Program-made: the position numbers and the translations under genes
Notes under the pieces: model-generated
Told to the model about the DNA's origin: nothing
What the model saw: only the letters and a program-made list of their open reading frames with translations
Database searches by the model: none
Source: Chamaesiphon sp. 336R_metabinner_41
Lineage (GTDB): Bacteria; Cyanobacteriota; Cyanobacteriia; Cyanobacteriales; Chamaesiphonaceae
NCBI GenBank assembly: GCA_025359915.1
Contig: JANYDE010000073.1
Location: forward strand, 994 to 64,993
DNA length: 64,000 bases
Direction of reading: 5' to 3'
Shown: positions 1 through 64,000 of the stretch, in pieces
Layout of the letters: each line of letters opens with the position of its first letter
Position numbering within the stretch: position 1 is the stretch's first letter

Positions 1-108
1 ATGCAAGGTAGCGAAAGGTACTAATCCAACTACTGGAAGAAATACTAGAGATACGCTGGAATGTGCGTAAGTTGGTGGATAATTGATAGTTGATACCAAT
101 TTATTAGG

Positions 109-192
109 GTAGGTTGGGTTGAAGAATGAAACCCAACATTTCTAAGATGTGGGTGTGGGTGTTGGGTTTTGCTTGCGCACAACCCAACCTAC
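109..192. repeat. REPIN-like doublet of inverted GTAG-type REP hairpins
   Basis: GTAGGTTGGGTTGAAGAATGAAACCCAACA...AACCCAACCTAC; 109-138 is the exact reverse complement of 48625-48654. Confidence 0.8.
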
Positions 193-206
193 GATTTTCT
201 CCTATC

Positions 207-2252
207 TCAAAGGAAAGAGATCAAATCTGTGATAGTGACGTTGCGTTGTTGTGCTAGTTCTTGAAGGCGTTGCTGGGTGGTTGTGAATGATTGATAATAT
301 TCAACTTTTTTAGCTAAATCTTCGGGTTCTTTGCTTTGCAGTTTAGTTAGATAATATTTGCGTTTTTGTTCACAGGCAAATTTTTCGAGACAGGCAATTG
401 CAGCCCGCAGAACTAATGGGGAACGCTGAATTTCTTCGGCGATATGTTCGTCTACATTGAACAGATGCTTGATTTGATTGGCTCTGACTGGATGTTCTGT
501 AAGTGAGTCTTGCAATTTAGCCATCAATCGATCGTCTAAATAATCAATTTCTTCATGTTGTGAATCTTGCTGATGATTTAATGACGATCGATTGATAATC
601 TGCTGCCACAAAAAGCGATGATGATCTAGGGTAAATTCAAGATGGGCAGAATCTAGCGCGTCGATAATTGTCAAGCGGTGGAGAGGATAATGAAGGTAAA
701 TCCTGAGTAGTAATCCTTCTGCTTGTTCGATTAATCTTTGACTAGGATGAATACTAATCGGAGCTATTTCTACTTGCTCTTTGCTGGGAATTTCAATCGA
801 ACTATTATCTTCAAGTGCTTCTGGTGGCGAATATTTAGATTGAATGACTCGATTATTTACAGGTAAATTAGTTACACTAACTTTTTGCGCTGGAAGTGAT
901 TTTAGTCCTTTAATTGCAGTCTGTAAATTCTCAAATAATAGCGGTACCATCCGCGCATCGCCAGCACTTAATAATCCCGCTGATTTTTGGAGATAATGGG
1001 TGCGGGTGGTTGCATCGGTGATATTTTGCAGGAGTTTGACGATCTTTTGGGTAGCAAATTGATAATGATCTGCTTGGGTGAGATCTTGATTCTCGATCGC
1101 TTGATCTAGTTGCCAATCTAACCATAATGGGGCACGATCGAGTAAGCTGACATAATCTGTTGGGCTATTGCTTTTTAAAAACTCATCGGCATCTTTTCCT
1201 GTGGGTAGATTGAGGATCCGCAGTTGCAATTGTCCTTGATAGGCAAGTTCGGCAATTTCACCAATTGCGCGTTCTGCGGCGATATTTCCCGCTTTGTCGG
1301 CATCAAAATTGAGGACAATCTGTTTGGATTCGGTGAATTTTGCTAACTGTTTTACTTGAGCTAAACTTAATGCTGTACCGAGAGAGGCAACAGCACTAGT
1401 AATTCCCGCCGCGTGTAGAGCGATGACATCAAAATAACCTTCGACAACTACGGCTCGATCTGTTTTACTAATACTATCTTTTGCTCGATCGATTCCATAC
1501 AATGTGTTACCTTTATCAAATAATTCTGTCTCTGGCGAGTTGAGATATTTGGGCTGTTCATCGCTCAAAGTTCGCCCACCAAAACCAATTACTCGCCCGC
1601 GTAAATCCAAAATCGGAATCATCAATCGATCGCGAAATCTGTCATAGTAACTAGTATCATCTTTGCGTGGTATAATTAATCCGGCGGCAATAATCGATTG
1701 TGGTGAAAAGTGTTTTTGTTCGATTAGATAATTCGATAAAGTTTCCCACCCAGATGGAGAATAACCAAGTTTAAAACCTTGAATTGTCTCATCACTAAAA
1801 GCTCGATCAATCTTGAGATAATTGAGTGCTTTCTCTCCTTGTGATTGATTGAGTGCGTGTTGATAAAAGCTAGCTGTGATTGCTAAAATTTCATACAATT
1901 GTTCCCGCTGAGACAATCGTCGCTGTAACTCCTGACGTTGCTCTGGCTCTAATGTCTGTACGGGAATTTGATATTTGCGAGCTAAATCTAAAACAACTTC
2001 CGTAAAAGATTGCTTACCCAATTCCATCATAAAATTGATCGCATCACCCCCCGCCTGACAACCAAAACAGTAATATCTCTGCTTAGTTGGACTAACCGAG
2101 AAACTTGGCGATTTCTCTTGATGAAATGGACAAGAACCGAGATGATCTTTCCCACGTTTTTTCAAAACAACGTGTTCGCCGATCACATCAATAATATCGA
2201 CTTTAGCCTTAACTTCTTCGATCGTATCTGGATGTAAACGCGGGATATTCAC
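207..2252 (-). CDS. dnaG: DNA primase
   Basis: CHC2 zinc finger (CPFHQEK...CFGC), FRDRLMIPI, KYLNSPET, TOPRIM VVEGYFD and FDADKAG. Confidence 0.98.
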   Translation of the reverse strand: MNIPRLHPDTIEEVKAKVDIIDVIGEHVVLKKRGKDHLGSCPFHQEKSPSFSVSPTKQRYYCFGCQAGGDAINFMMELGKQSFTEVVLDLARKYQIPVQTLEPEQRQELQRRLSQREQLYEILAITASFYQHALNQSQGEKALNYLKIDRAFSDETIQGFKLGYSPSGWETLSNYLIEQKHFSPQSIIAAGLIIPRKDDTSYYDRFRDRLMIPILDLRGRVIGFGGRTLSDEQPKYLNSPETELFDKGNTLYGIDRAKDSISKTDRAVVVEGYFDVIALHAAGITSAVASLGTALSLAQVKQLAKFTESKQIVLNFDADKAGNIAAERAIGEIAELAYQGQLQLRILNLPTGKDADEFLKSNSPTDYVSLLDRAPLWLDWQLDQAIENQDLTQADHYQFATQKIVKLLQNITDATTRTHYLQKSAGLLSAGDARMVPLLFENLQTAIKGLKSLPAQKVSVTNLPVNNRVIQSKYSPPEALEDNSSIEIPSKEQVEIAPISIHPSQRLIEQAEGLLLRIYLHYPLHRLTIIDALDSAHLEFTLDHHRFLWQQIINRSSLNHQQDSQHEEIDYLDDRLMAKLQDSLTEHPVRANQIKHLFNVDEHIAEEIQRSPLVLRAAIACLEKFACEQKRKYYLTKLQSKEPEDLAKKVEYYQSFTTTQQRLQELAQQRNVTITDLISFL

Positions 2253-2256
2253 TTAG

Positions 2257-2288
2257 ATTAGTTGATAGTTGACAGTTGATAGTTGATA
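2257..2288. repeat. Heptamer tandem repeat (GTTGATA)n
   Basis: About 4 GTTGATA/GTTGACA units; same unit at ~37553-37583. Confidence 0.7.
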
Positions 2289-2367
2289 GCGATGATGATA
2301 TCGTGCTATCAACTCTTTCTTCTCTCTGCGCCCTCTGCGTCTCTGCGGTTAAAAAATATATTTGTGG

Positions 2368-2427
2368 GGTTGATGCGTTACTCTTCTCCTTCGGAGACGC
2401 TACGCAAACGGGGTAACACACCCTAAG
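2368..2427. repeat. REP-type hairpin carrying a 28-nt micro-element (2383-2410)
   Basis: GTTGATGCGTTAC...TAACACACCCTAAG host with inserted CTTCTCCTTCGGAGACGCTACGCAAACG; uninterrupted host variants near 12751-12784 and 49549-49582. Confidence 0.65.
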
Positions 2428-2429
2428 AT

Positions 2430-3494
2430 TTACTTTAGCAAATTAGCTGCAATCTTTTCGGAGAAAGCATTAGTTATAGCTTCAGGATCGATCGATCGAC
2501 CAATAAATACTAGTTTAGTCTGTCTGCGCTCATCGGTGCGCCAAGGTCGGTCGTAGAATTGCTCGAATCGATTGCCGACACCTTGAATAACTAATCGCAT
2601 CGGTTTATTGGGTACAGAGACAAAACCTTTAATGCGATAGATTTCCTGCTCTTTAACGAGACTTGCTAATTGATGGCGTAATTGTTCGGGATCGAAGGAT
2701 CGATCGAGTACCAAATTAATTGAGTTAATATCATCATCATGATCGTGGTCTGCTTCCGTGTCATGATGACTAGGACGATCTTCGAGATGATCTTCGACAG
2801 CGGCATTTAATCCGAGGATAGTATCTACATCAACGATACCGCGATCGCTAGTGACAATTTTAACCGATCGAGACAGCTCACTGTTAATTAGATCGATCGT
2901 TTGTTGATATTGGGCGGCGGTGACTAAATCAGACTTATTCAAAATCACCAAATCCGCGCAAGCTAATTGATCCTCAAATAACTCCTGGAGTGGAGTCTCA
3001 TGATCCAGATTCTCATCCTCCAGCCTGAGTGCGTCCACAGCCGCTGGATCGCTGGCAAACCTCCCATCTGCCACCGCGTCGCAATCAACTACCGTAATGA
3101 CCGCATCTACCGTCGCTGCGGTGCGAATTTCTGGCCAGCGGAAGGCGGTAATTAGCGGCTTTGGTAATGCCAAGCCGGAAGTCTCGATGAGAATGCAGTC
3201 GATATCATCGCGGCGGGCGATTAAGGCTTGCATCGTGGGTAAAAATTCCTCTTGTACTGTACAGCACAAGCAGCCATTAGTTAGCTCGACGATATTACTG
3301 GGAGCTGCGATTTCGTCATCTGGGCAAACTTGACAGGAGCGTAATAGTTCGCCGTCGATGCCAAGTTCGCCAAATTCGTTGACAATTACCGCGATGCGTC
3401 GCCCTTGATTGTTGGTGAGTAGATGTCGAATCAGGGTGGTTTTACCACTACCTAGAAATCCGGTGATGACGGTGACGGGAATTTTTTTTGCCAT
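2430..3494 (-). CDS. cobW: Cobalamin biosynthesis GTPase CobW (COG0523)
   Basis: TGFLGSGKTT, NEFG, NGCLCCTV, ETSGLALPKPL, His-rich linker, C-terminal YRIKG. Confidence 0.93.
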   Translation of the reverse strand: MAKKIPVTVITGFLGSGKTTLIRHLLTNNQGRRIAVIVNEFGELGIDGELLRSCQVCPDDEIAAPSNIVELTNGCLCCTVQEEFLPTMQALIARRDDIDCILIETSGLALPKPLITAFRWPEIRTAATVDAVITVVDCDAVADGRFASDPAAVDALRLEDENLDHETPLQELFEDQLACADLVILNKSDLVTAAQYQQTIDLINSELSRSVKIVTSDRGIVDVDTILGLNAAVEDHLEDRPSHHDTEADHDHDDDINSINLVLDRSFDPEQLRHQLASLVKEQEIYRIKGFVSVPNKPMRLVIQGVGNRFEQFYDRPWRTDERRQTKLVFIGRSIDPEAITNAFSEKIAANLLK

Positions 3495-3510
3495 GTTGAT
3501 TTGAGCGATT

Positions 3511-3603
3511 GAGTTGCTGCGGGGATTTTTACCCCACCCCAGCCCTCCCCTTATAAAGGGGAGGGAGTAAAGCCCCCCTTTATAAGGGGGGTTGGGGGGG
3601 TAA
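3511..3603. repeat. GC-rich palindromic repeat (CCCCACCCCAGCCCTCCCCTT family)
   Basis: Near-identical copies at 39389-39528, 44703-44797 and 46749-46811. Confidence 0.85.
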
Positions 3604-3632
3604 CACCATCTCAGCCAAATTCTAGTAAAAGT

Positions 3633-4499
3633 CTAGTCTAACGCAGCTAACACCACCCGAAAACCACAGCCATCCATGCGGAGACTCGAATCTAGACTAC
3701 AACGAACTGAACTCCTACAGCCTTTGGCGACATAATCCCAGGAGCCGCCGCGCATTACTCGCTTGGAATTAGCACTACTATCTACTAATGCACTTCCATC
3801 AGTTGGCGCATTGAGATAATTGGGTTGGTATTCGTCTAGACACCATTCCCAGACATTTCCGTGCATATCGGATAGCCCAAAAGCATTAGGGGGAAAGCTT
3901 CCGACGGGTGTTGCTTGGGCGCGATTTTCGCCTTTAGCTGCACCGTTGTAGGGGTACTCACCGTTATAGTTGACTAAATCGGGGGTAATCGTTGCGCCGA
4001 AGTAAAAGGCGGTATTAGTATTGGCTCGACAAGCATATTCCCACTGTGATTCGCTGGGGAGAGTATATTTTTTGCCTGTTTGTTGAGATAATTTAGTGCA
4101 GAAGGCTAGAGCATCATCCCAGTTGATTTTTTCGGCTGGGTAATCCGCGCCTAATCCACTACCGCGATTATCGCCCATAATCGATCGATATTGCGCCTGA
4201 GTTACTGGGTACTTACCCATGTAGAAAGGTGCTACCGTAACTTGATGAATAGGCTGCTCATCTTGATGATGTCGATCGTCGCCCATCATAAATATACCAC
4301 CAGGAATCGATAATAGATCTAGCGAGATCTCCGCGCTCAGGCTTTCCGTCAGACATGGAGCGGAAAGCGATTGACGACTAATTATTTCACCATTACTATC
4401 GACACTGACGGTTTCAAACGGATATGTAGTGAGATTTGCTGAAACTGGGTGAGGCTGTTTACCGACAGAAAGCATGATGTTAGTAGGATCGATCTCCAA
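3633..4499 (-). CDS. Formylglycine-generating enzyme (FGE-sulfatase/SUMF1) family protein
   Basis: FYMGKYPVTQAQY, LPSESQWEYACRA, PNAFGLSDMHGNVWEW, RGGSW, GFRVV. Confidence 0.92.
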   Translation of the reverse strand: MEIDPTNIMLSVGKQPHPVSANLTTYPFETVSVDSNGEIISRQSLSAPCLTESLSAEISLDLLSIPGGIFMMGDDRHHQDEQPIHQVTVAPFYMGKYPVTQAQYRSIMGDNRGSGLGADYPAEKINWDDALAFCTKLSQQTGKKYTLPSESQWEYACRANTNTAFYFGATITPDLVNYNGEYPYNGAAKGENRAQATPVGSFPPNAFGLSDMHGNVWEWCLDEYQPNYLNAPTDGSALVDSSANSKRVMRGGSWDYVAKGCRSSVRCSLDSSLRMDGCGFRVVLAALD

Positions 4500-4629
4500 A
4501 CATCAGTATCCCATATTTTACACACTGTGCAATTATCCCACTTGGAAAATGAGGTGGTAAATGATAGCATCAGACTCAGGATTTTTTGTCAGTTCGAGTC
4601 CTGAATTTTAGCGATTAACCCCTACTCTA

Positions 4630-6429
4630 ATGACTGAAATGCCAAATAAAATGCCCCGCCCAAATTCAAAATCGAAGTTAAACCCCGTGACAATCAAAAA
4701 TAAACAACGCCAACGCCTGTTAGCTAGAACTGGAGCAATTTCACTGTTGGTAGGGGTGATGGCGATCGGTGCGTGGAAATTGTGGGGGAACTCCGGTAAA
4801 CTGAATACTAGTAATGGGATGAGTTTATTACCCCAAGATACTTTTTTCTCGGTGGCAATTTCGACAGACTTAGAGCGATGGAAAAAGTTATCAGAATTTG
4901 GGATTCCGCTGAGTCGGGGCGTTTTTGAAGAACAGATTGCCAAATTTCAAACTGACTTTTTGACTCATTATGGCTACGATTACCAGCGGGATATTCAACC
5001 GTGGATTGGTAAACAGATTTTACTCGGCTATTTAGACAATCCAGGTGCTACCACTGGTAAATCTGCCCAGGGGAAAATGCCCAACCAGCAGACAGTGGCG
5101 ATCTTGCCAATTAACGATCGAGGTGGTGCCCAGCGAGCCGTAGAACAGCATCAAACTCCAGTCGATGCTAATTTAGTCGAAACCAACTATAAAGGGGTCA
5201 CCATTAGGGAATTTAAGCGCAAGTCGGGGACGATGGCGATCGCTATTGTAGACAATTTTGTGGCAATTACGACGGATCGATCGGGTTTGGAACGAGTCAT
5301 CGATACTCAGCAAGGTGGTAAATCTCTGCTGACAGTCCCAGGTTACACTAAGGCGTTGACGGAAATTGAGATCGATCGACCTTTTGTGCAAGTATATGTG
5401 AATATTCCGGTGGCGACGGCGGTGGCTGCGGCGAATTCACCCCAAACATTAGCGGCGGATAAATTAGCCCAATCCCAAATTCAGCAAGGGATGGCGGCGA
5501 ATGCGACACTAGAAACAGACGGGATTGCGTGGAAGGGAATTTCCTGGCTCAAACCCGATGCTAAACCTAGATTAATCGTCGATAATCAAGGTCAAGATAT
5601 GGCGGGGAATTTCCCTGCTGATACACTGGTAATGGTTTCTGGTGGTAACTTACAAAGGTTATGGCAAGACTATTTACGCAGTGCCGAATCCAACCCTGTC
5701 GCACCTGTCAAACCCAACGATGTTGTCAAAAATCTCAATGGGATTACGGGGTTGGAATTGGAATCAGAAATCCTCAACTGGAGCAAAGGCCCATTTGGAG
5801 TCGCGATGGTGCCGAAATCAGGTAAAATCGATACAGAATTTGGAGCTGGACTAGTGATGCTGCAACAAGCTAGCGATCGAGCTGCTGCCGAAAAAGCCTT
5901 TACCAAATTAGATGGTACAATGGCTCAAAAGCAAGCATTTAAAGTATCAAAAGTCCAAATCAATGGTAAAGATGCGATCGATTGGACATCACAACTAAAT
6001 ATTAGCGCGGCTACCCATGGTTGGCTCGATCGAAATGTTGCCTACCTCAATTTGGGCGCACCTGTAGCTAATACTTTTGTTCCTAATCCTCAATCGCGAC
6101 TATCAGACAATCCACAATTTCAACAATCCACTCGATCGAATTTAGACCACCATAACGGTCAATTCTACATCGATATCGATCGGACAATCAACGCCGGAAA
6201 TTTACCATTACCTTATATCTTTCCAGAAGTCAGAGCTGGATTTCAAGCTGTCAAAAGTTTAGGCGTAACTAGTGCAATTTTCGATGAATCCAGCAATCGA
6301 TTCGATATCTTCGTCGCACTAAAAAAAGTCCCTGGAATTGCCAAACTTCCCGCCATCGCTCCTAAATCAACCAAGCCATCACCTACACCAGTTAAAGCAC
6401 CAGCTACGCCTCCGGTTGCAGCTCCATAG
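4630..6429 (+). CDS. Membrane-anchored DUF3352-like protein
   Basis: 599-aa ORF with N-terminal TM segment and DYQRDIQPWIG motif of this cyanobacterial family. Confidence 0.75.
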   Translation: MTEMPNKMPRPNSKSKLNPVTIKNKQRQRLLARTGAISLLVGVMAIGAWKLWGNSGKLNTSNGMSLLPQDTFFSVAISTDLERWKKLSEFGIPLSRGVFEEQIAKFQTDFLTHYGYDYQRDIQPWIGKQILLGYLDNPGATTGKSAQGKMPNQQTVAILPINDRGGAQRAVEQHQTPVDANLVETNYKGVTIREFKRKSGTMAIAIVDNFVAITTDRSGLERVIDTQQGGKSLLTVPGYTKALTEIEIDRPFVQVYVNIPVATAVAAANSPQTLAADKLAQSQIQQGMAANATLETDGIAWKGISWLKPDAKPRLIVDNQGQDMAGNFPADTLVMVSGGNLQRLWQDYLRSAESNPVAPVKPNDVVKNLNGITGLELESEILNWSKGPFGVAMVPKSGKIDTEFGAGLVMLQQASDRAAAEKAFTKLDGTMAQKQAFKVSKVQINGKDAIDWTSQLNISAATHGWLDRNVAYLNLGAPVANTFVPNPQSRLSDNPQFQQSTRSNLDHHNGQFYIDIDRTINAGNLPLPYIFPEVRAGFQAVKSLGVTSAIFDESSNRFDIFVALKKVPGIAKLPAIAPKSTKPSPTPVKAPATPPVAAP

Positions 6430-6480
6430 GAAAGCAGCAATTCCAAATTCAAACTCATTTATTTCTCATCTTGTAATGAG

Positions 6481-6540
6481 CAGGTAGGGGTAATTCATGA
6501 ATGAACAGGTAGGGGTAATTCATGAATTACCCCTACCTGC
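6481..6540. repeat. GTAGGGGTAATTCATGAATTACCCCTAC palindrome with a partial tandem duplication
   Basis: CAGGTAGGGGTAATTCATGA occurs twice; related palindrome at 32591-32618; lies between convergent genes. Confidence 0.8.
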
Positions 6541-6544
6541 GATG

Positions 6545-7174
6545 CTAATTTCCCCGCGCTGCTTTCATTTCCTTATAACTAATAGTTGCATCGATGCGAG
6601 ATAAAGCACTCGTGGCTGATTCTCGGACATACTCATCGAAATTAACATCATCTTTTGCGGCGATTAATACTGCTTCCGCTCGTCTATCTCCGAGCGAACC
6701 CAAAGTATTGACTAAAGTTACTTGGAGCGCGATATTATCAGTTGTATTTAAAGCTGCTACCAAAGTTTCAAAAGCAGGACAACCCATCTCGCCCAAAGCC
6801 ATCACCGCTGCAATATTGACGACGGGATTTTCATCATTCATTGCGGCTTTTAGACACTCTAAACCCTCGGCTGGAAATGGTAGCTCAGGATAGTTGATAA
6901 TCACCTGAGCGAGGGCTTTAACCGCGCTTCCGCGCACGGTGACATTATCACTAGTCTCTACGACCGATACTAAAAATGGTACAGTGTCAATACCGATTGC
7001 GCCGAGTGTTTTTACCGCCGCACGTCGATAGGTTGTATCAGGATCATCGAGAATATCAATCAATCGCCCAATCGTCGTATCATTACGAGTCTCAACCAAT
7101 TCTATCATCGCCCGATCGCGTAAATTGGGATTGGGATGTTTTAATCGATCGAATAACGCATCATCTATAGTCAT
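6545..7174 (-). CDS. cpeZ: HEAT-repeat phycobilin lyase subunit, CpeZ-like
   Basis: LKHPNPNLRDRAM...TYRRAAVKTLGAIG HEAT repeats resembling CpeZ. Confidence 0.72.
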   Translation of the reverse strand: MTIDDALFDRLKHPNPNLRDRAMIELVETRNDTTIGRLIDILDDPDTTYRRAAVKTLGAIGIDTVPFLVSVVETSDNVTVRGSAVKALAQVIINYPELPFPAEGLECLKAAMNDENPVVNIAAVMALGEMGCPAFETLVAALNTTDNIALQVTLVNTLGSLGDRRAEAVLIAAKDDVNFDEYVRESATSALSRIDATISYKEMKAARGN

Positions 7175-7369
7175 AAGTAAGTTGGGAGATGGGAGATAGG
7201 TAGTACTAATAACTTAATCTGTATTTATGCTTAAATCTAGTAAATCCTGATAGAATTTTACCAAAAATGATCGAATACTTGAGAGCGAAATCTGGGAACT
7301 AGATGGCTAATCGCGGATGTCTTGATATACTGACTGACAATCCCCGCATTTTACTAAACTCGTTCGAGT

Positions 7370-9232
7370 ATGAATTATCTCAGGTTTGATCTAATCATTA
7401 TTGCAGTAATTGCTACTAACTTTTATCCATTCAGATCCTCAGCCGAAATTGCCCAAGCGAATCCCAACCTAAATCCACCCAGTCAGCGAACTATTTCCCC
7501 TCACCGACTCGCGCAACAATCGCCTCAGAACTTTGTCAGTCAAGGTACAGAAATATTTTTAAATGGTAAAACTGTAAATATCCCTTGGGGACAATGGCAA
7601 GTTGGAAATACTTTACACTTGGGTATCAGTGATACTGCTCTCGATCGACAGATGGGGGTAGAATTGTATAATAATAGCAATTATCAGACCCAACCGATCG
7701 ATTGGTATGGAACTCAACGAACACCAATTAATCTCGTCGCTAAACTCAGTCAGCAATATCGCTATCTAGACATTACCGAACTAGCGAAAAGTAGCGGTTG
7801 GAAATGGCAATTAGTCGGCGGTAAACTTCAACTCAATACCCCCACAACTAGAATTACCAATGTTCAACGTCAAACCATCCCGAAAAACGGTAAAATCGCG
7901 GTCACACTAAACAGATATACACCCTGGAAACTCAGCCAAACACCGACAGAAGGCTACCTGACGATCGAAGCAACTGCCGATCCGATCTTACTCTCTCAAT
8001 TTAACACACCATCGGTCGTCGATCCAGCTAATATCGATCCTGACGACGATCCTACCGCTGAGAAACTAGAATATAAAGTCACCAGCAATAATAATCAAAC
8101 AATTATCCAATTTCCGATCGTCAAAGGTCAACGAGCTAGGGCAAAATTATTATCAGCCACTAACCTCGAAATTAGCATCAATCCCACTCCTGAAATGATA
8201 CCCGATCGAGAGATAAATTGGGCACCAGGATTGAAATGGCGACAAAAGTGGATCAAATTGGGAATCAATAACTTCCCCGTTAGTTATCTCGAACTAGATC
8301 CGCGTCAAAAGGGAATTAAACTTAGACCGATCTTACCGCAAGAACCCAATCTCGTCGGTAGCAATCACCTCATTAAATTTGCACCACCAACCCAAGTCGC
8401 CGCCGCAATTAATGGCGGCTATTTCAATCGCAATAATCGGATGCCCTTAGGTGCAATCAAACGCGATGGTAAATGGTTATCCAGTCCCATTCTAAATCGT
8501 GGTGCGATCGGTTGGAGCGACAATGGCAAAATCCAGATCGCCCGCCTCCAAATCCAGGAAACTCTAAATACGTCCAAAAATGAACAATTAAATATCCTCG
8601 CGCTCAATAGTGCTTATGTGCAAACCGGAATCAGTCGTTACACCAGTGACTGGGGTAAAACCTATACGCCGATTCAAACTGACGAACTAATCATCACCGT
8701 CGAACAAGATCGAGTCACCCAAATCATCCCAGGTAACGCCATTGGCAGCATCAACGTTCCCATCCCTATCAATGGTTATTTACTAGCCTTGCGCGGGCAA
8801 CCAGAGCTGTCTGGAAGCATCCCCATCGGTACCACCCTCACCCTCAAACGACAAATTACCCCACCCGAACTCGATACCTATCCCCAGATTCTCGCCGCTG
8901 GCCCCTGGCTGGTACAATCGGGTAAAATAGTCCTTGATGCCAAAGGTGAAAACTTCGGCGCAGCCTTTAGTAAAGAATCCGCAGTTCGCAGCGCGATCGC
9001 CAGCACATCTACAGGTAATATTATCTTAGTCGCCGTCCACAATCGCACAGGTGGCAAAGGTCCAACCCTAACAGAGATGGCGCAACTGATGCAACAAATG
9101 GGCACAGTAGACGCACTCAATCTCGATGGTGGTAGCTCTACCAGTCTATATCTTGGCGGACAATTAGTCGATCGAGCCTCAGCCACCGCCGCACGAGTAC
9201 ACAATGCGATCGGTATCTCCATCGAACCATAA
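7370..9232 (+). CDS. Phosphodiester glycosidase (NAGPA-like) family protein
   Basis: AAINGGYFN, AVRSAIA, ALNLDGGSSTSL; N-terminal signal-like region. Confidence 0.85.
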   Translation: MNYLRFDLIIIAVIATNFYPFRSSAEIAQANPNLNPPSQRTISPHRLAQQSPQNFVSQGTEIFLNGKTVNIPWGQWQVGNTLHLGISDTALDRQMGVELYNNSNYQTQPIDWYGTQRTPINLVAKLSQQYRYLDITELAKSSGWKWQLVGGKLQLNTPTTRITNVQRQTIPKNGKIAVTLNRYTPWKLSQTPTEGYLTIEATADPILLSQFNTPSVVDPANIDPDDDPTAEKLEYKVTSNNNQTIIQFPIVKGQRARAKLLSATNLEISINPTPEMIPDREINWAPGLKWRQKWIKLGINNFPVSYLELDPRQKGIKLRPILPQEPNLVGSNHLIKFAPPTQVAAAINGGYFNRNNRMPLGAIKRDGKWLSSPILNRGAIGWSDNGKIQIARLQIQETLNTSKNEQLNILALNSAYVQTGISRYTSDWGKTYTPIQTDELIITVEQDRVTQIIPGNAIGSINVPIPINGYLLALRGQPELSGSIPIGTTLTLKRQITPPELDTYPQILAAGPWLVQSGKIVLDAKGENFGAAFSKESAVRSAIASTSTGNIILVAVHNRTGGKGPTLTEMAQLMQQMGTVDALNLDGGSSTSLYLGGQLVDRASATAARVHNAIGISIEP

Positions 9233-9463
9233 TTTCGACAAAAAAAATGGTGATAATTAGCATTGTAATTATCACCATTTGAGTTTAAACCCCGATTTCC
9301 CTTCGTAATGGGTGCAAATGAGAGCAACATTACTAACAAGAATACTTTTGACTGTCGATCACCGATTTAACTAGCGGAACCAACCTTCATGTCCTAAAGA
9401 TAACTGCTGGTGGATCGATCGACCTCAGCCATTTAGCTAGAGAAATCAACGTTACACACCATC

Positions 9464-9495
9464 AACCATCCACCATCCACCATCCACCATCCACC
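9464..9495. repeat. Heptamer tandem repeat (CCATCCA)n
   Basis: About 4.5 units just after the MFS stop codon. Confidence 0.7.
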
Positions 9496-10752
9496 CTAAA
9501 CAGCATCATCCAAAACATGGCGAGTGCTGCGCCATGTCCAAACTCCAGCTACTATTACAATGGCACTCATGCCCCACAAAACTGGCTCGAGACCAAATTG
9601 CTCGGTTAAGGGACCAGTGACGATGAGAGGAATAGCGATGGCAATATTGACGGCATTATTTTGGAAGCCAAATACTTTACCACGCATTGATTCTGGAGTC
9701 CGTTCCTGAATCAGGGTTTGCATTGGCACCTGAATCAATGAAGCTCCAAATCCGAGCACTCCCGCACACAATAAACCGATCGATAAGTTACTAACAAATG
9801 TGAAAATAGCTAGTACCGAACTCATGATGACAAATCCTACCAATGGCAGGGATTTTTGCTGGATTCGCTGCCCGAAATGACCTAATATCCCCGCGCCGAA
9901 GACTAACCCAATTCCGGCTGGAGCCACTAGCAACCCAAATTGTTTGGGTATTAAACCGACTTGAGCAGTCAGAGCAATCGCGAGAATAGGTAGAGCAGCG
10001 ATAGTGGAAGATAGGACAGCTATTTGTAGCATTGCGCTAAGTAATAATTTATTGCTTTGTAAATATCTAAAACCATCTTTTAGCTCATACAATGGGTCAA
10101 TTTTACGCGCATGTCTGCTAGTATCAATAGTCTCTCTAATTTTAACTAATTGACCTAAACCTGCGGCAATTAAATAGAATGATGCCACTAATATTTCCTG
10201 AGAACCATCTCTAGCAATTTGAGTGACTGCGGTGAGAATGACTTCACCAATGCCAAATCCTAGAATCACCGAACCTACGTTAGTTGTGGCAAACAGCGCA
10301 TTTGCTGTCAGGAGATTTTCGGGTGGAACAACCAGGGGAATAGCTGACTGCTCGGCAGGTGCGAATGCTTGGGTAACGACGGAATGCGCGAAGATAATCG
10401 CCAGTAAAATCGAGAATTCTTTGGGCAAGATCGGCAAGAGTAGAATGAGTCCTGCTCGCAAGATATCCGCTACTACCATGATCTGCTTTTTCGGGTAGCG
10501 ATCGACAAATATACCCGCTGCGGCACCTAGTAAAATTGCCGGAATCGTGGAAGCCACCATAAGATAGGAGCTGGAAGAGGCTGCAAATCTTGCCGGAACG
10601 TGATAATCCGTCAACAACGCAATACCCATCACCAACAGCACTTTGTCCGCAATCTGCGAGAAGATTTGCCCACCCCAGAGAAATAAGAACGGACGATTTT
10701 TAAGTAGAGCCTTAAATCCACTCGCCTCTGTGGGTGTTTTTGCAGGTATCAT
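9496..10752 (-). CDS. MFS transporter (H+ antiporter/macrolide efflux-like)
   Basis: About 12 hydrophobic segments, GIFVDRYPKKQIM motif A, RGKVFG. Confidence 0.9.
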   Translation of the reverse strand: MIPAKTPTEASGFKALLKNRPFLFLWGGQIFSQIADKVLLVMGIALLTDYHVPARFAASSSSYLMVASTIPAILLGAAAGIFVDRYPKKQIMVVADILRAGLILLLPILPKEFSILLAIIFAHSVVTQAFAPAEQSAIPLVVPPENLLTANALFATTNVGSVILGFGIGEVILTAVTQIARDGSQEILVASFYLIAAGLGQLVKIRETIDTSRHARKIDPLYELKDGFRYLQSNKLLLSAMLQIAVLSSTIAALPILAIALTAQVGLIPKQFGLLVAPAGIGLVFGAGILGHFGQRIQQKSLPLVGFVIMSSVLAIFTFVSNLSIGLLCAGVLGFGASLIQVPMQTLIQERTPESMRGKVFGFQNNAVNIAIAIPLIVTGPLTEQFGLEPVLWGMSAIVIVAGVWTWRSTRHVLDDAV

Positions 10753-10763
10753 AGGCTAGCTTA

Positions 10764-10810
10764 GGGGAAAGGGGAAAGGGGAAAGGGGAAAGGGGAAAGG
10801 GGAAAGGGGA
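10764..10810. repeat. Heptamer tandem repeat (GGGGAAA)x6+
   Basis: Six perfect units plus a partial unit upstream of the MFS start. Confidence 0.9.
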
Positions 10811-10966
10811 CAGCAATGTTGCTATTCACGATTCCACCAACGTCTGTAGCGATTGTACCTAGTTATCGGTCAAAAAGTTTAGGAATGTGTGACAGTCTAT
10901 CTAGTGGACAGTCGATCGGGAATCGGGGATAGTGAATAGTAAGTATTAATTCGTCCCGCGCCTGAA

Positions 10967-12724
10967 ATGAACTCTACTATCGCATATTTGACTACTCAAC
11001 TCGATCGAGCGATTGCTGCCGCATTGGGGGATGATTATGCTGGGACAGATCCTTTACTCGGATTGTCGAGCAACCCTAAATTTGGGGACTATCAGGCAAA
11101 TATGGCGATGGGATTGTCCAAGAAGTTGGGGCAACAACCACGCGCCATTGCGCAATCGATCATCGATAATCTAGATGTGTCGGAAATCTGCGAAGTTCCG
11201 CAAATTGCTGGTCCAGGATTTATTAATTTTACTGTTAAACCCAGCTATCTCACCACCCAATTGCAAGCGATACATTTAGATAGTCGTTTGGGTGTGGCTG
11301 TGGCAGCAAAATCGCAGCGGGTAGTCGTTGATTTTTCGAGTCCGAATATTGCCAAGGAAATGCATGTCGGACACTTAAGATCGACTATCTTAGGTGATTG
11401 TATCGCACGGGTGTTAGAATTTCGCGGTCATGATGTCCTCAGAATCAATCATGTTGGTGATTGGGGTACGCAATTTGGGATGTTGATTCTCTATTTGCGG
11501 GAAGCTTATCCTGAAGCTTTGATTACTGCTGACGCTTTAGATTTAGGGGATTTAGTTGCATTATATAAAAAGGCAAAACAACGATTCGATGAGGACAGTT
11601 TGTTTCAAGAAGCAGCGAGAAAAGAGGTAGTCAAATTACAGGCGAAAGATCCCAACACAATGAAGGCGTGGAATCTATTGTGCGATCAATCACGACGAGA
11701 ATTTCAGGTAATTTATGACAGGCTAAATATTAAAATAGCTGAACGTGGGGAATCTTTTTACAATCCTTATTTAGCTGCGGTAGTTGACGATTTGCGCACA
11801 TTGAATTTATTAGTCGAAAGTAATGGAGCACAGTGCGTTTTTCTCGATGGCTTTGTCAATAGAGAAGGCGATCCTTTCCCGCTAATTGTGCAAAAGACAG
11901 ACGGTGGCTATAATTACGCGACTACCGACTTAGCCGCAATCAGATATCGGATTGAGATCGATCGAACTGATAGAATTATTTATATCACTGATTCAGGACA
12001 AGCAGATCATTTCTCGCAAGTATTCCAAGTCGCCAGACTAGCGAAGTGGATTCCCGCACATGTAGAAATTACCCACGTTCCATTTGGGTTAGTGTTAGGC
12101 GAAGATGGTAAAAAGATTAAGACTCGATCTGGTGAAACAATTAAACTTAAAGAATTGCTCGATGAAGGTATCGATACCTTCCGTAAAGATTTAGAATCGA
12201 GATTAGTCGCAGATGAAAGACAGGAAACGCCCGAATTCATCGCCAATAGTGCGGAAGTTGTCGGTTTGAGTGCCGTTAAGTATGCCGATTTGAGTCAAAA
12301 TCGGTTGAGTAATTATGTCTTTAGTTATGACAAAATGCTTGCTTTACAAGGGAATACCGCACCCTATATGATGTATGCTTATGTGCGGGTACAAGGGATT
12401 AGTCGCAAGGGTGGAATCGATTTTGAGAACCTGGGCGATCATACTCAAATCATTCTCAATGAAGAACTAGAACTTGCTCTCGCCAAACATCTGCTGCAAT
12501 TAGGATCGATAGTTACTGAAGTCGAGCGAGATTTACTACCAAATCGGTTGTGTCAATATCTATTTGAACTCAGTCAGAAATATAATCAATTTTATGACAA
12601 ACATTCTGTTTTACAAGCAGAAGAGCCACTGAGAACTTCGCGGTTGATCTTATCCAATTTAACTGCTAAAACATTGAAATTAGGATTAGATTTACTCGGT
12701 ATTCCGGTATTGGAACGGATGTAA
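10967..12724 (+). CDS. argS: Arginine--tRNA ligase
   Basis: [22 protein letters not shown] (HIGH-like), GDWGTQFG, C-terminal DALR ending ERM. Confidence 0.98.
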
Positions 12725-12803
12725 CCACACTTTTCCTGAATTTTCATTATTAGGTGTGTTAGGTGGTAGCTGTAACGCATCAACGACTAGCTAGCTCACA
12801 CAC

Positions 12804-13700
12804 TTACCACAATAATCGATCGATCATATTGTTTGCCTGCGCTTGATAGTTTCCACCAAATAAGTTGTGATGATTGAGAATGTGATAAAGGTCGTATAAA
12901 ATCTTGCGGGTTGAATAGTCAGGATCTAGAGGGTAAACATCGCTGTATCCCTGGTAAAAAGCGTTTGGAAAGCCACCAAATAGTGCTGCCATTGCAACAT
13001 CAACCTCTCTGTCTCCCCAATAGGTTGCAGGGTCAAATATGATGGGGATACCAGCAGTTGTAAAGCTAACATTTCCACTCCATAGATCGCCATGCACTAG
13101 GGAAGGTTTAGGACGATAGTTTGCTAGCAGTTTAGGTATTTTGGCGATTAACTGAGCTGCTTTGGGGAAATTACCCCCATTGCTTTGGGCGAGTTCGAGC
13201 TGATAGCCGATCCGATGGTTTGTGAAAAATGTCGCCCAATCTTTATCCCAGGTATTAATTTGGGGTGTCGATCCGATCGTATTATCAATATGCCAACCAA
13301 ATTGACGGTTAGGACTAATCTGGTAGCGGTGCATTGTTGCCAGATTTCTTCCCATTTCTTTCCAGGTTTGAGGATTATCTGTGGTTATCAAATCTAGATA
13401 TTCTAGCACCAAATAGCTATGCTCTCCAGCCACGCCCCAACAAATTGGACGTGGCACTTTAATTGTGTTTGTTGCAGCTATTTCTGCTAATCCTTTTGAT
13501 TCAGCCGCAAACATGTCAATTAGTGACGACTGATTGATTTTAACAAAGTATCTCTCTCGATTCTCCTCTGGAGAGGCTCCGCCAACGTTACTAATTATAT
13601 ATGCTTGATTGATACAGCCACCACTAATTGGTTGTCGATCTCCGATCTCGAACTGTTTACCAGTAGCTTGCGTAATTTCTGCCGCGACTTTAGTCCACAT
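12804..13700 (-). CDS. Fructosamine kinase family protein
   Basis: PSLVHGDLWSGN, FDPATYWGDREVD; ATG at 13700 preferred to the 13766 start of the ORF track. Confidence 0.9.
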   Translation of the reverse strand: MWTKVAAEITQATGKQFEIGDRQPISGGCINQAYIISNVGGASPEENRERYFVKINQSSLIDMFAAESKGLAEIAATNTIKVPRPICWGVAGEHSYLVLEYLDLITTDNPQTWKEMGRNLATMHRYQISPNRQFGWHIDNTIGSTPQINTWDKDWATFFTNHRIGYQLELAQSNGGNFPKAAQLIAKIPKLLANYRPKPSLVHGDLWSGNVSFTTAGIPIIFDPATYWGDREVDVAMAALFGGFPNAFYQGYSDVYPLDPDYSTRKILYDLYHILNHHNLFGGNYQAQANNMIDRLLW

Positions 13701-15333
13701 GAGCTGCTCTCCATGCTTGGATTTGGTTAATAGCTTTACCTGCCAAAATTTGCACATTGTGTCCAAATCGTTGGGCTTTTGAGGGGATAGTGTTCGTAAA
13801 TGCGCGGATTTTTACTCCGGCGATTTGAGCTAAATCTATGAATTGAGTTTGCAAGGTTTTTTCTGGTGCTGAAGTAGCTACTGGGGTGGGAATTGGACGT
13901 GATTCAATGCTTTCGATTGGCTTCGATTCCACTTGCTTTTCGCTCTGTGGAGGCTGCGGTTGTGGCGATGGATCAGAGGGTGTTTTATCGATTACTATTT
14001 CTTTTTCTGCTGCTACTTCCGGTATAACTATCGGAACAGGTGCAATTATTGACGCAGGTTTAGGCGTTACCACTGGTGCAGGTTGAGGAGTTGTAACGAT
14101 TGGCGTTTTTACTACTTCAGGAACAGGAGTTTCGGCGGGAACTGCTTTCGCTACGGGGATTTCAGGTGCGGGATTGCTAATAACTGGTGCTGGTATTGGT
14201 GCTGGTGCAACTGGTGGTTCGACGATCGATTTTATCGGGTTAGCTGGCTCTGGAATTGGTGTCGGAATTGGTTCGACGATTGGGGTTGGAATTGGTTTGA
14301 CGATCGGTATAGGCGCAATGACGATCGGATTAGGTACAATCGGTGCAGGAGTTGGAGTGATCGCGGGAATCGGCACTGGTTTGATGGCGACGTAATTAGG
14401 ATCGATTAGAGTACGTGCTAAATTCGGATCTAGCTCGCCCCGCACCAGTTTCGCGAGCGTGTCTTTCGATTGAGGGTCGATCGTGACGATCGACAGGCTA
14501 TCATTATAGACATTGGGTATCGGATTACCTCGATCGTCTACTAGCTCCAATCTCACCCAGTTTTTACCCTGTTTAAAGCCTTGAAGGTAAACAGGTGCCC
14601 ACTTGTCTAGGATAAATCGCTGTTCGTTCACTGTCACCCGAATTCGCCAGTCAGGGAGGCTATCCTGACTTTCATTCGCGACTAAATGAGAAGGCGCATT
14701 CGTCAAATAGTAGTCCAGCATAATCGGCTCCGCGCCATATACGCCCGCAGGACGACTATAAGTAAGTAACGGTTGTTTAGGATCTGGATTATTTTCGGCT
14801 GTTTTCGTCAAGACATTGAAACTAACTTGAGCATAAGCACCCTCATTTTTGAAACTTTCATGCCACGGGCGCGAAGCAAAGACACGTAGGCTATGGGTTC
14901 CAGCCGCTAGATTTTTAAAAACCAGGGGTTGACTCAGATCGTATACGCCCTGATAAGTCTGTTTGTCGAGAATCACATGTAAATGATTGCCTAAACCTAA
15001 TTCGGGCTGCTTGAATAGAGGGAGATCCTTGACATCTAATTTTACGGTAACTCGATCGTCAGATAGCATTTCGTCAGGTTTAGGACTGAGAATCCGTACT
15101 TGAGGGTGATATTTGTCCAGACTGGGAGCGAGTTTAGAAATACTTGCGGGAATATTAACTTCCGATAATGGCCCATCAGTAGTCGTCAGCGCAGAACTAT
15201 TAGTACTCGCCGCTAAGTCTACTGTAGACTCGCTCGATTCCTCACAACTAGTAATCCCGATCGCCATCGTCAGAGCTAGACACACTCCCAATAATTGAGA
15301 AACTAGTTTCCATTTCAGATTTGCTCTCAACAC
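13690..15333 (-). CDS. Putative lipoprotein: conserved cyanobacterial N-terminal domain plus long Pro-rich tail
   Basis: Signal peptide ending GITSC (lipobox-like), GNHLHVILD, SRPWHESFK, then a P/I/V/A-rich region. Confidence 0.75.
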   Translation of the reverse strand: MLRANLKWKLVSQLLGVCLALTMAIGITSCEESSESTVDLAASTNSSALTTTDGPLSEVNIPASISKLAPSLDKYHPQVRILSPKPDEMLSDDRVTVKLDVKDLPLFKQPELGLGNHLHVILDKQTYQGVYDLSQPLVFKNLAAGTHSLRVFASRPWHESFKNEGAYAQVSFNVLTKTAENNPDPKQPLLTYSRPAGVYGAEPIMLDYYLTNAPSHLVANESQDSLPDWRIRVTVNEQRFILDKWAPVYLQGFKQGKNWVRLELVDDRGNPIPNVYNDSLSIVTIDPQSKDTLAKLVRGELDPNLARTLIDPNYVAIKPVPIPAITPTPAPIVPNPIVIAPIPIVKPIPTPIVEPIPTPIPEPANPIKSIVEPPVAPAPIPAPVISNPAPEIPVAKAVPAETPVPEVVKTPIVTTPQPAPVVTPKPASIIAPVPIVIPEVAAEKEIVIDKTPSDPSPQPQPPQSEKQVESKPIESIESRPIPTPVATSAPEKTLQTQFIDLAQIAGVKIRAFTNTIPSKAQRFGHNVQILAGKAINQIQAWRAAHVD

Positions 15334-15913
15334 CTGTACCTCTGCTTTGACAAATCACCCGTTTGCATTGCCCATTTTACTAGGATTGGCGATTTTTTCA
15401 ACGATCTTAGATCTTTATTATCTGCTTACCGATCTCGATCAAAAACCATCAGGATAGCTGCTCCGCTAGAGAATTGTCACTTTTCGTAAACAATGTGAAT
15501 AATTAAATCTTAATCGGGTAGCAGTGCTGATTTATCAAAAATCTCGATCGCATAGACTAGATCAAATCTGCTCCCAGTCAGTCTTTCCAGGCATTGTTAA
15601 GTTTATTTGAAGAAAAATGTACTAAGCTTGACTTTTAAACCAATTTGACTTGAACAAGCCTAATGTAAGCATCTTAGACAGCGATTTTGAACTATTGTTA
15701 ACAAATGGTGAATATGGGTAAGTCATCAACCTATAATCTGGGAACACAAGCACTGAATTGGACAAACACGTTTTGCTAATTCGAGTGCAGCTAGAAACTC
15801 GAAGCTCCTTCGGAATCAGAGCAGATAGCTAGGCTTTTGGCTCCATTTCACTTTTGAAACGGGCAATTCCAGTTGGTGATAACCTCGTTCCTTGTCTCGA
15901 GAGGAGAATCCTC

Positions 15914-18166
15914 ATGACAATTAGTCCGCCAGAGCGGGAAGCAAAAGTAAAGGTAATCGTGGATGTCGATCCAGTTCCTACTTCTTTCGAGAAGTGGGGT
16001 AAGCCAGGTCACTTCGATAGATCCTTAGCGAAAGGACCAAAAACCACTACGTGGATTTGGAATCTTCATGCTCTCGCCCATGATTTCGACAGTCACACAA
16101 ATGACCTAGAAGACGTTTCGCGTAAGATTTTCAGTGCTCACTTCGGGCATCTCGCCGTCATATTCGTATGGTTGAGCGGGATGTATTTTCACGGTGCCCG
16201 CTTCTCCAACTATGAAGCGTGGTTGACCAACCCCACTGGAATCAAACCCAGTGCCCAAGTCGTCTGGTCGGTTGTCGGTCAAGACATCCTCAACGGCGAT
16301 GTTGGTGGTGGTTTCCACGGGATTCAAATCACCTCCGGTCTCTTCCAAATGTGGAGAGGCGCAGGTTTTACCAACTCCTTCCAGTTATATTGCACAGCTA
16401 TTGGCGCACTCGTCATGGCTGGTCTGATGCTCTTTGCTGGTTGGTTCCACTATCATAAACGCGCTCCCAAACTGGCCTGGTTCCAGAATGCGGAGTCGAT
16501 GATGAACCATCACTTAGCTGGTTTGTTAGGTTTGGGATCCCTTGGTTGGGCAGGTCACCAAATCCACGTATCTTTACCTATTAACAAGCTGCTGGACTCT
16601 GGTGTAGCTGCTAAAGATATTCCATTACCCCATGAATTCATCTTGGATGCAACCAAGATGGCAGAACTATATCCTAGTTTTGCTAAGGGTCTGACTCCGT
16701 TCTTTACATTGAACTGGGCAGAATATGCAGACTTCCTCACTTTCAAAGGTGGTCTCAACCCTACTACTGGCGGTCTGTGGTTATCCGATCAGGCTCACCA
16801 TCACTTAGCAATTGCGGTGCTATTCATCGTTGCTGGTCATATGTACCGCACGAACTGGGGCATCGGTCACAGTATGACAGAAATTTTAGAAAATCATCGC
16901 GGACCCTTTACTGGCGAAGGTCATAAAGGTCTATATGAAATTCTTACTACTTCTTGGCACGCACAACTAGCCATTAACTTGGCAATGATGGGATCTTTGA
17001 GCATCATCGTGGCACAACACATGTATGCAATGCCTCCGTATCCCTACCAAGCTATCGATTACGCGACTCAGCTATCCTTATTCACACATCATATGTGGAT
17101 TGGTGGTTTCTGTATCGTCGGTGGTGCTGCTCACGCAGCAATCTTCATGGTTCGTGACTACGATCCAGCTATGAACCAGAACAACCTACTAGATCGGATG
17201 TTGCGTCACCGCGATGCAATTATCTCGCATCTAAACTGGGTATCGATGTTCCTTGGCTTCCATAGCTTCGGTCTGTATATCCACAACGACACCATGCAAG
17301 CATTGGGTCGTCCTCAAGATATGTTCTCCGACAAGGCAATCCAGTTACAGCCTGTATTTGCTCAGTGGATTCAAGGCATACACACTGCTGCTGCCGGAAA
17401 CACTGCGCCAAACGCACTGCAAACTGCTAGTCTCGCTTTCGGTGGCGATACTCTCGCTGTCGGTGGCAAAGTGGCAATGATGCCGATTGTATTGGGTACT
17501 GCGGACTTTATGGTCCACCACATCCATGCTTTCACAATTCATGTCACCGTTCTCATCCTCCTTAAAGGTGTCTTGTTTGCTCGTAGCTCTCGGTTAGTAC
17601 CCGACAAAGCTAGTCTGGGCTTCCGTTTCCCTTGCGACGGCCCTGGTCGTGGTGGTACCTGCCAAGTCTCTGGTTGGGATCACGTCTTCCTCGGTCTGTT
17701 CTGGATGTACAACTCCCTATCCATTGTAATCTTCCACTTTAGTTGGAAAATGCAGTCGGATGTCTGGGGTACTGTATCGCCTGACGGTACTGTGTCTCAC
17801 GTTACTGGTGGCAACTTTGCAACTAGTGCGACGACAATCAATGGTTGGTTGCGTGACTTCCTGTGGGCGCAAGCTTCTCAGGTCATCAACTCCTATGGTT
17901 CGGCATTGTCGGCTTACGGTTTGATCTTCTTAGGCGCACACTTCATCTGGGCATTTAGCTTGATGTTCCTGTTCAGTGGCCGTGGTTACTGGCAAGAGTT
18001 AATCGAGTCGATCGTCTGGGCGCACAACAAGCTCAACTTTGGACCAGCAATTCAACCTCGTGCTCTGAGCATCGTTCAGGGTCGCGCGGTAGGTGTAGCT
18101 CACTATCTCCTTGGTGGTATTGCTACAACCTGGGCATTCTTCTTAGCTCGATCTATGTCGATCTAA
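15914..18166 (+). CDS. psaA: Photosystem I core protein PsaA
   Basis: MTISPPER start after GAGGAG; [14 protein letters not shown] motif. Confidence 0.99.
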
Positions 18167-18336
18167 CGAAACGATGCTCTTGGTATCAGTCTTTTAGGAT
18201 TAAACCTGAATAATTGTTATCGATAGAACGACATCAATAAAATGATGCTAATCAATGCCACACGAGATGGTTGTAGTTAGCATCATCTCTACTGCAATCA
18301 TCTCGTCCGTCCGCGAGGAAACCTGATAAGAAAACT

Positions 18337-20550
18337 ATGGCAACTAAATTCCCCAAATTTAGCCAAGACCTAGCACAAGATCCGACCACTCGGCGGATCT
18401 GGTACGGGATCGCCACGGCTCACGACTTTGAAAGCCATGATGGCATGACTGAGGAAAATCTTTACCAAAAGATTTTCGCTACTCACTTCGGTCATCTAGG
18501 TATTATCTTCCTCTGGGCTTCTGGCAACCTGTTCCATGTCGCTTGGCAAGGCAACTTCGAGCAGTGGATCAAAGATCCGCTCAACGTAAGTCCCATCGCT
18601 CACGCAATTTGGGATCCTCACTTCGGTAAACCAGCACTCGATGCCTTTACCCAAGCGGGCGCATCCAATCCAGTTAACATCGCATACTCCGGTGTCTACC
18701 AGTGGTGGTATACCCAAGGAATGCGATCGAACGATGACCTGTACATGGGTTCGATCTTCTTGCTCGTCCTCGCTTCAGTCATGTTGTTCGCTGGTTGGTT
18801 GCACCTTCAACCAAAGTTCCGTCCTAGTTTGTCCTGGTTCAAGAATGCTGAATCTCGCCTCAATCACCACTTAGCTGGATTGTTTGGCGTTAGTTCACTC
18901 GCTTGGACTGGTCACTTAGTCCACGTTGCGATCCCCGAATCTCGCGGTCAGCACGTTGGTTGGGACAACTTCACCAGTGTATTACCTCACCCCGCAGGGT
19001 TAGCCCCCTTCTTCACAGGTAACTGGGGTGTATATGCAGAAAATCCAGATACCGCAGAACAGATATTTGGCACAGCTCAAGGATCTGGGACAGCAATCTT
19101 GACTTTCTTGGGCGGATTCCATCCTCAGACTCAATCTTTGTGGTTGACTGATATGGCCCACCACCACCTAGCAATCGCGGTATTATTCATCGTTGCTGGG
19201 CATATGTACCGGACTAACTTTGGCATCGGTCACAGCATCAAGGATATCCTCAATGCTCACAAAGCACCAAGTGGAAAGATGGGTGCTGGTCACAAAGGTC
19301 TTTATGACACTGTGAACAACTCCTTGCACTTCCAACTAGGCTTGGCACTGGCTTCACTGGGTGTAGTTACTTCTTTAGTAGCTCAACACATGTACTCCAT
19401 GCCTCCCTATGCGTTCTTAGCACAGGATTTCACTACCCAAGCCGCACTTTACACTCATCACCAGTACATCGCTGGATTCTTGATGGTTGGTGCATTTGCT
19501 CACGGTGCGATCTTCTGGGTTCGTGACTACGATCCAGAGCAAAACCGCGACAACGTTCTAGCACGAATGCTAGAGCACAAAGAGGCGATTATCTCCCACT
19601 TAAGTTGGGTGTCTCTGTTCCTTGGATTCCATACCCTCGGTCTTTACGTTCACAATGATGTCGTAGTTGCCTTTGGTACACCTGAGAAACAAATTTTAAT
19701 CGAACCTGTGTTCGCACAGTGGATTCAAGCTTCGCATGGAAAACTATTGTATGGTTTTGATGTGTTGCTATCCAATCCAGATAGTAATGCTTATACCGCC
19801 TATCCAAACTATGCAGATGTTTGGTTACCTGGTTGGTTAGCAGCAATCAACTCTGGCAAGAACTCCCTGTTCCTCACCATCGGACCTGGCGATTTCTTAG
19901 TCCACCATGCAATCGCATTAGGACTCCACACCACCACCCTGATCTTGGTCAAAGGTGCGTTGGATGCTCGTGGTTCCAAATTAATGCCCGACAAGAAAGA
20001 CTTCGGCTATGCCTTCCCTTGCGATGGTCCTGGTCGTGGTGGTACTTGTGACATCTCTGGTTGGGATTCCTTCTACCTAGCGATGTTCTGGATGTTAAAC
20101 ACCCTCGGTTGGGTAACATTCTACTGGCACTGGAAACACTTAGGAATTTGGCAAGGTAACGTAGCACAATTCAATGAGTCCTCGACTTATATCATGGGTT
20201 GGTTACGCGATTACCTCTGGCAGAACTCCTCACAGTTAATTAACGGTTACAACCCTTACGGGATGAACAACCTGTCTGTATGGGCATGGATGTTCCTCTT
20301 CGGACACCTCGTCTGGGCGACTGGCTTTATGTTCTTAATTAGCTGGCGTGGTTACTGGCAAGAGTTGATCGAAACTGTTGTCTGGGCGCACGAGCGGACT
20401 CCACTTGCGAACCTAGTTCGTTGGAAAGACAAGCCTGTTGCACTCTCGATCGTTCAAGCTCGTGTTGTTGGTCTAGCTCACTTTACAGTTGGTTATATCC
20501 TCACCTACGCGGCCTTCCTGATCGCCTCTACTGCTGGTAAGTTCGGTTAG
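18337..20550 (+). CDS. psaB: Photosystem I core protein PsaB
   Basis: [22 protein letters not shown]; [12 protein letters not shown]. Confidence 0.99.
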
Positions 20551-20575
20551 TTCTGGATTCATCATTAGTTGACTT

Positions 20576-20608
20576 AAAGCCCCCTTCACTTAGTGTTGGG
20601 GGCTTTTT
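20576..20608 (+). terminator. Rho-independent terminator of psaAB
   Basis: AAAGCCCCC...GGGGGCTTTTT stem with T tract. Confidence 0.85.
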
Positions 20609-20993
20609 AGATGATGGGTTAACTCTTTATGGTCTGAACTATGATTAGAATGATTGAATGATGGACTATGATGAGCTGCTATCTGAGAATCCTAGTCTAT
20701 CTATTAATCTGACAAATCATAAGCCTAGTCGAAAAGTGCTTAAAAACGAGAATGTTGAGAACATCAAAAATTTTTCAATGATGAGACTGGCTATATTAAA
20801 ACAGACAAACTATCACAGTCATACAGCACCTTCCATCAACACGAAGTGCAGTAATACAAGATGAATAAATCATTATTATGAAACCATATGCTGTATTATA
20901 CTCGTAGTGAAAAAGGAAGTAGAGTCTACGATCTAAAACCATTTAGATCTAAATTCATCCCGATAGTGGTGGGGAAGGTGTGGATATAAGAGT

Positions 20994-21054
20994 GGTAGAT
21001 GCACCCTGATGATTCGTCCCTGACTTATTTCGATAAGTTGGGGCTTTTTCTTTT
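20994..21054 (+). ncRNA. Putative sRNA copy 1 (NsiR1-like)
   Basis: GGTAGATGCACCCTG, then a hairpin with TTCG loop and T tract; TCCCGA 36 nt upstream. Confidence 0.5.
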
Positions 21055-21112
21055 TAGCTAAATTAATTTAATTTCGTCCTGATAGTGGTGGGGAAGATGT
21101 GTATATAGGAGT

Positions 21113-21154
21113 GGTAGATGCATCCTGGCTTACTTCGGTAAGTCGGGTTTTTTT
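21113..21154 (+). ncRNA. Putative sRNA copy 2 (NsiR1-like, shorter)
   Basis: GGTAGATGCATCCTGGCTTAC-TTCG-GTAAGTCGGG-T7; TCCTGA 36 nt upstream. Confidence 0.5.
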
Positions 21155-21220
21155 ATTTGTCACTAAATTAATTTAATTTTGTCCCGATATTAGCGGGGAC
21201 GGTGTTCAACACCAGACTAC

Positions 21221-22291
21221 TTAAATTATTGCCGGTAAAATAATTAAATTATCAACAACTTCAATCTGGATCTTATTTTTTAATACTACATCGTTCCAAC
21301 TTTCATATACTGATGGTTGACAGTATCTATGAATTTGAAGATGATATTCTCCCTCAAGACCTGTCATCACCGTCATCAAATTAGTCGCCGCTGCTTTTAC
21401 GCCATCATCTGTAGATCGAGAACCAAGATAAAAATCATTTCCTGGCCATGAAACATGATCCCAAGCCACAAAACTAAACAATTTGTAATCCGTGAAGTCA
21501 TCTCCATCTTCTGCATATTTTTGGAGCCGACATAATTGAGGTTTGTCGATATTTCCCTTCGTTAAAGGTCTGACAAATAAACTAATTCGATCGATCTCAA
21601 TTCTTTCATTCTCGCACTCCTGATATGGATCGAAATAAACAACCTTAATATTAGTAAACTTATTCCCATGAGTTTCGAGAAAAGCGATCAGTGTTTTTCT
21701 TAATTGGGATCCTAACTGTCCGTGGAACTTACCTGCAAATTGTCCACAGCCCATGCCAGGAATCGTGATTAGTGCCATCTTCCCCTTCTGTTTGGCTAGC
21801 TCATTTATCTGAATAAATGCTGGCAAAAATCTTCGTTCGTAGAGTCGATAATAGCCGTCAGGATTGATTTCATTATTAATTGTCACTTCTTCCCAGTCAA
21901 CGGGAGTAATCTGATTACCATTGCGTAAGAGTGCGCTTGGAGTGAATATTAAAGTAGCTGCAAATGGGACTTGATGCAAATCTGGATGGCGATGTCTACC
22001 ATTATCATAGACGGTGACTGGTGTAACGATACTAATATCGCCTAAAATAGAAAGTTCGTCTTGATTCCAATCAGTGCTATTTCCAGATACCTCGAATTCC
22101 GCGAAAATTTGTGGACGTTTAGTTCTCATCAACAGTTCGATAAATTCAACTGTTGTGACCTGATTTAGATCGATATGTTTCAATCGATCTCCGACATGTA
22201 CACCAGGACTACTACCCGTCTTTAATCTCGCTAGATAAGCAGATGCTCGATCGAATGTTTCCCGATTAATCACAACCTGATAGCTGTTCAT
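21221..22291 (-). CDS. Uncharacterised protein, possibly macrodomain/PARG-like fold
   Basis: 356-aa ORF; TIPGMGCGQFAG resembles the GxGxF loop of macro/PARG folds (inference). Confidence 0.6.
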   Translation of the reverse strand: MNSYQVVINRETFDRASAYLARLKTGSSPGVHVGDRLKHIDLNQVTTVEFIELLMRTKRPQIFAEFEVSGNSTDWNQDELSILGDISIVTPVTVYDNGRHRHPDLHQVPFAATLIFTPSALLRNGNQITPVDWEEVTINNEINPDGYYRLYERRFLPAFIQINELAKQKGKMALITIPGMGCGQFAGKFHGQLGSQLRKTLIAFLETHGNKFTNIKVVYFDPYQECENERIEIDRISLFVRPLTKGNIDKPQLCRLQKYAEDGDDFTDYKLFSFVAWDHVSWPGNDFYLGSRSTDDGVKAAATNLMTVMTGLEGEYHLQIHRYCQPSVYESWNDVVLKNKIQIEVVDNLIILPAII

Positions 22292-22340
22292 ATTTATTTC
22301 TTAATTATCAATTATCAATTATAAATTATCAATTATAAAA

Positions 22341-22964
22341 ATGATTAGCTACCTTAAAGGCATCGCCATTCAAATCCAGACTCCAGCGAATAATCGATCG
22401 ATCTTAATCTTAGAGGTAAATGGCATCGGTTATGAATTACAGATCCCCCAACGGATGATTTTGGAAGTGGTATTAAATAACGAGATTCAGGTGTTTGCGC
22501 ATCAGCAGGTACGTGAAGATTCGATGTCTCTATATGGCTTTAGTTCCGCAGCCGAGCGAGATTTATTCAGACAATTAATTAGTGTCAGTGGGGTTGGGGC
22601 AAGTTTAGCGATCGCCTTATTAGATAAACTAGGATTAGCCGATACAGTTTCGGCAATCGTTACTAGCAATATTCAACGTCTATCAACCGCGCCAGGAGTC
22701 GGCAAAAAAACAGCCGAACGTCTAGCTCTCGAACTTCGCAGCAAACTTGGGCAATGGCGGGTCGCCTCAGGCTTACTCGAAGCTCTACCATTGACTAGTT
22801 TAAACCCCACCATGCAAGCTGAAGTTGAAATGACATTGCTAGCGTTGGGCTACTCCAATGAAGAAATTCAGCAGGCGTTACAAGCCATTAGTCAAGACAG
22901 TTTGATGGTTAAAAGTCCAAACATTGAAGATTGGCTCCGACTGGCGATATCGAGCATTCAATAG
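22341..22964 (+). CDS. ruvA: Holliday junction branch migration protein RuvA
   Basis: LEVNGIGYE, LYGFSSAAERDLFRQLISVSGVG, PGVGKKTAERLALELR, LLALGYS. Confidence 0.97.
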   Translation: MISYLKGIAIQIQTPANNRSILILEVNGIGYELQIPQRMILEVVLNNEIQVFAHQQVREDSMSLYGFSSAAERDLFRQLISVSGVGASLAIALLDKLGLADTVSAIVTSNIQRLSTAPGVGKKTAERLALELRSKLGQWRVASGLLEALPLTSLNPTMQAEVEMTLLALGYSNEEIQQALQAISQDSLMVKSPNIEDWLRLAISSIQ

Positions 22965-23224
22965 ACTGCTTGTCCAAGTGAAAATACGATCGTGCTCAGT
23001 ACTGTTTTTCTCCAAAATCTCCCCTAGTCCCTATCCCCTATCACCTATTCCCTGGATTCTACAAGAGATTCAATCGGTAGATTAATTACAGGAATTAGTC
23101 CCTAGCATGGTATCCTAATATTTGGCTCATAATTTGTCTGCGGCGAACACGATCCGTTTCCCAAAGAGAACTCGATCGTCAAAACTAAATTAGCCAATTA
23201 AATTATAATTTAAACTTATTTTCC

Positions 23225-23788
23225 ATGTCCTCATCTCCCCAGTCTGAAGATTTCGATGATGCTGAGTTAGTAACACTAACCGATGAAGCTGGGCGAGAAC
23301 TCCCCTGCTTCATCGAGCGCGAACTAGAACTCGATAGCAAAACGTATTTGCTATTGTTACCAGTAAACTCACCAATTGAAATTTTTGCTTGGGATGAAGA
23401 TGATGAAATTACCGAACTAGTTTGCGTCGAGGAAGAAGAAGAAATCAGTCGGATTTTTGCGGACGCTCATGCAGTACTAGCCGAACAAAATCTTACACTC
23501 AAACGGACTGCTTTTACGCTCAGTGCGATCGGTGAATTACCACCGCTCGATCCGACAGAAGTAGTCACGATCGAAATTGACGAAGATGATGATAGTTTAG
23601 AGCCAGAAGAGTTTCAAATTTTGGCACGCTTTTACAATGAAGAGCAAGAGTATGCAATTTGCACGCCCGTAGATCCACTCCTATTCTTCGGTAAAGCTGA
23701 CGACGAAGGTTCGATTGCGCTCCTCTCCGAAGAAGAAGCCGAACAACTCCAACCGATGCTCGAAGACATGTTATTAGATGAAATCTAG
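23225..23788 (+). CDS. DUF3727 family acidic protein
   Basis: LTDEAGRELPCFIE...LLLPVNSPIEIFAW; highly acidic; typical cyanobacterial position before mltG. Confidence 0.8.
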   Translation: MSSSPQSEDFDDAELVTLTDEAGRELPCFIERELELDSKTYLLLLPVNSPIEIFAWDEDDEITELVCVEEEEEISRIFADAHAVLAEQNLTLKRTAFTLSAIGELPPLDPTEVVTIEIDEDDDSLEPEEFQILARFYNEEQEYAICTPVDPLLFFGKADDEGSIALLSEEEAEQLQPMLEDMLLDEI

Positions 23789-24866
23789 AGCTGGAGAATT
23801 ACCCTTGAAACTAATCAAAACTACCCCAAAGTGGCTATTGATTTCTGCACCCATCGTACTGTTAACACTCCTATTTGGTGGCGGTAACTTGTGGTGGCAT
23901 GGCATAACCGCACCTGCTTCCAGCGATCCGAATGCTAAAGGGATCGAAATCCAAGTCAAACCTGGTACTTCTGGTCAAGCAATTGGCAAAGAGTTAGAAG
24001 CCAAAGGGATCATCAAATCCCAAACAGCTTGGAAACTGTGGACATTTTGGCAAGCTAAACAGGGAAAAGGTTCGCCTCAAACTGGCAACTATGAACTATT
24101 GCCAAATAAACCATTGTCTGATGTTGCAGCCCAACTATTAGAAGGAAAAGTAGTTCAATCTGGCTTTACCATCCGTGAGGGTTGGAATATCAGACAGATG
24201 GGTGAATACTTTGAAAAGGAAGGTTTATTCAAGGCTGTTGATTTTGTCGCTGCGACCAAGGAAATTCCCAAGGATAAGTTTCCCTGGCTACCTGATGGGA
24301 TTCCGCATTTAGAAGGATTTCTGTTTCCTGAAACTTATAAAGTTCCTAAGGAAACAATCACTCCCAAAGGCGTAGTGACGCAGATGCTCAAGCAATTCGA
24401 GCAAGTCGCCTTACCAGAGTATCAGAAGGCTGCTGCGACTCAAAAGCTTAGTTTGTTGCAATGGGTAAGTTTATCGAGTGTAGTCGAAAAAGAGGCGGTA
24501 ATTCCGATCGAACGTCCCCTGATTGCAGGTGTATTTACGACTAGATTGACTAAGAATATGCGGCTAGAATCCGATCCTACCGTAGAATATGGACTCGGAA
24601 TCAAACAGACTGCCGATCGACCTTTAACATTTGCAGAAGTTAAGCGACCCAACCCTTATAATACCTATATGAATGCTGGAATTCCACCTGGCCCAATTTC
24701 TAGCCCAGGAATTGGAAGTCTCAAAGCAGTACTCAATCCTGACACTACCGAATCACTGTTCTTTGTGGCCAAATATGATGGTACTCATGTATTTAGCAAA
24801 ACCTTAAAGGAACATGTCGCCGCAACTAATTCGATTCGTCAGCAACGCAACGCTGGGAAAAAATAA
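23778..24866 (+). CDS. mltG: Endolytic transglycosylase MltG
   Basis: LEGFLFPETY, SVVEKEA, LESDPTVEY, PYNTYMNAGIPPGPISSPG. Confidence 0.95.
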   Translation: MKSRAGELPLKLIKTTPKWLLISAPIVLLTLLFGGGNLWWHGITAPASSDPNAKGIEIQVKPGTSGQAIGKELEAKGIIKSQTAWKLWTFWQAKQGKGSPQTGNYELLPNKPLSDVAAQLLEGKVVQSGFTIREGWNIRQMGEYFEKEGLFKAVDFVAATKEIPKDKFPWLPDGIPHLEGFLFPETYKVPKETITPKGVVTQMLKQFEQVALPEYQKAAATQKLSLLQWVSLSSVVEKEAVIPIERPLIAGVFTTRLTKNMRLESDPTVEYGLGIKQTADRPLTFAEVKRPNPYNTYMNAGIPPGPISSPGIGSLKAVLNPDTTESLFFVAKYDGTHVFSKTLKEHVAATNSIRQQRNAGKK

Positions 24867-25121
24867 CTAATTGTAATTCATCACCCAACATCGTGGGAGA
24901 ATACTTCGTAGACGATTATGTTTGCGAAGTGTTTTTTATGGGACATATCCCCGACTGTCTTGTCTCTCTTCCATGGTCGGGGATATAGCAGTAATGATTG
25001 AAATGTCCGATAAAATCTAGAAAGGTTGGGTGGGTTTAAATTAAATTTATAGTGTTGTTTTGACTGATAGTATAAACCCACCCGTACAGATCCGAACCCC
25101 TAACCCCCATCCCCTCAAAAA

Positions 25122-25643
25122 ATGGCATTATTCCCCCTCTTACAGGCTGACTTAGTACTAAATAGATCCGTCTTGGATTTAACCCCAGAAATTCTGGCTC
25201 GATATCAGATTGATGGCTTGGTATTAGATGTCGATGACACTATTGTACCGATCGGTAGTAGCAAAGCTCAACCAGAACTTGCTCAGTGGATCGAGGAAAT
25301 TAGAGAAATTGTCCCGCTGTGGTTGGTGACAAATAATCCTAGTCAAGTTAGAATCGGAGCGATTGCCGATAGCTTATCACTACCGTATTTTCTCAGCGCG
25401 GGTAAACCATCCCGACGCAAACTTCGCCAAGCAGTGGCAGAGATGCAACTAGAACCCGCACGAGTAGCGATGGTTGGGGATCGGATCTTTACCGATGTGC
25501 TCGCGGGTAATCGGTTGGGAATGTTTACTATCTTAATCGATCCGATCGTCAGTCAAGACTCCACCTTCAGTTTTCACATTCTGCGCCAAGTTGAGTTTGC
25601 ACTCGCACGGCTACTCGGCGTATCTTTCACAACGAAGAAATAA
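25122..25643 (+). CDS. YqeG family HAD IIIA phosphatase
   Basis: LVLDVDDT, AGKP, MVGDRIFTDVLAGNRLG. Confidence 0.92.
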   Translation: MALFPLLQADLVLNRSVLDLTPEILARYQIDGLVLDVDDTIVPIGSSKAQPELAQWIEEIREIVPLWLVTNNPSQVRIGAIADSLSLPYFLSAGKPSRRKLRQAVAEMQLEPARVAMVGDRIFTDVLAGNRLGMFTILIDPIVSQDSTFSFHILRQVEFALARLLGVSFTTKK

Positions 25644-25931
25644 ATCTTAATTAAAAATAACAAATGCTAAATATATCGAAATGTAAATAAATTATTAAGA
25701 AATGCGGGATCGTCGAAAATATCTGGCATTATAGTTTTATTGGAAATGGAGTCAGCCCATATAAAGACTCTAAACATAATATAAAACATAAAAACTTTCA
25801 GAGCGTTAGCTGCCAAAAATAGGTAGATGACGCTCTGAAAACTTTTATAGAGTATTTTTCAATGACGATCGAATATTCTCGCTCCATTGCCGAAAGCATC
25901 GATCCCTAACTAGTACGCCCCGATCCCCAGT

Positions 25932-27038
25932 ATGTCTCAGACCTTAGTCATCAAAGTTGGTACATCGAGTCTAACCCGTGGAGATGGCAGATTAGCATTA
26001 GCAACCATCGCCGCTTTAGTTGAAACGATCGTCGATTTACGCGCCCAAGGCTATCAAATTGTTTTAGTATCTTCTGGTGCGGTTGGAGTTGGGGCATCGA
26101 GACTGGGAATGACGGAGCGTCCGAAAACTATCGCCCTGAAGCAAGCTGCGGCTGCTGTCGGACAAGGTATCATCATGCGGGTGTATGATGACTTATTTCG
26201 TGAGCATCAACAGCCTGTCGCGCAAATATTATTGACACGGGGGGATCTGGACAGGCGGAGTAGTTATATTAATGCTTATAATACTTTTCAAGAGCTGTTT
26301 CGATTGGGAGTGATGCCGATCGTCAATGAAAATGATACAGTTGCTGTAGATGAATTAAAGTTTGGGGACAATGATACGCTATCGGCGAGAGTAGCGAGTC
26401 TAATCGATGCTGATTGGTTATTTTTACTGACTGATGTCGATCGATTGTACTCTGCGGATCCACGTAAATTTCCCGATGCTCAACCGATTATTCAAATCGA
26501 TCGATTAGAAGATTTAACCACCCTCCAGATTCAAACTGGTGGCGAGGGTTCAGAATGGGGAACAGGGGGGATGGTGACGAAAATAGCCGCCGCTGGGATC
26601 GCAACTGGTGCAGGGGTGCGAACAGCAATTACTCACGGACAATTTCCCCAATATATCGAGCGGATTTTGCACGGGGAACCATTGGGAACTCAATTTACGC
26701 CGCAATTACGCGCCGATAGTGCCAGAAAACGCTGGATTGCTCACGGGTTGGTGACGATAGGGAAGATTTATATCGATCCTGGTGCGGTAGCAGCGATTAG
26801 TACTGGGGGTAAATCTTTATTACCCGCCGGAATCACCCAGATTGTCGGGAATTTTGAGGCGACAGATGCGGTGGAATTGTGCGATGGATTAGGCAAAGAG
26901 ATCGCGCGGGGAATTGTCAACTATAGTAGTGTGGAACTCGATCGGATTCAAGGACATCGATCGACTGATATCATTGAGTTACTCGGCTATGTTGGTGAAG
27001 AAACTGTGGTACATCGCGATAATCTAGTGTTGAGCTAA
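25932..27038 (+). CDS. proB: Glutamate 5-kinase
   Basis: [37 protein letters not shown]-terminal PUA domain. Confidence 0.97.
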
Positions 27039-27077
27039 AATCCCCTATCCCCTATCCCCTATCCCCTCTTTAAATAT

Positions 27078-27878
27078 ATGTGGCAATGGCAAACCTGGCA
27101 GGAATTACCGTATTTAACCTGCGATTTACTTGCTGATTGGCAACATGGCTTTTTTACTCGTCAATTTGCACCACGAGATCCGCAGGAGATGACACCTATA
27201 TTGTCTGCAACGGCGAGTACTCACCGCCTCAAGCAGGTGCATGGAAATGTGGTATTTACCCCCAGCGAAATCGCACTTACGACAAGCAGAGAAGTAGAAA
27301 CTGGCTATGCGATGGCTGATGGAGTATTGACGGAGCAACAAGAGCAAGCTGTCTGGGTAGCCAGTGCTGATTGTAACCCGATTTTGATTGCCAATCGCCA
27401 GACAGGTAATGTCGCCGCTGTACATGCTGGCTGGCGGGGTACGTCGCTAAATATTGCGACTGTGGCAGTAAAAAGATTATTGGCGCAAGGGGGCAGTCTC
27501 AGTGATATTATCGTAGCGATCGGTCCAGCGATCGATGGTGAGGTGTATCAGGTGACTAGTCAGACGGGATTGGAAGTCTGTCGATCGTTGGCGAAGCCTC
27601 TCGGTACGAGAATCGTCCAAAAACCATTCTCAGGCGATGTCGATGCTGATATCATCGATTTACTAGCAATTCCTAATTCCCCCCTATTACCAGACGCGCA
27701 AGCGGGCAGAGTGAGGCTAGATGTACGACGGGTAAATCAAATCCAACTCGAACAATTAGGCGTAGATCCTACCCAAATTTCGATCTCACCTCACTGTACT
27801 TTTCAATCACCTGAATATTTTTTCTCCTATCGTCGCGAGAAACTAAAGAAAATTCAATGGTCAGGAATAGTAAGTTAG
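27078..27878 (+). CDS. pgeF: PgeF/YfiH laccase-domain protein
   Basis: KQVHG, ADG, SADCNPIL, AAVHAGWRG, FFSYRR. Confidence 0.92.
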   Translation: MWQWQTWQELPYLTCDLLADWQHGFFTRQFAPRDPQEMTPILSATASTHRLKQVHGNVVFTPSEIALTTSREVETGYAMADGVLTEQQEQAVWVASADCNPILIANRQTGNVAAVHAGWRGTSLNIATVAVKRLLAQGGSLSDIIVAIGPAIDGEVYQVTSQTGLEVCRSLAKPLGTRIVQKPFSGDVDADIIDLLAIPNSPLLPDAQAGRVRLDVRRVNQIQLEQLGVDPTQISISPHCTFQSPEYFFSYRREKLKKIQWSGIVS

Positions 27879-28047
27879 TGGTTTAGCGAAAAGTGCGGTC
27901 TTGGGGTTTCCCCAAGTGAAGCACCTTTTCAAGACAGTGGTTGCGCGAAATACGAGTGCTGATTCGATTGCGATTATCTGAACAGTAGATGATGGGCAAT
28001 GCCCATCCAAACAATTAGCTAAAAACTAAACCACTAAACCACCAAAA

Positions 28048-30501
28048 CTAGACTGGAACTTTCCAAACTTGAATATCCCCATAACTACCAGTAGCAATAG
28101 TCCTACTGTCAGCACTAATTGCCACAGATAAGATCGATCGATCGTTCATGGAGATAGTATGTAGAAGCTGACCATCGCTGAGATTCCAGATATTGACAGT
28201 GCGATCTTCGCCACCACTGACAATTGTCCGTCCATCGGGAGAAATTGCGACGCAGGAGATCGATTTGGAATGTCCGATCAGTGTATCGATCAGATTACCT
28301 GTCGTTACATCCCAAATTTTAATGCTGCAATCGTGACTAGCACTGACAACTTTAGTCCCATCAGGGGTAATTGCCACTCCACTAATCCGACCACTGTGTC
28401 CTAATAAGGTTTTGATCAGTCGTCCTTCCTGGAGATGCCACAACCTAACTGTATAGTCACTACTACCACTAGCGACGAGCTGATATTGTTGGTGAGTAGC
28501 CACACAAGCAATATTTTGCAGATGTCCAGGACACTGGTGAATCAACAAACCGCTTTCAGGCTGCCAGATTTTGAGGATTGAATCATTGCCACCTGTGACT
28601 AATCTCTGTCCATCAGTTGTCAAAGAGATGGCATTAACCGCAGCTTTATTATCGATTAACTGTGGTAATTTTGTTCCGGTAATTAGTTGCCACCATTGAA
28701 TTGTGCCATCCAAACTACCGCTAATAATTGTCTCCGCATCAGGAGTGAGTAAAACACTATAAATCCAGTGACTATGACCAAGTAAATTGTGAATCAATTT
28801 ACCATCTGATAGCCGCCAGACCTTGACGGCATCATCGACATGGGTAATATCACCATGTCCGCTTACCAACCATTGTCCATCGGCACTAAGCGCGAGAGTA
28901 TATACCTCACTAAAGTATCCGGTAAGTTGGCTGACTAGGGCAATGCGATCGTAAGCAATTGGTTCGAGTTCGGGTAATCCGATTTCTGGATCTACGAATG
29001 CCACCATTCCCGTTGCTTCCGTGTTATCCCAAGTTTGGGTAACTCCCAGCAGTTCTTTTGATTGCAGGGTGATATGTGCAAGTCGATTCCAGTTTGAGGT
29101 GGGAGCGGCACTCTGTTGACAGATAATCGGTAGACAACTGGCATCTGGTACCACTTTTTCGATCGCTTTGAGCCGTTCGCGCGCGTCCCTAACGGCAAGC
29201 GGAAGTGATTTACCGCCAGAAAAAGCTTTGAGAAATAGTTTGACAAATTCCTGGGCGACTTGATCTTGGACGGCTTCTCGCATCACAATCAGATTGGGAA
29301 TCTGGAGATCGACTAGTTCGCTGGCAAGATCTAAACCCTCACCACAATTGAGGATCAATAATTTTAAACCCTGTTGAACTGCTGCCCTAATTCGATATTT
29401 TAATTCGGTAATCCCAATTGTATCGTGCTGATTGATATAGATCCGATTGTTGGGTAAGTATCCAGAAATATAGCTGCTAAAAAACAGTACACTCCAGGAT
29501 TTTTGAGTTACTAACTTGACAAAATCGGCATTACTAGGTGCGACCAAAAATTCCGACTTAGTATAGGGCAATGCCTCTAAATACTCTTTACTGCGATCGA
29601 GTTTTATCCCTTGAGCACTAGTGAGCACAGATAGTACCGAAACTTCCAATTTTTCTTCACTTGTTACATTGTCAGAGATCGTCGGAATCGGTGAAACGCT
29701 GACTTCCATTTGGGGATATCGATCGAGTAAGGGCTGCCAAATCGATGTCCACGGCAGCTTCATCAGTGCCTTGGAACGGCTTCTCACGATCGTATCAACC
29801 TCTAACTCAGGATCGAGAGTTGTCGCCAGTCGCTCGCGGATTGTCTGAAAACCTGGAGCACCATACCATTGATGTAAGTTTGCTTGCATCATCGCCCCCG
29901 CATCCAAACAGTCGTTGATTCGCTCTGGCACCAAGCTCACTGCTTTGCTACTCATTAAACGATGATTTTGGGGATCGAGACGACGATATCTATTTTGCCA
30001 TTCCTGATACTGTGTCATCATTGTGGCTAGATTCGGGAAGGTCACAACTGTTTGGGAGAGCATCTGACGATTGGCTGCCAAAACGGTCATGTCAACTTGA
30101 AGTACTTTACCTGCTTGGATTTCTTCAACTGTAAAAATGACTTCAGTCCCCCACACCACTGATGCCGATACTCTTGCACTATCGTCAGCAGCCGCTCTTT
30201 CTCCCGTTGGTTCTGTAGACTGTTGAGCGTACAACGGCTCCATTTCCTGACAGAGCAAATTAGCCACAGTATAATAATTCGTACTGTGATTGAGTCTAAT
30301 TACAATCCGGTAGAGCAAATACTTCAGCTCAACTATTGAAGCATGGCGATCTCGCAATTCTTGGAGATGACTTTTGAACTTAATCGTACTCAGTTGTTGA
30401 GCTTCATTGCTCCAATTATTCGTACATGCACAAAATACCAGCTTTTTAATTCTGCCAATGTGATTACTTTGTTCTAGATTATGTACGATTGCATCCAACA
30501 T
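28048..30501 (-). CDS. CHAT-like domain plus C-terminal WD40 repeat protein
   Basis: LKLLILNCGEG...IVMREAVQDQVAQEFV (CHAT-like) followed by about 7 GH...W WD40 repeats. Confidence 0.85.
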   Translation of the reverse strand: MLDAIVHNLEQSNHIGRIKKLVFCACTNNWSNEAQQLSTIKFKSHLQELRDRHASIVELKYLLYRIVIRLNHSTNYYTVANLLCQEMEPLYAQQSTEPTGERAAADDSARVSASVVWGTEVIFTVEEIQAGKVLQVDMTVLAANRQMLSQTVVTFPNLATMMTQYQEWQNRYRRLDPQNHRLMSSKAVSLVPERINDCLDAGAMMQANLHQWYGAPGFQTIRERLATTLDPELEVDTIVRSRSKALMKLPWTSIWQPLLDRYPQMEVSVSPIPTISDNVTSEEKLEVSVLSVLTSAQGIKLDRSKEYLEALPYTKSEFLVAPSNADFVKLVTQKSWSVLFFSSYISGYLPNNRIYINQHDTIGITELKYRIRAAVQQGLKLLILNCGEGLDLASELVDLQIPNLIVMREAVQDQVAQEFVKLFLKAFSGGKSLPLAVRDARERLKAIEKVVPDASCLPIICQQSAAPTSNWNRLAHITLQSKELLGVTQTWDNTEATGMVAFVDPEIGLPELEPIAYDRIALVSQLTGYFSEVYTLALSADGQWLVSGHGDITHVDDAVKVWRLSDGKLIHNLLGHSHWIYSVLLTPDAETIISGSLDGTIQWWQLITGTKLPQLIDNKAAVNAISLTTDGQRLVTGGNDSILKIWQPESGLLIHQCPGHLQNIACVATHQQYQLVASGSSDYTVRLWHLQEGRLIKTLLGHSGRISGVAITPDGTKVVSASHDCSIKIWDVTTGNLIDTLIGHSKSISCVAISPDGRTIVSGGEDRTVNIWNLSDGQLLHTISMNDRSILSVAISADSRTIATGSYGDIQVWKVPV

Positions 30502-30869
30502 CCCTGACTCCCGATTAAGACTCCATTCCCTTCTGGGCTGGCTATTGCCATACCCATTTTGATTAGACAGTATTCAACTATATTTAGTTGCTCATCTCAT
30601 GGCTTAAAAAAATGATAATGGTAGAGACATTTTTTGATTTTACGTGAGTGACAATAATTGTAGCTTGGATTGAAAGCCTAAAAAGATAATCGATCGATAG
30701 CCATCGTCGATCTCTAGCTCACGGATAGATTGAACTACCCATAGCTCTATTATTCCCCAAATATTAGTAATCTTTACTATCACAATCCGATCGAACTTTG
30801 GTATCTGATTGCTACACTACTATTTATTGCCTGTTAGTCTCCACTCCCTAATTTTTAAGACTGAACACC

Positions 30870-31820
30870 ATGAAGATCGCCAACAATATCACGGAGTTAG
30901 TCGGACGCACCCCCCTCGTCAGACTCAATCGCATCCCTCAATCCGAAGGCTGTGTTGCCGAAATCGTCGTCAAACTAGAGAGCATGAATCCCGCTGCATC
31001 CGTCAAGGATCGGATTGGGGTAAATATGATTGAGTCAGCCGAGAAAGAAGGCTTAATTACGCCTGGTAAAACAATTTTAGTCGAACCAACATCTGGAAAT
31101 ACCGGAATTGCCCTGGCAATGGTGGCAGCCGCGAAGGGATATCGATTAATTCTCACGATGCCTGAAACCATGAGTCTCGAACGTAGAGCCTTATTAAAAG
31201 CCTATGGTGCTCAATTGGAATTGACTCCAGGCAGTGAAGGGATGAGCGGCTGTATTCGTCGCGCTCAGGAGATTGTCGATAAAACGCCACATGCTTATAT
31301 GTTGCAGCAATTTCGCAATCCAGCTAATCCTCAAATTCATCGCAATACTACCGCTGAAGAAATTTGGGCAGATACCGATGGTACCGTAGATATCCTCGTG
31401 GCTGGAGTTGGCACGGGGGGAACGATTACCGGAATCTCTGAAGTCCTCAAACTCCGTAAACCAGGATTTAAAGCAATTGCCGTTGAGCCAACTAATAGTG
31501 ATGTACTATCTGGCGGCAGACCAGGACCTCACAAAATTCAGGGGATTGGGGCAGGTTTTGTACCTCAAGTATTGAAAATTGAGATGATTGATGAAGTAAT
31601 TAAGGTGACAGACCAACAAGCGATCGATTATGGACGTAGATTAGCACGAGAAGAAGGCTTATTGTCAGGCATTTCTTCGGGTGCAGCTTTATGTGCAGCA
31701 ATCGAAGTCGGTCGTCGTCCCGAAAATAAGGGTAAACTAATTGTGATGATTCAGCCTAGTTTTGGCGAACGCTATCTCAGTACGCCTCTATTTCAAGACC
31801 CAGAACTTCAGACAGTTTAA
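30870..31820 (+). CDS. cysK: Cysteine synthase A
   Basis: [12 protein letters not shown] (PLP Lys), [30 protein letters not shown]. Confidence 0.98.
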
Positions 31821-31907
31821 TCTTTGTTTGAGATTAAATTTATCCGATTGCTACTTTCTCAAGCCCAAAGCCTAAAGCCCAAAGCCCAAAGCCTAAAGCC
31901 TAATTCG

Positions 31908-32588
31908 ATGTCAGAAACGCACTACCAAGTTCTCCAAATTCCCGCCAAGGCTAGTGCTGATGAGATCAAACAGTCTTATCGGCAGTTAGCCAAAAAGTTT
32001 CATCCTGATGTGAATGGTGGTAAAACAAATGCCGATCTCATCATCAAAATTAATGCCGCCTATGAAATCTTAGGCGACGAACTCAAACGCAGAGAATATG
32101 ATTATCTCCTCCAGCCAAAAGTCGTAATCCCTCGCCAACAACAATCATCAGCACACATTCCCCGTCGTCCTCGTACCTCTGAACACGAATTAGACGAAGA
32201 TTTAGTCTTGTGGCTAAATCAAGTTTATACGCCGATAAATCGGACCATCGGCTGGATTATTAAACCGCTAAAGATGCAAGTTCAAGAACTTTCAGCAGAT
32301 CCATTCGATGACGAGCTAATGGGAAGATTTGAGGCCTATGTGACCGAATGCCAGCAGCATTTGCAGAAAATTGATAAGACTTTTCATTCGATGTCTAACC
32401 CAGCATTGCTTGCGGAGATTGCAGCTAATTTATATTACTGTATCAACCAAGTAGCTGATGGTGTGAAAGAACTAAATTTCTACGTCATGAACTATGATGA
32501 AAGCTGCTTGCATGATGGAATTGAGATGTTTAAAATCGCCGCTCAGTTGCAAAAAGAAACCAATAAAAAAATCAAAAGCTATCGATAA
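31908..32588 (+). CDS. DnaJ-domain protein
   Basis: HYQVLQI...YRQLAKKFHPD...INAAYEILGD; ATG at 31908 follows the (AAGCCCA/AAGCCTA)n repeat. Confidence 0.88.
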   Translation: MSETHYQVLQIPAKASADEIKQSYRQLAKKFHPDVNGGKTNADLIIKINAAYEILGDELKRREYDYLLQPKVVIPRQQQSSAHIPRRPRTSEHELDEDLVLWLNQVYTPINRTIGWIIKPLKMQVQELSADPFDDELMGRFEAYVTECQQHLQKIDKTFHSMSNPALLAEIAANLYYCINQVADGVKELNFYVMNYDESCLHDGIEMFKIAAQLQKETNKKIKSYR

Positions 32589-32590
32589 AA

Positions 32591-32618
32591 GTAGGGGCAA
32601 TTCATGAATTGCCCCTAC
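32591..32618. repeat. GTAGGGGCAATTCATGAATTGCCCCTAC perfect palindrome (GTAG REP family)
   Basis: 28-nt perfect inverted repeat; related to 6481-6540. Confidence 0.85.
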
Positions 32619-32626
32619 TTTTATCT

Positions 32627-32696
32627 ATCTCCAATCTCCAATCTCCAATCTCCAATCTCCAATCTCCAATCTCCAATCTCCAATCTCCAATCTCCA
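32627..32696. repeat. Heptamer tandem repeat (ATCTCCA)x10
   Basis: Ten perfect units ending immediately before the ATG at 32697. Confidence 0.95.
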
Positions 32697-33803
32697 ATGC
32701 GAATCGCCCTATTCACTGAGACTTTTTTACCAAAAGTTGATGGCATCGTCACTCGACTCAAACACACGATCGAACAATTGCAAAAACGTGGCAATGAGGT
32801 ATTAGTTTTTTGTCCAGCCGGAGGATTGGAATCTTACTGTGGAGCTAAAATATATGGATTGTCAGCCTTTCCCCTGCCGCTCTATCCCGAACTAAAGATC
32901 GCCTTACCTCGACCAGAAATTGGTAGAGAATTAGCAAGGTTTAAACCAGATATCGTTCATGTGGTCAATCCAGCCGTATTAGGACTCGCGGGAATTTTGT
33001 ATGCCAAATTACATCGGGTGCCGTTGGTAGCTTCTTACCATACTCACCTGCCCAAATATCTTGAACACTACGGTTTGGGGATGTTAGAAGGATTGCTGTG
33101 GGAATTGTTAAAAGGAGCGCATAATCAAGCAGCCTTAAATTTATGTACTTCTAGTGTAATGGTGCGAGAATTGCGCGAACATGGGATCGATCGAGTTGAT
33201 CTATGGCAACGTGGCGTAGATACCGAAACTTTTCATCCAGCGAAGGCAACCACCGAAATGCGTCACCATTTGACCCAGGGTGAGCCAACCAGCCGTCTAT
33301 TACTGTACATTGGTCGTCTGGGAGCTGAAAAGGAAATCGAGCAGATTAGACCTGTTTTAGCAGCAATTCCTGGAGCGAGACTGGCGATCGTCGGTGATGG
33401 CCCTCACCGTGCTAATTTAGAGACTTATTTTGCGGGGACTCCCACACATTTTGTCGGTTATCTCGGTGGCGAGAAATTAGCAGCAGCCTATGCTGTCGCC
33501 GATGCGTTTATTTTTCCATCGCGGACGGAGACGCTGGGTTTAGTATTGTTGGAAGCAATGGCCGCAGGATGTCCGGTAGTTGCGGCTCGATCGGGTGGAA
33601 TTCCTGATATAGTCACAGATGGACACAATGGCTATCTCTTCGATCCTCAAGATCCCCAAGGCTCGATCCTCGCGACGAAACAACTTTTCGCTGATTCTGA
33701 ATCTTATCTCCAACTTCGCAACAATGCTCGTGCAGAAGCCGAACGCTGGAATTGGGCTACTGCAACTGAGCAGTTACAAGGATATTATCAATTAGTGGTT
33801 TAG
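32697..33803 (+). CDS. sqdX: GT4 glycosyltransferase, SqdX (sulfolipid synthase)-like
   Basis: MRIALFTETFLPKVDGIVTRL, SYHTHLPKYL, ETLGLVLLEAMAAG. Confidence 0.8.
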   Translation: MRIALFTETFLPKVDGIVTRLKHTIEQLQKRGNEVLVFCPAGGLESYCGAKIYGLSAFPLPLYPELKIALPRPEIGRELARFKPDIVHVVNPAVLGLAGILYAKLHRVPLVASYHTHLPKYLEHYGLGMLEGLLWELLKGAHNQAALNLCTSSVMVRELREHGIDRVDLWQRGVDTETFHPAKATTEMRHHLTQGEPTSRLLLYIGRLGAEKEIEQIRPVLAAIPGARLAIVGDGPHRANLETYFAGTPTHFVGYLGGEKLAAAYAVADAFIFPSRTETLGLVLLEAMAAGCPVVAARSGGIPDIVTDGHNGYLFDPQDPQGSILATKQLFADSESYLQLRNNARAEAERWNWATATEQLQGYYQLVV

Positions 33804-33826
33804 AAGATGGTAGCGAAAATTTCTCA

Positions 33827-34096
33827 CTAATCCCCCGTTTCCTCGTTATTCTCTCCCAAAAATGGTTGTTGACCAATCCCCAGCTCTTTCTTGCTGCGTT
33901 TGAGTTCCTTCCATAGAGCCTTGATTTGCTTGTAAGACTCTTCTGGGGTGAGCTTGCCAGAGGTTTCTAGACTACAGATGAAGCTAACTTTTTGAGTGAA
34001 TTCCTGTAAGTTGTTATTGAACACCAAATTTTCGGGTTTAAACTCACCGTGATAACGATTATTGTGATACAAAAAGAAATCTAGCTCTTTTGGCAT
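33827..34096 (-). CDS. Small conserved cyanobacterial protein
   Basis: NLQEFTQKVSFICSLETSGKLTPEESYKQIKALWKELK motif. Confidence 0.75.
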   Translation of the reverse strand: MPKELDFFLYHNNRYHGEFKPENLVFNNNLQEFTQKVSFICSLETSGKLTPEESYKQIKALWKELKRSKKELGIGQQPFLGENNEETGD

Positions 34097-34515
34097 TGAT
34101 ATTGCGTCCTATCTGTTGCGATACAATGATAATTGATGAGTACTTAGAGTTTCTCATCCTACTTGATGGAGAACCACTTCTGAGAACTAAATGAATATCT
34201 GTGGGTATATTGTATCTCGTTGACGTTGGCGTAGCCGCTGCTTGAGCAGAAGCCTCTCCACCGGAGAGTCGATAGTCATCTATCTTCAATTACTAGACGC
34301 GTATTCCTTAGACAATAACTATAACTATTTAAGTTTGTGCTTATCTTTAACCTTTTCTTAACCTAACTTTTCCAGCTCTTCCCCACAGACGGCACCAGAT
34401 AGAAGTACGGCAATAAAATTAAGATTGCCGGATTGACTATCGACTAATATCCACGAACCAACACCAGTTTTCAACTAAAATTTGGTGTTGCTCATCTAAT
34501 TTTAACTATTTCAGC

Positions 34516-35244
34516 ATGAATCGTCATCAGCAGATTTACGAAGGCAAGGCAAAAGTTCTATACGCTACAGACGATCCAGATATCTTACTGGCTTACTTCA
34601 AAGACGATGCTACCGCCTTCAATGCCCAAAAACGTGGGACGATCTCCGGTAAAGGGGAAATTAACTGTCAAATCGCTGCGCACCTATTCAGATCGATCGA
34701 GTCTCATGGTATCGCTACTCACTACATCGATTGTCCAGCAGTAGATGAAATGCGAGTGAAGTCTGTCCAGATTATTCCGGTCGAAGTAGTCGTCAGGAAC
34801 ATTGCAGCGGGTAGTCTCTGTCAACAAACAGGAATTACTTTAGGGACAATCTTACCCCAACCATTGGTCGAATTCTTTTACAAGAATGATAGCTTAGGCG
34901 ACCCACTCTTGACACGCGATCGATTACTGCTGATGGAATTAGCCACCCCAGCGCAATTAGAAACCATCCACTCCAAAACTTTACAAATCAATCTTATCCT
35001 CCAAAACTTTTTTAAACTGTGCGGAATTACACTAGTTGACTTCAAAATCGAATTTGGTGTAGACAAACACCAACAAATTTTGCTGGCGGATGAAATTAGT
35101 CCTGATAGTTGTCGGTTATGGCTAATTGGGGAACCCGATCCCAATTTGCGAGTCTTAGATAAAGATCGGTTCCGCCGCGATTTAGGCAAGATTGAAGATG
35201 CTTATCAGCAAGTCTTGACAAGAGTTTTAGGCGTTAAGGAGTAG
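34516..35244 (+). CDS. purC: SAICAR synthetase
   Basis: YEGKAK, FKDDATAFNAQK, LVDFKIEFG, LADEISPDSCRLW, DKDRFR. Confidence 0.98.
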   Translation: MNRHQQIYEGKAKVLYATDDPDILLAYFKDDATAFNAQKRGTISGKGEINCQIAAHLFRSIESHGIATHYIDCPAVDEMRVKSVQIIPVEVVVRNIAAGSLCQQTGITLGTILPQPLVEFFYKNDSLGDPLLTRDRLLLMELATPAQLETIHSKTLQINLILQNFFKLCGITLVDFKIEFGVDKHQQILLADEISPDSCRLWLIGEPDPNLRVLDKDRFRRDLGKIEDAYQQVLTRVLGVKE

Positions 35245-35424
35245 GATCAATTATCGAATCTGCGCTCTCACTCTAAACCCGCTCCAAGAATGCTGCGGTA
35301 GATACACACTTTTGGTTGAGTAGCTGTGTAGATTTTCGCCCCACCCATCATGTAACGCGACTCGCTTCCGCCGTTATTCGAGAGGGAATTTGAACCGGAT
35401 TTTCTTATATTTATTAAACAAAAC

Positions 35425-37551
35425 ATGAAATTTAGATTGAAATTACTTTTAGTCATTACAATTGCTGCCATCGGTCAAATCGCCAATATTGGTTCGGGAA
35501 AAGCCGAAGCAATGCCGATTGAGAGACTAGTATCCCAAACTAAATTAGCTAGTTCCCTCTTAGAACCCAAATCTATCTCTGAAACTAGCGATCTCCCTAC
35601 TGCCAAAGATCTACTCGCTCGCCGCAGAACTCGCAAACCACTCTTGCGGCGCAAACCACTCAAAACAACGCCAGCCGCAACCACTGGGCCAACTAATTCG
35701 ACCCCACAGACTCAAACACCAACGACGGCTCCAGCCGCTAATCAAAAACAGGTATTAGTTTCAGAAATCGTGATTCGCAGTGCCAAGGGGACACTAGAAC
35801 CAGACTTAGAATCAAAAATTCGCCAAGTTCTCACGGTTAAAACTGGAGAACCAACCACCCGCGCTCAATTAGAGCAAAATCTCAATGCAGTCAGGGCTTT
35901 AGGTGCTTTTTCAGCCGTTGAAATCATTCCTGAGGATACTGCCAAAGGTGTCAAACTCAGCTTTGTCGTCACAACCTACGGTAATTTAGGACGGGTACAG
36001 ATCGAAACATTGCCCGCTAATAGTAGTACCGTACTAAAACAATCAGATGTAGATAGCATTTTTCAGAACCAGTATGGTAAACAGTTAAATGCTGTCGAAC
36101 TTCAGGCAGCAATCAAAAAATTAAATGAATTCTATCAAAAACAGGGTTACAATCTCGCCCAGGTAGTTGATGTCAAGGAAATGGGTGCCGATGGGACGCT
36201 GAAATTAGTCATTGCCGAAGGACTGATTGAAGATGTCCAAGTCCGGTTTATGACCAAAGACGGATTGTTGGTTGATGACAAAAAACAACCAATTACAGGT
36301 AGCACTCGACCTTTTATCGTTACTCGTGAAGCTGAGTTGAAACCAGGCAAGATCTTCAATCGTGCCACTGTAGAAAAGGATTTGCGACGGATTTATGGGC
36401 TAGGGATCTTTGATGATGTGCGTGTCGCGTTTGCCCCAGGCACAGATCCTGCAAAAGTGGTACTTCAGTTTAATGTAATTGAGAAGAAAACAACGGCAAT
36501 CGTTGCTGGAGGCGGACTTAGCTCGACCAATGGTTTGTTTGGGAGCGTTAGTTATAACCAGTTAAATGTCGGTGGAAATAGTCAAAAATTAGGGGCTGAA
36601 GTTCAATTAGGTACTAAAGATTTTCTATACGATTTGAATTTCTCCGATCCTTGGATTGCGAGTGACCCCAATCGCACATCTTATAATGCCAACATCTTTT
36701 CGCGGCGATCCTTGTCGCTAGTATTTGATGGTGGTAAAACACCATCTTATGTGCCTGGAACTACTGACACGCCGAGAATCGTCAGACAAGGTGGTGGGAT
36801 TACTTTCAATCGTCCGCTCAATGGCGATCCTTTTAGTGATAGTGCTTGGCGGGCTTCTCTCGGTTTGCAGTATCAAAGGGTTTCAGTACGGGATGTGAAT
36901 GGGAATGGAATCGTCCCGAAAGATTCCAAAGGTAACGATCTCAGCTTCAGTAAAACTGGTGAAGACGATCTGTTCATGGTGCAGTTGGGGATGACTCAAG
37001 ATCTACGCAATAGTTACATCGATCCTACTCAAGGTTCACTACTCAAATTTGGCGTGGATCAATCAGTGCCCTTAGGACTGGGGAATGTATTTATGACCAG
37101 GGCAAGAGCGAGTTTTACCAACTATTCACCAGTGAAGTTGCTTAATTTAGCCCCTGGTTCTCAATCATTGGTATTCAACGTTCAAGGTGGCACGATCTTG
37201 GGCGATCTCCCGCCTTATGAAGCATTTAGCTTGGGTGGTACATCGGGCGTACGAGGCTATGAGGATGGCGATGTGGGTTCGGGACGTAGTTACGTCCAGG
37301 CTACCGCAGAATACCGCTTTCCACTGATATCGATTGTCGGTGGTGAAATATTTGCTGACTATGGTAGCGATTTGGGTACTGGGAATACGGTTCCTGGTAA
37401 TCCAGCCGGATCTCGTGGCAAACCAGGTAATGGTTTGGGCTATGGTGCTGGGGTGCGGATCAATACTCCGATTGGCCCAGTTCGGGTTGACTATGTGCTC
37501 AATAGTCGTTCTGAGAATCGGGTTCAATTCGGGATTGGGGAAAGATTTTAA
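35425..37551 (+). CDS. Omp85/BamA outer-membrane protein
   Basis: Signal peptide, POTRA repeats, VRGY motif, C-terminal FGIGERF. Confidence 0.93.
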   Translation: MKFRLKLLLVITIAAIGQIANIGSGKAEAMPIERLVSQTKLASSLLEPKSISETSDLPTAKDLLARRRTRKPLLRRKPLKTTPAATTGPTNSTPQTQTPTTAPAANQKQVLVSEIVIRSAKGTLEPDLESKIRQVLTVKTGEPTTRAQLEQNLNAVRALGAFSAVEIIPEDTAKGVKLSFVVTTYGNLGRVQIETLPANSSTVLKQSDVDSIFQNQYGKQLNAVELQAAIKKLNEFYQKQGYNLAQVVDVKEMGADGTLKLVIAEGLIEDVQVRFMTKDGLLVDDKKQPITGSTRPFIVTREAELKPGKIFNRATVEKDLRRIYGLGIFDDVRVAFAPGTDPAKVVLQFNVIEKKTTAIVAGGGLSSTNGLFGSVSYNQLNVGGNSQKLGAEVQLGTKDFLYDLNFSDPWIASDPNRTSYNANIFSRRSLSLVFDGGKTPSYVPGTTDTPRIVRQGGGITFNRPLNGDPFSDSAWRASLGLQYQRVSVRDVNGNGIVPKDSKGNDLSFSKTGEDDLFMVQLGMTQDLRNSYIDPTQGSLLKFGVDQSVPLGLGNVFMTRARASFTNYSPVKLLNLAPGSQSLVFNVQGGTILGDLPPYEAFSLGGTSGVRGYEDGDVGSGRSYVQATAEYRFPLISIVGGEIFADYGSDLGTGNTVPGNPAGSRGKPGNGLGYGAGVRINTPIGPVRVDYVLNSRSENRVQFGIGERF

Positions 37552-37677
37552 TTAGTTGATAGTTGATAGTTGATAGTTGATAGCTAAAACCTAGGGGGTG
37601 GGCAGTGCTTATCGTCTGGGTTTTGGTTGATTTTAATGGTATAAATACTTAATGATGCTTTAATTATCGATCGACAG

Positions 37678-37983
37678 GTGTGGAAATCTCTAGTCAAGTT
37701 GTGTTCGATCGGGTTATTAATTTGGTCGATGGGTGTAGCTCCGGCTTACGCTGATTTTTGCCGTCAGGTAGACGGACATCGAATCTGTATTGTCGATATC
37801 AAGCGGAGTGCGAAGAATTACTGGCAATACCAAGCAGTGGTGAGTAATGATGGAATTGAATCACCGCCTGCATCCTATGATTGTCGAGAGCGATTAATTA
37901 CCGATCTCGCTGGTACTCTGACATCCTTCAGATCTCGTAAAGATGCCCAATTTGTCTGTAGTCTGTATCGACGGAGGGGCTAA
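37678..37983 (+). CDS. Small secreted hypothetical protein
   Basis: GTG start, signal peptide ending APAYA, IKRSAKNYWQY motif, 4 Cys. Confidence 0.7.
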   Translation: MWKSLVKLCSIGLLIWSMGVAPAYADFCRQVDGHRICIVDIKRSAKNYWQYQAVVSNDGIESPPASYDCRERLITDLAGTLTSFRSRKDAQFVCSLYRRRG

Positions 37984-38268
37984 ATTATTCGATAAAAACT
38001 GATGATAACCATTGCCTGATGGTCGATCGAGGATTAACCGTTGAGTTATCATCTCGTACCCCACCGCGATATACTGAATAAAGAAAATTGTTCTAATCCA
38101 TTTTTTCTCTGGCGCAGCCGCTAAAGTGGGGAATCTTAGACTAAATATTCATACCTTTAGATTACTGCTATAACCCGTGGGTACCCACGAGGGGCACCCC
38201 TACAGGTTAATTGAGGTTCTTTCCTCCCTAAAGCTATCGAGCCTAATCCCTAATTTAAGAACCATTAT

Positions 38269-39387
38269 ATGAATTCAGGTATTGACCTCCAGGGAACTTT
38301 TATCCAATCCCTCAGTGACTTTGGTATCTCAACCGAACTGGCTAAAGTTCTCTGGATGCCATTTCCGATGTTGCTGATGCTCATCGGTGCAACTGTAGGT
38401 GTACTCGTCAACGTGTGGTTGGAGCGCAAAATCTCCGCCGCAGTCCAACAGCGAATCGGCCCTGAATATGCTGGGCCATTAGGCGTACTCCAACCAGTCG
38501 CCGATGGTCTGAAACTGGTGTTTAAGGAGGATATTCTCCCCGCCAAAGCCGACCCATTTCTGTTCACGATGGGGCCAATTTTGGTCGTGATGCCAGTATT
38601 TCTGTCTTACCTGATTGTCCCCTTCGGTCAAAACTTGGTAATTACCAATATTAATACAGGGATCTTTTTGTGGATTGCCTTGTCGAGTATTGTCCCCATC
38701 GGATTGCTGATGGCGGGATATGCGTCGAATAATAAGTACTCACTGATTGGTGGATTACGGGCGGCAGCACAGTCGATTAGTTACGAAATTCCGCTCGCTT
38801 TGTCGGTGTTGGCGATCGTGATGATGTCTAATAGTCTGAGTACGATCGATATCGTCCAGCAGCAATCAGGCTATGGAATTTTATCCTGGAATGTCTGGCG
38901 ACAACCCGTTGGTTTCGTGATCTTCTGGATTTCAGCCCTCGCCGAGTGCGAACGTCTCCCCTTTGACCTCCCAGAGGCTGAAGAAGAGCTAGTAGCTGGT
39001 TATCAGACGGAATATTCAGGAATGAAGTTCGCGCTGTTCTACGTGGGTTCTTACGTCAATCTGGTGCTATCGGCGTTGATGGTTGCCATTCTCTATCTCG
39101 GTGGTTGGTCGAGTCCAATTCCGATCGAGTTACTTAGCAATCTCCTCGGTGTCGATCCTACCAGTTCTTGGTTACAGGTAGTCGATGCGTCCCTGGGAAT
39201 CTCGATGACAGTGTTAAAAGCTTATTTCCTCGTCTTTCTCGCGATCCTCACTCGTTGGACTGTACCCCGCGTACGAATCGATCAATTGCTTAATCTAGGT
39301 TGGAAATTCCTATTACCAATTGCACTCGCTAACTTGTTAATTACTGCTGCACTTAAATTAGCTTTTCCGACTGCTTTTGGTGGATAA
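38269..39387 (+). CDS. ndhA: NDH-1 subunit 1
   Basis: [38 protein letters not shown]. Confidence 0.98.
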
Positions 39388-39388
39388 A

Positions 39389-39528
39389 GCGGAGATTTTA
39401 CCCCACCCCAGCCCTCCCCTTGTAAAGCGGATGCGCGCACTGTTCGGGTTCCCCGACAGTGTTAGCGCACCAAGCAGGGGAGGGAGCCGAAAAGCCCCCT
39501 TTATAAGGGGGTTTGGGGGGTAAAATCT
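39389..39528. repeat. GC-rich palindromic repeat with 12-bp TIRs and a nested 50-nt insertion
   Basis: AGATTTTACCCC...GGGGTAAAATCT ends; 39427-39476 inserted between TTGTAAA and GGGGAGGG relative to the other copies. Confidence 0.8.
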
Positions 39529-39572
39529 TCAACTAAGTAGGCTCCCAGCTCCCCCAACACCCCCTATCTATC

Positions 39573-40130
39573 ATGCTGAAATTTCTCAAACAAGTCGTCG
39601 ATTACACCAAGGAAACAGCTCAGGCTGCAAAGTATATCGGTCAAGGATTAGCCGTGACATTCGATCATATGCAACGTCGTCCGATTACTGTGCAATATCC
39701 CTATGAAAAGTTAGTTCCTTCCGAACGTTTTCGGGGACGAATTCACTTTGAATTTGATAAATGTATCGCTTGCGAAGTCTGCGTGCGGGTATGTCCGATT
39801 AACTTACCTGTGGTTGATTACGAATTTGATAAAGCCAGTAAGAAAAAGAAACTCAATAGCTATAGTATCGATTTTGGTGTCTGTATCTTTTGCGGAAACT
39901 GTGTAGAATATTGTCCGACTAATTGCCTATCGATGACCGAAGAATATGAACTTGCGACATTCGATCGACACGAACTCAATTATGATAGTGTTGCGCTCGG
40001 TCGTCTACCGACTAAAGTTACTGACGATCCAATGGTAACAGCTCTTCGCACCCTCGCTTATCTCCCAAAAGGTGTAATGGAACCTCATGATTTACCTGCT
40101 GGTTCTCAACGTGCTAATAGCAATAAGTAA
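39573..40130 (+). CDS. ndhI: NDH-1 subunit I
   Basis: Two 4Fe-4S motifs, [12 protein letters not shown] and [12 protein letters not shown]. Confidence 0.98.
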
Positions 40131-40257
40131 TGAGTAATGAGTAATGAGTAATGAGTAGTGAGTAGTGAGTTCATTTTTTTGAAAGGCTTTTAAACTCTGC
40201 TATTCGATAAATAATGATCGAACTCGATCGCCAACAATCTATAATTAATAACGTAAA

Positions 40258-40848
40258 ATGCAAATCGCTGAAGGTGTTCAGTTAGTTACATTCGCCATTC
40301 TCTCCGTCCTAATGTTGGGCGCAGCATTGGGTGTAGTTTTGTTTGCGAATATTGTTTACTCTGCCTTTTTACTAGGTGGAGTATTCATTAGTATGGCGGG
40401 AATTTATATCCTGCTCAATGCTGACTTTGTATCCGCCGCTCAAATCTTGGTATATGTCGGCGCGGTGAATGTCTTGATTCTATTTGCGATCATGTTGGTA
40501 AATAAACGTGAGGACTTTAAACCGCTCAAAAATGGCTGGATTAGACAAGGCTCCACCGCAGTTGTTTGTGCTGGTTTATTTGCGCTTTTGAGTGCTGTTT
40601 CGATAGTTACGCCGTGGAAAATTTCAACTCTTACGCCACTAGCCAGCTCGGTTGTACCATTAGCCAAGCACTTTTTTACTGATTTTCTCTTACCATTTGA
40701 ACTAGCTTCAGTTCTACTATTAATGTCTATGGTGGGAGCAATTATTCTCGCTCGTCGTGACTTTATGCCCGACAATATCTCTGGCGAAACATCTACTCAA
40801 GATAGTCTAACTTTACCAGAGCGTCCGCGTGAATTGGCAGGTAAATAG
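40258..40848 (+). CDS. ndhG: NDH-1 subunit 6
   Basis: AQILVYVGAVNVLILFAIMLV, LLPFELASVLLL. Confidence 0.97.
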   Translation: MQIAEGVQLVTFAILSVLMLGAALGVVLFANIVYSAFLLGGVFISMAGIYILLNADFVSAAQILVYVGAVNVLILFAIMLVNKREDFKPLKNGWIRQGSTAVVCAGLFALLSAVSIVTPWKISTLTPLASSVVPLAKHFFTDFLLPFELASVLLLMSMVGAIILARRDFMPDNISGETSTQDSLTLPERPRELAGK

Positions 40849-40923
40849 ATCGATGAATGGTCAATAGTGGATGACTAAATAGAAAGATTCAGTTGTTAAA
40901 GAACAATCATAAACGTTTGATAT

Positions 40924-41232
40924 ATGTTGCAATTACAGTATTTTTTGATTTTGGCGGCTGGGCTGTTTTGTATCGGGATCTATGGACTAATTACTAGTCG
41001 AAATGCGGTGCGGGTGTTGATGTCGATCGAATTGATGTTAAATGCTGTCAATTTAAACCTGATGGGATTTTCTAATTATATCGATCCAGGTGAGATTAAA
41101 GGACAAGTATTTACCGTATTTGTCATTGCTATCGCCGCAGCAGAAGCAGCGGTAGGATTAGCAATCGTCCTGTCGATTTACCGTAACCGCGATACTGTAG
41201 ATATGGAGCAATTCAACTTACTTAAATGGTAA
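40924..41232 (+). CDS. ndhE: NDH-1 subunit 4L
   Basis: [29 protein letters not shown]. Confidence 0.98.
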
Positions 41233-42125
41233 TTACTGGTACCACCAAAATATTAGGGGTGATTGGCAATCCAATTGGTCATTCACTCTCGCCCATTATT
41301 CATAATGCGGCGATCGAACATCTAGGTTTAGACTATCGATATCTCGCTTTTCCAGTTGCACCAGCCAATCTCGCCGCCGCACTGGATGGCTTCGCCGCCA
41401 TCGGTTTAGTCGGCTGTAGCGTCACAATCCCCCACAAACAAGCAATTATCCCCCTACTGGCAGAGATTACCCCTCTCGCCCAAGCAGTAGGTGCGGTAAA
41501 TACCGTCTGGAACACCCCCACAGGTTGGAACGGGACAAATACAGACGTGGCTGGATTTGTCAGCCCTCTCGCCGCAATGCAGCGGGATTGGGGCAACACA
41601 ACCGTCGCGATCTTAGGAAATGGTGGTGCGGCTCGGGCTGTAGTTGCCGGCTGTCATCAATTAGGCTGTGGCGAAATCCATGTTATCGGTAGAGATGCGC
41701 CAAAATTAGCTGAGTTTAAATCTAGTTGGGCAAATATCCAATTATCGATCGCCAATAGCGATCTACCGACCCAAGTAACCATTCAAACTCACTTATGGAC
41801 AGACTTACCCAATGTGGTTGGTAAGGATAACTTACTACTAATCAATAGTACCCCGATCGGCATGTCTCCGCAAGTGGCAAATAGTCCGATCGAGGCAGAA
41901 ATAATGGCGAGAATCGGGGCTGATTCCATTGCCTATGACCTGATTTATACACCGCGCCCGACCAAGTTTATCCAATTAGCCAAAGAGGCAGGGCTGATAA
42001 CGATTGATGGAACAGAAATGCTAGTTCAACAAGGTGCCGTTGCTTTTGAATTGTGGTTGCAACAATCGCCACCAGTCGATATTATGCGTCAGACATTAAT
42101 CGAACATTTAACAAATACTCACTAA
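41226..42125 (+). CDS. aroE: Shikimate dehydrogenase
   Basis: [45 protein letters not shown]; overlaps the ndhE stop. Confidence 0.95.
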
Positions 42126-42506
42126 TTTTGTCTAAATTTTCGTTACTTTGTAACCAGTAATGTTGCCAAGTATTGATGCAGAAATGTCTCAACCTGCTCC
42201 GCTACCTTGTGCCGCTGCGCTTCATCCACCACCTCATCCAACCGATTGAGTAAAATTCACGCCCATAAACGTTCCAAGCACAACAAGACTCATATAATTA
42301 CGATACGGTAGCTCGATTTAATTCGATCATGTAACAAAAATCATCCAACGTCTATTAGCGTTGCGAGTATCGTCTCGTTCCGAGAAGAGGCTATTGCATT
42401 TGGCGTTAGCCTGCCGTAAGCACGGGCAAACGCTCCGCTACCGCCAACGAGAAGTCGGGGATCTATCCCCAGCTTAAATGCAACGATCGATCTCTATATT
42501 CATAAA

Positions 42507-42947
42507 TTAGACAAAATCGGCTCTAACCTGCATTAAAATTCGTCCGAGATGATTTGCTCCAGTTCGATCTATCCCACAGCCCCAGAAGTAATCTACAGGT
42601 GAATCTTCGATTATTTCAGCATCCAATGTATCCAGTAAAATCTGTCTAATATCTAAGTGCTGGCTGAACTTTTGCCAGACGGCGCGATACATCAGTTTGC
42701 ATTTACACAAATCCCAATCAGGGTAAGGTTGGTGTTCGGGGTTGCGCCCGATTTTTGCTGCCAATTCTGGAGTTGATGAGGCTTGAATTTCTGCCATCAA
42801 GTACTCGAACTTTGTCCCCTGAAACTTGTGTGCTTGATAATAGTGTTCGACAGTTGCCCACTTTTTCCCGTCTAGATCGATTGCGTGGGGAGAAAAATTG
42901 GAAAAGCAGCCGTAAGGCGCATCAATTTTATAGAAATAAATTCTCAA
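42507..42947 (-). CDS. NADAR (YbiA/DUF1768) family protein
   Basis: FSNF, TVEHYYQAHKF, IEDSPVDYFWG, NHLGRILMQVR. Confidence 0.92.
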   Translation of the reverse strand: MRIYFYKIDAPYGCFSNFSPHAIDLDGKKWATVEHYYQAHKFQGTKFEYLMAEIQASSTPELAAKIGRNPEHQPYPDWDLCKCKLMYRAVWQKFSQHLDIRQILLDTLDAEIIEDSPVDYFWGCGIDRTGANHLGRILMQVRADFV

Positions 42948-43189
42948 TGCTTGTGGGAATGAACTCCATCAACAGTTATAGCACTAAAACTATCCCTGAT
43001 CGATCTGAATTGACTAGGGATATAGCAATCCTAGATCAGAATCTTAAACCCTAGAGGGAAGGCATGAAGCGGAGTTTTTATTCGGGGGGAACCCCCTGAT
43101 AAAAACTCCGCAGAATAAAAAACGACAAGACAGCACCGCCCTTCCGAGTTAACGTTACCGCTCGGATTGCCATAGTATTAAGTGTTTGC

Positions 43190-44152
43190 TTAAACTAAGC
43201 TACTTACTTTGCTCAATAGTAAGGTGATCGCGTCATGTACTTGTGGTAGGCTATCGACAACGATCGCAGTACATAGCAGCATCATATATAGGATCGAATA
43301 CTTGAACAGGGATTTAGCAACAGTCTTGTCGGTGGGAGCTTGTAATAGTTTCCAGGCTTCGTAGACGAAAACGCCACCTAAACCAATAGCGGAAACTCCA
43401 TAGACAGCTCCAGCGACACCCAAGGGATAAACTAGTAGCAGTGTGCAGGGGATGAGTAAGAGGGTATAAATCCAAATTTGTTTGACGGTAGCTACTTCAC
43501 CAGCGACTACCGGTAACATCGGAATTCCCACCTTCGCGTAGTCATCTTTAATCATTAATGCCAATGCCCAAAAATGGGGTGGAGTCCATAAGAAAACAAT
43601 CGCAAATAACACCCAAGCTTCGATACTTAAACTATTGCTAACGGCGGCACATCCAACGAGGGCGGGGATAGCTCCAGCAGCTCCACCAATGACGATATTT
43701 TGGGGTGTATGACGTTTGAGCAGGTGGGTATAAATCCACATATAGAATCCAATTCCAGCCATCGCTAGTAAGGCGGCTAAGAGATTGGTAAAAACTGCCA
43801 AGATTGTAAAGGATAATACCGCTAATACTGTGGCAAAAATTCCGGCATTGAGAGGTGTTACTCTACCTGATGGAATGGGGCGACTGCGGGTACGCTCCAT
43901 TGTATAATCGATGTCTCGATCGTAAATACAATTCATCGCTTGGGCGGAAGCTGCGGCTAACATTCCGCCGATAACGGTGACGAGAAATAAGACTGGATCT
44001 GTTGCTCCGTCAGATGCCATCCACATGGCGGCGGCAGTGGTAATTAATAAGAGGGGGATGATTCTAGGTTTGGTGAGTTGATAATAACTCTGGATAACTT
44101 CGGAAAAGTTTTGACGTTTCGTTTCGACGGACTGATTTAAAAGTTCTTGCAT
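43190..44152 (-). CDS. ctaB: Heme O synthase (protoheme IX farnesyltransferase)
   Basis: [41 protein letters not shown]. Confidence 0.96.
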
Positions 44153-44250
44153 ATGATGGGAATGGGGATATTCTTAATATAAGTTTGATAGAAATAATAA
44201 TTCTGTTTTTTAACCGCACACCATCCATAGATCTCGCAGAGAAAGAATTC

Positions 44251-45309
44251 TCAGAGAGGTTTTGTCGAACCTTCAATTGGTTTCAGGTTATTCTGCTGCC
44301 ATAATAGGGCGGTGAGAATAACTAGTGTACCGAGCAACATGGCACCGATCAATTGATGAGCAACTGTCAGGGTTTCTACTTGGAGATGCAGTCTGAAAGT
44401 CGCTGTACCTAGTAGGATTTGACAGACTAATAAAGCACCGACAGTTTTAGCTAGATTGAGACAAAATTTAGATGAATTCGGATTGCGCCAAATGACGATC
44501 GTTACCGCAATACAACTCAATGTTGCGGGTACGACACCGATGATGTGATTATTCATCACGGTACAAAGTTCAGAATTGCCAAAGCACTGATGCAATGCCC
44601 AGCGGGAGCCAACTAATCCACCGAGGATGCTCTGGATGTAAACAAAGATTGCAGCGGTGAAGGGGAGTAAATACAGGCGATTACGGTATCCTGAAGCTAT
44701 TGGAGTTGTTGCGGAGATTTTTACCCCACCCCAGCCCTCCCCTTGTAAAGGGGAGGGAGCTAGAGCCACCCCTTTATAAGGGGGGGTTGGGGGGGTAGTC
44801 ACAGGGAGTAACAGGGTACCGATCGAGAGTAAGGTAATAAAGAACAGTAAGGCTGTGCCCAGGTGGGCTGTGACGATATCAAAGCGGAGTAATTCGGTGA
44901 CTGTGAACGCGCCCAATGCTCCTTGGATGACAATTAGGCTCAGGGCGAAGGTAGTTGCCCAGGGGAGCCAGCGGGGAAGCTGTTGGCGGTACCACCAGGA
45001 TGAGCCAGCTAAGAATAAGGTGCTCAATCCGATTAATCCAGCATCGAGGCGATGAAACCATTCTAAGAATACCTGAAGATTCATCTGCTGGGTGGGTACT
45101 AGTTGCCCATAGCATAGGGGCCAATCAGGGCAAGCTAAACCAGCGTTCATTACCCTAGTAGCACTACCTACCGCCATCAATAGCAGTGTAGCAAAGGCAA
45201 TCTTCCAGATCGATCGCCGGATCCGGGTTTGGATCATAATATTTCCGCTCTCTTGCCGCGATTCTTGTTCGTCAGCCGAAGATTGAGGGATAAATGCAGA
45301 ATCTGACAT
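44251..45309 (-). CDS. ctaA: Heme A synthase (COX15/CtaA) with an in-frame repeat-derived insertion
   Basis: GLACPDWPLC, EWFHR, VTAHLG, VAHQ; insert PPTPPYKGVALAPSPLQGEGWGGVKIS. Confidence 0.92.
   Translation of the reverse strand: MSDSAFIPQSSADEQESRQESGNIMIQTRIRRSIWKIAFATLLLMAVGSATRVMNAGLACPDWPLCYGQLVPTQQMNLQVFLEWFHRLDAGLIGLSTLFLAGSSWWYRQQLPRWLPWATTFALSLIVIQGALGAFTVTELLRFDIVTAHLGTALLFFITLLSIGTLLLPVTTPPTPPYKGVALAPSPLQGEGWGGVKISATTPIASGYRNRLYLLPFTAAIFVYIQSILGGLVGSRWALHQCFGNSELCTVMNNHIIGVVPATLSCIAVTIVIWRNPNSSKFCLNLAKTVGALLVCQILLGTATFRLHLQVETLTVAHQLIGAMLLGTLVILTALLWQQNNLKPIEGSTKPL
44703..44797. repeat. Coding copy of the GC-rich palindromic repeat inside ctaA
   Basis: Aligns with intergenic 3511-3603; ctaA frame remains open. 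Confidence 0.88.
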
Positions 45310-45713
45310 AGTTGTGGAATCTTAGCGTTGGTTTGCCTAATTTATCTTTTTTTAGCTACGCTACTTCACTCAATCATTCCCAAACTAGCATTAATACCTA
45401 GTGTCTGTTGGCGGGTTGACTGGGGATGCGATCGAGTTTAAGCTACTACTCAGACATCTAAGTCTATACGTTGTAATGGTTAGAGGTTCGTTTGATCGAG
45501 ATCCCAAAGAAAATGTTAAAGATTTAATCTGTAAATATATTGACTTATTTCCCGAAATGTACATCTATTCAATCCCGAAGAAAAGCTGAAGAAATGTAGA
45601 GAAGTACCGATCGCTCCGATCGGCTGCGGTACCTTAGTAAAGATAGTTAGCCTAACTGTCGCTATTTTTCAATCGCTATTATCTTAACTATCTAGCTAAA
45701 TTTTTAACCTCGA

Positions 45714-46736
45714 ATGAATATTCCTAGCTCAATTATTACCCTCCTGCTGGGCATAGGATTAACTTTGGTTAGTCTCTGGTATGGACAAAATCACGGACTG
45801 ATGCCTGTTGCAGCCTCAGAGGAAGCAGGGCACATTGATGGCTTGTTCAATGCAATGATGACGATCTCCGTTGGACTATTTATCATAGTTCAGGGTGTAA
45901 TCGTGTATTGCGCGATTAAATTTCGCCGCAAGCCTGGAGAACTCGGCGATGGTGCGGCGATCGAAGGTAATGTACCATTAGAAATATTATGGACAGCGAT
46001 CCCTGCTGCTGTCGTATTGTGGATTTCGATCTACAGTTTTGAAATCTACAACGAAATGGGTGGTTTCGATCCTAGTGCAGATGGGATGCACGCCATGCAC
46101 GGAATGCCCGCAGGCAAAGGCAGTGCGATGGCAGCTACGATGGATGGGATCCCCCAAGGTAGTCCAATGATTGCCGCAATGGGTGTCGGGGCTTCTCCAG
46201 CCAATCAAGGCAAAGCGGCTGCTGTCAATGTCAATGTCTTGGGATTGCAGTATGCGTGGATTTTTACCTATCCAGAAATCAATATCACTTCAGGGGAACT
46301 ACACGTTCCAGTTGGTAAGGAGGTTCAACTAAATATGAACGCTCAGGATGTGATTCATGCTGTTTGGATTCCGCAATTGCGACTCAAGCAGGATGTGATC
46401 CCTGGTACACCGACTCAGTTGCGGTTTACGACGAATAAAGTTGGTACTTACCCGCTCCGATGTGCCGAGCTTTGTGGCGGTTATCATGGTTCGATGGTGA
46501 CTCAAATGATCGTCCATACTCCTGAGGAATATGACACTTGGATTGCCAGTCAGCAACAATCAGCTCAAGCTCAAGCAGAAATCGTCAAACAGACAATTGC
46601 GATGACTCCGGCGAATCTTTCGACGGGTAGCTATTTGGCGCCTTATGCGAAAGAAATGGGCGTGAAACCAGAGATGGTTAAACACCTGCATCAAGATCAT
46701 AGTATGGGTGGATCGATCGCTTCAGCAAGCAGATAA
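45714..46736 (+). CDS. ctaC: Cytochrome c oxidase subunit II
   Basis: LEILWT, DVIHAVW, CuA motif CAELCGGYHGSM. Confidence 0.97.
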   Translation: MNIPSSIITLLLGIGLTLVSLWYGQNHGLMPVAASEEAGHIDGLFNAMMTISVGLFIIVQGVIVYCAIKFRRKPGELGDGAAIEGNVPLEILWTAIPAAVVLWISIYSFEIYNEMGGFDPSADGMHAMHGMPAGKGSAMAATMDGIPQGSPMIAAMGVGASPANQGKAAAVNVNVLGLQYAWIFTYPEINITSGELHVPVGKEVQLNMNAQDVIHAVWIPQLRLKQDVIPGTPTQLRFTTNKVGTYPLRCAELCGGYHGSMVTQMIVHTPEEYDTWIASQQQSAQAQAEIVKQTIAMTPANLSTGSYLAPYAKEMGVKPEMVKHLHQDHSMGGSIASASR

Positions 46737-46748
46737 TTTTGTGGAGAT

Positions 46749-46811
46749 GCGGAGATCTTTACCCCACCCCAGCCCTCCCCTTGTAAAGGGGAGGGCTGGG
46801 GTGGGGTAAAG
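46749..46811. repeat. Near-perfect long palindrome of the same GC-rich family
   Basis: TTTACCCCACCCCAGCCCTCCCCTT-GT-AAAGGGGAGGGCTGGGGTGGGGTAAA. Confidence 0.88.
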
Positions 46812-46914
46812 CCACCTCAAACTAAGCAGTAATAGACGAGTACAGCATTTCTCTCTAATTACGAGATCCAAACTAGGGTTTAATCCCTATCCCCTAATCC
46901 CTATCCTGTAGAAA

Positions 46915-48564
46915 ATGACAGCAGAATTAACAATTCCTACCCAAACATCATCGAAAGATGATGTCGTCGTCCATCATCGAACATGGAAAGACTATTTTAC
47001 ATTTAGTAGCGATCATAAAGTGATTGGGATTCAGTACTTTGTGACTGGATTTATTTTCTATATTATTGGTGGTTTATTAGCCGAAGCAATTCGGACAGAA
47101 CTAGCAACTCCCGATGCCGATCTTGTCGATCCGAGTACATACAATAGTATGTTCACTATGCACGGTACAATTATGATCTTCTTGTGGATCGTACCTGCGG
47201 GAACGGGAGCTTTTGCCAACTATCTTTTACCCCTGATGATTGGGGCTAGAGATATGGCATTTCCTAAACTGAATGCTGTGGCATTTTGGATTATCCCACC
47301 GACTGGATTAATGCTGATGGCAAGCTTCTTTTTAGGTCCAGCTCAATCTGGCTGGACTTCCTATCCACCGCTGAGTTTGCTCACTGGTAAGGTGGGTGAA
47401 GGGATCTGGATTATGAGTCTATTGTTACTCGGAACATCGTCAATTTTGGGAGGAATTAATTTCTTCACCACAATTTTGAAGATGCGAATTCCAAGTATGT
47501 CAATGATGCAAATGCCCTTGTTCTGTTGGGCAATGTTAGCAACATCATTGTTGATGATTATTTCGACTCCAGTTCTGGCTGGTGCGTTGATTTTACTCTC
47601 CTTCGATCTCATCGCGGGAACCGCATTTTTTAATCCGGCTGGTGGTGGTGAACCAGTAGTTTACCAGCATATGTTCTGGTTCTATTCTCACCCTGCGGTA
47701 TATATTATGGTGTTGCCCTTTTTCGGGGTAATTTCCGAAGTAATTCCCGTCCATTGTCGCAAACCAATTTTCGGTTACGGTGCGATCGCGTATTCTAGTA
47801 TGGTGATTAGTTTCTTAGGCTTAATCGTCTGGGCGCATCATATGTTTACTAGTGGTACACCTCCATGGTTGCGGATGTTTTTCATGATTACCACGATGGT
47901 AATTGCGGTACCGACAGGGATTAAAATCTTCGGTTGGTTAGCAACAATGTGGGGCGGTAAAATTACCCTCAATAGTCCGATGCTATTTGCGATGGGCTTT
48001 ATTTCTACCTTCGTAATTGGTGGAATTACTGGCGTAATGTTAGCGGCGGTACCGTTTGATATTCACGTTCATGATACCTATTTCGTCGTCGCCCACTTGC
48101 ACTATGTGCTATTTGGCGGGAGCGTCTTTGGTATCTATACAGGCATCTATCACTGGTTCCCTAAAGTCACAGGGCGACATATTAATGATACCTGGGGTAA
48201 GATTCACTTCGCTTTAACTTACATTGGTTTTAACGTTACTTTCCTTCCAATGCACGTACTTGGATTGCAAGGGATGCCCCGTCGGATTGCAATGTATGCA
48301 CCAGAATTCCAGGGTTTGAATCAAATCATTACCTATGCGAGTTATGTGTTGGCGATTTCGACAGTACCATTCTTGGTAAATGCGATTTACTGTGCTTATA
48401 AGGGCGAGCCAGCAGGGAACAATCCTTGGAATGCGTTAACTCTTGATTGGCAAACCACTTCGCCACCAGAAATCGAGAATTTTGAGGTGTTGCCTGTGTT
48501 AACTACAGGACCTTATGATTATGGTGAAGAGGAAGAAGAAGAGAAAGAATTAACGGCTGTTTAA
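46915..48564 (+). CDS. ctaD: Cytochrome c oxidase subunit I
   Basis: TMHGTIMIF, WFYSHPAVY, VWAHHMF, HDTYFVVAHLHYV. Confidence 0.98.
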   Translation: MTAELTIPTQTSSKDDVVVHHRTWKDYFTFSSDHKVIGIQYFVTGFIFYIIGGLLAEAIRTELATPDADLVDPSTYNSMFTMHGTIMIFLWIVPAGTGAFANYLLPLMIGARDMAFPKLNAVAFWIIPPTGLMLMASFFLGPAQSGWTSYPPLSLLTGKVGEGIWIMSLLLLGTSSILGGINFFTTILKMRIPSMSMMQMPLFCWAMLATSLLMIISTPVLAGALILLSFDLIAGTAFFNPAGGGEPVVYQHMFWFYSHPAVYIMVLPFFGVISEVIPVHCRKPIFGYGAIAYSSMVISFLGLIVWAHHMFTSGTPPWLRMFFMITTMVIAVPTGIKIFGWLATMWGGKITLNSPMLFAMGFISTFVIGGITGVMLAAVPFDIHVHDTYFVVAHLHYVLFGGSVFGIYTGIYHWFPKVTGRHINDTWGKIHFALTYIGFNVTFLPMHVLGLQGMPRRIAMYAPEFQGLNQIITYASYVLAISTVPFLVNAIYCAYKGEPAGNNPWNALTLDWQTTSPPEIENFEVLPVLTTGPYDYGEEEEEEKELTAV

Positions 48565-48570
48565 AATTTT

Positions 48571-48654
48571 GTAGGTTGGGTTGAGGGACGAAACCCAACA
48601 ATCCCGTCAAGTAATGCTTGAGTGTGTTGGGTTTCATTCTTCAACCCAACCTAC
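48571..48654. repeat. REPIN-like doublet of GTAG-type REPs
   Basis: GTAGGTTGGGTTGAGGGACGAAACCCAACA...TGTTGGGTTTCATTCTTCAACCCAACCTAC. Confidence 0.8.
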
Positions 48655-48804
48655 AGATCTATAAACTCGAACTGCTGTTTAGTTATCAGTATTGAATTTT
48701 AGATTTGCTGCGGAGATCTACCCACCCCGCCTGCGGCACCCCTCCGTTCGCGAAGCGTCTGCCTTAGCAGAGGAGGGGATTTTTCACCTATCCCCTAAAT
48801 TTTT

Positions 48805-49419
48805 ATGCAAGGATCTATTTCTGACAAGACGCAGATAAATATTGAAACTGATACCCACGGTAGCCATCATGAGGCGCATCCTGACTTTCGGATTTTCGGG
48901 CTAATCGTGTTTCTGGTTGCTGAGGGAATGATTTTCCTGGGGCTTTTTATTGCTTACTTAGCTTTCCGTTCGATGGCACCGGAATGGCCGCCAGCAGGCA
49001 CGCCAAAGCTTGAATTGATGCTTCCAGGTATAAATACGGTTATTCTGCTTTCAAGTAGCCTAGTAATCCACCAGGCGGATACGGCGATTAAGAAGAATGA
49101 TGTCAAAGGGCTGCAATTGTGGTTTGGATTGACTGCTTTAATGGGGATTATTTTCCTCGGCGGACAGTTGTATGAATACAGCCATTTAGAATTCGGACTG
49201 CGGACGAATTTGTTTGCTAGTACCTTCTATGTTTTGACTGGATTCCACGGACTGCACGTTACTGTCGGCGTACTCTTGATTTTATCAGTGTTATGGAGAT
49301 CGATGAAACCCGAACATTATGGTACTCAAAATCATTTTGGTGTCGAAGCTGCCGAAATTTATTGGCACTTTGTCGATGTAATTTGGGTGCTGTTATTCAT
49401 CCTCTTATATCTACTCTAA
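48805..49419 (+). CDS. ctaE: Cytochrome c oxidase subunit III
   Basis: FYVLTGFHGLHV, YWHFVDVIW. Confidence 0.97.
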   Translation: MQGSISDKTQINIETDTHGSHHEAHPDFRIFGLIVFLVAEGMIFLGLFIAYLAFRSMAPEWPPAGTPKLELMLPGINTVILLSSSLVIHQADTAIKKNDVKGLQLWFGLTALMGIIFLGGQLYEYSHLEFGLRTNLFASTFYVLTGFHGLHVTVGVLLILSVLWRSMKPEHYGTQNHFGVEAAEIYWHFVDVIWVLLFILLYLL

Positions 49420-49583
49420 TTTCTCCCGTAGGATTACTGCGGAGCATAACGCACCAAAATTAAGGCATCACATCCAAAATAAAGAGTCGTGGGTTAATTT
49501 AAACCGACGACTCTTTAATATTTGAATTGGAGATTAATGATTGAGTTGGTGCGTTAGGGCTACCGCCGTAACACACCCTAAGA

Positions 49584-51002
49584 TTAGTTTTCTCTTTCAG
49601 CCAAGCTCAAGCCAGCGGCGAATTCTTCGCCGTAGCCTTCTTCACCATGCTCATTGATATCTAAACCTTGATATTCAGCTTCAGGTTTAACTCTTAGCTC
49701 CATTACCAAACTGAGAACTTTGATGATGATAAAAGTACCAACACCTGCAATTACGTAGGTGATAATCGTGGCAACAATTTGCTTACCTAATAATTCAGGA
49801 CTACCACTAACTAGTAAACCATCAGCACCAGCAGAGTTAACTGCTTTAGTGGCAAAGATACCAGTCAAGATCGCACCAACAGTACCACCTAAACCGTGAA
49901 CTGGGAAGGTGTCGAGCGAATCATCAAACTGTAATTTGGCTCTAAGGCTGACACCAAAGAAGCAACAAGTCGCTGTAATCAAACCGATGAGAATCGCACT
50001 CAATGGAGTCACAAACCCAGCCGCAGGAGTAATCCCGACTAAGCCAGCCAGGAAACCACTCGCAATCCCGACAGCAGTAGGTTTAGTCCGTAATGTCCAC
50101 TCTAAAATCATCCACATTAAGCCACCAGCACAGCTAGCAACAGCAGTGGCGACGAATGCAACAACGGCTAAACCATTTGCACCTAAAGCACTACCACCAT
50201 TGAACCCAAACCAGCCGAAGAATAGTAATCCAATTCCCAACAGCACATAAGGCACATTGTGCGGTGCTGCTGGTTGATTGGGATATGTTCTACGAGAACC
50301 AACCATCCAAGCGGCGACGACGGCAGAAACACCAGAACTGATGTGAACTACGGTACCACCAGCAAAATCTAAAGCACCGAGGGTTGCACCGATATAACCT
50401 TTACCCCAAACCATGTGAGCTAGGGGTGAGTAGATCAGTGTAGACCAAATAATTGCAAACCAGAAGTAAGCTTTGAAGCTCATCCGTTCGACAATTGCGC
50501 CAGAAATTAAGGCTGGTGTGATGATGGCAAACATCATCTGATAAACCATGAATAGTTGGTGGGGAATGGTTGGTGCATAGCCGACAGGATCTGGTTTGTC
50601 GAAGGCTACACCATTTAATCCAAACCAATTTAAGTTACCAAAAATTGGATTTGTGCTAACTGTAACTACATCTTTAACGGTAGTTACCGAGTCAGGTGAG
50701 AAGGCGATACTATAGCCCCAGAGTACCCAAGTTACACCGACAACTGCCATTAATACCAGACTCATCATCATGGTATTGAGGACGTTCCTAGAGCGGACTA
50801 ATCCACCGTAGAAAAATGCGAGTCCTGGAGTCATCAGCAAGACTAAGGCTGATGAGACTAACACCCAAGCTGTATCACCAGTGTTGATGCCATCGACATC
50901 CATTGCGGGTGTTTTGACAGGATCGGCTAGCGCGTTGCCCATTAGTGGTCCACTGAGAACCCACAGAGCCATTAAGCATACAAGGAGAATTTTTTTGAAC
51001 AC
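49584..51002 (-). CDS. amt: Ammonium transporter
   Basis: DTAWVLVSSALV, FYGGLVRSRN, DFAGGTVVHISSG, FGWFGFNGGS, VHG. Confidence 0.97.
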   Translation of the reverse strand: MFKKILLVCLMALWVLSGPLMGNALADPVKTPAMDVDGINTGDTAWVLVSSALVLLMTPGLAFFYGGLVRSRNVLNTMMMSLVLMAVVGVTWVLWGYSIAFSPDSVTTVKDVVTVSTNPIFGNLNWFGLNGVAFDKPDPVGYAPTIPHQLFMVYQMMFAIITPALISGAIVERMSFKAYFWFAIIWSTLIYSPLAHMVWGKGYIGATLGALDFAGGTVVHISSGVSAVVAAWMVGSRRTYPNQPAAPHNVPYVLLGIGLLFFGWFGFNGGSALGANGLAVVAFVATAVASCAGGLMWMILEWTLRTKPTAVGIASGFLAGLVGITPAAGFVTPLSAILIGLITATCCFFGVSLRAKLQFDDSLDTFPVHGLGGTVGAILTGIFATKAVNSAGADGLLVSGSPELLGKQIVATIITYVIAGVGTFIIIKVLSLVMELRVKPEAEYQGLDINEHGEEGYGEEFAAGLSLAEREN

Positions 51003-51066
51003 TTGTTCTATCCTTTGTGACAGAGTATTTGAAGAGAAAAATTATGTATCGTGTTGGGACAATTCT

Positions 51067-51103
51067 GTGTTTCGAGATACAAAAATTCTGTATAACAAGA
51101 TAC
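51067..51103 (-). promoter_or_regulatory. Putative tandem NtcA boxes upstream of amt
   Basis: GTA-N8-TAC at 51090-51103 and GTA-N8-CAC at 51067-51080 (minus strand), each 22 nt from a -10-like hexamer (CAGAAT, TAATTT). Confidence 0.7.
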
Positions 51104-51283
51104 CTTGTTATCGACTTGGGCATTATCTATTAATAGAAAATATTAACAAAGTATTTTTGTAGTGTAAATCGATTCTCGTTCCGTTTCTCCGCAAGAGAGG
51201 CGTGCCTACGGCAGGCTATTATACTGACGGTAGGCTAACGCCAACGCCAACGCGGGAAAGCATCAGCTCCAAGTTAGGAATCT

Positions 51284-51799
51284 TTAAATGGCTAAATAAT
51301 TGCGATAGCCAATCTCGTCTAATCTGGCTTGTTTGCTTATTACCATATCTTTGAGACTCTCTCGATAGTGTTGAATTTGGGTTAATAATGCGGGATCTCC
51401 AGTGGCGAGAATTTGGACGGCTAATAGTCCAGCATTTGTAGCATTACCGATCGAAACCGTAGCCACGGGGATACCTGCGGGCATTTGGACGATCGAGTAT
51501 AGTGAGTCAATCCCCTGTAATGCTTTGGTCTGAATTGGCACACCAATTACGGGTAATGGCGTAAGGGCGGCTACCATGCCTGGTAAATGAGCTGCGCCAC
51601 CCGCGCCAGCGATAATTACTTTTAAGCCGCGTTTGTGGGCTGTTTGGGCGTATTCTACCATCCGTTCTGGGGTACGATGGGCAGAGACGATCGCCACTTC
51701 ATGCGGTATCTCAAATTGTTCGCAGATTTCGATCGCAGCTTTCATGGTGGGTAAGTCTGAATCGCTTCCCATGATGATGCCGATTAGTGTTGCTGTCAT
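51284..51799 (-). CDS. purE: N5-CAIR mutase
   Basis: [27 protein letters not shown]; ATG at 51799. Confidence 0.98.
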
Positions 51800-51898
51800 A
51801 GGAGTAGGGTAAAGGGTAAAGGTTAAAGGGTAAAGGTTTAAACTTACCAACCTATGGCTAGGATAAGTGATGAATGAAAACCTCGTATCCAAATAGTC

Positions 51899-53053
51899 AT
51901 GAAAAATTGCAAGATTATTAATGCTCGAATCCCTGGCTATGAGGAGCTGCAAGAGTTAGCCATCTGTGATGGGAAAATTATGGCAATTGCTCCGTCTGTA
52001 GCGATGACGGATCTACCGATTTTAGATGTAGAGGGGGATTGGATTTCTTTGGGTGGGGTGGATCTTCAGATTAATGGGGCGTTGGGATTGGCGTTTCCTG
52101 ATGTGCAGATCTCGGATTTTGGACGATTGACAGAGATTTGTAATTTCCTGTGGGAGCAAGGTGTAGACGGATTTTTACCGACTATCGTGACTACTTCGAT
52201 CGAGAATATCCATCGATCGTTGGCTGTCTTTACTGAGTTTATGGCACAACAGCCCGATAATACGGCAAAAGTCCTCGGCGCGCATCTAGAAGGGCCATTT
52301 CTCAATCCTCAAAAACGGGGTGCTCATCCTGAGGAATATTTACTACCATTAACGCTAGATTCTGTTAGAGCAGTCCTCAGTAAATATGCGGGCATTGTGA
52401 AAGTAATTACACTTGCCGCTGAATTAGACCAGACAGGTATGGTAATCCCCTATTTGAGGTCTTTAGGCATTATTGTCAGCTTAGGGCATTCACAGGCGAA
52501 TTTTGCCCAGGCTGAGAGTGCGTTTGGTAGTGGCGCGTCAATGGTGACTCATGCTTTTAATGCGATGCCAGGATTGCATCATCGGGAGCCAGGGCTATTG
52601 GGTTCGGCGTTAACTCAAAGCCATGTTCAGTGCGGGTTTATTGCCGATGGACAACACGTTCATCCGGCGATGTTGAAGCTGTTGATGCGATCGGGTAATT
52701 ACACCGACGGGTTATTCTTGGTGAGCGATGCTTTAGCACCACTGGGTTTACCTGATGGTAAATATCCCTGGGATGTGCGCGAAATCGAGGTGATTGATGG
52801 TACTGCTAGATTAGCAGATGGGACGTTGTCGGGGACGACTCGATCGCTTTTGGTTGGAGTGCAGAATCTAGTTAAGTGGGGAATTTGCGATCCTGGTACG
52901 GCAATTTTGCTTGCAACTATCGCTCCTCGTCACGCATTGATCCAAACTGATGACAGACATGGAACTCTCGATGATGATTATCTAGGACAAGCAGCTAATT
53001 TACTGCGATGGAAACCGGATTTAGCTGATTTTGTCAGGGTGCGATCAATCTAA
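51899..53053 (+). CDS. nagA: N-acetylglucosamine-6-phosphate deacetylase
   Basis: [36 protein letters not shown]. Confidence 0.95.
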
Positions 53054-53106
53054 AAGCTAAATCGGCTATAATCATTGGTGAATATACGTTTGGATGATAT
53101 AAATCT

Positions 53107-53511
53107 GTGGGACAGTACGAACGGCTGGTATTGATGGCGGAAGACGAACTAACTCAATACAGCAGTGATGCTCGCAAAATTGAGAAACTACGTCAAAAGA
53201 TTGGTTTATTTGTCACGAGAGAACAGCAAAAAGAAGTCAAAATAGCCTTAGAAACAGAACTACCCACAGGGGGAATCGTTAAATTAGTCGAAACCCAAAG
53301 ACAAACGGTGGCGTTGCCTTTTTGGGGAATTGCTGGCTTGGGTTTATTGTTTGGAATTTCGCTCAATCAACCGCTAGATTATATCGCGGCGGTAGGTGGC
53401 ACAGTCGCTGCAATTGCGATCCAAAAATGGGGCTGGAAACTCTATGCGAAGCGCATTGTTTTAGATACGTTGATTGATATTGAAAATAAAATTAAGGCAA
53501 TTAAACCTTGA
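53107..53511 (+). CDS. Conserved cyanobacterial membrane protein
   Basis: GTG start, two C-terminal hydrophobic segments; sits in the nagA-mtnP run. Confidence 0.7.
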   Translation: MGQYERLVLMAEDELTQYSSDARKIEKLRQKIGLFVTREQQKEVKIALETELPTGGIVKLVETQRQTVALPFWGIAGLGLLFGISLNQPLDYIAAVGGTVAAIAIQKWGWKLYAKRIVLDTLIDIENKIKAIKP

Positions 53512-53564
53512 GTTAGGGCATAGGGGATAGTGAACAGTCAAAATACTAATTATCAATTAATTTA

Positions 53565-54437
53565 ATGAGTGATGTAAAAATTGGGATTATTGGCGGTAGT
53601 GGACTTTACCAAATGTCCGCCTTAACAAATGTGCGGGAAGTGAATGTCGAGACACCTTTTGGCAAACCTTCTGACAATCTCATCGTCGGCGAGTTAGATG
53701 GAGTAAAAGTAGTTTTTCTGGCGAGACACGGACGCAACCATCATCTCACACCTTCAGAAGTTCCGTATCGCGCAAATATCTATGCGATGAAACAAATCGG
53801 GGTTGAATACCTAATTTCAGTATCAGCGGTAGGTTCCTTACAATCTGAAGTAAAACCGTTAGATTTAGTGTTACCGGATCAATTTATCGATCGAACTAAA
53901 AGCCGCATCAGCACTTTTTTTGGTGAAGGCATTGTCGGGCATATTGCATTTGGCGATCCAATCTGTCATCAGCTAGCAGGTGTCTTGGCAGAATCAATCG
54001 AATCACTCAATCTCCCCAATCTTACTCTACATCGCGGCGGTACATATATCTGTATGGAAGGGCCAGCATTTTCCACCAAAGCTGAGTCAAATATGTATCG
54101 AATGCTCGGTGGTACAATTATTGGAATGACTAATTTGCCTGAAGCAAAATTAGCCAGAGAAGCCGAAATTGCTTACGCAACATTAGCATTAGCAACTGAT
54201 TATGATTGTTGGCATCCAGACCATGATAGCGTGACTGTAGATATGATAATTGGTAATCTCCATAAAAATGCTAGTAATGCTCAACAAGTAATCCAAGAGA
54301 CTGTCAAACGCTTCGGCGAAAATCTATTTGTTTCTGAAGCACATTCAGCTCTTAAGTATGCAATTATTACCCCGATGGATAAAGTACCTGCCGCTACGAA
54401 ACAGAAATTAGAATTGCTACTGAAAAAATACCTTTAA
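53565..54437 (+). CDS. mtnP: S-methyl-5'-thioadenosine phosphorylase
   Basis: [44 protein letters not shown]. Confidence 0.96.
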
Positions 54438-54553
54438 CAATGTACAGTGAACAATTAATCAAGTAGCAAGGCTCCAAAATAAGTGTCTTTACGAAAGTCT
54501 TTGTTTTAGAGATTGAATCACCGTGCTGAGAAATCATTTATTACTTATTACTT

Positions 54554-54958
54554 ATGATTGATTGGTCGATTGGTGACTTACCTGGCATAAATAGCACTGA
54601 ACAAACTTTACTCCAGGAAGTAGGGATTACAACTACCGGACAATTACTCGCAATTGCCCCAGATGCGGCTACAAAACAGCAATTGGCAATTAAACTGTGC
54701 TTCAAAATTCAGTATGTGAACAAATTAGTCGCATTAGCAGATTTAGCAAGATTAGCTGGAGTTGGCTGTCAATATAATGGCTTGTTACTCCACACCGGAA
54801 TAATTTCGGTCAAACAATTAGCCCAAATGCCAGCTCACAAAATTCATCAACAATTGCTAAAATTGCATGTAGCTACACTACAAAGGCGAGATCTCTGTCC
54901 AGATCTCGCTCAAGTTCAGGGTTGGATTAAACAAGCAAAGGGATTAGTTGATAATTGA
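54554..54958 (+). CDS. DUF4332-like HhH protein
   Basis: LPGI...LADLARLAGVGCQYNGLLLHTGI. Confidence 0.75.
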   Translation: MIDWSIGDLPGINSTEQTLLQEVGITTTGQLLAIAPDAATKQQLAIKLCFKIQYVNKLVALADLARLAGVGCQYNGLLLHTGIISVKQLAQMPAHKIHQQLLKLHVATLQRRDLCPDLAQVQGWIKQAKGLVDN

Positions 54959-54991
54959 TTTCACTATTCATTGTTCACTATTCCCTATCTC

Positions 54992-55606
54992 CTACTTCTT
55001 AGCTAACACTCCATTCAAAAAAATATCAGCCAATCCTTCAGCCATATCCTTCATTTCCACAGGACTTGCACCTGGTTGAACGATGGTTTCATGACTAAAT
55101 CCTGCTACAACAAACATCCCTAAAAATACCTGGGCAATTACACGCGGATTCATCTTTCGATAGACACCTCGATCCATTGCTGTTTGAAAAAAAGCTTCAG
55201 CGACATCAGTCATTTTGCTCACCACTTCAGCTTGAATTCGATCGCGTAAATCTGGATGAAATTGGACTTCCATAAAACAGACTCGCATCATATCATAATT
55301 ATCGCCTAATCGGAGCATTCTCTTGTACATGACATGAGAGATTGCTTCATAGCTAGCCATCTCACTCAATTCTGTTAATAAATCAGTCAACAATTCAATC
55401 CAACCTTGGGTGGCAACTTCGACGAGGACTGCTTTTTTATTAGTAAAATGGCGAAATAAAGTACCTTCGGCAATTCCGGCTTTTTCTGCCAATTCTTTTG
55501 TGGTAGTACCATCATAGCCATTACGGGCAAATAGTTTTTGAGCCGCCTTGAGAATCTTATCGCGGGTATTTAGTTCTGTTTTCTGTTCGCGACGAAATAT
55601 CTGCAT
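54992..55606 (-). CDS. TetR family transcriptional regulator
   Basis: ILKAAQKLFARNGYDGTTTKELAEKAGIAEGTLFRHF HTH. Confidence 0.95.
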   Translation of the reverse strand: MQIFRREQKTELNTRDKILKAAQKLFARNGYDGTTTKELAEKAGIAEGTLFRHFTNKKAVLVEVATQGWIELLTDLLTELSEMASYEAISHVMYKRMLRLGDNYDMMRVCFMEVQFHPDLRDRIQAEVVSKMTDVAEAFFQTAMDRGVYRKMNPRVIAQVFLGMFVVAGFSHETIVQPGASPVEMKDMAEGLADIFLNGVLAKK

Positions 55607-56181
55607 ATATGCCCAGCATACTCAAATGCTCATTTAATGGGATCTCTACATTATTAGGCTAATAAAAATAGGTATTTACAGACTGCTTTACAGTTCTTTG
55701 GAGATAGTTACGCCGCTTTACAATCATGATACCGATCGCGATTTTACTTCAATTTTCTTAATACTTCAGTTAATTTCAGCTTGAAAGACTCCCTAAAGCT
55801 TAAAGCTTTTCTTAAAGTAAGTAAAAATCCCCCATAACCAAGTACTCCTTAGAGGTTGCTTGAAAAGTATAAGATAGCACTCGTAGACCCTAGAGGATCC
55901 CCCCTAGCCCCCCGTAAAAAGTAGGGTGGTTTCATACAAGAAAAGAAAAAAGAGTAATTTACCGTTAAGTTCCTCTTAACTTCCCGATCTTCCCTGGTAC
56001 CTAAATAATTCAAATGCGAACATAGTAATCAAACACACCACCTTGTCCAATGCTCATGCAATAATCCAGTCGAATTTTTCCGACTGGAGAGCATTTGCCC
56101 CTAACATCGATATCCGAATTAAAGAAAGCTCCGCTACTGAATTAGGAGCAATAATTTTATCGGTAGTGCAAACATTGGCTG

Positions 56182-57633
56182 GTGAAATCGATCGCTATGC
56201 GGGTGCCACGATTTATGACATTATCATCTAATTCATCAATATCAGATTTCGATCTTCCAGATCGCGACAATTCAGAAATCAAATATGACTGGCAAGAAGT
56301 CATCGAACACGCACAGTTTCAATCAGCCGCTAGCATTCCCGTTTGCGCCGCCTCAGCCTCTGAGCTAGAAAATCGAGTAGAAACGGAGTACGATCCAAAA
56401 TTAGCGATCGCGTACAATGGGTGTGCTCAAATCGGTTATTATTTTAATGATTATCCAGCCGCTTTAGTCTCGATCAATTTCGCGATTGAGTACGATCCAG
56501 AACGGATCGATCTTTACTATCAACGCGCCCTAATTGCTAAAGCTTTAAATGATTATCCGCAAGTTTTAGCCGACTGTACAGAGATCTTAACACGCGCTCC
56601 CCACCATCAAGCCGCACGGGGCTTGAATGCGATCGCTTTAGTTAGAACCCAAGACTATAAAGCTGCCCTAGCGAACTTCGATCGACACATCAAATTATAC
56701 CCCAAAGATCCCCACGGTTACTGTTATCGCGGCATCTGTTACGAGCAATTAAAAGAGCATCCCCGCGCCTTAGCTGATTTCAATAAAGCTCTGGAATTAA
56801 ACCCTGGAGAGCCAGTATTTCATCACGCTCGCGGATGTACTTATCACCAGTTAGGCAATTTCTCAGCCGCACTTGCCGATTACAATCTCACAATTCAAGC
56901 ACTACCATTACTTGCAAAAGTATATGATGATCGAGCCGAAATTTACCGCTTGCAAGGCAATTATTCAGACGCAATTACTGACTGTACACAATCAATCTTA
57001 TTAAATCCTGATCGCATCGATGCTTACTTTAGACGGGGAATTATTCATGCCGAATTAGGTGATTTAGATCTGGCATTAGCCGATTACGACCGAATTATCT
57101 TGATTCTCCCTGGGAGAGGCTACGCTAACGATCCATATCATGCCAGAACTTATATTCAGCGCAGTTGGATCTACTTTCGTCAGGGTAAATATAGCCAAGC
57201 AACTCAGGATTGTGAATCGATTATGTCGATCGATAGGTTTTGCTTTTGGGCAAATTATTTACTCGGTGTGATCAATATTCGTACAGGATTAAGGCATCGG
57301 GCAATTGCCAATTTTACTAGGGCTATTGAAATTTCTCCACACTATGTTTCCGCCCGCTATCATCGAGGTGTAGCCTATTACGAGCTGGATAATATCACCG
57401 AAGCAATGACTGATTTTACCGAAGCAATATCGATCCAAAATCGGAGCTTAGAGAAATTGATCGATCGAGATGAAACAGGTTTTTATGCTGAGGGTTTAGC
57501 CCTGTACTATACAGGTCAAATTGAATCAGCTATTACAACGCTCAAGTTAGCCTTACTAGTAGCCAGACGTTTCAGTAACTATAGCTTCCAAGAACAAATT
57601 TTACAACTATTACGGCATTTTTCAAATCAGTGA
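56182..57633 (+). CDS. Tetratricopeptide repeat protein
   Basis: Many AY..RG/AL.DF..AL TPR repeats; exact start uncertain. Confidence 0.88.
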   Translation: MKSIAMRVPRFMTLSSNSSISDFDLPDRDNSEIKYDWQEVIEHAQFQSAASIPVCAASASELENRVETEYDPKLAIAYNGCAQIGYYFNDYPAALVSINFAIEYDPERIDLYYQRALIAKALNDYPQVLADCTEILTRAPHHQAARGLNAIALVRTQDYKAALANFDRHIKLYPKDPHGYCYRGICYEQLKEHPRALADFNKALELNPGEPVFHHARGCTYHQLGNFSAALADYNLTIQALPLLAKVYDDRAEIYRLQGNYSDAITDCTQSILLNPDRIDAYFRRGIIHAELGDLDLALADYDRIILILPGRGYANDPYHARTYIQRSWIYFRQGKYSQATQDCESIMSIDRFCFWANYLLGVINIRTGLRHRAIANFTRAIEISPHYVSARYHRGVAYYELDNITEAMTDFTEAISIQNRSLEKLIDRDETGFYAEGLALYYTGQIESAITTLKLALLVARRFSNYSFQEQILQLLRHFSNQ

Positions 57634-57634
57634 T

Positions 57635-57791
57635 TTGACACTCCTCGGCGTGAACACACAAGGATTCTTGGATCTACGAACGACTTTAAAATTCACGATC
57701 CTTGCGGCAATGCTTAAACCTTTCAACCGTGCCAAAGTACCTGCTTGGGTTCCCGGTATGGACTGGTTTCCCGTCCGCACGAATTCCGCAA
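57635..57791 (-). mobile_element. Orphan IS200/IS605 right-end remnant (tnpB 3' tail/omegaRNA-like region)
   Basis: Minus strand ends AGAATCCTTGTGTGTTCACGCCGAGGAGTGTCAA, the GAATC-hairpin-GAG-TCAA layout of IS605 right ends. Confidence 0.6.
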
Positions 57792-57796
57792 TTGAC

Positions 57797-58676
57797 CGGA
57801 AGGCGGGGCGCAAGCCCCTGACTTCAGGCATGGGGTCGAGCCTGTCGCGACTTCAGTCGCCTTAAAGCGATTCCGCTGCTTTAGCAGCAGTATGCGCTCC
57901 AAGCGTTCTAATAAGCTCCCGTATGACGGCGGTTTTTGCCAAGAAAACTCTGGAGCGAGAGTGGCTGAGTGAAGTCTCAAACATCCCTCTCCAGCAATCT
58001 GTCATCGATCTAGGAATCATCGACTTTGCTACTTTCGATACTGGGGAGAAGATTAAATCTCCTAAGCCTCTCAAGCGAAGACTTAAAAAGCTTCGCAAGG
58101 CACAGCGCAAACACGCTAGAACCACCAAAGGGAGCAAGAGAAGAGAACGGGCGCGGAAACGAGTAGCTAAGGTTCATGCGAAGATTTCCGATGAACGCAC
58201 AAGACTTTTTGCATAAGTTATCAACTAGAATTATTCGTGAAAACCAAACGATAGTTCTTGAAGATCTTGCAGTTTCCAATATGGTGAAAAACCGTAAGTT
58301 GTCTCGTGCTATTTCTGATTTAGGTTGGCGAAGTTTTAGAACTATGCTCGAAGCTAAATCAGTTATGTACGGTAGGGACTTTCGAGTTATTAGCCGATGG
58401 GAACCAACGAGCCAACGATGTTCATGTTGCGGTGAAATTGGCGGTAAGAAAGAGCTTGCTGTCAGAGAATGGGAATGCCTATTTTGCGGTGCCATACACG
58501 ATCGAGACGTTAATGCAGCGGTGAATATCAAAGTTGCGGGTGGATTGCCCGAAACTCTAAACGGACGGGGAGGATCGCGTAAGACTACCACGAAGGTAGC
58601 GGCTTCCTGTGAAGCGTCAACTATCCCATAGGCGCGAGCAACTTTCGTTGTTCCACTAGTCGGAATCCCCTTGCTT
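57797..58676 (+). mobile_element. Internally deleted IS200/IS605 (ISDra2-like) element
   Basis: TTGAC at 57792-57796 precedes GGGGCGCAAGCCCCTGACTTCAGGCATGGGG left-end hairpin; tnpB fragment; right end begins GGAATCCCC at 58662 and is interrupted. Confidence 0.7.
57923..58631 (+). pseudogene. tnpB: tnpB: N-terminus missing, frameshift near 58200
   Basis: IDLG (RuvC-I) in one frame; DFLHK, VLEDL, CSCCG/CLFCG zinc finger and DRDVNAA in another; CGCACAAGAC instead of CGCAAAGAC. Confidence 0.9.
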
Positions 58677-59834
58677 AACGAATCGAGCCGCTTGCGGTGA
58701 GACAGTGTGTGCGATTCGGTGTAGTTGAATCACGGTATCCAGTCCGTAAATAACACTACCAGCCTGGTATCCAGACATGATACAACAGAAGGGCTGAACT
58801 GTCCGAGAAATGTAGGTGAAAGTCCTACCTCTCAAACTCAGAGATGACTCTCTATCTGCCCACACCGACACGACTCGGAATTCGTGAGAGTGAAGCTGGG
58901 AACAGGACGCAATCAGACATCAATTGCAGATGACACTGGCGTTAACGAGGAGTCCCCATGATGAAACCGAGCCTAGAAAAGCAACCTACTCACAGGCAGA
59001 CGCAATCCAAATGTCTGACCTCGCCAGAGAATAGTATCCCGCCGCGCCAGCATTGAGCAACGGTATGAGTATGGGGTTCTGGCGGTTGAATTGGCTACAT
59101 CTAAAGGGACAACCAATCTCTCGGACGGAACGAATAAAAACGTGATTGAGGTCCGTAAGCGGTCGCGCTCACGGTAGACCAGACGAGAGGATTAACCCCT
59201 CAAACACGGGTAGGATTCGGCGTAATTGCCGAAAGGTGTTCAGACTAAACAACTTGGAGTAAATCATGATTAGACGCAGCGTAAATGCTAGCGAATTATG
59301 GAAAAGCTTCAAATGGAAGAAATTCCAGAAGACGCTGTTCCGGTTACAAAAACGAGTTTACAAAGCAGTTTCAGTTGGAAACAAGCGGTTAGCGCGGTCA
59401 CTACAGAAACTAATTCTAAAGTCTCAGTCAGCTAGACTATTAGCGATTCGACAAGTAACGCAGTTAAACGCGGGCAAGAAGACAGCGGGTATTGATGGCA
59501 AAGCGTCACTCTCATTTGAGGAACGCATCGCAATAGCCAACCTACTTGGCTCACATCATACCGACTGGAAGCACGAAAAGCTACGAGAAATCCCAATCCC
59601 TAAAAAGGATGGAACCATCCGTATGTTAAAAGTGCCCACAATAGCAGATAGAGCTTGGCAATGCCTAGCAAAATATGCACTCGAACCAGCGCATGAAGCA
59701 ACATTCCATGCCCGAAGCTATGGGTTCAGAACAGGACGCTCGGCACATGATGCTCAGAAAATCCTCTTCTCAAATCTAAACAGCAAGGCACATGGAAAAG
59801 ATAAGCGAGTAATTGAACTCGATATCGAAAAATG

Positions 59835-62100
59835 GTGCGATTCGTTGGAGATGAATCACGGTGAAAGCCCGTAAATAACCCTCCCAAGCTGGCTACCAGA
59901 CATGTAGCAATATAAGGCTTGAACTGTCCGATTGATGCAGGTGAAAACCCTGCTCTCCAAACTCAGGAGTAACTCCTTATCTGCCCACGATGACCCGACT
60001 CGGAATTCGGGAGGTTTCGTTGCTGGGAACAGGGCTGAATCAGACGCTAATTGCAAGCGACACTGCGGCTAACAGGGAGTCCTCATGGTGAAATAGTGCC
60101 TAGAAAAGCAACCTACGATGAGGCAGTCGCAATTCCTATGACTGACCACGCTAGAGAATAGTATCCCGCCGCGTATCATTTTAACAGCGGTATGAGTAGG
60201 GGGTTCTAGCGGTTGAAGTGGCACCACCTAAAAGGACTATCAATCTTTCGGTCGGAACGAATAAAAACGTACTTGAGGTCTATGAGTGGTCGCACTCATG
60301 GTAAGCCAGACGAGCGGACTAATTCCCCAAGTACGGGTAGGACAGACCGTAATTGGTCTGAGGTATCCAGAACACACAAACAGATGCAGAGCATGATTGG
60401 ACACAGTTTAACAACTAGTGAATCTTGGAGGAAATTACCCTGGAAGCAATTCCGCCGTAATCTCTTTCGCCTACAGAAGCGCGTGTACAAAGCAGTTCAA
60501 GTTGGTAATAAGCGAAAAGCGAGGTCTTTACAGAAACTGATTCTAAAATCTCAAGCAGCCAGATTATTAGCCATTCGACAAGTAACGCAGTTAAATGCTG
60601 GGAAGAAAACAGCAGGTATCGATGGTAAAGCGTCCCTCAATTTTGAAGAACGCCTTACACTAGCCCACGAGCTATCACAACATCATATCAACTGGAAGCA
60701 TCAGGGTTTACGAGAAATCCCCATTCCTAAAAAAGATGGTTCAACTCGAATACTCAAAGTGCCTACAATGGCGGACAGAGCTTGGCAATGCCTCGCAAAA
60801 TACGCCCTCGAACCAGCACATGAAGCAACCTTCCACGCAAAGAGTTATGGATTTAGACCAGGACGCTCTGCACATGATGCACAGAAAATCCTTCAAATAA
60901 ACCTAAACTCTAAAAACAACGGTATCAATAAACGAGTAATCGAATTAGATATCGAGGCATGTTTCGACCGGATTAACCACTCGTCTATCATGGATAACCT
61001 AATTGCCCCTACAGGGCTAAAGCTAGGCATCTTCAGATGTCTTAAAGCTGGAACGAACGTAGGATTCCCAGACCAAGGCACTCCGCAGGGAGGTGTAGTT
61101 AGTCCTCTGCTTGCAAATATTGCACTCAACGGAATCGAAAGTATCCACAGTTATAACACTCGTTATAACAAGAAAGGAATCCCCACAGGAGACCACAAAG
61201 AACCATCAATCCGATACGCGGACGACATGGTTATTATCCTTCGACCCGAAGACAATGCTGAAGCAATACTTAGAGATATTAGCGAATTTTTAGCTGTCAG
61301 GGGGATGAAAGTTAGCGAAAAGAAGACAAAAGTTACAGCAACGATAGATGGTTTTGACTTCCTCGGCTGGAACTTTAAAGTCCAGAAAAACGGCAAGTTT
61401 CGTAGTACGCCTTCTGTGGAGAATTACAAAGCATTCCGCAAGAAGATAAAAACTATCATTAACAACTCAAACTATGGTTCCACACACAAGGCTGGAAAAC
61501 TAGCCCCCGTGGTAAGAGGATGGAGAAATTACCATAAGTACTGCAAGATGGACGGGTCTAGGAACTCCTTGTACTTTATCCAAAAACGGGCTTATTCAGT
61601 ATTTAACAGGGAGTGTAAACAGAATCGCGACAGCAGTAAAAAGTTACTGAACCAAGCGTTTCCAACAGTCTCTTACTCTGAAAATAAACATATCAATGTC
61701 AAGGGCAATAAATCTCCCTACGACGGCGATTTTTCCTACTGGAGCGAACGACACAGTAAACTCTACGACGGAAACACCTCTAAAGCTATCAAAAAGCAAA
61801 ACCGTAAATGTGCAGCCTGTGGATTAACATTCATCGGTGAAGAAAAGGTACATTTACATCATATAGATGGAAACCACAACAATTGGGACAAAAAGAATCT
61901 AGTAGCAATACATGAATCTTGTCACGATTACGTGCATATGAACAACAGGGGAAAAGTAGTTGAAATATACGAACCCTGCTAATCTGAACCTCACATGAGC
62001 AAAGCGCAAGCTTAGGATATCGGGAGCGCAGTGCGATGAAAGTCGCACGCTGCGATCTAACAGAGAGGGGCGAGGTTTAATAGCCTCCCTCGACTCTACC
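59835..62100 (+). mobile_element. Group II intron 2 (complete, nested in the intron 1 RT gene)
   Basis: 5' GTGCG; DV GAGCGCAGTGCGATGAAAGTCGCACGCTGCGATC (62024-62057); DVI ending CGACTCTAC(C); EBS1 CATTTT pairs with AAAATG, EBS2 CGATG with TATCG. Confidence 0.92.
60393..61982 (+). CDS. ltrA: Group II intron RT/maturase with C-terminal HNH endonuclease
   Basis: GTPQGGVVSPLLANI, YADD (61215-61226), FDFLGW, CAACG...HHIDGNH...HESCH; start 60393 inferred from alignment with the intron 1 ORF. Confidence 0.93.
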   Translation: MIGHSLTTSESWRKLPWKQFRRNLFRLQKRVYKAVQVGNKRKARSLQKLILKSQAARLLAIRQVTQLNAGKKTAGIDGKASLNFEERLTLAHELSQHHINWKHQGLREIPIPKKDGSTRILKVPTMADRAWQCLAKYALEPAHEATFHAKSYGFRPGRSAHDAQKILQINLNSKNNGINKRVIELDIEACFDRINHSSIMDNLIAPTGLKLGIFRCLKAGTNVGFPDQGTPQGGVVSPLLANIALNGIESIHSYNTRYNKKGIPTGDHKEPSIRYADDMVIILRPEDNAEAILRDISEFLAVRGMKVSEKKTKVTATIDGFDFLGWNFKVQKNGKFRSTPSVENYKAFRKKIKTIINNSNYGSTHKAGKLAPVVRGWRNYHKYCKMDGSRNSLYFIQKRAYSVFNRECKQNRDSSKKLLNQAFPTVSYSENKHINVKGNKSPYDGDFSYWSERHSKLYDGNTSKAIKKQNRKCAACGLTFIGEEKVHLHHIDGNHNNWDKKNLVAIHESCHDYVHMNNRGKVVEIYEPC

Positions 62101-62168
62101 TTTCGACCGGATTAATCACTCTGCCATCATGGACAATCTTATCGCCCCAGCAGGACTAAAGCTCGGTA

Positions 62169-64000
62169 GCGCGACTTGAACTGGTCGTTTAGTATGTGGA
62201 GCTTACTCCACTAAGGGTTTCACATCCCTTACCCTCACGGAAAAGACTCAATAGAATTGAGTCTGGTCACGCCCAAGTAGGTAACGAAACAGGCGGAGTG
62301 CAGACCCCGAAAGTAACCTTAACTAGTAGCCTAAATTGGTTAAAGAGCAAGAGGGAGTTATCCCATGATAAACACAAGTGAATTGTCATTTTTAAACTGC
62401 GTTATTTTAGAAGGAGTCAAATAAGGCTGATAGACTCTAACCAAAACGGTAAATGGGTAAAACTTAATGCTTATCGATCATTAAGTTATGTGAATAAAAT
62501 TCCCATCGCAGAAAAGACAATATCTAAAGGATAACAGAAAACTAAATGACACAACAAGGTAAACCCTACAGAGTCTAGAGAAGGTCGAATATCTCTAGTA
62601 AGCCAACCGCAAGGAAGGCAGAACTCTCTGGAGGGTAGAGGATGGATGAGAAAGCAAATGCTGGTTTGTAATGAACTAGATAGAGGTCAACATACCTCTG
62701 ACCGAAAGGAATAGCAGACTTCATCTGGGTCTTATACGAAAGACAAAAATGTCAAAGAAACTAAATCCGAGGATAAGTTAGATGCAGACAATCATGTCTA
62801 CAAACGGACTAAAGAAACAGCTAGAAAACTGGAGCCATATTAAGTGGAAGAAAGTCAACAAGCTAGTTAAGAATCTACGACAACGAATCTTTCGTGCTAG
62901 AAAACTTGGTAACTTCAAAGCTCTTCGGAGTCTACAGAAGTTAATGCAACGAAGCTACGCCAACTTATTATTATCTGTTCGACGCATTACTCAGACCAAC
63001 AAAGGTAAAGCAACGGCAGGAATTGATAGAGAAATCATCAATACCCCAGAGCAACGAGTAATTCTGGTAAATGGATGGAAAGGGGGAAACCTCAAACCCA
63101 CCCGACGGGTAGAAATACCTAAGCCTAATGGTAAGAAACGACCGCTCGGAATCCCAACCGTGCGTGACAGAATCGAACAGGCAATAATTATGAACTCTCT
63201 AGAACCTGAATGGGAAAGCGTGTTTGAACCCAATTCCTATGGATTCAGACCAGGTAGAAGCTGTCAAGATGCTATCGAACAAAACTGGAAAAGATTAAAC
63301 TCAAATCCAAAAGGTAGTAGAGACACATGGGTTCTAGAAGCTGATATTCGAGGATTCTTTGACAATATTGAACATGAATCTATCCTTAATCTGATTAGTA
63401 ATTTCCCAAAAAGACATCTAATCAAAGGATGGTTGAAAGCTGGATTTGTCTTTGATGGAAGATTCAATCCGACAGAGATGGGTACACCACAAGGAGGGGT
63501 GATTTCACCTCTTCTAGCCAACATTGGACTGCATGGACTAGAAATTTACATAAAATCCACCAATCCCAAATTAGGTGTGGTTAGATACGCTGACGATTTC
63601 ATTGTCACAGCTAGAGACAAAGGAAGTCTCGAAAAAGCCCAAATCCAGATCCAACAATGGCTGTCAAAGCGAGGACTCGAACTAAGCGCGGAGAAGACGC
63701 TAATAACGTCAATAGAAGAAGGATTCGATTTTCTTGGATTTAACCATCGCCATTATAATGGCAAGCTTTTAATTAAACCTTCTAAGAAGAAAGTATTAGA
63801 CTTTTGCAAACGGTTAGGTAAAGAAATAAAAGTCCTGTACGGAACAAAACAAGAAGACGTAATCTCTAAATTAAATCCAATTCTCCGTGGGTTCGCCAAC
63901 TACTACAAAGGTGCGGTCAGCAAAGAAACCTTCAGTTACATCTCATCAAGAGTGTGGAGATACCTTTGGTGTTGGTCAAAGCGTAGGCACCCCAACAAAA
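62169..64000 (+). mobile_element. Group II intron 3 (nested in the intron 1 RT gene; runs off the window)
   Basis: 5' GCGCGAC variant; stem AACTTAATG/CATTAAGTT with loop TATCGA (62472-77) pairing with IBS1 TCGGTA (62163-68). Confidence 0.82.
62794..64000 (+). CDS. ltrA: Group II intron RT/maturase (partial; absent from the ORF track because there is no stop in the window)
   Basis: Hand translation open for 402 codons: KRPLGIPTVRDR, SYGFRPGRS, EADIRGFFDNI, GTPQGGVISPLLANI, YADD (63586-63597), GFDFLGF. Confidence 0.92.
   Translation, partial: MSTNGLKKQLENWSHIKWKKVNKLVKNLRQRIFRARKLGNFKALRSLQKLMQRSYANLLLSVRRITQTNKGKATAGIDREIINTPEQRVILVNGWKGGNLKPTRRVEIPKPNGKKRPLGIPTVRDRIEQAIIMNSLEPEWESVFEPNSYGFRPGRSCQDAIEQNWKRLNSNPKGSRDTWVLEADIRGFFDNIEHESILNLISNFPKRHLIKGWLKAGFVFDGRFNPTEMGTPQGGVISPLLANIGLHGLEIYIKSTNPKLGVVRYADDFIVTARDKGSLEKAQIQIQQWLSKRGLELSAEKTLITSIEEGFDFLGFNHRHYNGKLLIKPSKKKVLDFCKRLGKEIKVLYGTKQEDVISKLNPILRGFANYYKGAVSKETFSYISSRVWRYLWCWSKRRHPNK

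Follow-up and report, generated by a model that had tools for sequence, protein, structure and literature searches.

Downstream of the psaB gene of a Chamaesiphon genome, a short array of repeated units occupies positions 20958-21216 of the window, the whole 64,000-nucleotide stretch of DNA analysed here. The array lies between the end of psaB, at 20550, and the 3' end of a convergent gene for a MavL-family macrodomain protein. A sequence-only reading of the same DNA had described three units, each beginning with TCCYGA, as a promoter-sRNA-terminator array. All three starts were recovered, as TCCCGA, TCCTGA and TCCCGA, and the description holds for units 1 and 2, whereas unit 3 proved to be a promoter half only. 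The features are collected in Table 1.

Table 1. Features of the NsiR1 array, its neighbours and one further RNA element in the window
Feature	Position	Strand	Details
psaB terminator-like hairpin	20583..20602		own hairpin of psaB, which ends at 20550
Unit 1 promoter	20958..20992	+	-35 TCCCGA 20958-20963, N17, -10 TGGA 20981-20984, 8 nt to predicted start
NsiR1 gene, unit 1, canonical ~60-nt form	20993..21052	+	RF02399 56.2 bits, model positions 1-60
Unit 1 terminator stem	21018..21043		11 pairs, UUCG loop, then T tract
AT-rich inter-unit spacer, copy 1	21058..21074	+	CTAAATTAATTTAATTT, 17 nt; exact repeat, none expected by chance
Unit 2 promoter	21077..21111	+	-35 TCCTGA 21077-21082, N17, TGTA 21100-21103, 8 nt to predicted start
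Short NsiR1 isoform, unit 2, ~43 nt	21112..21155	+	5' end as unit 1 with C12U
Unit 2 terminator stem	21124..21147		10 pairs, UUCG loop, then T tract
AT-rich inter-unit spacer, copy 2	21163..21179	+	same 17 nt, CTAAATTAATTTAATTT; exact repeat
Unit 3 promoter-only remnant	21182..21216	+	TCCCGA 21182-21187; TTCA 21205-21208 in place of TGNA
MavL-family macrodomain protein gene	21221..22291	-	full-length; PF24754 472.7 bits
Group II intron domain V/VI element	62022..62099	+	RF00029 51.7 bits

The two full units follow one layout, consisting of TCCYGA, 17 nt, TG(G/T)A, 8 nt and TGGTAGATGCA(C/T)CCTG. The element GGTAGATGCA(C/T)CCTG begins at 20994 and 21113, exactly 36 nt past the respective TCCYGA starts, in agreement with the earlier description. 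The composite motif TCCYGA-N17-TGKA-N8-TGGTAGATGCAYCCTG occurs at two sites in the window, compared with 0.00 expected from 100 shuffles, and the two promoters are 87% identical (family D2). The 17-nt AT spacers ahead of units 2 and 3 are also identical, as had been claimed.

According to the predicted fold, the 5' segment of the unit 1 RNA, which is invariant, is single-stranded apart from a 3-bp mini-hairpin; the terminator hairpin and a U tract come next. In unit 2 the linker is missing, and the base of the terminator stem is built from the CCUG of the 5' segment; its hairpin folds at -14.3 kcal/mol (z = -3.6). Both hairpins are rich in G+C. The TTCG-loop hairpins and T tracts seen in the letters are thus confirmed, including the point that the two stems are unlike in sequence and that both pair.

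The similarity of unit 3 to the other units (direct repeat D1, 79% identity) stops at 21205 and covers no more than the spacer and the front half of the promoter. Sequence and folding revealed no sRNA body, no terminator and no stable fold downstream of it. The unit is directed into the 3' end of the MavL gene, and no counterpart of it was found in the arrays of two sister species (genomes G018 and G007). Judged by its sequence, unit 3 is the dead promoter of a third NsiR1 gene. The MavL-family gene adjoins the NsiR1 array in the sister species as well; the family is named after a Legionella ADP-ribosylhydrolase effector, and it is found here in a free-living cyanobacterium. On the other side, psaB has a terminator-like hairpin of its own, which sets the units apart from the end of its transcript.

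Family membership and promoter class

The Rfam model of NsiR1, RF02399, has a gathering score of 39 bits. Unit 1 reaches 56.2 bits and unit 2 only 27.7 bits, below the gathering score, so the covariance-model check suggested in the sequence-only reading comes out positive for unit 1 alone. The 5' 15 nt are identical to those of NsiR1 in Nostoc, Calothrix and many other genera, and the predicted start T of both units coincides with position 1 of the model. An identical 5' end, the promoter and conservation are the grounds for classing unit 2 as a short NsiR1 isoform. It is not a damaged copy, because a near-identical short form closes the arrays of both G018 and G007 as their last unit.

The host genome (4.23 Mb, 100% complete) carries four full NsiR1 units at three loci. 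Besides the array, there are single-unit loci at C74:112003-112062 and C35:55101-55159, which score 57.5 and 52.8 bits, respectively, and all four units have the same promoter. A weak match at C67:41525-41572 was discarded as a mere terminator after a phycobilisome linker gene; it has no 5' motif and lies 1.6 kb from a CHAT gene. Likewise, a CRP-family gene near the C74 copy was considered as NtcA and rejected at 56 bits against a cut-off of 245, its best match being weak and PtrA-like.

Of the 37 host-family genomes, which span two genera, 34 contain NsiR1, and the promoter layout of unit 1 recurs in at least 30 units of the family. In an alignment of 22 units from these genomes, nucleotides 2-15 are invariant. 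The terminator helix of the 22 sequences is 94% paired, with compensatory changes at 9 of 12 pairs, and none of 500 shuffles reaches the observed values. An invariant 5' end combined with a covarying terminator indicates RNA genes that are under selection and belong to the NsiR1 family. On this comparative evidence, units 1 and 2 are genuine NsiR1 family genes, and the earlier alternative of a new multicopy sRNA family is rejected.

HetZ is the sigma factor that reads DIF1 promoters, with the consensus TCCGGA-N16-17-TGNA-N7-9-T(start), in which T-35, G-32 and A-30 are reported to be replaceable (Hu et al. 2026, PMC13342950). The same source reports that these promoters are driven in Anabaena by a paralog, HetZ' (alr0202), as well. 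With at most two mismatches to the consensus taken as membership in this class, unit 1 (TCCCGA-N17-TGGA-N8-T) and unit 2 (TCCTGA-N17-TGTA-N8-T) fall within it, each with one mismatch, at G-32. Their boxes begin 35 nt upstream of model position 1, in the place of the DIF1 motif that the sequence-only reading cited for NsiR1 of Nostoc. The -35/-10 architecture and spacing are the same as in HetZ and HetZ' promoters, and the genome encodes a HetZ-family sigma factor with conserved contact residues. The predicted promoters of units 1 and 2 are of the DIF1 or HetZ sigma-factor type, with TCCYGA as the box and not TCCGGA; TCCTGA boxes also precede NsiR1 genes of Drouetiella, Stenomitos and Coleofasciculus.

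The pattern TCC[CGT]GA-N16-17-TGNA is enriched in the intergenic DNA of the host genome, with 40 sites against 16.7 ± 6.8 for permuted -35 boxes. This enrichment hints at a wider regulon of a HetZ-related sigma factor. Many of the intergenic HetZ-type sites show an extended box, TCCTGAT.

The units resemble NsiR1 of Nostoc/Anabaena sp. PCC 7120 (Ionescu et al. 2010, as cited in PMC4030482 and PMC9045159) in the 5' sequence UGGUAGAUGCACCCUGAU, the length of ~60 nt, the terminator hairpin, and the tandem arrangement of genes that each have their own promoter with a DIF1-type box ~35 nt upstream. They differ from it in the box, which is TCCYGA here and TCCGGA there, in the conserved short isoform of Chamaesiphon, and in copy arrangement, with 2+1+1 dispersed copies here and 12 in one array there. 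In Nostocales the array precedes hetF, and one of its copies is antisense to the hetF 5' UTR, whereas the neighbours here are VanY-like, MavL and psaB genes, the VanY-like peptidase gene being the ancestral neighbour in the place that hetF has in PCC 7120.

In the reviews consulted (PMC6596454, PMC4030482), verified cases of NsiR1 are confined to heterocyst formers, and an NsiR1-like RNA, RNA162, has been reported in the non-heterocystous filamentous Limnospira indica PCC 8005 (PMC8400943). The exact 5' motif, with TCCGGA or TCCTGA at the same distance, was found here in Lyngbya PCC 8106, Symploca, Coleofasciculaceae, Nodosilinea and Drouetiella. The same motif and box also occur in Stenomitos, Elainellaceae, Crinalium and Geitlerinema, so that many non-heterocystous filamentous cyanobacteria are represented. 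Like these NsiR1-like RNAs of Limnospira, Lyngbya and others, the Chamaesiphon genes combine the same RNA family and promoter type with a lack of heterocysts.

Host gene content and the HetZ-related sigma factor

Chamaesiphon is unicellular, its order includes filamentous genera such as Crinalium, and Chamaesiphon minutus PCC 6605 is a sequenced strain of the genus. In the NCBI taxonomy, Chamaesiphon is placed in the order Gomontiellales. Gene content was compared across the 37 host-family genomes and 24 other families of the same order. No hetR (PF03574) was found in any of the 37, while 12 of the 24 other families were positive and served as a positive control. Full-length HetF (NF045509) is missing from this genome and the 36 others of the host family; it was found in the 12 hetR-positive genomes and in one further genome (G045). 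In its stead, the host family has a ~540-aa CHAT paralog, which matches model positions 65-386 and is also present in NsiR1-negative genomes. The HetP family (NF037966) is represented in 0 of 37 host-family genomes, compared with four copies in a Nostoc-type genome (G042). For nifH, the best match in this genome scores 219 bits against a cut-off of 394 and is probably ChlL.

The host makes no heterocysts and does not fix nitrogen. The genome check for hetR and hetF that the sequence-only reading had called for revealed neither hetR nor full-length hetF, and HetP-family genes and nifH are missing as well. Since hetR is absent here as in all 37 host-family genomes, NsiR1 expression cannot be HetR-dependent or heterocyst-specific, unlike the HetR-dependent expression of the Nostocales type, which is induced by nitrogen step-down. 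The earlier suggestion of a relocated NsiR1 relative in a non-heterocystous lineage stands: it is carried by the covariance score of unit 1, the 5' end identical to that of Nostocales, the TCCYGA box in the position of DIF1 and the missing hetR. Compared with PCC 7120, the host is a unicellular organism without hetR, hetF, a HetP-family gene or nifH. Other families of the order that have NsiR1 also have hetR and full-length hetF. Non-heterocystous filamentous lineages are reported to retain hetR, hetZ and patU (PMC12669612, PMC8400943); unlike them, the Chamaesiphon family lacks hetR, full-length hetF and HetZ proper, and has a HetZ-related paralog only.

The HetZ seed used for comparison was an ORF of a Nostoc-type genome, picked among weak sigma region 4 matches, in which all 11 published promoter-contact residues line up under one offset and which has a patU-like gene directly downstream. 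In the host genome, C7:29016-30203 (minus strand, 395 aa) shows 51% identity to this seed (E = 4e-111) and is the only gene for a HetZ/HetZ'-type sigma factor, which provides the array with a cognate candidate. On NF037964 (HetZ-related) the protein scores 559 bits, just short of the curated cut-off at 612; its score on NF037963 (HetZ) is 480 bits, and it is slightly nearer to HetZ-related paralogs than to HetZ. Ten of the 11 promoter-contact residues are conserved in it, and at the remaining one it has K61, as do HetZ-related paralogs of other genomes.

No patU follows this gene, the downstream gene being an unrelated 192-aa ORF, and no intact patU was found in the genome. This differs from Anabaena, where the sigma factor sits in a loop with HetR and the anti-sigma factor PatU (PMC13342950), since here there is neither HetR nor an intact patU. 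A 61-aa PatU5-like ORF lies at C4:37837-38022 (minus strand), with 42% identity over 36 aa to the N-terminal part of PatU, including PPLFPWE; a PatU3 part for this ORF was not found. A HetZ-type motif, TCCTGA-N17-TGTA, is located at C4:38359-38385, ~330 nt upstream of the ORF.

While hetR-positive genomes have both HetZ and a HetZ-related paralog, the Chamaesiphon family has the HetZ-related protein only, in 34 of 37 genomes. Of the 25 families sampled, 14 have NsiR1 along with a HetZ-family sigma factor and 11 have neither, in counts that are not phylogenetically independent. This joint presence and absence supports a link between the sigma factor and the promoter. The HetZ-related sigma factor, as the counterpart of HetZ' (alr0202), would then read the NsiR1 promoters. 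The reading that we favour, and consider probable, is that the array at 20958-21216 consists of two independently transcribed NsiR1 genes, of ~60 and ~43 nt, and a dead third promoter, read by the HetZ-related sigma factor and directed at new targets.

Another sigma factor or activator could instead transcribe functional sRNA genes, with TCCYGA being read by something else. The candidates would be a group 2 sigma factor acting through GATATA, or one of the two sigma factors encoded on C14 and C1. In line with this, TGGATATAGGAG also holds a TATA-rich, -10-like hexamer, the genome contains several alternative sigma factors, and three genomes, all fragmented assemblies, bear NsiR1 but gave no HetZ-related match. 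Yet a TTGACA-like -35 is absent and a simple sigma-70 scan yielded no promoter at the units, whereas the conserved boxes and their spacing fit the HetZ consensus, the motif is enriched in intergenic DNA, and NsiR1 co-occurs with the HetZ family. Transcription by another factor is thus rather unlikely, and the HetZ-related protein remains the preferred one.

The two sigma factors on C14 and C1, each of ~400 aa with a central insertion, were also considered as HetZ and rejected: they do not have the published contact residues and belong to a pair of a sigma factor and a DUF1822-type protein instead. Both are ECF-type, with a large insertion between regions 2 and 4 (C14, ~43.5-44.8 kb, region 4 at 44604-44759; C1, ~10.6-11.8 kb, region 4 at 10696-10851). 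In a Nostoc-type genome, a ~380-aa gene comes after each of the equivalent genes. Near the C1 sigma factor gene, at 8227-8907, there is a weak CHAT-domain match.

It may also be asked whether the units are decaying relics of a HetR/HetZ/NsiR1 circuit inherited from a filamentous ancestor, neither expressed nor used. The loss of hetR, hetF, HetP-family genes and intact patU would fit such decay, as would the clearly dead unit 3, the rearrangement that broke the array, and the small number of copies (four here, whereas some hetR-positive genomes of the order gave 9-17 matches). However, retention by 34 of the 37 genomes across both genera, the conservation of the 5' end and of both promoter boxes, and a terminator in which pairing is kept through double changes are unlike relics, and the matching sigma factor has been kept together with its contact residues. 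This makes decay very improbable, and selection on working NsiR1 genes is the reading followed below.

Locus history

In G018 and G007, the genes run from arginine decarboxylase through the VanY-like peptidase, the NsiR1 array with long units followed by the short one, and MavL to ruvA. This order places the ancestral array between the gene for a VanY-like peptidoglycan peptidase and the MavL gene. In the present genome the ancestral locus has been split inside the array. One piece, on C35, consists of the VanY-like gene and one long unit. The other, in the window, has another long unit, followed by the short one, the promoter remnant and the MavL gene, with psaB as its new neighbour. The VanY-like gene is not a neighbour of the array in G003 or in the sister genus.

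Because a rearrangement split the ancestral locus, the adjacency to psaB is incidental. The position downstream of psaB was noted correctly in the sequence-only reading, but as a setting it is an accident, and the linkage is absent in G018 and G007. The idea that the repeats act in cis, as a psaB 3' processing or terminator array or as antisense regulators of MavL and not as genes for trans-acting sRNAs, can practically be set aside: the location between psaB and the MavL 3' end and the direction of unit 3 into MavL speak for it, but psaB has its own hairpin, its linkage is missing in the sister species, each unit has its own promoter and terminator, and identical units stand at two unrelated loci of the same genome.

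Candidate targets and the heterocyst-independent setting

The validated targets of NsiR1 in Nostoc are the hetF 5' UTR and the hetP-like gene alr3234 (PMC9045159). As both are missing in Chamaesiphon, in contrast to PCC 7120, the targets must differ here. By analogy with Nostoc, NsiR1 would act through its invariant, unstructured 5' segment, pairing with translation start regions. The best candidate target may be the gene for the VanY-like D,D-carboxypeptidase, the ancestral divergent neighbour of the array. In G009 and G018 its leader reads CAGGGUGCAUC-AUG-ACUAC, in which 11 nt directly next to the AUG are exactly complementary to NsiR1 nt 6-16. The complementarity is weak in this genome, with a match of 7 nt and some flanking pairs; G007 has the same 7-nt match, and G012 and G020 have none. 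For arginine decarboxylase, the other conserved neighbour, no pairing of NsiR1 with the leaders was found.

Among the 3817 ORF start regions of this genome, matches of at least 7 nt to the NsiR1 5' end occur in 72 (p≈0.02) and a match of at least 11 nt in one. A single 12-nt match, TGGTAGATGCAC, lies at C7:22984-22995 on the plus strand, where its complement covers positions -21 to -10 of a gene for a 329-aa secreted protein on the minus strand. A genome-wide scan by duplex energy gave -31.7 kcal/mol at best, for the enolase leader, which is no better than the minima of shuffled seeds (-29.0 ± 1.7), and a search for near-perfect complements of the 19-nt 5' end returned only the NsiR1 genes themselves at up to two mismatches. 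The VanY leader and the 12-nt site on C7 are candidate targets, not findings. The secreted protein gene lies ~6 kb from the HetZ-related gene.

In the literature, NsiR1 is regarded as a marker of heterocyst development that depends on HetR and acts on hetF and a hetP homolog (PMC6596454, PMC9045159). Neither the RNA family nor the promoter class is new; the peculiarity of this case lies in a unicellular host without hetR. Of the partners of NsiR1, the HetZ'-type sigma factor alone remains in Chamaesiphon, so that the pair of sigma factor and sRNA is separated from the rest of the heterocyst network and its older function becomes testable. The host is also a simple system for studying what role the pair had before heterocysts arose, and strain PCC 6605 may be available for such work.

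The genes beside NsiR1 share a theme of cell wall and cell division, with VanY-like and M23 peptidase genes in Chamaesiphon and the division gene hetF in Nostocales. In several Nodosilinea loci, the NsiR1 gene adjoins that for D-alanine--D-alanine ligase (ddl). This recurrence suggests a possible link between NsiR1 and peptidoglycan genes. A tentative extension, which we regard as doubtful on the whole, is that the HetZ'-type sigma factor and NsiR1 form an old, heterocyst-independent circuit steering wall remodelling or the asymmetric, budding-like division of Chamaesiphon, partly by blocking translation of the VanY-like gene. Such a circuit would have outlived the loss of HetR, HetZ, PatU, HetF and HetP in Chamaesiphon, and if this were true, the heterocyst role in Nostocales would represent a later re-use of a cell-division or cell-wall circuit.

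A further observation concerns the Nostocales themselves. At eight loci of heterocyst formers in this group, an extra single-copy NsiR1-like gene (GGTAGATGCACCCTGGTTAAGCCC...) with a TCCGGA box was found, in most cases beside cobM and lgt and apart from the hetF array.

Follow-up and report, generated by a model that had tools for sequence, protein, structure and literature searches.

Does a group II intron whose reverse transcriptase (RT) gene has been entered by two further introns remain a working element, or has it become a landing place for mobile DNA? The question arises at the 3' end of the window, i.e. the whole 64,000-nucleotide stretch that we analysed, where the first-pass annotation proposed a three-member nest made of one outer RT-encoding intron and two different, intact-looking RT-encoding guests 68 nucleotides apart. 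All features of this nest were found where they had been placed. We regard the locus as very probably a pile-up of mobile elements within non-coding DNA of a probable Chamaesiphon genome, in which guests homed into the outer RT gene (RT1) and an IS630-family element truncated the outer intron. The contig (C29; contig coordinate = window coordinate + 993) continues for 847 nucleotides beyond position 64000, and positions in this extension are given as window equivalents. The features are as follows.

58697 to 58708, plus strand: 5' exon of intron 1, with IBS2 GTGAG (58697-58701), a spacer A and IBS1 CAGTGT (58703-58708)
58709 to 59834, plus strand: 5' part of intron 1, with a GTGCG start, domains I-III (58709-59265) and RT1 codons 1-189 (59266-59834)
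58989-58993 (EBS2 CTCAC), 59050-59055 (EBS1 GCATTG) and 59091 (EBS3 T), plus strand: exon-binding sites of intron 1
59835 to 62100, plus strand: intron 2 (guest 1), 2266 nucleotides, with a GTGCG 5' end, Rfam domains V/VI and Pfam RT domains
60116-60120 (EBS2 CGATG), 60177-60182 (EBS1 CATTTT) and 60218 (EBS3 G), plus strand: exon-binding sites of intron 2
60396 to 61982, plus strand: RT2 ORF, 528 amino acids, with RVT_N, RVT_1 and GIIM by Pfam and YADD present
62101 to 62168, plus strand: middle RT1 piece, 68 nucleotides (..FDRINHSAIMDNLIAPAGLKLG..) between the guests, continuing the frame of 59266-59834 and corresponding, colinearly, to RT2 residues 190-211
62169 to 64524, plus strand: intron 3 (guest 2), 2356 nucleotides, of which the window holds 62169 to 64000, with a GCGCG 5' end, RT3 and domains V/VI
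62405-62410 (EBS2 TTTTAG) and 62472-62477 (EBS1 TATCGA), plus strand: exon-binding sites of intron 3
62782 to 64443, plus strand: RT3, a complete ORF of 553 amino acids, with RVT_N, RVT_1, GIIM and HNH by Pfam
64447 to 64524, plus strand: domains V/VI of intron 3 (RF00029, 42.7 bits, cut-off 40)
64525 to 64709, plus strand: third RT1 piece (IFRCLKAG...YADDMVI), beyond the window
64710 to the contig end at 64847: IS630-family element, its left end directly after RT1 at TA

The 5' exon of intron 1 is non-coding, and a degraded TnpB (IS605 OrfB) gene, with remnants recognized by Pfam at 57923-58631, lies just upstream. The two IBS elements pair with the intron's own exon-binding sites (GTGAG with CTCAC, CAGTGT with GCATTG), and these pairings covary across the family. 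Compared with 15 family copies, the 5' part of intron 1 is colinear and free of large indels; its RT1 ORF (59266-59834) matches RVT_N at 1e-29 and RVT_1 at 2e-10 in Pfam. The closest relative, L008, belongs to a congener and is an uninterrupted intron of 2235 nucleotides with an intact RT of 524 amino acids; the 5' part of intron 1 is 90% identical to it.

Intron 2 cuts the RT1 ORF between 59834 and 59835, so that the proposed break of RT1 at 59834, with GTGCG as the start of the guest, was confirmed, as was the in-frame resumption at 62101-62168. It belongs to the same family as intron 1 (75% nucleotide identity) and pairs with the adjacent RT1 sequence through all three exon-binding sites: CATTTT with AAAATG (59829-59834), CGATG with TATCG (59823-59827) and G60218 with T62101. 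RT2 scores 284 bits against TIGR04416, slightly below the cut-off of 300, and its C-terminus is HNH-like on reading the sequence, without a Pfam call. Domains V/VI were aligned to RF00029 at 62022-62099 (51.7 bits, cut-off 40), the feature being taken to 62100, and the basal helix of domain VI covaries among copies (AGAG/CUCU, UGAG/CUCA, UGGG/CCCA). Termini and domains V/VI, EBS/IBS pairing and an intron-encoded protein, as expected of a mobile group II intron, are thus all present.

We considered an intron 2 end at 62099, where the Rfam alignment stops (..CUCUAC), and rejected it, since the extra C left in RT1 would bring a stop five codons on. C62100 was assigned to intron 2 because only then does the RT1 frame close, and because EBS3 covariation and the empty-site sequences, which lack this additional C, agree; the resulting 3' tail is ACC rather than the usual AY. 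The EBS3 column in domain I (GTTGAA[N]TGGC) pairs with the base after the terminal pyrimidine in all nine of nine family copies, and in a label-shuffle test 9 of 3000 shuffles did equally well.

Intron 3 represents a different lineage, RT3 being 33% identical to RT2. Its start with GCGCG at 62169 and its open RT from 62782 had been proposed from the window, and RT3 proved to be complete past the window's end, scoring 341 bits against TIGR04416 (over the cut-off of 300). Its target lies within the 68-nucleotide RT1 piece, with IBS2 CTAAAG at 62156-62161 and IBS1 TCGGTA at 62163-62168, and intron 3 cuts RT1 after 62168. The pairing partners are TATCGA and TCGGTA on the one hand, TTTTAG and CTAAAG on the other, and both pairings covary among 9-10 copies of the family; the EBS2 at 62405-62410, put forward as a mere candidate, gains support from its covariation with CTAAAG. 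Domains V/VI, which had been expected beyond the window, were found there, and six copies share the 3' end (..ACCCGAC), which is followed by a variable base. The 5' end departs from GUGYG by a change of U2 to C. GCGCG was found at 19 of the 23 5' ends that represent this family in other cyanobacteria and at seven of the ten readable 5' ends from genomes of the same order; judged by these sequences, it characterizes the lineage and does not reflect damage. Intron 3 has domains V/VI, pairs with its exon through EBS and IBS, and encodes a full RT-X-En protein.

RT2 and RT3 are both full length with YADD, and the nearest solved structure for both is the Thermosynechococcus elongatus (T. elongatus) intron maturase 6ME0 (2.7e-129 for RT3). 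The Rfam models for domains I-IV gave no match for introns 1-3, even at E <= 0.1, so that a class assignment based on Rfam is not possible for these introns.

If the two guests are insertions, their removal should give back the outer sequence. The first-pass annotation had predicted the bases at which RT1 would resume past 64 kb (TC TTC..., IFRCLKAG-like), and RT1 does resume at exactly these bases (TC TTC CGA...): the sequence at 64525 is TCTTCCGATGTCTAAAAGCTGG, translated as IFRCLKAG. Joining 59266-59834, 62101-62168 and 64525-64709 yields 822 nucleotides, or 274 stop-free codons. The joined RT1 aligns with RT2 without a gap at either junction, the sole gap being a 7-amino-acid indel upstream of YADD, and it is also colinear with the 524-amino-acid RT of L008. 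Removal of the guests therefore restores the outer sequence, with junctions that match uninterrupted family copies, including L008; the equivalent empty sites in uninterrupted relatives read GATATCGAAAAATG/TTT for intron 2 and ACTAAAACTCGGTA/TCT for intron 3, the slash marking the insertion point. The homologous sites in RT2 are GAGGCATG/T and CTAGGCA/T, which are predicted to be non-targets for the guests.

We considered the possibility that intron copies were misjoined by the assembler or shuffled by recombination, without any nesting by homing. The assembly is indeed a draft of 169 contigs, many of which end in repeats, and several broken copies of the family exist in it (on contigs C140, C129 and C162). 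Yet both pairs of junctions fall exactly at intron termini, EBS1, EBS2 and EBS3 of each guest pair with adjacent RT1 bases, and the frame recovered upon guest removal is gap-free. Furthermore, intron 3 has no similarity to RT1 that could mislead an assembler, and the identity between introns 1 and 2 is just 75%. In both families, EBS1 and EBS2 fit the 5' exon of the same copy far better than they fit the exons of other copies (0 of 5000 permutations in each of four tests), which bears out the earlier reading that the exon-binding sites fit their flanks. Because EBS1, EBS2 and EBS3 of both families covary with their flanking exons, the guest insertions are to be seen as retrohoming events rather than as an assembly chimera, for which we see hardly any chance at all.

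Another reading was that of a living three-step twintron, in which an intact outer maturase would be made once the guests had been spliced out, and intron 1 would still be a mobile element. The RT1 pieces are open and undecayed across 274 codons, domains I-III being intact as well, and both guests look splicing-competent in their sequences. Yet RT1 is broken between 64709 and 64710, after YADDMVI, by an IS630-family element within which the contig stops; this junction, at the contig end, is seen in the assembly sequence. Elsewhere in the genome, left ends of the same IS630 type follow TA 11 times, ten of these at contig ends; the genome holds about 12 copies, and a complete copy measures 1084 bp and encodes an HTH + DDE_3 transposase. 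Maturase function and mobility depend on the thumb/X and En regions, which lie past the cut, and a direct continuation of RT1 past the element is absent from all 169 contigs; none of these is shorter than 2.1 kb, so that a small fragment flanked by two IS copies could have been lost to filtering. Domains V/VI of intron 1 were not found in the sequence up to the contig end, 847 nucleotides past the window. As far as the contig goes, intron 1 thus has neither all of ribozyme domains I-VI nor an unbroken ORF for its protein. The claim of the first-pass annotation that the outer maturase can be made after two internal splicing events does not hold, since RT1 is truncated by the IS and intron 1 therefore cannot make its own maturase. 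A working twintron of this kind is accordingly very improbable.

Where, then, is the 3' part of intron 1? C140 was rejected as its 3' end, as about 25 codons overlap RT1 with a different sequence and the contig carries another type of IS right end. By its sequence, C140 may belong instead with the 5' fragment on C162, whose EBS3 G fits the +1 C of C140. Another possibility is that the outer intron is not fully dead, its domains V/VI being on C129 and RT2 promoting splicing in trans, so that the nest would be removable or mobile as a composite. C129 starts with a matching IS630 right end and TA; next come the C-terminal part of an RT and domains V/VI, which are intact and score 58.3 bits. L008 is the closest relative of both the C129 fragment and the 5' part of intron 1, the exon that follows the fragment begins with A, as EBS3 of intron 1 (T59091) would require, and orientation and reading frame agree; trans-acting intron proteins are, moreover, documented in T. 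elongatus (PMC2882425). Against this, the link is absent from the assembly, about 365 nucleotides of RT1 (corresponding to RT2 residues ~281-401) are missing between the two ends, and there are ten other right ends of the same IS type. Synteny upstream of purL differs in every relative and hence provides no confirmation. We consider this possibility rather unlikely, though it deserves more credit than a working twintron.

We return to the reading of the locus as a pile-up. Its boundaries, the colinearity, the pairings and the IS cut are seen directly in the sequence, whereas the order of events, the splicing of the guests and what became of the 3' end of intron 1 are inferred. The order would be the following. 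An RT-encoding intron 1 would first have inserted beside a decayed IS200/IS605 element. Two independent retrohoming events would later have struck RT1, one by intron 2, a diverged member of its own family, and one, 68 nucleotides downstream, by intron 3, an unrelated endonuclease-encoding lineage, each guest presumably picking its site through base pairing of EBS1, EBS2 and EBS3 with RT1. The IS630-family element would have inserted, later or earlier, at the TA just past the YADD codons of RT1. Introns 2 and 3, which look intact, would be expected to leave a transcript with the help of the proteins that they encode, joining the RT1 pieces precisely. Intron 1 would now be a relic and a harmless landing pad for its guests.

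Earlier work has described group II introns in nests, introns that home into the ORFs of other introns, and intron ORFs broken by an IS. In Methanosarcina acetivorans, up to five introns are nested, with homing into intron ORFs (Dai & Zimmerly 2003, as summarised in Zimmerly & Semper 2015, PMC4424553). That system and ours share non-coding flanking exons, which make the nest a cost-free homing site for the host, whereas the present nest is cyanobacterial rather than archaeal, its guests are neighbours within a single host ORF and not nested in each other, both have full RT-X-En ORFs, and the outer ORF is also broken by an IS. In T. elongatus (Mohr, Ghanem & Lambowitz 2010, PMC2882425), five twintrons consist of TeI3a-e inside TeI4a-e, one IS-interrupted ORF is known (TeI4g::ISEL2f) and F4 introns target ISEL1. 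This cyanobacterial family resembles ours in having inner introns in the outer ORF with good EBS/IBS pairing and one intron ORF broken by an IS, and some of its introns reside in an IS200-family element. Its guests, however, are ORF-less and all lie at one site between the first two ATGs, so that the outer protein can still be made from the second ATG, whereas each guest of the present nest has a protein of its own and disrupts RT1 in the palm region, from motif 3 on. Trichodesmium erythraeum likewise carries a multi-intron twintron, for which sequential splicing was demonstrated (Pfreundt & Hess 2015, PMC4649490); that nest sits in a conserved protein-coding gene and splicing restores the host mRNA, whereas in the nest reported here no host gene is at stake and splicing is a prediction. 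To call two intact guests 'uncommon', as was done initially, is a fair description, but the arrangement itself is on record (PMC2882425 and PMC4424553).

Knowledge of twintrons is thus unchanged by this locus, the outer intron being a relic with no host gene relying on its splicing. It provides, nonetheless, a clean, base-exact example of mobile introns piling up, in which each insertion is accounted for by the exon-binding code; a draft assembly with relatives sufficed to confirm what had been predicted from the bare sequence. Standard intron-finding pipelines reportedly overlook the outer introns of twintrons (PMC8919778), and intron counts in cyanobacteria may therefore be underestimates.

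Of wider interest is the pattern of one intron lineage repeatedly targeting another family at many sites. Among 12 copies of the intron 3 lineage examined in the same order, four lie in RT ORFs: the one at the present locus and intron-3-like introns inside family RT ORFs in genomes G004, G024 and G056. Across cyanobacteria (Nostoc, Microcoleus, Tolypothrix, Pelatocladus, Dolichospermum and others), the lineage was found inside another intron at 15 of 32 assessable loci. Within introns of the intron 1/2 family, it recurrently occupies the terminal loop of domain VI; further sites comprise at least two in domain I, a domain V tetraloop and three in RT ORFs. The chances appear about even that this lineage, recognizable by its GCGCG start and by an RT that comes nearest to the T. 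elongatus CL-type maturase, lives across cyanobacteria largely by parasitizing other group II introns. If so, retargeting to many sites of a single prey family would exceed the single-site cases described so far, and composite twintrons would possibly have spread as units. In G030, a candidate second intron at the intron 2 site turned out to be an IS, not an intron, and in G020 an intron of another class was found inserted in YADD/M.

The contig carrying the window, C29 (where the window spans 994-64993), extends 847 nt beyond the window's end in a draft genome of 4.23 Mb and 169 contigs. We followed the locus across this boundary, numbering onward from 64,000. The first-pass annotation had described a reverse transcriptase (RT) ORF of an outer group II intron broken at 59834 by a GTGCG intron, resumed at 62101-62168 and followed by a GCGCG intron, all of which is present. 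The extension completed RT3 and supplied domain V/VI of intron 3.

Features of the nest (forward strand, window numbering)
58709: GTGCG 5' end of intron 1, followed by about 560 nt of ribozyme sequence before the RT ORF
58989-58993 and 59050-59055: intron 1 EBS2 (CTCAC, pairing with GTGAG) and EBS1 (GCATTG, with CAGTGT)
59266-59834: first piece of the RT1 ORF, which opens at 59266 (Pfam RVT_N 1e-29, RVT_1 2e-10)
59835-62100: intron 2, encoding RT2 (528 aa; Pfam RVT_N, RVT_1, GIIM)
60116-60120 and 60177-60182: intron 2 EBS2 (CGATG, with TATCG) and EBS1 (CATTTT, with AAAATG)
62022-62099: intron 2 domain V/VI (Rfam, 51.7 bits; cut-off 40)
62101-62168: second piece, 68 nt, which continues RT1
62169-64524: intron 3, with GCGCG at 62169, encoding RT3 (553 aa, complete beyond the window; TIGR04416 341 bits, cut-off 300; RVT_N, RVT_1, GIIM, HNH)
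62405-62410 and 62472-62477: intron 3 EBS2 (TTTTAG, with CTAAAG) and EBS1 (TATCGA, with TCGGTA)
64447-64524: intron 3 domain V/VI (42.7 bits)
64525-64709: third piece of RT1

The resumption of RT1 that had been predicted beyond intron 3 was found directly after ..ACCCGAC, as TCTTCCGATGTCTAAAAGCTGG (IFRCLKAG). Joining 59266-59834, 62101-62168 and 64525-64709 gave 822 nt without a stop, and the product aligned with RT2 without gaps at both junctions. An uninterrupted intron 1-like element of 2235 nt with a 524-aa RT is known in a congener (L008).

The Rfam model for intron 2 ends at ..CUCUAC (62099), and the RT1 frame closes only with C62100 intronic. An end at 62099 was rejected, as C62100 left in RT1 leads to a stop five codons on. 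In each of 15 family 3' ends, A(C/A) was followed by a pyrimidine (C in 13, T in 2) and then by a variable base. The domain I column N of GTTGAA[N]TGGC paired with this variable base in all nine copies having both ends, while 9/9 pairing at any column was matched by only 9 of 3000 label shuffles. We read N as EBS3, with the variable base acting as IBS3, which places the end of intron 2 at 62100. The homologous place in uninterrupted family copies reads GATATCGAAAAATG followed by TTT, without the extra C. In six copies of the intron 3 family the 3' end reads ..ACC(C/T)(G/A)AC, and the base next to it varies. CL-type class names are applied to the introns tentatively, by resemblance to the T. 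elongatus maturase structure 6ME0 and not from phylogeny.

We considered the possibility that the nest was an assembly chimera or a recombination mosaic. In alignments drawn from the source genome and relatives (intron 1/2 family, 16 copies; intron 3 family, 11 copies), both families showed two variable loops that pair with the last 6 nt of their own 5' exon and the 5-6 nt or so before these. Pairing with own exons averaged 5.3, 4.4, 5.2 and 4.8 bp, where the exons of other copies gave means of 3.1-3.4, and the observed match was reached by none of 5000 permutations in each of the four tests. This includes EBS2 of intron 3, until then a candidate. That introns 2 and 3 pair with the RT1 sequence flanking them speaks against a chimera or mosaic and shows that both arrived in RT1 by retrohoming. 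The nest itself, as read from the sequence, is real.

The outer maturase had been expected to be made after two internal splicing events. Yet, at 64709/64710, RT1 (..RYADDMVI) abuts AGTACCTAGACG.., 138 nt before the end of C29. The sequence met here is the left end of an element of 1084 bp that is always preceded by TA; the genome has it at 12 places, 11 of which are contig ends. The single full assembly, on C9, codes for an HTH and DDE_3 transposase, and these features are those of the IS630 family. No direct continuation of RT1 past 64709 was found in any of the 169 contigs, none of which is shorter than 2.1 kb, so that a short RT1 piece between repeats could be absent from the assembly. Since RT1 is cut and no contig continues it, two splicing events cannot restore the outer maturase; the nest stands, and intron 1 is, to judge from this assembly, a relic.

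A candidate for the 3' end of intron 1 lies on contig C129, which opens with the matching IS right end and TA. Next come the C-terminal part of an RT, from RT2 residue 402 on, then domains V/VI in intact form (58.3 bits) and the sequence upstream of purL. L008 is the closest relative of both this fragment (85% identity) and the 5' part of intron 1 (90%), and shares a distinctive protein C-terminus with the fragment. The orientation, reading frame and first exon base (A, facing EBS3 T59091) are all compatible with intron 1. We somewhat favour the link; it would imply that about 365 nt were deleted internally, or that there are two IS copies and the assembly has lost the piece between them. Upstream of purL, no relative shares the same region, so synteny is uninformative on this point. 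purL itself (C129, from about 781) contains an apparent, putative intein-like insert (..GNCLIGTETFVWRDKQGINFDTIGNFV..).

Intron 2 is the sole full-length member of its family in the genome. Four further copies are broken (C129:1-623; C140 reverse strand 1-1087; C162:10854-11322; C68:6421-6453), two of them by IS630-type elements. The C162 copy lacks an internal stretch reaching from domain I into its RT ORF; with its EBS3 G, it may form one further intron with C140 (+1 C). A third intact intron RT type (C131:7549-9249), 35-38% identical to RT2 and RT3 and accompanied by its own domain V/VI match (48.5 bits), brings the genome to at least three intron lineages.

Related insertions occur in relatives. 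In same-order relatives, intron 3-like introns occupy three RT-ORF sites (L010, L045, L049). Two of these, in further genomes of this genus (G004, G024), interrupt family RT ORFs between ..AWQCLA and K; the third splits another intron's ORF between ..NLIYW and S in G056, which belongs to a different family of the order, and there the frame is restored. In other cyanobacteria, the lineage (5' GCGCG) is nested within another group II intron at 15 of 32 loci with readable flanks (L056-L102). Its sites are the terminal loop of domain VI, in intron 1/2-family introns of Nostoc, Microcoleus, Pelatocladus, Tolypothrix and Dolichospermum, no fewer than two positions in domain I, and a domain V GAAA tetraloop. 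The lineage has the look of an intron hunter. In the complete genome G020 (C1, L014), also of this genus, a family RT is interrupted between GATGACA and TGG (YADD and M) by an intron belonging to another Rfam class, group-II-D1D4-2, again with the frame restored. In G030:C2 (L013), an IS interrupts a family RT at EKCFD, within a few nt of the intron 2 site.

Bacterial twintrons have been described as intergenic; in M. acetivorans, as many as five introns are nested through repeated homing into other introns, and the nests serve as perpetual homing sites (Zimmerly & Semper, PMC4424553). In T. elongatus, the guests of five twintrons lie in the outer ORF, and an IS has broken one intron ORF (Mohr et al., PMC2882425). 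Sequential splicing was shown for a Trichodesmium twintron (Pfreundt & Hess, PMC4649490). Every component of the locus thus has a precedent; it is somewhat unusual for a single RT gene to host, next to each other, two different guests that each bear an ORF and encode an endonuclease. Upstream, a frameshifted, N-terminally truncated TnpB gene (within 57923-58708; IS605 OrfB and Cas12f-like TNB) ends 77 nt before intron 1, which thus lies in or adjoins an IS200/IS605 element at its right end, much as the T. elongatus F4 introns target an IS200-family element (PMC2882425).

Elsewhere in the window, 20993-21052 matches Rfam NsiR1 (56.2 bits; cut-off 39). NsiR1 is a heterocyst-associated sRNA family; Chamaesiphon is not a genus known for heterocysts.

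Follow-up and report, generated by a model that had tools for sequence, protein, structure and literature searches.

Group II introns that home into the ORFs of sibling introns are already known from Methanosarcina, Thermosynechococcus and Porphyridium, and the use of a conserved site in another intron for insertion is a precedented route of proliferation (PMC2882425; PMC4424553; PMC4476101). The nests of Methanosarcina acetivorans, as summarised in PMC4424553 and PMC2882425, show repeated site-specific homing into related introns and their ORFs (Dai and Zimmerly, 2003). On these summaries, they share with the locus described here flanks without host genes and a nest that forms a perpetual homing site, and differ from it in being archaeal, in having ORF-less members and in reaching up to five layers; the present nest is cyanobacterial, both of its inner introns have their own RT/maturase and one of the targets consists of the RT motif-A codons.

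In Thermosynechococcus elongatus, twintrons are formed by TeI3 introns inside TeI4 introns (Mohr, Ghanem and Lambowitz, 2010; PMC2882425). As here, related introns of a cyanobacterium form a family whose EBS loops have diverged, and the closest solved structure to the RTs of both inner introns described here, in a comparison with the PDB, was the TeI4h maturase/RT (6ME0). However, the inner introns of T. elongatus lack an ORF and are placed in domain IV, between the first and the second ATG of the host ORF (PMC2882425), whereas the present ones encode an RT and lie within the RT catalytic domain, which makes the host ORF dependent on their excision. The plastid twintrons of Porphyridium purpureum consist of inner and outer introns from one mobile element family (Perrineau et al., 2015; PMC4476101). 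They resemble the present nest in their EBS, which is highly variable on a shared scaffold while EBS1 keeps a fixed place in the alignment, and in the occurrence of one inner intron at the same site of two different outer introns; they differ in being organellar, in outer IEPs that are already remnants and in a site that is described as a domain-IV target and not a catalytic motif. Nesting of group II introns in other group II introns is also seen for the mitochondrial intron cox1i1149g2 of the Lycopodiaceae (Zumkeller, Gerke and Knoop, 2020; PMC7049729), with the difference that this lycophyte intron invaded a copy of itself; self-insertion is thus not always avoided and the case is a counter-example to a general rule of self-avoidance.

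The window, which is the whole stretch of 64,000 nucleotides that was analysed, very probably contains part of a three-layer nest in which two group II introns (introns 2 and 3) sit inside the RT gene of a resident third (intron 1), with all features on the + strand. Upstream of the nest, a decayed tnpB of the IS200/IS605 type was found in the ORF list as two overlapping frames (57923..58631) with Pfam matches to OrfB_IS605 and Cas12f1-like_TNB. The insertion point of intron 1 lies approximately 77 nt downstream of this gene, in the right-end region of the IS200/IS605 element. Its 5' exon pairing sites (58696..58708) comprise IBS2 GTGAG (58697-58701), a spacer A and IBS1 CAGTGT (58703-58708); in the register of the family, EBS2 CTCAC forms 5/5 pairs with this IBS2, and EBS1 GCATTG forms four Watson-Crick and two G-U pairs with IBS1. 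The 5' segment of intron 1 (58709..59834) starts with GTGCG, spans domains I to IVa and includes the N-terminus of the RT ORF (59266-59834) up to ELDIEK plus TG, with Pfam RVT_N and RVT_1 matches and a joined ORF that is in frame.

The middle piece of this ORF (62101..62168) consists of FDRINHSAIMDNLIAPAGLKLG followed by A, joins in frame and carries IBS2 and IBS1 of intron 3. With both inserts removed, the RT ORF (59266-59834 + 62101-62168 + 64525-64708) forms one open frame of 274 codons with no stop, identical base for base to unoccupied alleles at both junctions. Precise excision of the inner elements restores the outer intron sequence, as in a twintron. The RT gene of intron 1 is itself cut after YADDMVI by an insertion sequence, just beyond the end of the window, and the 3' end of intron 1 is absent from the contig.

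Intron 2 (59835..62100; 2266 nt, GTGCG...CTCTACC) is a group II intron that encodes an RT, is apparently intact and sits after GATATCGAAAAATG in the RT gene of intron 1. Its 5' end is common to 25 family copies with unrelated flanks and its D5/D6 gave a match to the Rfam covariance model RF00029 (51.7 bits, 62022-62099). The 3' end lies one base beyond this match and was set at 62100 because in each of the 8 nested copies the host frame is recovered only if the intron ends there. The possibility that the C at 62100 is an extra base, causing a +1 frameshift in the intron 1 RT, was rejected on the same copies, which include TGT and TGC alleles and are in frame only with a ...CTACC end. Against the consensus termini (5' GUGYG and 3' AY), both intron 1 and intron 2 begin with GTGCG, and intron 2 ends one base past the usual AY. 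The RT/maturase ORF of intron 2 (60390..61982; longest frame from TTG 60213, with the first ATG at 60387 giving 531 aa) contains no stops and has Pfam RVT_N, RVT_1 and GIIM matches.

Intron 3 (62169..64000, continuing past the window to the equivalent of 64524; 2356 nt) belongs to a different group II family and sits after CTAAAGCTCGGTA. It begins with GCGCGAC, a 5' end common to 24 family copies with unrelated flanks, 17 of which share the GCGCG start, and it ends in ...GAC. Its D5/D6 also matched RF00029 (42.7 bits, window-equivalent 64447-64524), and its intact RT ORF (62782-64443) encodes 553 aa with Pfam RVT_N, RVT_1 and GIIM matches. Both inner introns combine a D5/D6 core, RT and maturase domains and EBS-IBS pairing, which are among the features of mobile bacterial group II introns. 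It should also be mentioned that the H-N-H-like C-termini of introns 2 and 3 are a reading by eye, with no Pfam match at threshold.

The EBS loops were assigned from the way they covary with the 5' flanks in related introns, and not by folding, using 16 relatives of introns 1 and 2 with a readable flank, from different genomes, and 9 relatives of intron 3. In each of these sets, EBS2 and EBS1 were the sole hypervariable blocks in domain I. Within the intron 1/2 family, the number of paired EBS1 positions (out of 6) was 5.75 for a copy's own flank versus 2.37 for foreign flanks, and that of EBS2 was 4.5 versus 2.1; the corresponding values for the intron 3 family were 5.78/6 versus 2.32 and 4.56/5 versus 1.90. 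In both families the EBS loops swap freely on a conserved scaffold, each copy fitting its own flank. The insertion sites and the guide-loop pairing were confirmed as real, far above chance expectation, and the EBS/IBS code is supported as the explanation of both insertions. Single-sequence MFE folds of domain I of introns 1 and 2 were no better than those of shuffles (z of 0.09 and 0.65) and were not used for EBS placement.

EBS2 of intron 2 (CGATG, 60116..60120) is hypervariable in the family (AACCTA[NNNNN]) and covaries with positions -12 to -8 of the flank. EBS1 (CATTTT, 60177..60182) covaries with positions -6 to -1 and lies in a hairpin with a loop of 14 nt and a closing stem, GCCGC/GCGGT, that shows compensatory changes in the family alignment; the loop is present in the MFE fold too. 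As the original prediction had it, introns 1 and 2 possess alignable domain I sequences (77% identity) with different EBS loops at the same spacing of 61 nt from EBS2 to EBS1. The target of intron 2 lies in the motif-A codons of the intron 1 RT (59823..59834), with IBS2 TATCG (59823-59827), a spacer A and IBS1 AAAATG (59829-59834). EBS2 forms four Watson-Crick pairs followed by one G-U pair, and the perfect match predicted for EBS1 was borne out by 6/6 Watson-Crick pairs. Intron 2, a sibling of intron 1 (approximately 75-77% identical), would have inserted after the D-I-E-K-(C) codons, with CGAUG and CAUUUU placed on TATCG-A-AAAATG.

For intron 3, EBS2 TTTAG (62406..62410) covaries with flank positions -13 to -9, and EBS1 TATCGA (62472..62477), which lies in the loop of a hairpin CTTAATG...CATTAAG seen in the fold, with positions -6 to -1; both results come from 9 copies of the family. 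Its target in the intron 1 RT consists of IBS2 CTAAA (62156-62160), which is fully paired, and IBS1 TCGGTA (62163-62168). The latter had been predicted to pair 6/6; the pairing itself stands, but the count is five Watson-Crick pairs and one G-U pair, the third from the 5' end of EBS1. Intron 3 would have entered the host ORF 68 nt downstream of the intron 2 insertion, after L-K-L-G-(I), with UUUAG and UAUCGA on CTAAA-GC-TCGGTA. By rough duplex energies, the real targets were favoured by 2 to 10 kcal/mol. Intron 1, seated in the right end of the decayed IS200/IS605 element, would have served as a landing pad for two site-specific retrohoming events which gave rise to the nest, and is probably now dead with its RT gene split by the insertion sequence. 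The locus is a clean, sequence-verified natural case of a short base-pairing code deciding which selfish element can invade which.

The copy of the motif-A target within intron 2 itself (60950..60961) reads TATCG A GGCATG, encodes DIEA and not DIEK, and is unoccupied (full allele GATATCGAGGCATG followed by T, versus GATATCGAAAAATG followed by T for the EK allele). EBS2 pairs here as it does with the real target, and EBS1 forms three Watson-Crick pairs, one mismatch at -4 and two G-U pairs with GGCATG (60956-60961), in agreement with the prediction. Rough duplex energies were +0.8 to +2.8 kcal/mol for this site versus -1.3 kcal/mol for the real target. The equivalent in intron 2 of the intron 3 target (61017..61029; CTAAA GC TAGGCA) is also unoccupied, with an identical IBS2 and an IBS1 (61024-61029) that has the two mismatches predicted, at -5 and -2. 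The claim that intron 2 is thereby protected from intron 3 was found to describe nothing special, as both differences are synonymous third positions of Leu and Gly codons, the genes are 75% identical and 13/20 family alleles mismatch intron 3; only synonymous drift would be needed, as neutral divergence predicts. GGCATG and TAGGCA alleles were never found to hold a copy of intron 2 or 3.

The proposal that occupancy should follow the IBS match could be followed in part: the present genome holds one matching and one non-matching allele, and none of the 19 pairable alleles of related genomes is occupied. They are empty because these genomes hold no invader with the loops of intron 2, and they therefore neither support nor refute the pairing code. 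A family-level search found domain I with CGATG and CATTTT in the present genome only. A contig scan with GAYATHGARNNNTGGTGCGAT was too loose and gave uninformative chance matches in unrelated bacteria.

The intron 2 lineage is a specialist on the motif-A codons D-I-E-K-C. An ortholog, 92% identical, was found in another genus (G029) at the same junction in a different host RT, of the FDKIDH type, and six metagenome contigs have the same junction (L205, L206, L209, L210, L212 and L213), with L212 holding a complete twintron with both D5/D6 matches. The intron 2 lineage occupies DIEx/CFD at the present locus (G000) and in G029, L212 and L209, and a second specialist lineage, with EBS1 and EBS2 identical to those of intron 2, occupies the same site in L210, L213, L205 and L206. 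At least three different host intron types are occupied at this site; as in the Methanosarcina type of nest, one inner lineage is found at the same ORF site of different host introns. At all three readable 5' junctions the host allele is the pairable EK, and all readable self-sites of the invaders are unpairable, with EA in G000, L212 and G029 and KK (GACATAAAAAAATG followed by C) in L210 and L213. Retargeting and specialisation on a conserved RT motif, as originally predicted, are thus upheld by 16/16 copies that fit their own flank and by the same junction in other hosts; the further claim, self-insertion avoidance as an evolved property, is at most suggested by the alleles.

The apparent protection may alternatively be a by-product of passive divergence with no selective history, as a gene that has diverged by 25% acquires mismatches and a diverged paralogue mostly misses a 6-nt guide. 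This account is a serious possibility that falls just short of probable. Over 567 nt, the RT genes of introns 1 and 2 share 74.8% identity, a divergence that predicts the three changes in the intron 2 site (12 nt) and the two in the intron 3 site (13 nt); the synonymous mismatches to intron 3 and their frequency in the family also fit this account. EA alleles are also present in relatives with other, unrelated EBS loops (G022, G005 and G024), so EA is not tied to the CATTTT specificity. Moreover, 7/26 ordinary alleles (approximately 27%) are unpairable with intron 2, and with this background a two-for-two result would arise by chance with p of roughly 0.07. Against this account stands the design of the EBS, with U opposite purine third positions and G opposite pyrimidine third positions. 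All synonymous variants of GAY-ATY-GAR-AAR-TG are therefore tolerated, the rare Ile codon ATA alone giving one mismatch, and synonymous drift would not break the pairing. Judging from these codons, escape from motif-A pairing would take an amino-acid change, in a motif whose DIEK is kept, as ELDIEKCFDRI, by 14/17 non-specialist family members. Both of the phylogenetically separate specialist lineages carry such a nonsynonymous change in their own motif, at different codons (EK to EA, K to A; EK to KK, E to K).

Under evolved self-avoidance, the progeny of a specialist would invade it as long as its own motif stayed pairable, and only variants with an unpairable self-site could persist as invaders; the change in the motif may have come first, as a permissive step, or have been selected later. 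Motif-A parasites of sibling RTs may then represent a recurrent "hyperparasite" lifestyle with synonymous-tolerant guides, in which persistence would require protein-level recoding of the own motif and two self-immunities (EK to EA and EK to KK) would have arisen independently; this is proposed as a tentative reading. Whether a retroelement can be immune to its own progeny becomes a testable question with this locus, as the natural alleles (EK, EA and KK; TCGGTA versus TAGGCA) differ by one to three bases. If true, it would mean target-site escape through amino-acid recoding in a catalytic RT motif together with convergent, identical guide loops; if false, the locus would be an ordinary twintron as known from archaea, cyanobacteria and plastids.

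It is rather unlikely that the nest is a fossil, in which all three elements are inactive relics and the matches record past insertions and are silent on present invasion. Introns 2 and 3 are each present in one copy in the draft genome assembly, a number of further copies of the family in the genome are truncated, including some on contigs C140 and C129 that lack their 5' halves, and intron 1 is cut by the insertion sequence; in pattern searches of 401 genomes of the order, both nest junctions were found in the present genome only. However, introns 2 and 3 keep full-length, stop-free RT/maturase ORFs, canonical D5/D6 and perfect flank pairing, and the stop-free joining of the three ORF pieces of intron 1 argues that the insertions are recent. 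Copies of intron 2 that are 94-100% identical in unrelated metagenome contigs also suggest recent spread.

To place the second specialist lineage, the whole 5' 1125 nt was used for a tree, in which the inner intron of L210 is sister to its own host with 100/100 support. Monophyly of the three specialists was rejected with a log-likelihood drop of 199, for a clade that was chosen after inspection of the tree. On this tree, the identical EBS1 and EBS2 of the second lineage evidently arose separately. The protein tree of the C-terminal RT is poorly resolved, conflicts in part with the 5' tree and does not decide whether the EA alleles form one clade; some recombination among family members may have occurred. 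That the shared EBS1 and EBS2 reflect a domain-I segment transferred by recombination, and not convergent retargeting, is quite improbable: the loops are identical in introns only approximately 70% identical overall, those of L210 are not a perfect complement of their present host site (three positions are G-U) and the 5' and 3' trees are in partial conflict, but the loop flanks and the intervening 61 nt differ (GAGGCAT-CATTTT-TCCAACGG versus GCGTAT-CATTTT-AACAGCGG), the 5' grouping of L210 with its host speaks against a transfer, and a conserved target would impose the same guide on any lineage adopting it.

The window (C29:994–64993) lies within a draft genome of 169 contigs, and in the genome sequence contig C29 extends 847 bases beyond the window end; positions there are given in window-equivalent numbering. 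A decayed IS200/IS605-type tnpB, with matches to the Pfam families OrfB_IS605 and Cas12f1-like_TNB, precedes intron 1, a group II intron starting with GTGCG at 58709, by approximately 77 nt. Intron 1 lies in the right-end region (57923–58708) past this frameshifted gene, one mobile element being the landing site for another. From its start at 59266, the RT ORF of intron 1 is broken at three points: intron 2 lies after 59834, intron 3 after 62168 and, following YADDMVI, an insertion sequence end (AAGTACCTAGACG...) after window-equivalent 64708. The contig ends soon afterwards. When joined, its pieces (59266–59834, 62101–62168 and 64525–64708) form a 274-codon open frame (...ELDIEKCFDRINHSAIMDNLIAPAGLKLGIFRCLKAG...YADDMVI), in which both joins are identical base for base to unoccupied alleles in relatives.

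Intron 2 was delimited to 59835–62100. Its 5′ end (GTGCGATTCG) recurs in 25 family copies from other genomes, whose upstream sequences are unrelated, and its 3′ end (...CTCTACC) lies one base past the Rfam D5/D6 match (62022–62099). The C at 62100 was included because eight nested copies (in this genome, in the sister-genus genome G029 and on six metagenome contigs) are in frame only when it is intronic, with TGT as well as TGC cysteine codons found among their hosts. Its interpretation as a frameshift was ruled out by the reading frame of all eight. It should also be noted that the family 3′ end (...CTACC, 62094–62100) extends one base past the usual AY. Intron 3 runs from 62169 to window-equivalent 64524, exactly where its D5/D6 match ends, with a 5′ end (GCGCGAC) common to most of 24 family copies. 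Within this family (62169–62175 and 24 related copies, L033–L059), a GCGCG start instead of the consensus GUGYG was seen in 17 of 24, other starts being GTGCG, GGGCG and ATGCG. The intron 3 RT ORF (62782–64443, 553 aa) is intact. The RTs of introns 2 and 3 both contain RVT_N, RVT_1 and GIIM domains, and the closest solved relative of both is the Thermosynechococcus TeI4h RT (6ME0). Splicing and mobility of both introns are putative.

For introns 1 and 2, folding domain I as a single sequence did not outperform shuffled sequence, so the guide loops EBS1 and EBS2 were placed by comparative evidence. When 60 related genomes were searched, 29 of 61 genomes proved to carry the intron 1/2 family. 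Alignment of 17 full copies revealed a conserved domain I scaffold with only two hypervariable blocks, namely a stretch of five nucleotides that follows AACCTA and a hairpin loop whose closing stem, GCCGC/GCGGT, has compensatory changes. Among 16 copies with readable flank, EBS1 paired with its own flank (−6 to −1) at 5.75 of 6 positions versus 2.37 for foreign flanks, and EBS2 (−12 to −8) at 4.5 versus 2.1. The corresponding values for nine full copies of the intron 3 family were 5.78/6 versus 2.32 and 4.56/5 versus 1.90. On the basis of this own-flank pairing, intron 3 EBS1 was assigned to TATCGA (62472–62477) and EBS2 to TTTAG (62406–62410), the latter pairing with CTAAA (62156–62160) and being an addition to the original prediction. 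The hexamers cited in that prediction were all located as described, and the large excess of own-flank over foreign-flank pairing in both families supports their identity as EBS1. The spacing of 61 nt from EBS2 to EBS1 was also as claimed in both introns 1 and 2. The match of six out of six between intron 3 EBS1 and TCGGTA holds in that all six bases pair, but one of these pairs is G-U. The EBS/IBS pairing observed for introns 2 and 3 is thus confirmed.

Relatives of intron 2 were also found nested elsewhere. G029 contains a copy (92% identical, 5′-truncated, same EBS1 loop) which ends ...CTCTACC/TTTCGACAAG and whose host is an RT gene of quite another type (FDKIDHKFLMQ...). A 3′-junction scan of metagenomes detected six more cases (L212, L209, L210, L213, L205 and L206). 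L212 is a complete twintron with an inner intron 94% identical to intron 2, and L209 holds an ORF-deleted derivative (96–100% identical). The inner introns of the remaining four form a second lineage, whose identity to intron 2 is only about 70%. The L210 inner intron possesses EBS2 CGATG and EBS1 CATTTT exactly as intron 2, with differing flanking bases. Phylogenetic analysis of the first 1125 nt grouped it with its own host intron as sister (100/100), far from intron 2, and constraining the three specialists (CGATG/CATTTT introns aimed at RT motif-A codons) to one clade was 199 log-likelihood units worse. Specificity for motif A therefore has at least two origins, unless it was transferred, which is considered less likely. 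At all three 5′ junctions that can be read (GATATCGAAAAATG in this genome; GATATTGAAAAGTG in L212 and L210), the site is an EK (DIEK) allele pairable with the intron 2 loops. Among 401 genomes of the order, the DIEK/C junction was found only in this genome. One locus (L183, G005:C43:31000–48000) has four RT genes within about 9 kb. Two are of the FDKIDH type, into which the intron 2 ortholog of G029 is inserted, one belongs to the intron 1/2 family, and there is one further RT gene. The four motif-A sites are pairable or near-pairable, and none is occupied.

For intron 2, protection from itself had been proposed. In its own motif, GAT ATC GAG GCA TG, IBS2 is intact and IBS1 has one mismatch (−4) and two G-U pairs; a rough RNA estimate of duplex energy gave −1.3 kcal/mol for the real target versus +0.8 to +2.8 kcal/mol for this self-site. 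The guide loops place U facing the purine third positions (−3, −6) and G facing the pyrimidine third positions (−9, −12), so that all synonymous variants of GAY-ATY-GAR-AAR-TG are pairable, the sole exception being the Ile codon ATA (one mismatch). It follows directly from these sequences that escape from pairing would come only via an amino-acid change. This synonymous tolerance may be a mere reflection of an A- and C-rich founding target. Of the 17 family members outside the specialists whose motif can be read, 14 retain ELDIEKCFDRI. The self-motif is changed in all specialists, to EA (DIEA) in this genome, L212 and G029 and to KK (DIKK) in L210 and L213, where E-to-K costs two EBS2 pairs and leaves IBS1 perfect. 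Other observations speak against more than drift. Among 28 alleles from the family's 39 genomes, 7 of 26 non-specialist alleles are unpairable with intron 2, which gives a chance of about 0.07 that two independent lineages would both be so; EA also occurs in relatives with EBS loops aimed elsewhere (G022, G005 and G024). The occupancy test suggested originally has almost no power, this genome having one matching allele (occupied) and one non-matching allele (empty). None of the 19 pairable alleles from relatives is occupied, and a domain I with CGATG and CATTTT is absent from every one of those genomes. A published intron nested in itself indicates that avoidance is no universal rule (PMC7049729). 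Self-avoidance by intron 2 can be regarded as a reasonable, and now sharper, hypothesis.

Protection of intron 2 from intron 3, also suggested originally, holds in a trivial sense only. Both mismatches are third-position changes in Leu and Gly codons of IBS1 (CTC GGT versus CTA GGC). The IBS2 target is identical in the RT genes of introns 1 and 2, which are 74.8% identical. Among 20 family alleles, five pair fully with intron 3, two fall short by one EBS2 pair and 13 have an EBS1 mismatch. Neutral divergence suffices to account for these differences.

Nesting by the intron 3 family is common, with relatives at several other places within the intron 1/2 family (four sites; L188, L189, L187, L193 in G024, L036, L046, L037 and L057). 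They were found in the AWQCLA/K codons at position 964 (G004, L188, G004:C338; G024), at a C-terminal ...YW/ site (G056, L036), 25 nt into domain I (G005, L046) and after GCGCAAGCTTCGG, just upstream of domain V. Intron 1 has the exact AWQCLAK target (CAATGCCTAGCAA), unoccupied. The LKLG/I junction of intron 3 was found only in this genome among the 401 of the order. An intron 1/2 family member was also seen at another RT ORF site, after ...FKLQKRIY in RT domain 0 (L025, G038:C35:792), which both its EBS1 and EBS2 match.

That group II introns insert at conserved sites of other group II introns is already established from three systems (PMC4424553, PMC2882425, PMC4476101), and the present nest is a new member of that kind. 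Methanosarcina acetivorans, as summarized, shows nested homing into ORFs of related introns (PMC4424553). In Thermosynechococcus, ORF-less TeI3 lies inside TeI4 ORF starts, which was called a proliferation mechanism, and the family EBS loops have diverged (PMC2882425). In Porphyridium, the plastid twintrons stem from a single element family whose EBS varies (PMC4476101). What may be new here is the use of catalytic motif-A codons as target, the sharing of this site by several host intron types and the appearance of identical guide loops twice. The nonsynonymous self-site changes accompanying the loops may also be new, though the Methanosarcina work may already have noted self-site differences.

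Three different group II intron RT genes are interrupted, each at another position, by the insertion sequence end (AAGTACCTAGAC / AAGTACCTAAGC...), which adjoins a transposase C-terminus (window-equivalent 64709–64847 in the C29 tail, C140:3775–3905 and C129:1–135). Every one of these lies at a contig end or close to it, and either target preference or mere assembly breaks at a repeat could account for this. In this fragmented draft genome, several intron copies stop at contig breaks adjoining this same insertion sequence. C162:10854–11322 holds a derivative of the intron 1 lineage (domain I 85% identical) that has lost the ORF and has its own EBS1, TTCGCT, matching its flank AGTGAG. An Rfam match to NsiR1 (56 bits) was also detected at 20993–21052.
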